DNA from: Dehalococcoidia bacterium
Lineage (GTDB): Bacteria; Chloroflexota; Dehalococcoidia; Lucifugimonadales; VXLM01
Assembly (NCBI GenBank): GCA_965197705.1
Contig: OZ240223.1
Location: forward strand, 1,796,975 to 1,820,974
Reading direction: 5' to 3'
Length of the DNA: 24,000 nt
Shown here: positions 1 to 24,000 of the stretch, piece by piece
Numbering within the stretch: the stretch's first letter is position 1
Layout of the letters: the number at the start of each line of letters is the position of its first letter
Position numbers and translations under genes: made by a program
Notes under the pieces: generated by a model
Database searches by the model: none
The model's input: the letters and a program-made list of their open reading frames with translations, nothing else
Told to the model about the DNA's origin: nothing

Positions 1-818
1 ACATAGGGCTTCGCCCAGGCGGGATCTGCCTCCATGACGATATCAACGTCGCCGTGCTGGAGTTTCTCCTTGTACTCTTCAGGCTCCATTTCGACGACGC
101 GCACGGGGTGGTCGAGACCGTGAGCGATGATGTAGCCGGCCACCCAGTTGCCGAGCTTGACGCGGTTCTCATCCCATTGGGCGAACTTGATGAGCTCGAC
201 AGGTGTCGGCCCGTGCGTTCTGAGACTGTAGTCGTCCGGCGGAGGCACGGGCGTATGCGTCGGACCCACGACCACGGCGGGTGGCGCGGTTGGCTCGGGA
301 ACGGGAGTGGCGGTCGGCTCCGGCACAGGGGTAGACGTGGGTGTCGGAGGCTCTGCCGTCGGCTCCGGCGCAGGGGTAGAGGTGGATGTCGGAGGCTCGG
401 CGGTCGGCTCCGGCGTTTGGCCGGCCGGAGCAGTTGTGGGTTCGGGCGCCTGTCCTGCAGGAACCGGAGTGGCCGTAGGCTCTGGAGTGGCCGTAGGCTC
501 TGGGGTGGCTGTAGGTTCAGGGGTGGCCGTAGGCTCAGGGGTGGAAGTGGGTGGCTGCGTGGGAGTTGCGGCAGGCGCCTGGGTCGCAGTCGGTACCACA
601 ACAGGAACCGAGGTCGGAAGCGTCACGGGAGTTGGCGAGGCGGTCGCTGCTGCTGCTGCGGCTGCACGCTCATGCAAGGTGGGAGTTGGCGTGTCAGGCG
701 CACGGTCTCCCAATATGAGGGGTTCTTCCTGCTCCGCACAAGCACCGGTAAACAAAATAGCCAAGAGGAACCCTGCGAGGGCAAGTGCCGTTGCGATTGA
801 GCGTGGGTGAGTTTTCAT
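1..818 (-). CDS. Lipoprotein, probable ABC-transporter substrate-binding protein (glycine-betaine/OpuAC-like); 3' end runs off the window
   Basis: Absent from the ORF track because it has no stop in the window. My minus-strand translation starts at the ATG complementary to 816-818, with a GGAGGGGG RBS complementary to 821-830. It reads MKTHPRSIATALALAGFLLAILFTGAC (signal peptide plus lipobox-like Cys), then a long P/T/E/A linker, then ...ELIKFAQWDENRVKLGNWVAGYIIAHGLDHPVRVVEMEPEEYKEKLQHGDVDIVMEADPAWAKPY. The family assignment is from recalled similarity only. Confidence 0.6.
   Translation of the reverse strand, partial: MKTHPRSIATALALAGFLLAILFTGACAEQEEPLILGDRAPDTPTPTLHERAAAAAAATASPTPVTLPTSVPVVVPTATQAPAATPTQPPTSTPEPTATPEPTATPEPTATPEPTATPVPAGQAPEPTTAPAGQTPEPTAEPPTSTSTPAPEPTAEPPTPTSTPVPEPTATPVPEPTAPPAVVVGPTHTPVPPPDDYSLRTHGPTPVELIKFAQWDENRVKLGNWVAGYIIAHGLDHPVRVVEMEPEEYKEKLQHGDVDIVMEADPAWAKPY
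316..537 (-). repeat. In-gene tandem repeats encoding the Pro/Thr-rich linker
   Basis: A 45-bp unit occurs twice (316-360, 361-405) with a partial third copy. An 18-bp unit occurs four times (466-483, 484-501, 502-519, 520-537; ggRgtggcYgtaggYtcW) and encodes PEPTAT repeats on the minus strand. Confidence 0.85.
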
Positions 819-857
819 GAATCCCCCTCCGTCAGAGATTTATGGACCTGACGAACC

Positions 858-2030
858 CTATGCTATCACCTTGAACTTGTAGGTTGTCGTATTGAGTTCC
901 CCCTCGGCAAACCGGGACATACGAAGCGGCGTAAAGTCCACCAGCTTCGACTCGCCGTCCAGAATCATTTCCGCCATGCAGATGCCGATAGCGGGGGCCA
1001 GCTTGAAGCCGTGACCTGAGAACCCCGTGCAGAGATAGAGCCCGTCGATGCCGTCGACCTGATCGATGATCGGGTGAAGGTCGGGCGTGGACGTGTACAG
1101 GCCGGCGTACCCGGTGAAGAGCTCCCCGTCCGCGATGTCCGGGATGCGTCGGGCGAGGCGCAGCCAGACGTCTTCGAGGTGGTCGGCGTGGATAGTCGGG
1201 CTGTAGTCGTCGGGGTCGGCGACATCCTCGGCGTTGCCGTTCCCCACCAGCGTCAGATCGGAGCCTTCCGGGCGGAAGTAGGTCAGATTCGCCATGTCGC
1301 CGCCGCCTGGATGGAAGGGCAGCCTGTCCATCGGTCTACGGATGAGGAACACCTCGTGTCGAGTGGCCTCCAAGGGGAGATCGCAGCCTAACCGGCCCAT
1401 GAAGCGTCCCGACCAAGGACCGGTGGCGATCACGACAACCGGCGCTTCGTAGCGCTCCGTGGCTGTACGCACGGCCACTACCCTGCCGTTTTCTATCTCC
1501 ACGTCGGTGACCGGTGATTCAAGGATGATCTCGGCGCCCATCTCCCGAGACCGTGCGGCGTAGGCCATCGCCGTGCCGGAAGGGTCGGCATGTCCCGACT
1601 GCGGCTCCCAGGCGTAGGACTCGCCGTCGGCGTAGTCGAACGCCGGAGCAAGCTCCTGGGCTTCCTGCTTTGAGATGATTTCCGTCTCGATGCCGACGGT
1701 CTGCTGCAGGGCAATGTTGTGCTTGAGTCCCTCGTGCGACTCCTCCGGGACGAAGACCATGTAGCCCGTGTGCACGAACCCACAGTCTCCCCCACCGACC
1801 GCATCGTCCCAGTTGCGGAAAATCTTCAGGCTCTCCCAGGCGAGATGGGCGTTGACGGTCGTGGAGTAGTGCATCCGCACGGCGCCGGACGATCGGCCCG
1901 TCGAGCCGGAGCCGAGCGTGTCTCTCTCCAGCAAGACGGGAGACCGCACACCGCGCGACACCAGGTTGTAGAGGATGCTCGTTCCCATGACTCCGCCGCC
2001 AATGATGACAGCGTCCGTTGTAACCGTCAT
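858..2030 (-). CDS. FAD-dependent oxidoreductase (DAO family; sarcosine oxidase beta / glycine oxidase-like)
   Basis: N-terminal Rossmann dinucleotide motif DAVIIGGGVMGTSILYNL and DAO-like length. I prefer the ATG at 2030 (MTVTTDAV) because AGGTGAGAAGG lies just upstream; the track start at 2057 has no RBS. Confidence 0.8.
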   Translation of the reverse strand: MTVTTDAVIIGGGVMGTSILYNLVSRGVRSPVLLERDTLGSGSTGRSSGAVRMHYSTTVNAHLAWESLKIFRNWDDAVGGGDCGFVHTGYMVFVPEESHEGLKHNIALQQTVGIETEIISKQEAQELAPAFDYADGESYAWEPQSGHADPSGTAMAYAARSREMGAEIILESPVTDVEIENGRVVAVRTATERYEAPVVVIATGPWSGRFMGRLGCDLPLEATRHEVFLIRRPMDRLPFHPGGGDMANLTYFRPEGSDLTLVGNGNAEDVADPDDYSPTIHADHLEDVWLRLARRIPDIADGELFTGYAGLYTSTPDLHPIIDQVDGIDGLYLCTGFSGHGFKLAPAIGICMAEMILDGESKLVDFTPLRMSRFAEGELNTTTYKFKVIA

Positions 2031-2135
2031 TGCCTTCTCACCTTGCCCGAATCCCATTGTCGTCGCATGGTGCGACGTTCGTTCCGATATAATACCCGAC
2101 CTATCCCATCAGTGCGACACGTAGGGAGGTAGGCG

Positions 2136-3236
2136 TTGGAGTTCACAATCGCGGTCTTGCCGGGGGACGGCATCGGGCCTGAGGTCATCGGCGAGGCGGT
2201 CAAGGTGCTGGATGCGGTCGTCGAGCGGTTCGGGCACCGGTTCGAGATGCAGTCGGGGCCTATCGGCGGCGGCGCTATCGACCGGTACGGCACGGCATTG
2301 CCCGACGAGACGCTTGAGGCGTGCTACGACGTCGATGCGGTGCTGTTCGGCGCGGCGGGCGGCCCGAAGTGGGACGTGGCCGACGCCGAGGAGCGCCCTG
2401 AGCAGGGCATCCTCAGGATCCGGCGCGAGTTCGGGCTGTTCGCCAACATTCGTCCGGCGAAGTCGCACCCTGCCCTCTATGCGGCGAGCTCGCTGAAGCC
2501 GGAGTACCTCGAAGGCGTTGACCTAATTGTACTGCGAGAGCTGATCGGGGGACTCTACTTCTCTCGACCGAAGAAGCGGTGGGCGACGAAGACGGGGAAA
2601 CGGCGCGGCATGGACACGCTGAAGTACAGCGAGGAGGAGATCGCCCGTGTTGTCAGGGTAGGTTTCGAGCTGGCCAGAAGTCGTCGCGGCAAGCTGGTGT
2701 CCACGGACAAGTTCAACGTGATGGAGTCTTCCCGGCTGTGGCGAGAGGTCGCCACGGAGGTCGGGGCCGAGTATCCCGACGTGGAGCTGGAGCACATCCT
2801 CGCGGATAACCTCGCCATGCAGCTGCTCCGCAACCCGGCCCGATTCGACGTGATCGTGGCAAACAACATCTTTGGCGACCTGCTGTCCGACGAGGCCGCC
2901 ATGCTGACCGGTTCGCTGGGGATGCTTCCGTCCGCGAGCCTGGCGGAACCGCCGGGCATCGACGGCAGCGGGAAGCGCCTGTTCGGTCTGTACGAGCCTG
3001 TACACGGCAGCGCGCCGGACATCGCGGGACAGGGAATAGCAAACCCCGTCGGCGCGATCTACAGCACGTCGATGATGCTGCGGTACTCGCTGGGCCTCAA
3101 TGAGGAGGCCGATGCCGTAGAGCGCGCTGTCGAGGGCGTCCTGTCCGAGGGCTACTGCACGCCGGACCTCGCCCGAGGAGGCGGGACAGTCATAGGCACG
3201 CGGCAGATGGGCGACCTGATTACAGGCAGCTTGTGA
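2136..3236 (+). CDS. leuB: 3-isopropylmalate dehydrogenase
   Basis: IAVLPGDGIGPEV, GGPKWD, FANIRP, VLRELIGGLYF, NIFGDLLSDEAAMLTGSLGMLPSASL and YEPVHGSAPDIAGQGIANP are classical bacterial LeuB motifs. TTG start with GGGAGGTAGG RBS. Confidence 0.9.
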   Translation: MEFTIAVLPGDGIGPEVIGEAVKVLDAVVERFGHRFEMQSGPIGGGAIDRYGTALPDETLEACYDVDAVLFGAAGGPKWDVADAEERPEQGILRIRREFGLFANIRPAKSHPALYAASSLKPEYLEGVDLIVLRELIGGLYFSRPKKRWATKTGKRRGMDTLKYSEEEIARVVRVGFELARSRRGKLVSTDKFNVMESSRLWREVATEVGAEYPDVELEHILADNLAMQLLRNPARFDVIVANNIFGDLLSDEAAMLTGSLGMLPSASLAEPPGIDGSGKRLFGLYEPVHGSAPDIAGQGIANPVGAIYSTSMMLRYSLGLNEEADAVERAVEGVLSEGYCTPDLARGGGTVIGTRQMGDLITGSL

Positions 3237-4266
3237 CCAAGTCCCCTACTTCCGAGGTGGAGTAGCCCATCCGGCCTGCGCTGAGGCTCTCGATCTTCTC
3301 GGACGTAACCGACATGATCGCGCTCTCGACCTGCATTGCGGCCGTCTTCTCGCCGAGGAAGTCGAGCATCATTCCCATCGCGCCGATTGCGGCAAGCGGA
3401 TTGATGACGCCCTGCCCTGCGTACTTCGGGGCGGAGCCTCCCATCGGCTCGAACATCGAGAAGCCGCCCGGGCGAATGTTCCCGCCCGCTGCGATGCCGA
3501 GCCCGCCCTGAATCATGGCTGCCAGGTCGGTGATGATGTCGCCGAACAGGTTGTCGGTGACAATCACGTCGAACCACTCAGGGTTCTTGATCATCCACAT
3601 GCAGGTCGCGTCGACGTGCGCGTAGTCGAGCTTCACGTCGGGGTACTCTTCGGCGACCTCGTGGAAGGTGCGCTCCCAGAGGTCCATGGCATATGTGAGC
3701 ACGTTGGTCTTGCCGACGAGCGTGAGCTCCTTGCGGTCGCGGGTTTGGGCAAGGTCGAAGGCGTACCGGATGCAGCGCTCGACGCCCTTCCGTGAATTTT
3801 CTGAAATCTGAATGGCGATCTCGTCCGGCGTTCCCTTGTCTCGAAACTCACCGAGACCCTTGTAGATGCCCTCGGTGTTCTCGCGTACGACGACGAAGTC
3901 GATGTCCTCCGGCCCCTTGTCCTTGATGGGAGTCCAGACGCCCGGAAAGAGCTTGACGGGGCGTAGGTTGATGTACATCTCGTAGTGGAAGCGGAGCGTC
4001 AGCAGAATCCCCTTTTCGAGGATGCCCGGCGAGACGTCCGGGTGGCCGATGGCGCCGAGGAAGGCGACATCCAACGTACCGAGCTCGTCGCGCACGGAGT
4101 CGGGGAGGATCTCGCCCGTCCTCTTGTAGCGCTCGCCGCCGATGTCGTACTTGACCACCTCGTAGTCGATGCTGTTCTTCTCAGCGACGGCCTGCAGCAC
4201 CTTCATGGCCTCGTCGGTCACCTCAGGCCCGGTGCCGTCTCCCGGTATCGTTCCAATCTTGTACAT
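3220..4266 (-). CDS. Isocitrate/isopropylmalate dehydrogenase family protein (tartrate/D-malate dehydrogenase-like paralog)
   Basis: [62 protein letters not shown] and [19 protein letters not shown]. Start chosen at ATG 4266 (GAGGAAA RBS) rather than the track start at 4302. Its 3' end overlaps the leuB 3' end by 17 nt. Confidence 0.8.
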
Positions 4267-4304
4267 CGAATTTCCTCTGGGTATAGGTGTCGGGACAGGC
4301 AAGT

Positions 4305-4310
4305 ATTATA
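4305..4310 (-). promoter_or_regulatory. Candidate -10 box (TATAAT on minus strand) for the dehydrogenase paralog
   Basis: The complement of attata at 4305-4310 is a perfect TATAAT, 39 nt upstream of ATG 4266. No good -35 was seen. Confidence 0.3.
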
Positions 4311-4658
4311 GCCGTTCGGCGGAGTGGCCGAAAAGTTTTTTGTATAGTAGGACGTGACTGGCGAAGGGCAGGTGGGGTGTGTTAACCGTCGGACAGTCGG
4401 TACGCGAGTCGGGGATTAGGTGTTTCAGTCAAAAGCGCTTCTACATTGTTGGCGGGGGGGTCACGTTTAACATGACATTTCCTGACAGAACCTGACATCG
4501 TGTGTTTTCCCCACCGTCTTCGGGGCGAATGCCGTGAAGTGGACGGAAACTCAACTGCGACCACGATAGGTCATATGTGCTAGTGAGTCAAGTCGGGTCA
4601 GACGCGGGGACAAAGGGAATGCTTGGTAGGACGCGACTGTCTGCTGCGGGCTGCGAGG

Positions 4659-5012
4659 CTAGCGTCGGCTGCGGCTTCGGTCTTCCTTGATTCGAGCGCT
4701 GCGACCTGAGCGGCCGCGGAGGTAGTAGAGGCGGGCTCGACGCACCTTGCCGTGTCGTACGACCTTGACGCTCTGGACGATGGGCGAATGGACGAGGAAG
4801 GTGCGCTCGACGCCCACCTCATGCGTTACGCGGCGCACGGTGAAGCTCTCGCCCGGACCGCGACCCCGCCTGCGAAGGACGACGCCCTCGAAGACCTGCG
4901 CCCGCTCCCGGTCGCCTTCCTTAACCTTGATCGTTACCCGGACGGAGTCTCCGGGGCGAAAGTCTTCGACTTCGGGATTAGGCGCGACAGGCGCGAGGTG
5001 ATGGGCTTCCAT
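4659..5012 (-). CDS. rplS: 50S ribosomal protein L19
   Basis: [45 protein letters not shown]...[33 protein letters not shown] is a typical L19 sequence. It lies directly downstream of trmD, as in the conserved operon. Confidence 0.95.
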
Positions 5013-5189
5013 TGTAGGTTCGTCCTAAGGGGATCGAGTGCTGTTTGGCAGGTGGTCGCTCGGTGGTTAGCTTACCTGTGCAACTCATCAAGTGTATCTG
5101 CTTGGGGTACGCGATGCAATATAAACTTGGTGGTCACACGCGCTCTTTCCACGTAAATGACAGGCTTTCTTATTGAGCACTCGGCGGCC

Positions 5190-5924
5190 TCACTGCTCCA
5201 ACGAATCGAGAAACGCCTTGTCGTCCGAGGACAGCTCGGCATCTTCGAGCAGGTCGGGGCGACGCTCGTAGGTGCGGCGAAGGGACTCGCGCCTGCGCCA
5301 CTGCTCGATGCGGGCGTGGTCGCCTGAAAGGAGCACCTCCGGCACGGTCATGCCGCGAAAATCGGCGGGGCGGGTGTATTGAGGATGTTGGAGCAGTCCG
5401 GTGGTGAACGAGTCGTTGCGAGTCGACTCGTTGGAGCCGACGACGCCGGGGATCAGACGGGCTACCGCCTCGATCAAGACGATTGCGGCGGCCTCTCCCC
5501 CATTGAGAACGTAGTCGCCGATACTGATCTCATGGGTGGCGAGATGATCACGCACTCGCTCATCGAATCCCTCGTATCGGCCGCATATAAGGATGAGGTC
5601 GTCCTCGGCTGCAAACGTCTCGATCTGGGGCTGTGTGAGGCGTTCGCCTTGAGGCGTCAGCAAGATCACCGGAGCGTCTTTGCGCGTGTCGTGATTCTCG
5701 CGGATGGACTCCACACCCTCGAATAGCGGGTCGGGCTTCATCAACATGCCGGGACCGCCTCCGAAGGTGTAGTCGTCGGTGGAGCGATGCCGGTCGTGTG
5801 TATACTCGCGGATGTCGTGTACGCGCAGGTCGATAAGCCCCGCGTCGATGCCGCGATGCACAACACCCTCCGCGAAGGGGCTGTCGAACATGCGCGGGAA
5901 GATGGTCAGGACGTGGAAGCGCAT
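5190..5924 (-). CDS. trmD: tRNA (guanine37-N1)-methyltransferase
   Basis: MRFHVLTIFPRMF, DDYTFGGGPGMLMKPDPL, ICGRYEGFDERV and SIGDYVLNGGE. Strong RBS AAGGAAGGGGGGTGAG upstream. Confidence 0.95.
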   Translation of the reverse strand: MRFHVLTIFPRMFDSPFAEGVVHRGIDAGLIDLRVHDIREYTHDRHRSTDDYTFGGGPGMLMKPDPLFEGVESIRENHDTRKDAPVILLTPQGERLTQPQIETFAAEDDLILICGRYEGFDERVRDHLATHEISIGDYVLNGGEAAAIVLIEAVARLIPGVVGSNESTRNDSFTTGLLQHPQYTRPADFRGMTVPEVLLSGDHARIEQWRRRESLRRTYERRPDLLEDAELSSDDKAFLDSLEQ

Positions 5925-5948
5925 TTTTGCTCACCCCCCTTCCTTAAG

Positions 5949-6351
5949 TCCTTCCCCCGCCGGGGGAAGGATAAGAGGTTGAGACATTCCCCCGGCGGGG
6001 CTGACTGGGGTAGACATTTGACTATCGACTCACTCTCCAATGATGAGAAGGCAACCCGGTCACTGTCATTCTGAGCGCAGCGCAGTCGAAGAATCTAAAG
6101 AGTCTGTCACAACGTAAGTCCAACATAGAGCGTTCTTACCCTGTTCTCACTCTCGGTCACGATACAAGCGCTGCACCGGCTGTCCGGTCTTGCGGTTATG
6201 GATTTTAGATTCCTCGCTGCGCTCGGAATGACAGAAAACTGGGAGCCGGATCATAGCTGTAGTTTCGTTTTACCTACCCCTGTCAGCCCCGGCGGGGGAA
6301 GGATAGAAAGTTGATAGTCCTGCCCCGTGCGGGAAGGATACGAGGTTGGGG
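5949..6351. repeat. Cluster of nested inverted and direct GC-rich hairpin repeats (REP/MITE-like)
   Basis: Three direct copies of a hairpin-plus-purine-tail module lie at 5955-5983 (cccccgccgggggaaggataagaggttgag), 6287-6317 and 6323-6351. An outer inverted repeat pairs 5987-6013 with 6274-6300 (25/27 matches). An inner inverted repeat pairs 6063-6099 with 6204-6234 (ctgtcattctgagcgcagcg...gaatctaaa, with a 6-nt indel). Confidence 0.8.
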
Positions 6352-6385
6352 TTTTCTCCCTCATACTCAGCTACTCAGGGGAATT

Positions 6386-6892
6386 CTAGTGAGAGGGGTG
6401 GCCGCGCCAGCCCTGGAGCATTTCGAGGCCGTGCGTCAGGGCTGTCAACGCGACCTCAAGGGTCTCGCGGACTCCCTTGGGGCTGCCCGGCAGGTTGACG
6501 ATGAGACAGCCGTTGCGGACGCCGACGACGGAGCGACTCAGCATGGCCAACGGCGTGATCCGCATCGTCTGCGACCTCATGGCCTCTGCGATGCCCGGAA
6601 CCTGGAACTCTACAACGGCGGCGGTCGCCTGCGGGGTGACGTCGCGTGGGCCGAGGCCGGTGCCACCGGTCGTAACGATGACGTCCACTTCGCCCCCGTC
6701 GCTCCATGTGGTTAACCGTTCAGCTATCCGGTCGGCTTCGTCAGGCACGATATCGCGGTGGACAAGTCTGAACCCGCTCGCGGCCATCATCTCGACGACG
6801 GCGTCGCCGCTCGTGTCCTCGCGTTCACCCTTTGCGCCTGCGTCGCTGCTGGTGAGCACGGCGAAGCTGAATTTGTGCTCTGAATCGGTCAT
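6386..6892 (-). CDS. mog: Molybdopterin adenylyltransferase / molybdenum cofactor biosynthesis protein (MogA/MoaB family)
   Basis: VIVTTGGTGLGPRDVTPQAT, PGIAEAMR and VNLPGSPKG are hallmarks of the MoCF_biosynth domain. The size (168 aa) fits. Confidence 0.85.
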   Translation of the reverse strand: MTDSEHKFSFAVLTSSDAGAKGEREDTSGDAVVEMMAASGFRLVHRDIVPDEADRIAERLTTWSDGGEVDVIVTTGGTGLGPRDVTPQATAAVVEFQVPGIAEAMRSQTMRITPLAMLSRSVVGVRNGCLIVNLPGSPKGVRETLEVALTALTHGLEMLQGWRGHPSH

Positions 6893-7069
6893 CGGAACTT
6901 TCTAACAGTCCAGTCGATGTTTAGAAAAAGTATAAAACTACAACTAAAATCCCTTGCGCGCCGTTCGTCCCATCTGTGAGACTCGGACATAACGGCCTTT
7001 AGGTGCACTGCACCGGGCTAGCAGCACATTAACAGTGTAGCACGCAGCATTGCTCTTTTAGGGTGCAAG

Positions 7070-7969
7070 GTGATTCATCACAAGCCGGTGATGGTAGATG
7101 AGGTCGTATCGGCGCTTCAGCCGCGTTCAGGCGGCGGTTACATCGACTGCACGACGGGTGAGGGCGGTCACGCAGAGGCTATTCTTGGTAACTGCGGTCC
7201 CCCTGCCCGACTGCTCGGTCTCGACTTGGACAGAGAGGCGCTCGCGGTTGCCGGAGAGCGGCTTTCCGGGTTTCGTGAGACTTCTACGTTGGTCGAGGCC
7301 AGCTATGTGAATATCGCCGAAGTCGCCGCCAAGCAAGGTTTTCTCCCGTGCGACGGGGTCTTGTTCGATCTCGGAGTCTCGTCACTCCAGCTCGAAAGCG
7401 CCTCCCGCGGGTTCGCCTTCTCGAAGGAAGCGACCCTGGACATGCGGTTCGGCCCTACCATCGGGAGATCGGCAAGGGAGATCGTGAACGAAACGGATGA
7501 GACGGACTTGGCGAATCTCATTTACCGGCTGGGCGAAGAACGCAGGTCGCGCCGGATCGCCCGGGCGATCGTCAGAGCGCGACCGGTCGGGACGACCGTT
7601 GAACTGGCTGACGTTGTAATCGGAGCGGTCGGATGGCCGAGCCGGGCTCGCAGGAGGACCCACCCCGCAACCCGGACCTTTCAGGCCCTCCGAATCGCCG
7701 TGAACGGCGAGCTTGACAACGTGGAGATGGGAATCAGGGCGGCGATAGGAATCTTGAGGCAAGGCGGACGGCTGGTGGTTATCAGCTATCACTCCCTGGA
7801 AGACCGGTTGGTGAAGAACCTGCTTCGTGAGGAGTCGAAACCGGTCGACGAGAGTCACTCCCCTGCCCTGCGACTTATAACGAAGAGGGTGATTAAGCCG
7901 GACACCGCAGAGATCGAGGCGAATCCTCGAAGTCGGAGCGCAAAAATGCGAGTGGCGGAACGATTGTGA
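7070..7969 (+). CDS. rsmH: 16S rRNA (cytosine1402-N4)-methyltransferase
   Basis: HKPVMVDEVV, YIDCTTGEGGHAEAIL, FDLGVSSLQL, FSF..EATLDMR, ISYHSLEDRLVK and NPRSRSAKMRVAE. GTG start. Confidence 0.9.
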   Translation: MIHHKPVMVDEVVSALQPRSGGGYIDCTTGEGGHAEAILGNCGPPARLLGLDLDREALAVAGERLSGFRETSTLVEASYVNIAEVAAKQGFLPCDGVLFDLGVSSLQLESASRGFAFSKEATLDMRFGPTIGRSAREIVNETDETDLANLIYRLGEERRSRRIARAIVRARPVGTTVELADVVIGAVGWPSRARRRTHPATRTFQALRIAVNGELDNVEMGIRAAIGILRQGGRLVVISYHSLEDRLVKNLLREESKPVDESHSPALRLITKRVIKPDTAEIEANPRSRSAKMRVAERL

Positions 7970-8064
7970 CGGGGAGCGGAGATCGGTCCTAGAGCGTGTT
8001 ACACGATAGAGAAGGAAAAACGACTGGCGGCATGGCAAAGCGAAACGACAATGGAGAAGCCCAT

Positions 8065-9342
8065 ATGGTGTCAGACGAGATCGTAGCTGCTATAGACGTA
8101 GGTACCACGAAAGTTTGCACTATTGTGGGCCGGAAGGTCGGCAAGAACGGTATCCAGATACTCGGTTACAGCACGGCCAAGAACTACGGCATGAGGAAGG
8201 GCGTCGTATCGGACGTTTCGGCGGCTGAGCGCGCGGTACGTGTCTCCATCAAGGCCGTCGAGGACAAGACGGGTCACAAGGTGGACTCCGCGTTCGTGGG
8301 CGTCACGGGGGCGCACGTTCGGTTTGAGAACCGTCATGAAAGGCTGGAAATCGAGAATCGAAAGGGCATCGTTACCGCCGATGACGTGGCGAGCGCTCCC
8401 AAGAAGCTAAGCGAGTCAATCGACGTGCCGGGTAGGACGGTCATCCATGCCAACTCCATCAGCTATACGCTGGACGGTGAACCGGGCATCCGGCATCCCG
8501 TTGGAATGCACAGCAAGGAGATGCAGGTAGAGGCGCATTTCGTGACGGGGTCCAACACGTTCATAGACCGTCTCGTCGATGTGATCGAAGTATCCGGCGT
8601 CAAGATAAACAGCCTCGTGCTCGAACCGCTTGCGAGCGGCCTCGCCGTTCTCACACCGGAAGAGCGCAAGAAGGGCGCTGTCATCGTTGATATAGGCGGC
8701 GGCACGACGGATATCGTCGCCTTCAAGGGCAGCAGCATCTACTACACCGGGGTCATTCCGGTCGGCGGCTTCCAGTTCACCAACGACATCGCCCTGTCGT
8801 TCAGTACACCGTTCGAGGCCGCGGAGGCAATCAAGCTGGAGCATGGAAGCGCGGAGTTTCAGCCGGCGTCGGCCGGCGAACAGATCCTCGTTCCGGTCAT
8901 CGGGCGGGACAAGCAGCTGAAGGTAAGCCGGCTTGAGATATGCCAGCTGGTGCGCGAGCGGGCTATGGAGCTCGCGCGGATGATCAAGGTAAAGCTCGAC
9001 TCGGAGCGGGTGGGGAATGGTGAGGACTCCGTCCTCGTCCTCACCGGCGGAGCATCCAATATGCCTGGGTTCGCCGACCTCGTGCAAAAGAGCGTCGGCA
9101 TCGAAGTGCGCCATGGCGTGCCGGACGTGCGTGGCACCGTGCCCGCCGAACTGAGGGACCCTGTTTACGCTACGGCGATCGGCACACTCCTTTGGGGATT
9201 GACCGAGTATGTCCCCGATGAGGCGGGCTTCGGATTGAGGAACGGGAACGGCAATGCCAATGGGCATGACTTCAAACACGCAGCGGAATCGAACGGACTC
9301 TTCGGAAGTTTGAAGCGCCGGCTTGGCGCGCTCATATCGTAG
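8065..9342 (+). CDS. ftsA: Cell division protein FtsA
   Basis: Actin-fold motifs AIDVGTTKVCTIVG and VDIGGGTTDIVAF, with a C-terminal amphipathic tail GLFGSLKRRLGALIS. Start chosen at ATG 8065 (GGAGAAG RBS). In-frame alternatives are ATG 8032 and the track start at 7996. Confidence 0.88.
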   Translation: MVSDEIVAAIDVGTTKVCTIVGRKVGKNGIQILGYSTAKNYGMRKGVVSDVSAAERAVRVSIKAVEDKTGHKVDSAFVGVTGAHVRFENRHERLEIENRKGIVTADDVASAPKKLSESIDVPGRTVIHANSISYTLDGEPGIRHPVGMHSKEMQVEAHFVTGSNTFIDRLVDVIEVSGVKINSLVLEPLASGLAVLTPEERKKGAVIVDIGGGTTDIVAFKGSSIYYTGVIPVGGFQFTNDIALSFSTPFEAAEAIKLEHGSAEFQPASAGEQILVPVIGRDKQLKVSRLEICQLVRERAMELARMIKVKLDSERVGNGEDSVLVLTGGASNMPGFADLVQKSVGIEVRHGVPDVRGTVPAELRDPVYATAIGTLLWGLTEYVPDEAGFGLRNGNGNANGHDFKHAAESNGLFGSLKRRLGALIS

Positions 9343-9374
9343 CTATTCTTCGCACCTAAGAAAGGGAGGACTTA

Positions 9375-10460
9375 ATGGTCGTAAACACACACCCTCAGAA
9401 CGGAGCCAATATCAAGGTCGTCGGCGTTGGCGGCGGTGGATCGAACGCCGTGTCGAGGATGTTCCGGGAACGACTTCCGGGCATCGAGTACATGGTGGTC
9501 AATACGGACACGCAGGCCCTCCTGCGTTCCGACGTGCCGATCCGCATAGCCATTGGCGAACTGCTCACGCAGGGCAAGGGCGTCGGGGGCAACCCCGATC
9601 TCGGGGCGAAGTCGGCTGGCGAGAGCAGGGAAGAGGTCCACGAGGCGACCCGTGAGTCCGACATGGTCTTCATCGCCGCCGGAATGGGCGGAGGCACGGG
9701 CACGGGGGCTGCGCCGGTCATCTCCGAGATCATCAAGGAGACCGGAGCACTCACGGTCGGCGTGGTCACCATGCCGTTCATGTTCGAAGGCACCCGGCGA
9801 ATGCGGACCGCCGAGGAGGGCATCGAGAGGCTCCAGGAACACGTCGATACCCTGCTCGTCATACCGAACGAGCGGCTCCACGTCATCTCGGACGAAGAGA
9901 TCACTGCGGAGAACGCGTTCCGCATGGCCGACGACGTGCTGCGGCTCGGCGTGCAGTCGATTGCCGAGCTTGTGACCGTCCCCGGAGAGATCAACCTGGA
10001 CTTTGCCGACATTCAGTCCGTCATGCAAGACGCAGGCCCGGCCTGGATGTCGATCGGCTGGGGCAAGGGCGAGAATCGGGCCAAGGCGGCGGCGCAGCAG
10101 GCGATCTCCAACCCGCTCCTCGACGTTTCGGTCGAGGGCGCGACGGGCGTACTGTTCAACGTCACCGGCGGTTCCGATCTCCGGCTGTCCGAGCTTCACG
10201 AGGCGGCAGAGGTCATTCAACGGGTCGTGGATCCCGACGCGAATATCATCTTCGGCATGGCGAACGACGCGAAGATGGAGAACGAGGTCAAACTGACCGT
10301 CATCGCAACGGGGTTCCCGACTTCCGAGAACACGCAGCAGAAGGACGAGCAGATCAGAGCGCTTCTCAAGGACGCCCTGGGCAGCGACGAGGCGGAGATC
10401 GATCTTCCGCCATTCCTTCGGCGCATCTCCAAGTATCGAGAAGAGGCGGCGGTGAGGTAG
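9375..10460 (+). CDS. ftsZ: Cell division protein FtsZ
   Basis: IKVVGVGGGGSNAV, NTDTQAL and the tubulin signature AAGMGGGTGTGAAPVI, plus the C-terminal peptide DLPPFLRR. RBS AAGGGAGGA. Confidence 0.97.
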   Translation: MVVNTHPQNGANIKVVGVGGGGSNAVSRMFRERLPGIEYMVVNTDTQALLRSDVPIRIAIGELLTQGKGVGGNPDLGAKSAGESREEVHEATRESDMVFIAAGMGGGTGTGAAPVISEIIKETGALTVGVVTMPFMFEGTRRMRTAEEGIERLQEHVDTLLVIPNERLHVISDEEITAENAFRMADDVLRLGVQSIAELVTVPGEINLDFADIQSVMQDAGPAWMSIGWGKGENRAKAAAQQAISNPLLDVSVEGATGVLFNVTGGSDLRLSELHEAAEVIQRVVDPDANIIFGMANDAKMENEVKLTVIATGFPTSENTQQKDEQIRALLKDALGSDEAEIDLPPFLRRISKYREEAAVR

Positions 10461-10511
10461 TAGTCCGTCGAGCTACCTACACTCGATGGACCGGAGGGGA
10501 GTAGGGTCAAA

Positions 10512-10537
10512 GGGGTCGCGGTTTCGCGGCCCCTTTT
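10512..10537 (+). terminator. Rho-independent terminator after ftsZ
   Basis: ggggtcgcg (10512-10520), loop gttt, cgcggcccc (10525-10533). This gives a 9-bp stem with one G-U pair, followed by tttt. Confidence 0.7.
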
Positions 10538-10767
10538 GTCGTCTGTGGGAATACTCCGCGCTTACTCCCCTGCTCCGCCTCTACCCTCTCCAGACTCGTC
10601 CCACTCCTTGCCGAACTCCTACCGGTCGGCGCGCTCCCCAATTAACTTTCCGCCAATTTTTCGCGAATTTCCCAACGAGCCGAGAGCGCCTTATTACAGG
10701 CATTCCGCCTTTTTGCTCCGAGTGACCGCAGCAACACACCCAGCTACGACCACTTGCGATTTCGCGC

Positions 10768-10796
10768 TTGACAGACCCAACATCTAGTGGTAGCGT
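10768..10796 (+). promoter_or_regulatory. Candidate sigma70-type promoter for nrdR
   Basis: TTGACA at 10768-10773, a 17-nt spacer, then TGG-TAGCGT (extended -10-like) at 10788-10796, about 60 nt upstream of the nrdR start. Confidence 0.4.
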
Positions 10797-10858
10797 CTTG
10801 GTCACCTGTTACGTGCTGCTTGCGCAATGGGAGTCGCGGACAGTGCCGGTGATCGGTG

Positions 10859-11422
10859 ATGCGTTGTCCTCATTGCAGTCATAGCCAATCGAAGGTAATC
10901 GACTCGAGGGAGACGGTCGACAGCATCCGTAGACGGCGGGAGTGTTCGTACTGCGACCGCCGGTACACAACGTATGAGCGGGTGCAGACGAACTCTCTGC
11001 AGGTAGTGAAAAGGGACGAACGGCGGGAGGAGTTTAGCACCGACAAGCTGAGAGTAAGCATCCTGAAGGCGTGTACGAAACGCCCGCTGCCGACCGGAAG
11101 CATAGACAAGCTGGTCGGCGAGATCGAAGGGGACTTGTACGCGCTGGGGCTGTCCGAGGTACCGACGCACACAATAGGCGAATCGGTCATGGAGCGCCTC
11201 CGGGAATTCGACAGAGTCGCATATATACGGTACGCGAGCGTGTACAGAGACTTTCAAGACATACAGACCTTCCGACAGGAGATAGACGCCCTCCTCGACC
11301 CCGAGGCTCAGGAGTCGATCAACCAGCTCTCCTTCCTCGGATCAGACACGGGAGTTATCAAAGCTCCCTCCCCGGAACGCCGGGGCCGGCGCACCAGGCA
11401 GGCGGACCCCGGCGAAGGCTAG
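10859..11422 (+). CDS. nrdR: Transcriptional repressor NrdR
   Basis: MRCPHCSHSQSKVIDSR...RRRRECSYCDRRYTTYE zinc ribbon plus ATP-cone (REEFSTDKLRVSILKACTKR). I prefer ATG 10859 one codon inside the track GTG. The roughly 35-aa C-terminal tail is longer than I recall for the family. Confidence 0.92.
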   Translation: MRCPHCSHSQSKVIDSRETVDSIRRRRECSYCDRRYTTYERVQTNSLQVVKRDERREEFSTDKLRVSILKACTKRPLPTGSIDKLVGEIEGDLYALGLSEVPTHTIGESVMERLREFDRVAYIRYASVYRDFQDIQTFRQEIDALLDPEAQESINQLSFLGSDTGVIKAPSPERRGRRTRQADPGEG

Positions 11423-11583
11423 AAGATCAGCCGCGTTTCCACCCTTCGGGACACTGCTTAGGTACTTGGTTACCCTCTCATTAGCCAAAAAACTCTAAGA
11501 TATACAACCTTAAGCCTATAGATTTCTCAAATTATTCTAGGACAACGTAAGGCAACAAGGGTTCCGGGGCGGGAGGTTAACCC

Positions 11584-11599
11584 CCACAAGATATGGTGG
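11584..11599 (+). promoter_or_regulatory. Candidate NrdR box upstream of nrdJ
   Basis: ccacaagatatggtgg matches 12/16 positions of the recalled NrdR-box consensus acaCwAtATaTwGtgt. It lies 95 nt upstream of the nrdJ start. No convincing second box was found. Confidence 0.45.
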
Positions 11600-11693
11600 A
11601 GGAGTTCATACACGTACTCTATGAACTCAACGGAAGAAAAACGGACTTGAGCCAAACATACACCAAAAACATTTCTATACAAGGGGCAAGAGG

Positions 11694-14105
11694 ATGGTCA
11701 TAGAAGAGAGACGAGAGGCAGGACCGAGGAACGGGACCACAAACGGGAGGATGACCCCTGCCATCACGGATGCCGACATCGATTTGAGCGACAATGCCCG
11801 CGTCGTGCTGGAGAAACGGTATCTCCGCAAGAACGCGAAGGGAGAGATCGCCGAAACGCCCGCCGGGATGTTTCGTCGGGTCGCCCACGCTATAGCAGCC
11901 CCCGAGTATGCGAACGGCCCCACCGAGGAGGCCTTGGCCTGGGAAGAGAAATTCTACGGGGTCATGGCCAAGCTGGAGTTTGTGCCGAACTCCCCTACCC
12001 TGATGAATGCCGGGATCCAGCGCGCGGACGGTCAGGGCACCGGAACGCTGTCCGCCTGCTTCGTCATGGGGCTGGACGACCACATGGACGGCATAATGAC
12101 CACCGCCAAGGAGACGGCGATGGTCCAGAAGTACGGAGGCGGCACCGGATTCGCCCTCTCGTCCATCAGACCGAAGGGAGCGAACATCCAGACGACGCAC
12201 GGCCAGGCCTGCGGGCCGGTCGAGGTGCTGCGACATCTGTCCTCGGTCTCCAAGCTCGTCACGCAGGGCGGCAAGAGGGACGGCGCGAATATGGCCGTCA
12301 TGGACATCCACCACCCGGACATCCTGGAATTCATCGACTGCAAGGCGCAGGAAGGTGAAATCCACAACTTCAACATCTCGGTGGGCGCAAGCCACGAGTT
12401 CATGGAGGCCGTCAAGGCGGGCGCCACCTACCCTCTCCGTTTCCACGAGAACCCCGCGGACACCTCTTCGCCCATCGTCGAGGTGGGAAGGCTGGACGCG
12501 CGCGAGGTCTTCGAGAAGATCGTGCATGGCGCGTGGCGCAACGGCGAGCCGGGAATGATCTTCCTAGACTGGGTGAACCACCGGAACCCGACGCCTCACA
12601 TCGGGCGTATGACGGCGACCAACCCATGCGGCGAGCAGCCACTTCTACCCTACGAGTCCTGCAACCTCGGCGCGATAAGCCTGCAAAGGTTCATCGTGGA
12701 GGTCGACGGCCATCCGACGGTCGATTATGACAAGCTTCGCGAGGTGGTACACGTAGCTACAAGATTCCTCGATAACGTCATCGACGCGAACGCCTACTCG
12801 GTCGACAAGATCGAGACCATGACCAAGGCCACACGCAAGATCGGTCTCGGCGTGATGGGATTCGCCGATATGCTCGTGCGGATGGGAATACCCTACGACT
12901 CCGAGGAGGGCTTAGAGCTGGGCCGTAAGATTATGCGGTTCATCAAGGACGAGTCCGACTGGATGTCGGTAGAACTGGCGAAAGAACGCGGCAACTTCCC
13001 CGCGTATGAGGGCAGCAGGTTCGACTCGCCGGACGGCTCTCCGATGCGCAACGCCTGCCGTCTGACCGTCGCGCCGACAGGCACGACCTCGATGATCGCC
13101 GGGTGCTCCAGCGGAATCGAGCCCCTGTTCGCTCTCTGTTTCCACAAGCACAACATTTTGGGCGGAGAGAGCCTGCTGTACGTGGACGAGAACTTCGAGA
13201 AGGCGGCCAGGGACGGCGGCTTCTACAGCGAAGACCTGATGAACTACCTGGCCGAGGGGGGATCGCTGCAGGACCGCGAGGACGTTCCTGAATCGGCCAA
13301 GCAGACGTTTGTGGTGGCAGGGGACATCTCGCCCGAAATGCACGTGCGGATGCAAGGGGTTTTCCAAGAGAGCGTCGACGCGGCCATCTCCAAGACGATC
13401 AACTTCCCGAACGAGGCGACCGAGGGAGACGTTCGCAGCGCGTACATGCTCGCGTGGGAGCTAGGGTGCAAGGGAATCACCGTGTACCGCTCAGGCAGTC
13501 GCGAGGCGGAGGTACTGACGGCAGGCAAGGAGAACGAGGAACAGGAGACGGAGACCGAGACGAACGGCCACAAGTCCCCTACCCTCGTGGAGCGCAGTCC
13601 TCGTCCCCGTGTAGTGCAGGGCCTCACCGAGAATATCCGCACCGGACAGGGCAACCTCTACGTGACGGTCAACTTCGATGAAGAGCGCCGTCCGTTCGAG
13701 GTGTTCTGCGCGCTCGGCAAGGCCGGGAGCGTCGAGTCCGCCCACCTCGAGGCCATCGCACGGCTTGTTTCAATGTCATTGCGCACGGGAGTCGACCCGG
13801 ACCAGATTGTCAAGCAGTTGAAGGGGATTACCGATCAGCCGGTATGGGACGGAGGGACCCTCGTCGGATCGATACCCGACGCGTTATCGCACGTGCTCGA
13901 GAAGTACACCTCGAAAGAGTTGGTAACGGACGCGCCGGCGGCCCAGATAGGACTCTTCCCGTCTACGGAACCCAGAGGCTCCGCGGACGAGGTCAAGTTT
14001 GCGGGCCCTATGACAGGCAAGCGCTGTCCTGAGTGCTCGGCCTACCTCGTCGCACAAGAGGGATGCCTGAACTGCCTCGACTGCGGCTACAGCAAGTGTG
14101 ACTGA
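11694..14105 (+). CDS. nrdJ: Adenosylcobalamin-dependent ribonucleoside-diphosphate/triphosphate reductase (class II RNR)
   Basis: LEKRYL, PNSPTLMNAG, SACFV, the catalytic NPCGEQPLLPYESCNLG, and a C-terminal Cys-rich tail CPECSAYLVAQEGCLNCLDCGYSKCD. It sits directly downstream of nrdR. Confidence 0.93.
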   Translation: MVIEERREAGPRNGTTNGRMTPAITDADIDLSDNARVVLEKRYLRKNAKGEIAETPAGMFRRVAHAIAAPEYANGPTEEALAWEEKFYGVMAKLEFVPNSPTLMNAGIQRADGQGTGTLSACFVMGLDDHMDGIMTTAKETAMVQKYGGGTGFALSSIRPKGANIQTTHGQACGPVEVLRHLSSVSKLVTQGGKRDGANMAVMDIHHPDILEFIDCKAQEGEIHNFNISVGASHEFMEAVKAGATYPLRFHENPADTSSPIVEVGRLDAREVFEKIVHGAWRNGEPGMIFLDWVNHRNPTPHIGRMTATNPCGEQPLLPYESCNLGAISLQRFIVEVDGHPTVDYDKLREVVHVATRFLDNVIDANAYSVDKIETMTKATRKIGLGVMGFADMLVRMGIPYDSEEGLELGRKIMRFIKDESDWMSVELAKERGNFPAYEGSRFDSPDGSPMRNACRLTVAPTGTTSMIAGCSSGIEPLFALCFHKHNILGGESLLYVDENFEKAARDGGFYSEDLMNYLAEGGSLQDREDVPESAKQTFVVAGDISPEMHVRMQGVFQESVDAAISKTINFPNEATEGDVRSAYMLAWELGCKGITVYRSGSREAEVLTAGKENEEQETETETNGHKSPTLVERSPRPRVVQGLTENIRTGQGNLYVTVNFDEERRPFEVFCALGKAGSVESAHLEAIARLVSMSLRTGVDPDQIVKQLKGITDQPVWDGGTLVGSIPDALSHVLEKYTSKELVTDAPAAQIGLFPSTEPRGSADEVKFAGPMTGKRCPECSAYLVAQEGCLNCLDCGYSKCD

Positions 14106-14168
14106 GTCAAAATAGCGTCGCACCTCTTTCTTTGGATAGGGGCGCACCATCGACGATAGTTCGATAAC

Positions 14169-14200
14169 GACGACCCACTACAGGCGGGTCGTCTCGGTTT
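14169..14200 (+). terminator. Candidate terminator after nrdJ
   Basis: gacgaccc (14169-14176), a 9-nt loop, gggtcgtc (14186-14193), then tcggttt. The U-tract is weak. Confidence 0.45.
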
Positions 14201-14319
14201 AGCAGGTCACCTTCCCTATAGATTTAACTCCCCTGCCCTTCACCGTTTAACCGCGACGATGTTGTATCATGGCATCCCCGTGGCGGGCAGCGCCGCGACA
14301 TGTCACCGGAGCGCACACC

Positions 14320-15330
14320 ATGACAACATCGGAAAAACCCTTTGTCGCCATCACGATGGGCGACCCCGCAGGTATTGGGGCAGAAGTCACCGCCAAGGCC
14401 CTTCAGGACGATTCCATATACCAGAAATGCCGCCCGTTCGTGGTCGGCAACGTGGCGGCGATCGACCATGCCATTGAGTTCATGAGCATGGACGCTTCGA
14501 GCCGGGTGACGCACGGGTTGGAAGATGTTGCCGGTGAGCCCGGAGTCATCGACGTGATGGACCTGGAGAATCTTGACTATTCCGGTATCGAGCTTGGGGA
14601 ACTGTCCGCCTCGGCGGGCAAAGCGGCAGTTGAATGGGTGCTTAAGGCGGGCGAGATGGCTGCTGCGGGCGAGGTCCAAGCCATCGTGACTGCTCCGATC
14701 AACAAAGAGGCAGCAAAGATGGCCGGCTACAAGGACATCGGGCACATGGAGATATTCCAGAGCCAGACCAACTCGAAAGAGGTGGCGACGATGCTTATGG
14801 CCGACGTGCTGCGCGTCGTCCACCTGACGACGCACCGCCAGCTCCGGATCGCCTGCGACTACGTTACCACGGACAACGTACTCGCAAAGACTGTCCTCAC
14901 CCACGACCACTTCGCGCGGTGGGGCTTCCCTGCCCCACGCATCGGCGTCTCTGCCCTGAATCCCCATGCCAGCGACGGCGGTCTCCTCGGCGACGAGGAG
15001 GAGAAGCAGATCACCCCCGCGATAGACAAGGCCCGCTCGCTCGGCATCGACGCGACGGGGCCTGTCCCGCCGGACACGGTGTTCACACAGGCGATCAACG
15101 GCAAGTACGACGTTGTGCTCGCCATGTACCACGACCAGGGGCACATCCCCATCAAGGTGCACAACTGGGAGCGGAGCGTGAGCGTGAACCTCGGTCTGCC
15201 GTTCATCCGCACGTCGGTAGACCACGGCACGGCGTTCGATATCGCCGGTCAGGGCATCGCCCACCACGAGAGCATGGCGGAGGCCATCGGAGTCGCCGTC
15301 GACCTGGCAAGCGAGAGCAAGCTGCGCTGA
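14320..15330 (+). CDS. pdxA: 4-hydroxythreonine-4-phosphate dehydrogenase family protein (PdxA/PdxA2)
   Basis: ITMGDPAGIGAEV, TAPINKEA, HLTTH, NPHASDGG, AMYHDQGHIPIK and RTSVDHGTAFDIAGQGIA. I prefer ATG 14320 (MTTSEKPF) to the track start at 14269. Confidence 0.85.
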   Translation: MTTSEKPFVAITMGDPAGIGAEVTAKALQDDSIYQKCRPFVVGNVAAIDHAIEFMSMDASSRVTHGLEDVAGEPGVIDVMDLENLDYSGIELGELSASAGKAAVEWVLKAGEMAAAGEVQAIVTAPINKEAAKMAGYKDIGHMEIFQSQTNSKEVATMLMADVLRVVHLTTHRQLRIACDYVTTDNVLAKTVLTHDHFARWGFPAPRIGVSALNPHASDGGLLGDEEEKQITPAIDKARSLGIDATGPVPPDTVFTQAINGKYDVVLAMYHDQGHIPIKVHNWERSVSVNLGLPFIRTSVDHGTAFDIAGQGIAHHESMAEAIGVAVDLASESKLR

Positions 15331-15510
15331 AGGCGCCACAGGCACTGCTTCTGTATAGAACCACTACACTAACCAGCCCCTCGAGCGGTGAGAGACTGCA
15401 TTAGTCCCCAAACGTCGCGCAAGTCGGCTACAATAGAGTAGTTGTAGGAGGAAGGGGCGTCCTTCGAGTGCCTCACGGCCAAGTAAGGACGACAGAGCGG
15501 ACGAGTATCA

Positions 15511-16317
15511 ATGAAGATCACGTTCATCGGCGGGGGCGTCATGGCTGAGGCGATACTCGGCGGGATTCTTGACGCGGGTGTTGCCAAGGCGGGGGATATT
15601 CGCTTCGGGGAACCCGTGGCGGAACGGCGTGCAGTGCTTACCGAGACCTACGGCGTGACGGCGGACGCCGACAACCTCGCCGTGATCGAGGGCGCGGACA
15701 TCGTTGTCCTCGCAATGAAACCGCAGCACCTCGCCATGGCTATGGACGGCATCAAGTCCGGCCTCCGCGGAGGCCAGGCGGTGCTTTCCATCGTTGCGGG
15801 AGCGACCCTGGAGACCTTGAGTAAGGGCCTGCGTCATCGAGCGGTCGTCCGGGTTATGCCCAATACCCCCGCTCAGATACGCGAGGGCATGACCGTGTGG
15901 ACGGCCACCGATCAGGTCACCGGCGAGCAGAGGGCAGACAGCCAGCGGATCGTCGCGTCTTTCGGCGAGGAGATATACGTCGAGGACGAGAAGTACATCG
16001 ACATGGTGACGGCCCTCAGCGCGAGCGGCCCCGCCTACGTCTTCCTGTTCATCGAGGCGCTCATCGACGCGGGGGTATACATGGGCCTGCAGCGTCCGAT
16101 GGCGAGAAAGCTCGTTCTCCAGACGGTCATAGGGAGCGCCAAGTACGTCCAGGAGACGGGAATGCACCCGGCGGAGCTAAAGGACATGGTCTCGTCGCCC
16201 GCGGGCGGCACCGTCGAGGCGCTCATGTCGTTCGAGAAGTCGGCATTTCGAGGGGCTGTGCTGGAAGCGGTAGACACGGCGTATGAGAAGTATCGCGAAT
16301 TAGGTGAGGACGGTTGA
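15511..16317 (+). CDS. proC: Pyrroline-5-carboxylate reductase
   Basis: MKITFIGGGVMAEAIL, VVLAMKPQ, RVMPNTPAQIREG and SSPAGGTVEAL. Confidence 0.9.
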   Translation: MKITFIGGGVMAEAILGGILDAGVAKAGDIRFGEPVAERRAVLTETYGVTADADNLAVIEGADIVVLAMKPQHLAMAMDGIKSGLRGGQAVLSIVAGATLETLSKGLRHRAVVRVMPNTPAQIREGMTVWTATDQVTGEQRADSQRIVASFGEEIYVEDEKYIDMVTALSASGPAYVFLFIEALIDAGVYMGLQRPMARKLVLQTVIGSAKYVQETGMHPAELKDMVSSPAGGTVEALMSFEKSAFRGAVLEAVDTAYEKYRELGEDG

Positions 16318-16586
16318 ACTTCTTCGCTACCTTCATAAGCCTGTTCCTCACTGCCCTGTCGCTGGCGATACTCGCCCGCGTAATCATGTCGTGGGTGACC
16401 ATGTTCGCTCCCGACTCACCGATCGTCAAAACGATCAACGACATGCTCAATCAGATGACGGAGCCCGTCCTGGGACCGCTGCGCCGGGTGATTCCTCCAA
16501 TGGGCATGTTCGACCTAACCCCGATGATCGCCCTGATCCTGCTGCAGGTCATACAGGTATACCTGGTGCCACGTCTCCTATCCTAG
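16314..16586 (+). CDS. yggT: YggT family membrane protein
   Basis: A 90-aa, two-TM protein with LARVIMSWV...PVLGPLRRVIPPMGMFDLTPMIALILL. The TTG start overlaps the proC stop (TTGA). Confidence 0.8.
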   Translation: MNFFATFISLFLTALSLAILARVIMSWVTMFAPDSPIVKTINDMLNQMTEPVLGPLRRVIPPMGMFDLTPMIALILLQVIQVYLVPRLLS

Positions 16587-16702
16587 TACTCAGTCAACTT
16601 GAATATGACGAGTTGGCAGATGTCGATTTATTCCCTCTCCCGTCGTGGGAGAGGGCTAGGGTGAGGGTAAAACGTAATATCAAAACCATGTTGACATGGT
16701 AC
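16586..16702. mobile_element. 117-bp MITE derived from the neighbouring IS630-family element, flanked by TA
   Basis: The left end gtactcagtcaacttgaatatgac matches the reverse complement of the IS right end gtaccggttcaacttgaatatgat, with a 15-nt identical core. The right end is catgttgacatggtac. TA lies at 16584-16585 and 16703-16704. The core carries the hairpin ccctctcccgtcgtgggagagggctagggtgagggt (16633-16668). Confidence 0.7.
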
Positions 16703-16765
16703 TAGAACCGAAATCTTTGAAATGACGGGTAGTACTAGGGGGTTGGGGTTGCGTTCTGCAACAAC

Positions 16766-16786
16766 AGGCGGGTTTCAAACCCGCCT
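16766..16786. repeat. Perfect palindromic hairpin repeat
   Basis: aggcgggttt c aaacccgcct has 10-nt perfect arms. It resembles a widely scattered bacterial hairpin repeat, by recollection only. Confidence 0.6.
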
Positions 16787-16837
16787 CTACCAAGTCATAG
16801 TCTCGTCACCCTTAAATACTATGGTGTTGAACCACTA

Positions 16838-18068
16838 GTTCCGGTTCCGCATGTATTTGACAAATATAAGAAGTAGGTTAGTATTATGTATGATCCTATA
16901 GGGAGGACATACGAAGACATGCCTGCTCTCAAGTACAAGGTGGAGTTGAACGAGTCGGAACGGACACATCTCAAAGAGATAGCGAGTCGTGGGGAGACTT
17001 CGGCCCGTAAGGTCAAGCGAGCGCTGGTGTTGCTTAAGGCAGACGAAGGTCTGATCGACCGTGACATCGCCAGCGGACTATTGATAAGCGCATCCACGGC
17101 CGGACGCGTGCGCACGCGGTTTGTGAAAGAGGGGCTCGACTGTGCGATCAATGAGCGGGCGCGCCCGGGACAGAAACGCAAGTTGGACGGTAAACAGGAA
17201 GCGCATCTGATAGCCATTGCGTGCAGCGATGCACCCGATGGACACGCGGACTGGACGCTGCAACTCATTGCCGACAAGGCGGTGGCGATGGGGTTTGCCG
17301 AGAGCATCTCCCTCGAGACGGTGCGCCAGATACTAAAAAAAACAAACTCAAACCGTGGAAGAAGAAGGAGTGGTGCATCCCCGAAGTGAGCGGAGAGTTC
17401 GTGGCTCGAATGGAGGACGTGCTGGAACTGTACCATCAAGACTACGACCCGGACCATCCCGTGGTCTGCTTCGACGAGACATCCAAGCAGTTGGTGGCTG
17501 ATAAGAGGCCCGCTATCAGGGCCAAGCCGGGTCGGGTGGAACGATATGACTACGAGTACAAGCGAAACGGGACACGAAACCTGTTCATGTTCTGTGAACC
17601 GAAGGGCGGATGGAGGCACGTCGAGGTGACCGAGCGCCGTACTGCCGTAGACTTCGCTCATCAGATGAAATGGCTGGTTGATGAGGCATATCCTCACACC
17701 GAGACGATACGGCTGGTGCTGGACAATCTCAACACTCACAAGCTGGGTTCGTTGTACGATGCCTTCGAGCCAGCCGAAGCGCGGCGTATAGCCAAGCGCC
17801 TGGAGCTCCATTACACTCCGGTACACGGCAGTTGGCTGAACCCCGTATCGAGTACGGGGCGGGCTATGGCTGAGATAGAGCTGAGCGTCTTGAGCAACCA
17901 GTGTCTTAACCGTCGAATCAGCGACGAGGTGGTACTGAAACGAGAGGTCTTGGCGCTGGAACGTGAACGCAATGAGGCTGTCGCCATCATAGACTGGCGC
18001 TTCTCCACTCAGGACGCTCGCACTAAACTTCAACATATCTATCCATCATATTCAAGTTGAACCGGTAC
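16838..18068 (+). mobile_element. IS630-family insertion sequence (1231 bp) with TA target duplications
   Basis: Imperfect terminal inverted repeats: gttccggttccgcatgtatttga at the left, and gtaccggttcaacttgaatatga as the reverse complement of the right end. TA lies at 16836-16837 and 18069-18070. The element encodes an HTH plus DDE transposase. Confidence 0.85.
16886..18060 (+). CDS. IS630-family transposase, two frames joined by a -1 slip at the A8 run 17335-17342
   Basis: Frame 0 ends ...ETVRQILKK then TNSN... Re-reading one A gives ILKKNKLKPWKKKEWCIP, continuing into ORF 17221-18060 (VCFDETSK, YEYKRNGT, LVLDNLNTH, HYTPVHGSWLN..MAEIE). It is either programmed or transcriptional slippage, or an A9-to-A8 frameshift mutation. 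Confidence 0.8.
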
Positions 18069-18089
18069 TAGGGTAGAAGGACAGCGAGG

Positions 18090-19768
<1,679 letters not shown>

Positions 19769-19772
<4 letters not shown>

Positions 19773-20077
19773 TTCCCGCGGTCGAGGAGCGAGCAGACGA
19801 GCTGGAACGTCTCTGTCTCATCTACGGCGTGCGATGGCTTGACCTGTTCGGGTCGGCCTCAACGGGTCTGTATAATTCGGATGAGAGCGACTTGGACTTC
19901 CTTGTCGAGTTCCAACCGGCGGCCCTCAATGCCTATGCGGACGCTTACTTTGGCCTGCTGGAAGCTCTCGTCAGACTCTTCGAGCGGCCTGTAGACCTCA
20001 TTGTGGAGTCGGCCATCAAGAATCCCTACTTCCTCCAGTCGGTGGAGCAGACAAGGACTCCCATCTATGAGGCTTGA
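19769..20077 (+). CDS. mntA: Nucleotidyltransferase-domain protein (MNT antitoxin of an MNT/HEPN pair)
   Basis: LFGSASTG...SDLDFLVEF is the minimal NTase GS-x(n)-DxD motif. The protein is 102 aa. Its ATG overlaps the hsdM stop (ATGA at 19769-19772). Confidence 0.85.
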
Positions 20078-20351
20078 GGCTCAGAAGTACCTATATGACA
20101 TCCAGCGTGCCGCCGGTTTGATACGAGAGTTCACCGACGGCAAGACGTTTGCGGACTACGAAGGCAACGCCATGCTGAGATCGGCCGTGGAGCGCCAATT
20201 CGAGGTCATCGGCGAGGCGATGGCCCAGCTTGCCAGGACCGATGAGCCGGTGGCTGACCGAATCAGCCAATATCAACGCATCATCGCCTTCCGCAATGTG
20301 CTGATTCATGGGTACGCCGATGTGGACGACCGGCTGGTGTGGGACGTGTGA
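20067..20351 (+). CDS. hepT: HEPN/DUF86 toxin (HepT-like)
   Basis: [19 protein letters not shown]... with the Rx4H motif in AFRNVLIHGY. I chose ATG 20067, which overlaps the mnt 3' end by 11 nt, rather than the track start at 20001. Confidence 0.85.
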   Translation: MRLEAQKYLYDIQRAAGLIREFTDGKTFADYEGNAMLRSAVERQFEVIGEAMAQLARTDEPVADRISQYQRIIAFRNVLIHGYADVDDRLVWDV

Positions 20352-20418
20352 TCCATACCAACCTCCCCAGCCTCTGTCGAGACGTTGATACTCTGTTGAG
20401 GGAGAAATAACCACGGAC

Positions 20419-20580
20419 CCGCAGCCCGACGACGGCATCCCCTTCGAGGACAAGATGTCCCGCCTCGCCACCCAATGGCGCGAGCAGCAGACCGAGGCGC
20501 AGCAACTTGACGCAGCCATTGAAGAGAACCTCAGGGACCTAGGGTTCGGTTCAAACTTAGGCGATACAAGCTCCAAGTGA
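20419..20580 (+). pseudogene. Orphan duplicate of the hsdM 3' end (last ~53 codons)
   Basis: 20419-20490 is identical to 19617-19688. It then continues in frame as a diverged tail TEAQQLDAAIEENLRDLGFGSNLGDTSSK*. An in-frame stop at 20386-20388 lies upstream and there is no start codon. Confidence 0.85.
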
Positions 20581-20653
20581 GCTGTGAGTGTCTAACTGAA
20601 GAGTGTGATGTCAATTGCAGAACCTAGGGGCTTGTACGGGATAGGGCGAGAAC

Positions 20654-21997
20654 ATGACGGTGGGTAACTTCATGGAGCAGGTTGAAACAGTTTACGGTTT
20701 GGTCTCTTCTAGACTTGCTGAGGCCTCTTTAGGGAGCCTATGCGACAATCGTGATGGCATCCAAACAGGGCCTTTTGGGAGTCAACTCCACCAACGGGAT
20801 TATGTCGAAGAAGGGACGCCCATCATAACTGTGGAGCATCTAGGCGAGAATCGCATCACTCAAGAAAATATGCCGTTCGTTTCGGACCACGATAGGCAAA
20901 GGTTGCAGCGATATACCCTCCGTGAAGGCGACATCGTCTTTAGTCGTGTCGGCTCAGTTGACCGACGTGCCCTTGTAAGGCAAGCAGAAGACGGGTGGCT
21001 ATTCTCGGGACGTTGTTTGCGAATGAGACCGGACGACAGCAAGATCGACCCTACCTACTTGTCTTATTTCTTCGGGTTGCCGGCTTTCAAGGAATACATC
21101 AGATCCATTGCGGTGGGCGCAACGATGCCGTCTCTGAACACTAGGATAGTGAGCGACGTATCGATCCTTTATCCTCCCCTGCCCCAACAGCGCGCCATCG
21201 CCCACGTCCTCGGCACACTCGACGACAAGATCGAGCTAAACCGCCGGATGAACGAGACGCTGGAGGAGATGGCGCGGGCGCTCTTCAAGTCGTGGTTCGT
21301 AGATTTCGACCCGGTTCGCGCCAAGTTGGAGAGCCGCTGGCGCCGCGGCGAGTCCCTCCCCGGCCTCCCCACTGACCTCTACGACCTCTTCCCCGACCGT
21401 CTGGTTCCCTCCGAGCTTGGGGAAATCCCGGAGGGGTGGGAGATTGGGACTGTCGGGGATGTTGCAGAACAGCGCAGAGACGGAGTGAGTCCAGAATTAC
21501 TTGACCAGGATACTCCGTACATTGCGCTTGAACACATGCCCAAGCGCTGCATTGCGCTTGGGGACTGGGGTTCGGCTGATGGCCTAGCCAGTAGTAAATT
21601 CAGATTTGAACAAGGCGACATCCTGTTCGGGAAGTTGCGTCCCTATTTTCACAAGGTCGGCATCGCTCCGTTGAATGGGGTATGCTCAACAGACATCGTT
21701 GTGATATCACCACAAGAGAATAGCTGGTTCGGTTTCGTCCTCGGCCATGTATCGAGTTCGGCCTTCGTGGACTACACGGATGCGGCTTCGACAGGAACCA
21801 AAATGCCTCGAACCAAGTGGGCGGACATGGCTCTGTACAAAGTTGCTCTACCGGACTCAGCGGTGACCAAAGCCTTCGACGCAATGATTAAGCCGTCGGT
21901 TACGGGCATTCTGTCGACAATCCATGAATCCCACTCCTTAGCTGCCCAGCGGGATGCACTGCTACCGAAGCTGGTGTCGGGGGAGGTGGGAGTATGA
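20654..21997 (+). CDS. hsdS: Type I restriction-modification system specificity subunit
   Basis: Two target-recognition halves separated by the conserved coiled-coil spacer PLPQQRAIAHVLGTLDDKIELNRRMNETLEEMARALFKSWFVDFDPVR. The C-terminal conserved repeat is LAAQRDALLPKLVSGEV. An alternative start is ATG 20672. Confidence 0.9.
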   Translation: MTVGNFMEQVETVYGLVSSRLAEASLGSLCDNRDGIQTGPFGSQLHQRDYVEEGTPIITVEHLGENRITQENMPFVSDHDRQRLQRYTLREGDIVFSRVGSVDRRALVRQAEDGWLFSGRCLRMRPDDSKIDPTYLSYFFGLPAFKEYIRSIAVGATMPSLNTRIVSDVSILYPPLPQQRAIAHVLGTLDDKIELNRRMNETLEEMARALFKSWFVDFDPVRAKLESRWRRGESLPGLPTDLYDLFPDRLVPSELGEIPEGWEIGTVGDVAEQRRDGVSPELLDQDTPYIALEHMPKRCIALGDWGSADGLASSKFRFEQGDILFGKLRPYFHKVGIAPLNGVCSTDIVVISPQENSWFGFVLGHVSSSAFVDYTDAASTGTKMPRTKWADMALYKVALPDSAVTKAFDAMIKPSVTGILSTIHESHSLAAQRDALLPKLVSGEVGV

Positions 21998-22815
21998 GGA
22001 AGATGGACCTTGTGGGAATTCGCGCAAAGCTCCTCCGAGCAGAGCATCAATTGAAACAGATCAAAAGTGAAGCGAATGGGCTTTGCTCGGACGTGCAGCA
22101 CGGCATTGTTAGAGAAGTGCGCCCGGACGTTGACAAACAGGTCTGGGTGTATCGTGGTGAGACGCCTAATGCCCCTATTAGGTGGTCAGTGATCATTGGC
22201 GAAATCCTGTACAACTTGCGCTCCGCTCTCGATCACCTAGTCTGGCAGTTAGTGCTCGCCAATGGACAAACTCCGGGACGCCATAACGCATTTCCAATCA
22301 CCAATGACGCTCAGGGTTGGGAGAAGACTAAGGATAATCTTCTAAACGGTGTCAGTTCAAGACATAAGTCCATGATTGGTTATCTACAACCATATACCGG
22401 AGGAATTAATCTCCCCTTCGATGTTTCCAAGTTCAAGCTCCTAGACGACCTCAGCAACATAGAAAAACACCGATATCTGATTGTAGCGTTCATAGCTTCT
22501 ATGGGACCTGCTAACGATGGAATCCTTGGGATCGACCCACCCGAGCTAGTTGATTCGAGCGTAGGAGCGCCATTCGAAGGATTAGCTAGGTTGGGGAAGA
22601 TTGAGAATGGCAAAGAACTGCTCGAATTCAACAATTCACACATAGAGGTCAGTAGCCCTTCCTTTCAAATCGCCCTCTGCTTCGCAGATAAAGAATTGAT
22701 GTATAGCTCTGCCCCAAATATCCTGGCGCAGTGTCTGCGCACGGTTAGAGGATCTATAGACTTTCTCACGACTCCTATGAGTAGTGGCTTTGTGGAAGCA
22801 CCAGGCAGAACTTGA
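21994..22815 (+). CDS. Hypothetical protein, 273 aa, with an Rx4H (HEPN-like) motif; family not recognised
   Basis: The ATG overlaps the hsdS stop (ATGA), with a GGGAGGTGGG RBS upstream. The motif is IIGEILYNLRSALDHLVWQLV (R76-x4-H81). G+C is lower than the flanks by eye. The coding call rests on ORF length, coupling and RBS. Confidence 0.7.
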   Translation: MRKMDLVGIRAKLLRAEHQLKQIKSEANGLCSDVQHGIVREVRPDVDKQVWVYRGETPNAPIRWSVIIGEILYNLRSALDHLVWQLVLANGQTPGRHNAFPITNDAQGWEKTKDNLLNGVSSRHKSMIGYLQPYTGGINLPFDVSKFKLLDDLSNIEKHRYLIVAFIASMGPANDGILGIDPPELVDSSVGAPFEGLARLGKIENGKELLEFNNSHIEVSSPSFQIALCFADKELMYSSAPNILAQCLRTVRGSIDFLTTPMSSGFVEAPGRT

Positions 22816-23033
22816 CTACCCTCACCGAAGCCGACGTTGAGGAGGTCACCCTCGAGTGGCTGGCGCACGGTCGGACCATCGCCACAACCTTACGATCAGA
22901 CGCTCCATTAGGTTGCAATCTGACGCACCCTAACATTGCAATTGGCCGAAGCATAAGGTTGCAATCGGACGATGCAGCCGACTCCGCCATATTCCCGCTA
23001 TGCCGAAGGGCCGCTGGTGGAATCTCTGGCTGA
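22812..23033 (+). pseudogene. Remnant hsdR 5' end (first 18 codons are HsdR-like, the rest unrelated)
   Basis: MTTLTEADVEEVTLEWLA (22812-22865) parallels MTSITEAVVEEAALAWLA at 23930-23983. After codon 18 the similarity is lost. The TTG start overlaps the upstream stop (TTGA). Confidence 0.55.
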
Positions 23034-23181
23034 CTCCCCGGCGGTGCTCATCCACGGGCCCCGTGAGTCCGGCAAGACCACACTGGCCCGTGTCGTAGGA
23101 GATCCTCGGGGATACGACTACATCAGTTTTGACGACGACATCGCCCGGACCGCTGCCACCTTGCGTACCCGTCCGTTATAG
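22972..23181 (+). pseudogene. 5' fragment of an AAA-type ATPase (AAA_14/DUF4143-like), truncated after ~60 aa
   Basis: YAEGPLVESLADSPAVLIHGPRESGKTTLARVVG (Walker A) followed by GYDYISFDDDIARTAA. Full-length relatives, as I recall them, are about 400 aa. This ORF ends at 23181, inside the palindrome that precedes the antitoxin gene. Confidence 0.5.
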
Positions 23182-23199
23182 TCTAATGTAGACTATAAC
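23175..23199. promoter_or_regulatory. Perfect 11-bp-arm palindrome, candidate operator/promoter of the Phd/PIN operon
   Basis: gttatagtcta atg tagactataac is AT-rich and lies 22 nt upstream of the antitoxin GTG at 23221. Confidence 0.5.
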
Positions 23200-23220
23200 A
23201 GTTCATTGGAGGGCCAGATC

Positions 23221-23517
23221 GTGGTTGTCTCCGAACCCCGCCGCGTGTGGACGGTTGCCGAGGCGAAGGCGAAGCTGTCGGAAGTCCTGCGTCTCGCCGA
23301 GACGGAGGGTCCTCAGCGGATTGGCGCGCGGAAGCACTTCGTCGTCATGCCCGAGAGTATGTGGCGTGCCCATGCGCCGGAGCGCAAGCCCCTCGGCCGG
23401 TGGCTCATCGAGGACATGTCGCGCGGGACCAACCTCGAAATCCCCGATCGGGGTGGCGACTCCCGTCGCGAGATACCGTTCGCGGATTGGGATGACGACA
23501 ACCGGGACGACAAATGA
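23221..23517 (+). CDS. Phd/YefM-type antitoxin (VapB-like partner of the PIN toxin)
   Basis: VWTVAEAKAKLSEVLRLAETEGPQRIGARKHFVVMPESMW is a typical Phd/YefM N-terminal fold signature. The GTG at 23221 has GGAGGG 7 nt upstream; the track start is 23206. The stop overlaps the toxin ATG (ATGA). Confidence 0.75.
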   Translation: MVVSEPRRVWTVAEAKAKLSEVLRLAETEGPQRIGARKHFVVMPESMWRAHAPERKPLGRWLIEDMSRGTNLEIPDRGGDSRREIPFADWDDDNRDDK

Positions 23518-23933
23518 CCGGATTCCTTCTCGACACGAACGTGGTGTCCGAGATGACCAAGAGTCACCCCAGCCCCCCGGTTATCGCATTTCTCGAGCAG
23601 CCGTCTGATCTGTGGCTGGCGTCAATGGTAGTGCACGAATTGGAGTTCGGATTGCGGCTCGTGCCTGCGGGACAGCGTCGAGAGCGGCTGCGAGCCGATC
23701 TGTCACGGCTCCTCACTGGCTACGCCGACCGCATACTCCCGATCGATGAGGCCGCCGCGTTGTGGGCGGCACGATTTCGGGCGAACGCCATCCGCTCAGG
23801 GCGTCCCCCCGATCTGATCGACATTCTCATCGCGGGGACGGCTAAAGCCCATGATTTGACGGTTGCCACGCGCAATGTCAGGGACTTCGAGGGACTGGGA
23901 GTTGATGTCGTCAACCCTTGGAACCCCCATTGA
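23514..23933 (+). CDS. vapC: PIN-domain ribonuclease toxin (VapC/FitB-like)
   Basis: FLLDTNVVSE (first acidic residue), VVHELEFG, DILIAGTAKAHDLTVATRNVRDF and NPW; 139 aa. Confidence 0.88.
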   Translation: MTGFLLDTNVVSEMTKSHPSPPVIAFLEQPSDLWLASMVVHELEFGLRLVPAGQRRERLRADLSRLLTGYADRILPIDEAAALWAARFRANAIRSGRPPDLIDILIAGTAKAHDLTVATRNVRDFEGLGVDVVNPWNPH

Positions 23934-24000
23934 CCTCCATCACCGAAGCCGTCGTTGAAGAGGCCGCTCTAGCATGGCTTGCAGACCTCGGCTGGAGCGT
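23930..24000 (+). CDS. hsdR: Type I restriction enzyme R subunit, 5' end only (continues beyond the window)
   Basis: The TTG overlaps the vapC stop (TTGA). MTSITEAVVEEAALAWLADLGWS matches the N-terminal pattern I recall for many HsdR proteins, and hsdM and hsdS lie upstream on the same strand. Only 23 codons are visible. Confidence 0.6.
   Translation, partial: MTSITEAVVEEAALAWLADLGWS

Follow-up and report, generated by a model that had tools for sequence, protein, structure and literature searches.

The window analysed here, a stretch of 24,000 nt from the Dehalococcoidia bacterium contig OZ240223.1 whose positions serve as coordinates throughout, carries a Type I R-M operon in which the 5' end of hsdR is present twice, and it raises the question of how a dead copy and a presumed functional copy of the same gene start came to flank a group of non-hsd genes. 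The gene order is hsdM - MNT/HepT - hsdS - orf273 - ATPase fragment - Phd/VapC - hsdR. The hsdM gene (18090-19772; Pfam N6_Mtase and HsdM_N) and the hsdS gene (20654-21997; Pfam Methylase_S) lie on the same strand, and the non-hsd genes are found on that strand between the hsd genes of this single system, which makes them embedded cargo in the sense of Payne et al. (2024).

Beyond the MNT/HepT insert, on the far side of the hsdS-orf273 block, the hsdM 3' end recurs as a dead copy (20416-20570, plus strand). A repeat search aligned it with positions 19614-19768 at 77% identity, an hsdM 3' profile matched it with E = 1.2e-29, and it occurs in this window only among the loci examined, which form a small sample in which a single clade of uncultured Dehalococcoidia predominates. 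An IS630-like element is present upstream of hsdM and has no relation to the junctions.

Two copies of the hsdR 5' end

Alignment of positions 22812-22865 with positions 23930-23983 revealed that both are hsdR 5' ends, 41 of the 54 nucleotides being identical without gaps (76%, where the original prediction had estimated roughly 70%). When the last 101 nt of the window were compared with the remainder, the top local match was exactly 22812-22864 with a score of 46, while 200 shuffled controls scored 23.6 +/- 1.9 with a maximum of 32, so that the real score lies about 11.6 standard deviations above them; the same pair was recovered independently by a repeat search of the window. A nucleotide profile built from the hsdR 5' ends of 12 relatives matched copy 1 with E = 1.9e-8 and copy 2 with E = 1.9e-13. 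The two segments are thus versions of one hsdR N-terminus, as had been proposed, and the identical block reported for them was confirmed as the 12-mer TCACCGAAGCCG. Each TTG start indeed overlaps the stop codon of the gene upstream, which is the orf273 TGA at 22813-22815 for copy 1 and the vapC TGA at 23931-23933 for copy 2; the cTTGAc context had been attributed to both, but in the second copy the base preceding the TTG is A (aTTGAc). A repeat of merely 54 nt in GC-rich DNA might be put down to chance or to the assembly, but this explanation is effectively refuted by the distance from the shuffles (z ~11.6), by the profile E-values of 1e-8 to 1e-13 and by the presence of the same architecture in independent assemblies and samples (the related loci L003/L004, L001/L020 and L007).

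Copy 2 (23930-24000, plus strand) is the presumed functional start, and the window ends inside the gene. Its profile match (23931-23997) is that of an HSDR_N-family N-terminus, its codons keep the T-E...AAL.WL..LGW pattern of the intact HsdR of L005, and it shares the locus with hsdM and hsdS, as expected for HsdR. The gene at the matching position in L007 codes for an HsdR with HSDR_N, SWI2_SNF2 and ResIII domains. The original prediction that copy 2 continues like a true HsdR therefore holds for the N-terminal pattern over the 71 nt (23 codons) contained in the window, and an intact hsdR downstream of the cargo is presumed by comparison with the relatives.

Copy 1 is a pseudogenised hsdR stub (22812-22883, plus strand) with a TTG start, comprising hsdR nt 1-49 and 71-93. 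It had been thought to lose all similarity after 18 codons; the similarity resumes (GCGCACGGTCGGACCATCGCC) past a 21-nt internal deletion and extends to hsdR nt 93. The deletion is in frame and removes the conserved SGLGW motif, the reading then enters non-hsdR DNA, and three of the four differences from the L007 stub within the first 48 nt fall at codon positions 1-2, all of which agrees with the view that this copy is dead. By itself the stub is functionless.

Reading through the stub into the ATPase upstream region yields an ORF of 73 aa (22812-23033, plus strand), which might be a genuine small gene, for example one that is translationally coupled to orf273 and makes a regulatory peptide out of the HsdR N-terminus; its 73-codon frame is intact, its start overlaps the orf273 stop and other small ORFs with a similar N-terminal part occur. 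We regard this as highly improbable. An exhaustive search among 1.84 billion representatives returned no full-length homologue; the matches were ORFs of 52-100 aa that covered just query residues 1-44 to 1-58 and had differing or unrelated C-termini, a similarity accounted for by the DNA shared underneath, namely the hsdR stub and the ATPase operator repeats. The loss of the conserved motif and the codon positions of the differences from the L007 stub also speak against a gene, and no Pfam family was matched. As judged from these sequence comparisons, the 73-aa ORF is not a gene but the scar that it had been taken for.

The insert and orf273

The stub is joined at hsdR nt 93 to an operator-like region (22884-22971, plus strand) with TTGCAAT cores every 23 nt, which constitute a repeat family. 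The element is joined at the same hsdR nucleotide in L084, L085 and L086, and since it also precedes a full-length AAA_14+DUF4143 gene in L088, the 23-nt repeats are the sequence that natively precedes the ATPase gene. Structured RNA, a MITE and a transposon end were considered for these repeats and rejected, there being no Rfam match and a folding z-score of -0.6. Neither the vapC/hsdR junction nor the ATPase-operator pattern was matched in the metagenomes scanned, and a viral scan gave no match.

The adjoining truncated AAA_14 ATPase ORF of 69 aa (22972-23181, plus strand) shows ATPase homology as far as ~23154, an end placed by comparison with L086 and P0135, and its final codons belong to the Phd cassette. 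Residues 22-62 of the ORF correspond to AAA_14 positions 2-46 of 129 (E = 1.5e-5; 25.4 bits, cutoff 27) and the ORF matched positions 12-68 of 422 of the PADLOC profile PDC-S01 with E = 2.4e-13; the fragment contains the P-loop N-terminal domain of an AAA_14/DUF4143 ATPase, the PADLOC candidate PDC-S01. The complete ATPase of ~400 aa with DUF4143 is absent here, 61 ATPase codons being left, so the truncation originally noted is real, while the L088 relative runs into DUF4143. Two protein searches, one of them with the HsdR N-terminus extended by family consensus, gave only proteins of about query length; because L088 has a full-length ATPase relative, the shortness of all homologues is treated as a property of the search and not of the biology. 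Positions 23137-23154 were considered as a second piece of the hsdR stub and rejected, since DDD[IV]AR.AA is ATPase sequence in both L086 and P0135; the likeness of this segment to hsdR is a microhomology (GACATCGC..CCGGAC).

The palindrome TATAGTCTA-ATG-TAGACTATA (23177-23197) is probably the Phd/VapC operator and is kept in L007 though the two cassettes are only ~70% identical; it overlaps a promoter-like site (23153-23182) whose match is at chance level (1 found versus 1.1 expected). The putative Phd/YefM-type antitoxin (23206-23517, plus strand) matched PhdYeFM_antitox (PF02604) with E = 3.3e-5 and 24 bits, below the cutoff of 29.8, and has 76% aa identity to its L007 homologue. The predicted VapC toxin (23514-23933, plus strand) carries the PIN domain (PF01850, 48.6 bits, cutoff 23.6) that marks the toxin of a type II Phd/VapC pair, and is 57% identical in aa sequence to the L007 VapC. 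The two genes overlap by 4 nt (23514-23517) and the pair is retained in L007 and L084. The overlap of the vapC stop with the hsdR start is likewise common to the window, L007 and L084, and since it is kept across cassettes that are 70-73% identical at the nucleotide level, the linkage of cargo to hsdR is old, while orf273 and the stub are young. The insert is not one TA insertion but was put together from two or more pieces, each with its own junction, and consists of the ATPase operator, the truncated ATPase and then the Phd/VapC cassette.

On the other side of the stub, orf273 (21994-22815, plus strand) is a conserved accessory gene that separates hsdS from hsdR, has 296 homologues and matched no family in Pfam or PADLOC. 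It overlaps the hsdS stop with its start and the stub start with its stop. Its GC content is 0.46-0.52 as against 0.65 for hsdM, and its nucleotide identity, taken per 150 nt, is 0.83-0.99 between loci whose hsdR genes are 0.67-0.93 identical over their whole length. R76 is invariant and H81 nearly invariant, which gives an Rx4H motif (RSALDH), and the best PDB matches of the AF2 model (pLDDT 85) were non-significant, with E of at least 1.8, several of them being HEPN proteins. The product of orf273 is possibly a HEPN protein.

Related loci and the ancestry of the pieces

In L005 and L006, orf273 (86% aa identity) is directly followed by an intact hsdR coding for 1048 aa with an ATGA overlap, and orf273 homologues also adjoin hsdR directly in L009 and L032; orf273 directly followed by intact hsdR is the ancestral state. 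The original prediction had pointed to loci of this kind carrying the copy-1 N-terminus, and the arrangement itself was found in L005/L006, but no intact hsdR turned up whose 5' end resembles copy 1 specifically. In other relatives the same hsdR stub is followed by different cargo, namely Fic in L001/L020, an eroded Fic 3' remnant in L002, TIR-TIR-8xMP in L003/L004, which derive from two independent samples, and Phd/VapC in L007. The breakpoints of the stubs were located at hsdR nt 37, 75, 76, 93, ~105-117, 135 and ~170-180, a scatter in which no crossover core is fixed for all insertions, and decay is visible as the 21-nt deletion in the window and as a frameshift and stops in L003.

The gene upstream of the hsdR-nt93/ATPase-operator junction is in one case orf273, in another vapC and in a third a 640-aa ORF, and such recurrence is the outcome that exchange through the stub would produce. 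Loci L012, L013 and L015 carry cargo without a detectable stub and the stubs of L008, L010 and L031 result from plain IS insertion or hsdR deletion; stubs are therefore of more than one origin. Metagenomes contain many further HsdR N-terminal mini-ORFs with recurring junction types, and part of this signal consists of frameshifted hsdR genes in long-read assemblies (tails such as WTTPSAS).

Comparison of the hsdR starts indicated that the window stub is identical to its own live copy at 39 of 51 positions, where hsdR starts of different genomes share 34-47, and that its nearest relative is the L007 stub (46/51). When the window was compared with L007, third-codon identity was 0.93 in orf273 as against 0.69 in hsdM, 0.67 in Phd and 0.35 in VapC; between genomes it is 0.84-0.94 for orf273 with the stub and 0.35-0.69 for hsdM, hsdR and the cargo. 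The locus is a mosaic, in which orf273 and the stub are of recent shared ancestry and hsdM, hsdR and the cargo are old. The recently shared block extends from the conserved region at the hsdS 3' end through orf273 into the first ~50 nt of hsdR. As orf273 and the stub are ~90-94% identical to L007 while the neighbouring cargo and live start are 70-80% identical, recombination is required whatever the origin of the duplication.

The L007 stub is identical to its own live copy at 87 of 99 positions, including a run of 26 nt, versus 58-76 of 99 for other live copies, so that duplication within the lineage or gene conversion took place at that locus; stub and live copy there interact or share an origin within the locus. 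The proposal of a different hsdR lineage in place of simple duplication agrees with the counts for the window (39/51 and 46/51).

Origin of the stub and comparison with known systems

We consider it rather probable that the stub is a scar which recombination between diverged hsd loci left at the slot where this Type I R-M operon holds its embedded cargo. The ancestral operon, hsdM-hsdS-orf273-hsdR, has no intergenic space at this point, since the stop of orf273 overlaps the hsdR start; any insertion that keeps both genes intact therefore has to bring a second hsdR start and abandon the old one. We infer that one end of the recombination between the diverged loci was homologous, in hsdS or in the hsdR body, and that the other was an illegitimate joint inside the first 40-180 nt of hsdR. 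Afterwards the left stub and the right live hsdR 5' end could serve as homology arms, which would allow stub-cargo units to swap between loci. The slot in the window contains two layers. One is an ATPase gene joined to the stub at hsdR nt 93, of which the operator and 61 codons are left; the other is a Phd/VapC cassette whose translation appears coupled to that of the live hsdR. Presumably the cargo is expressed together with hsdR and serves to stabilise the operon or as a back-up defence. Transfer may have brought cargo and hsdR to an orf273 locus or the hsdS-orf273-stub block to a cargo-hsdR locus, the two leaving donor and recipient indistinguishable.

A tandem duplication in situ of the orf273/hsdR junction, with cargo inserted between the copies and the dead copy slowly diverging, would involve no second hsd lineage. 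The closeness of the L007 stub to its own live copy (87/99) is what such an event would leave, and a neutral dead copy would drift over time. In the window, however, the two copies differ like the starts of different genomes (39/51), the stub groups with that of L007 and not with its own live copy, and the contrast in identity between orf273 with the stub and the adjacent sequences needs recombination anyway; tandem duplication is accordingly judged unlikely. It is quite improbable that a mobile element integrated site-specifically, targeting the hsdR 5' end and carrying a replacement for it. Neither the 1.05-kb insert nor the cargo carried by the relatives contains an integrase or recombinase domain, the breakpoints vary by locus from nt 37 to ~180 and the cargo is wholly different between loci, even though the displaced gene end, the element and the restored gene recall the classic layout of integration and the repeat includes 12 consecutive identical nucleotides. 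The hsdR-nt93/operator junction, identical in four loci, would fit such integration but is equally explained by one inherited old event.

Recombination between diverged hsd loci being the preferred reading, it is conceivable, although we hold it as doubtful, that the first ~100-180 nt of hsdR, as stub and as live start, act as portable homology arms for a recombinase-free, integron-like exchange of cassettes by homologous recombination. With such arms, orf273 (possibly a HEPN gene) may be a cassette recently swept through diverged hsd loci, and hsdR-stub::hsdS-tail fusions (...RRLRDAL/LPKLVSGEV), seen in the ORFs P0174, P0212, P0219 and P0272, may be footprints of orf273 insertion.

Type I R-M operons are known to host embedded defence genes (PMC11411939; bioRxiv 10.1101/2024.01.29.577857; PrrC, PMC12707154), PrrC in EcoprrI, TgvAB in Vibrio cholerae VPI-2 and the 'guilt-by-embedding' survey (Payne et al. 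2024) being named examples, and such genes are now used for finding new defence systems. As in these systems, TA and defence genes lie here on the same strand between hsd genes and are tightly coupled to them; the accessory genes of the window and its relatives comprise Phd/VapC, MNT/HepT, Fic, TIR, KAP/SIR2 and a PDC-S01-like ATPase. Unlike in the embedded systems as described, decaying hsdR 5' stubs mark the slot here, joined in the window by an hsdM 3' stub, and its flanks are of discordant ancestry. In a term search of the accessible text of the Payne preprint (bioRxiv 10.1101/2024.01.29.577857), neither hsdR nor remnants, truncation or homologous recombination came up, and the accessible text of the literature searched offered no explanation of how embedded genes enter overlapping hsd genes. 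The stubs are datable footprints of such entry events and suggest a simple recombination route without a dedicated mobility enzyme. Turnover of the orf273-hsdR slot is rapid, Fic, TIR/8xMP, Phd/VapC and ATPase genes occurring in near-identical backgrounds, and dead hsdR starts could be used as markers of cargo slots and as a guard against spurious annotation of small genes.

Tsuru and Kobayashi (2008) described evolutionary units reaching from the 3' end of an ORF across the spacer into the 5' end of the following one (PMC2568036), a case that concerns, in the accessible text, tandem paralogues of Staphylococcus aureus and not R-M operons, and that has no dead gene ends. Like those units, the block formed by the hsdS 3' end, orf273 and ~50 nt of hsdR ignores gene boundaries.

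Homology-facilitated illegitimate recombination has reportedly been observed in natural transformation by de Vries and Wackernagel and by Prudhomme et al.; a homologous anchor combined with an illegitimate joint would give variable stub lengths beside a conserved anchor, as seen here, but no microhomology was established at the stub junction itself. Integrative elements such as e14 at icd and the islands at tRNA genes duplicate the end of the gene that they enter and thereby restore it. The present locus resembles them in having a displaced, diverged gene end on one side and a restored functional gene on the other, and differs from them in its variable breakpoints and in having neither an integrase nor a fixed core; moreover, those elements duplicate the 3' end of the gene, whereas here it is the 5' end.

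Two copies of the hsdR 5' end

Analysis of the window revealed, all on the forward strand, an IS630-like element (16575-18079) immediately upstream of hsdM (18090-19772), an MNT/HepT pair, a dead copy of the hsdM 3' end (20416-20570), hsdS (20654-21997), the accessory gene orf273 (21994-22815), the hsdR stub or copy 1 (22812-22883), Phd (23206-23517), PIN-domain VapC (23514-23933) and a further ORF starting at 23930, the hsdR 5' end (copy 2). The IS630-like transposase is split between a pair of overlapping ORFs (16886-17389 and 17221-18060), and 34-nt inverted repeats flank the element (16575-16608 and 18046-18079). No terminator-like site was found between orf273 and hsdR.

Alignment of the two 5' segments confirmed that they are versions of one hsdR N-terminus, identical at 41 of 54 positions; the similarity in the original prediction therefore holds, at 76% and not about 70%. 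Compared with the rest of the window, its last 101 nt match best at exactly 22812-22864 (local score 46 vs 23.6 +/- 1.9 for shuffles), a repeat search recovers the same pair, and a profile of twelve hsdR 5' ends from relatives matches copy 1 at E = 1.9e-8 and copy 2 at E = 1.9e-13. These statistics, together with independent assemblies, exclude chance or an assembly artefact. As described, each TTG start overlaps the stop codon of the gene before it, while the cTTGAc context ascribed to both applies to the first only, the second being aTTGAc. The similarity of copy 1 is not limited to 18 codons, as had been thought, but resumes past a 21-nt in-frame deletion and reaches hsdR nt 93, which sets the extent of the stub. 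The observation is real and its overall reading largely right. The stub is almost certainly a dead fragment of hsdR.

A genuine small gene is contradicted by an exhaustive HMMER search with the 73-aa ORF against 1.84 billion representatives, which gave 13 matches and, in keeping with the predicted scar, no conserved full-length homologue. Four were small ORFs (52-100 aa) aligned to query residues 1-44 to 1-58 only and then diverging; the others were larger proteins (163-5178 aa), most of them aligned over several short segments; the two inspected (P0130 and P0131) contain tandem copies of the repeat element described next. One and the same ~85-nt element, whose TTGCAAT cores are spaced 23 nt apart, follows an hsdR start in three loci (L084, L085 and L086), always from the same junction base (nt 93, after GACATCGCC); past the element the sequences are unrelated. 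Since the stub-element DNA is the same in these loci, the "protein" shared by the four small ORFs is explained as read-through of shared non-coding DNA.

A composite insert

In the window this element is an operator-like array (22884-22971, TTGCAAT cores every 23 nt), also found in L084 (739-817), L085 (about 8094-8170), L086 (6236-6347) and L088 (about 8930-9000). These 23-nt repeats natively precede an AAA_14+DUF4143 (PDC-S01-like) ATPase gene, which L088 carries at full length behind the same repeats. Elsewhere the array has expanded into tandem arrays, and gene callers translate these as repetitive "proteins" (P0130, P0131). A "graveyard" in L086 (6179-6800), with VWA/BatA genes on one side and a squalene-hopene cyclase gene on the other, belongs to no hsd locus; it contains an hsdR piece that stops at nt 93, the ATPase operator, ~95 ATPase codons and another hsdR 5' fragment (~nt 1-148).

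Against PADLOC, the window's 69-aa ORF aligns with positions 12-68 of the 422-position profile of defence candidate PDC-S01. Because the ATPase homology stops near 23154 (vs L086 and P0135) where the left end of the Phd/VapC cassette starts (~23152, GCCACCTTGCGT), the slot between orf273 and hsdR holds a remnant of earlier cargo and then a TA cassette. The predicted contents, a truncated ATPase and Phd/PIN, were present, but as a layered composite and not a single TA insertion. Relative L007 shares this left end and the palindrome TATAGTCTAatgTAGACTATA (23177-23197 in the window), the two cassettes being only ~70% identical. VapC, the last cassette gene, overlaps the hsdR start and is translationally coupled to it.

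Relatives and mosaic ancestry

The loci were obtained via close relatives of orf273 (86-95% aa) and by a genome scan in which the family fell mainly within uncultured Dehalococcoidia. orf273 has 296 detectable homologues, matched no Pfam domain or PADLOC model, and carries an Rx4H motif with R76 invariant and H81 nearly invariant. Its AF2 model is confident, with weak and non-significant HEPN-fold matches; its GC is 0.46-0.52 vs 0.65 for hsdM, and its synonymous-site identity between genomes is far higher than in the flanking hsd genes. Possibly, orf273 is a HEPN-like accessory gene, so far uncharacterised, that has spread among Type I loci in recent times.

Relatives with orf273 directly before an intact hsdR, whose existence the prediction implied, were found: in L005 and L006 an ATGA overlap leads into a 1048-aa HsdR, and in L009 and L032 hsdR directly follows orf273 homologues. 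This is the ancestral arrangement. Five locus types keep an hsdR-start piece after orf273, then cargo and a second complete hsdR start: Fic (L001/L020), the last bases of Fic only (L002), two TIR genes and an 8xMP gene (L003/L004, two independent samples), Phd/VapC (L007) and the window's ATPase remnant and Phd/VapC. Their stubs vary in length (about 170-180, 75, 76, about 105-117 and 72 nt). Stubs decay by frameshift and stops in L003 and by the 21-nt deletion in the window; in L008, L010 and L031 the stub is all that remains of hsdR, beside housekeeping genes or IS elements. No stub was detectable in cargo-bearing L012 (TIR-8xMP-DUF433-DUF5615), L013 (TPR protein) and L015 (KAP NTPase and SIR2). 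The TIR and 8xMP pair occurs twice in L003 (1685-3137 in the slot; 7866-8767 downstream of hsdR); L012 carries the pair as cargo too, and L010 has a TIR gene downstream of its stub. In L002 the live hsdR (11072-14214) was called as two ORFs (848 and 198 aa) and hsdM as a 427-aa ORF, reflecting either a decaying system or errors of the 15x long-read assembly.

Third-codon-position identity between the window and L007 was 0.93 for orf273, 0.69 for hsdM, 0.67 for Phd and 0.35 for VapC, and every pair tested gave the same contrast of orf273 with its flanks. Per 150 nt, identity was 0.67-0.93 over the whole of hsdR, with no switch along its length to the level of orf273 (0.83-0.99). The window stub is identical to the L007 stub at 46 of 51 positions and to its own live copy at 39, within the between-genome range (34-47/51); orf273 and stub are a recently shared block. 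The vapC-stop/hsdR-start overlap is kept in three cassettes 70-73% identical (window, L007 and L084), so the cargo-hsdR linkage is old.

Origin of the stub and known systems

Since orf273 and hsdR overlap, any insertion sparing both genes needs a second hsdR start. Varied breakpoints, recombinase-free cargo, discordant flank ancestry and layered remnants argue that the stub is probably the scar of recombination between diverged hsd loci, which would be homologous on one side and illegitimate within the hsdR 5' region on the other. The same variable breakpoints are at odds with site-specific integration, as is the cargo, in which no recombinase was found. Simple in-situ duplication explains L007 better than the window: the L007 stub resembles the live copy of its own locus most (87/99 vs 58-76/99 to others, with a 26-nt identical run), so within-lineage duplication or gene conversion between copies also occurs, while the window stub, nearer to that of L007 than to its own live copy, fits the different hsdR lineage originally proposed.

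After recombination between diverged loci, stub and live 5' end could serve as arms for later exchange, which fits the recurrence of the nt93/operator junction behind three different upstream genes. Either side may have been the donor. The hsdM 3' end is also present twice (77% identical), the live copy (19614-19768) preceding the MNT/HepT pair and the dead one hsdS, a stub unique to the window among the loci examined. It is compatible with one event, placing an hsdM'-hsdS-orf273-hsdR' fragment into a cargo-bearing locus, and with two separate replacements of the flanks.

A query with a consensus-padded HsdR N-terminus yielded over a hundred clusters of HsdR N-terminal ORFs 39-88 aa long, some of them frameshifted genes from long-read assemblies; the protein search, with 51-62 aa queries, returns only similarly short targets and no full-length HsdR or ATPase, so that length distributions do not reflect biology. 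Recurrent junctions were ...ALVVGR followed by a stop (the type upstream of Fic in L001), ...LAALHMTLAITIV, ...QPGNVYV and a fusion to the HsdS C-terminal tail (...RRLRDAL/LPKLVSGEV). The small ORFs with this tail (P0174, P0190, P0196, P0212, P0219, P0224, P0225, P0227, P0272 and P0277) are joined at an RDAL microhomology common to hsdR codons ~52-55 and the hsdS 3' end. The sequences recovered suggest that hsdR stubs are common.

It is established that Type I R-M operons can harbour embedded accessory defence genes, as with PrrC (PMC12707154) and TgvAB (PMC11411939). The survey of Payne et al. (bioRxiv 10.1101/2024.01.29.577857) reports thousands of embedded genes in BREX, DISARM and Type I systems; a term search of that preprint turned up neither remnants nor truncation nor homologous recombination. 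The feature described here is a variant of this known embedded-cargo theme with an informative footprint, and not a new kind of system.
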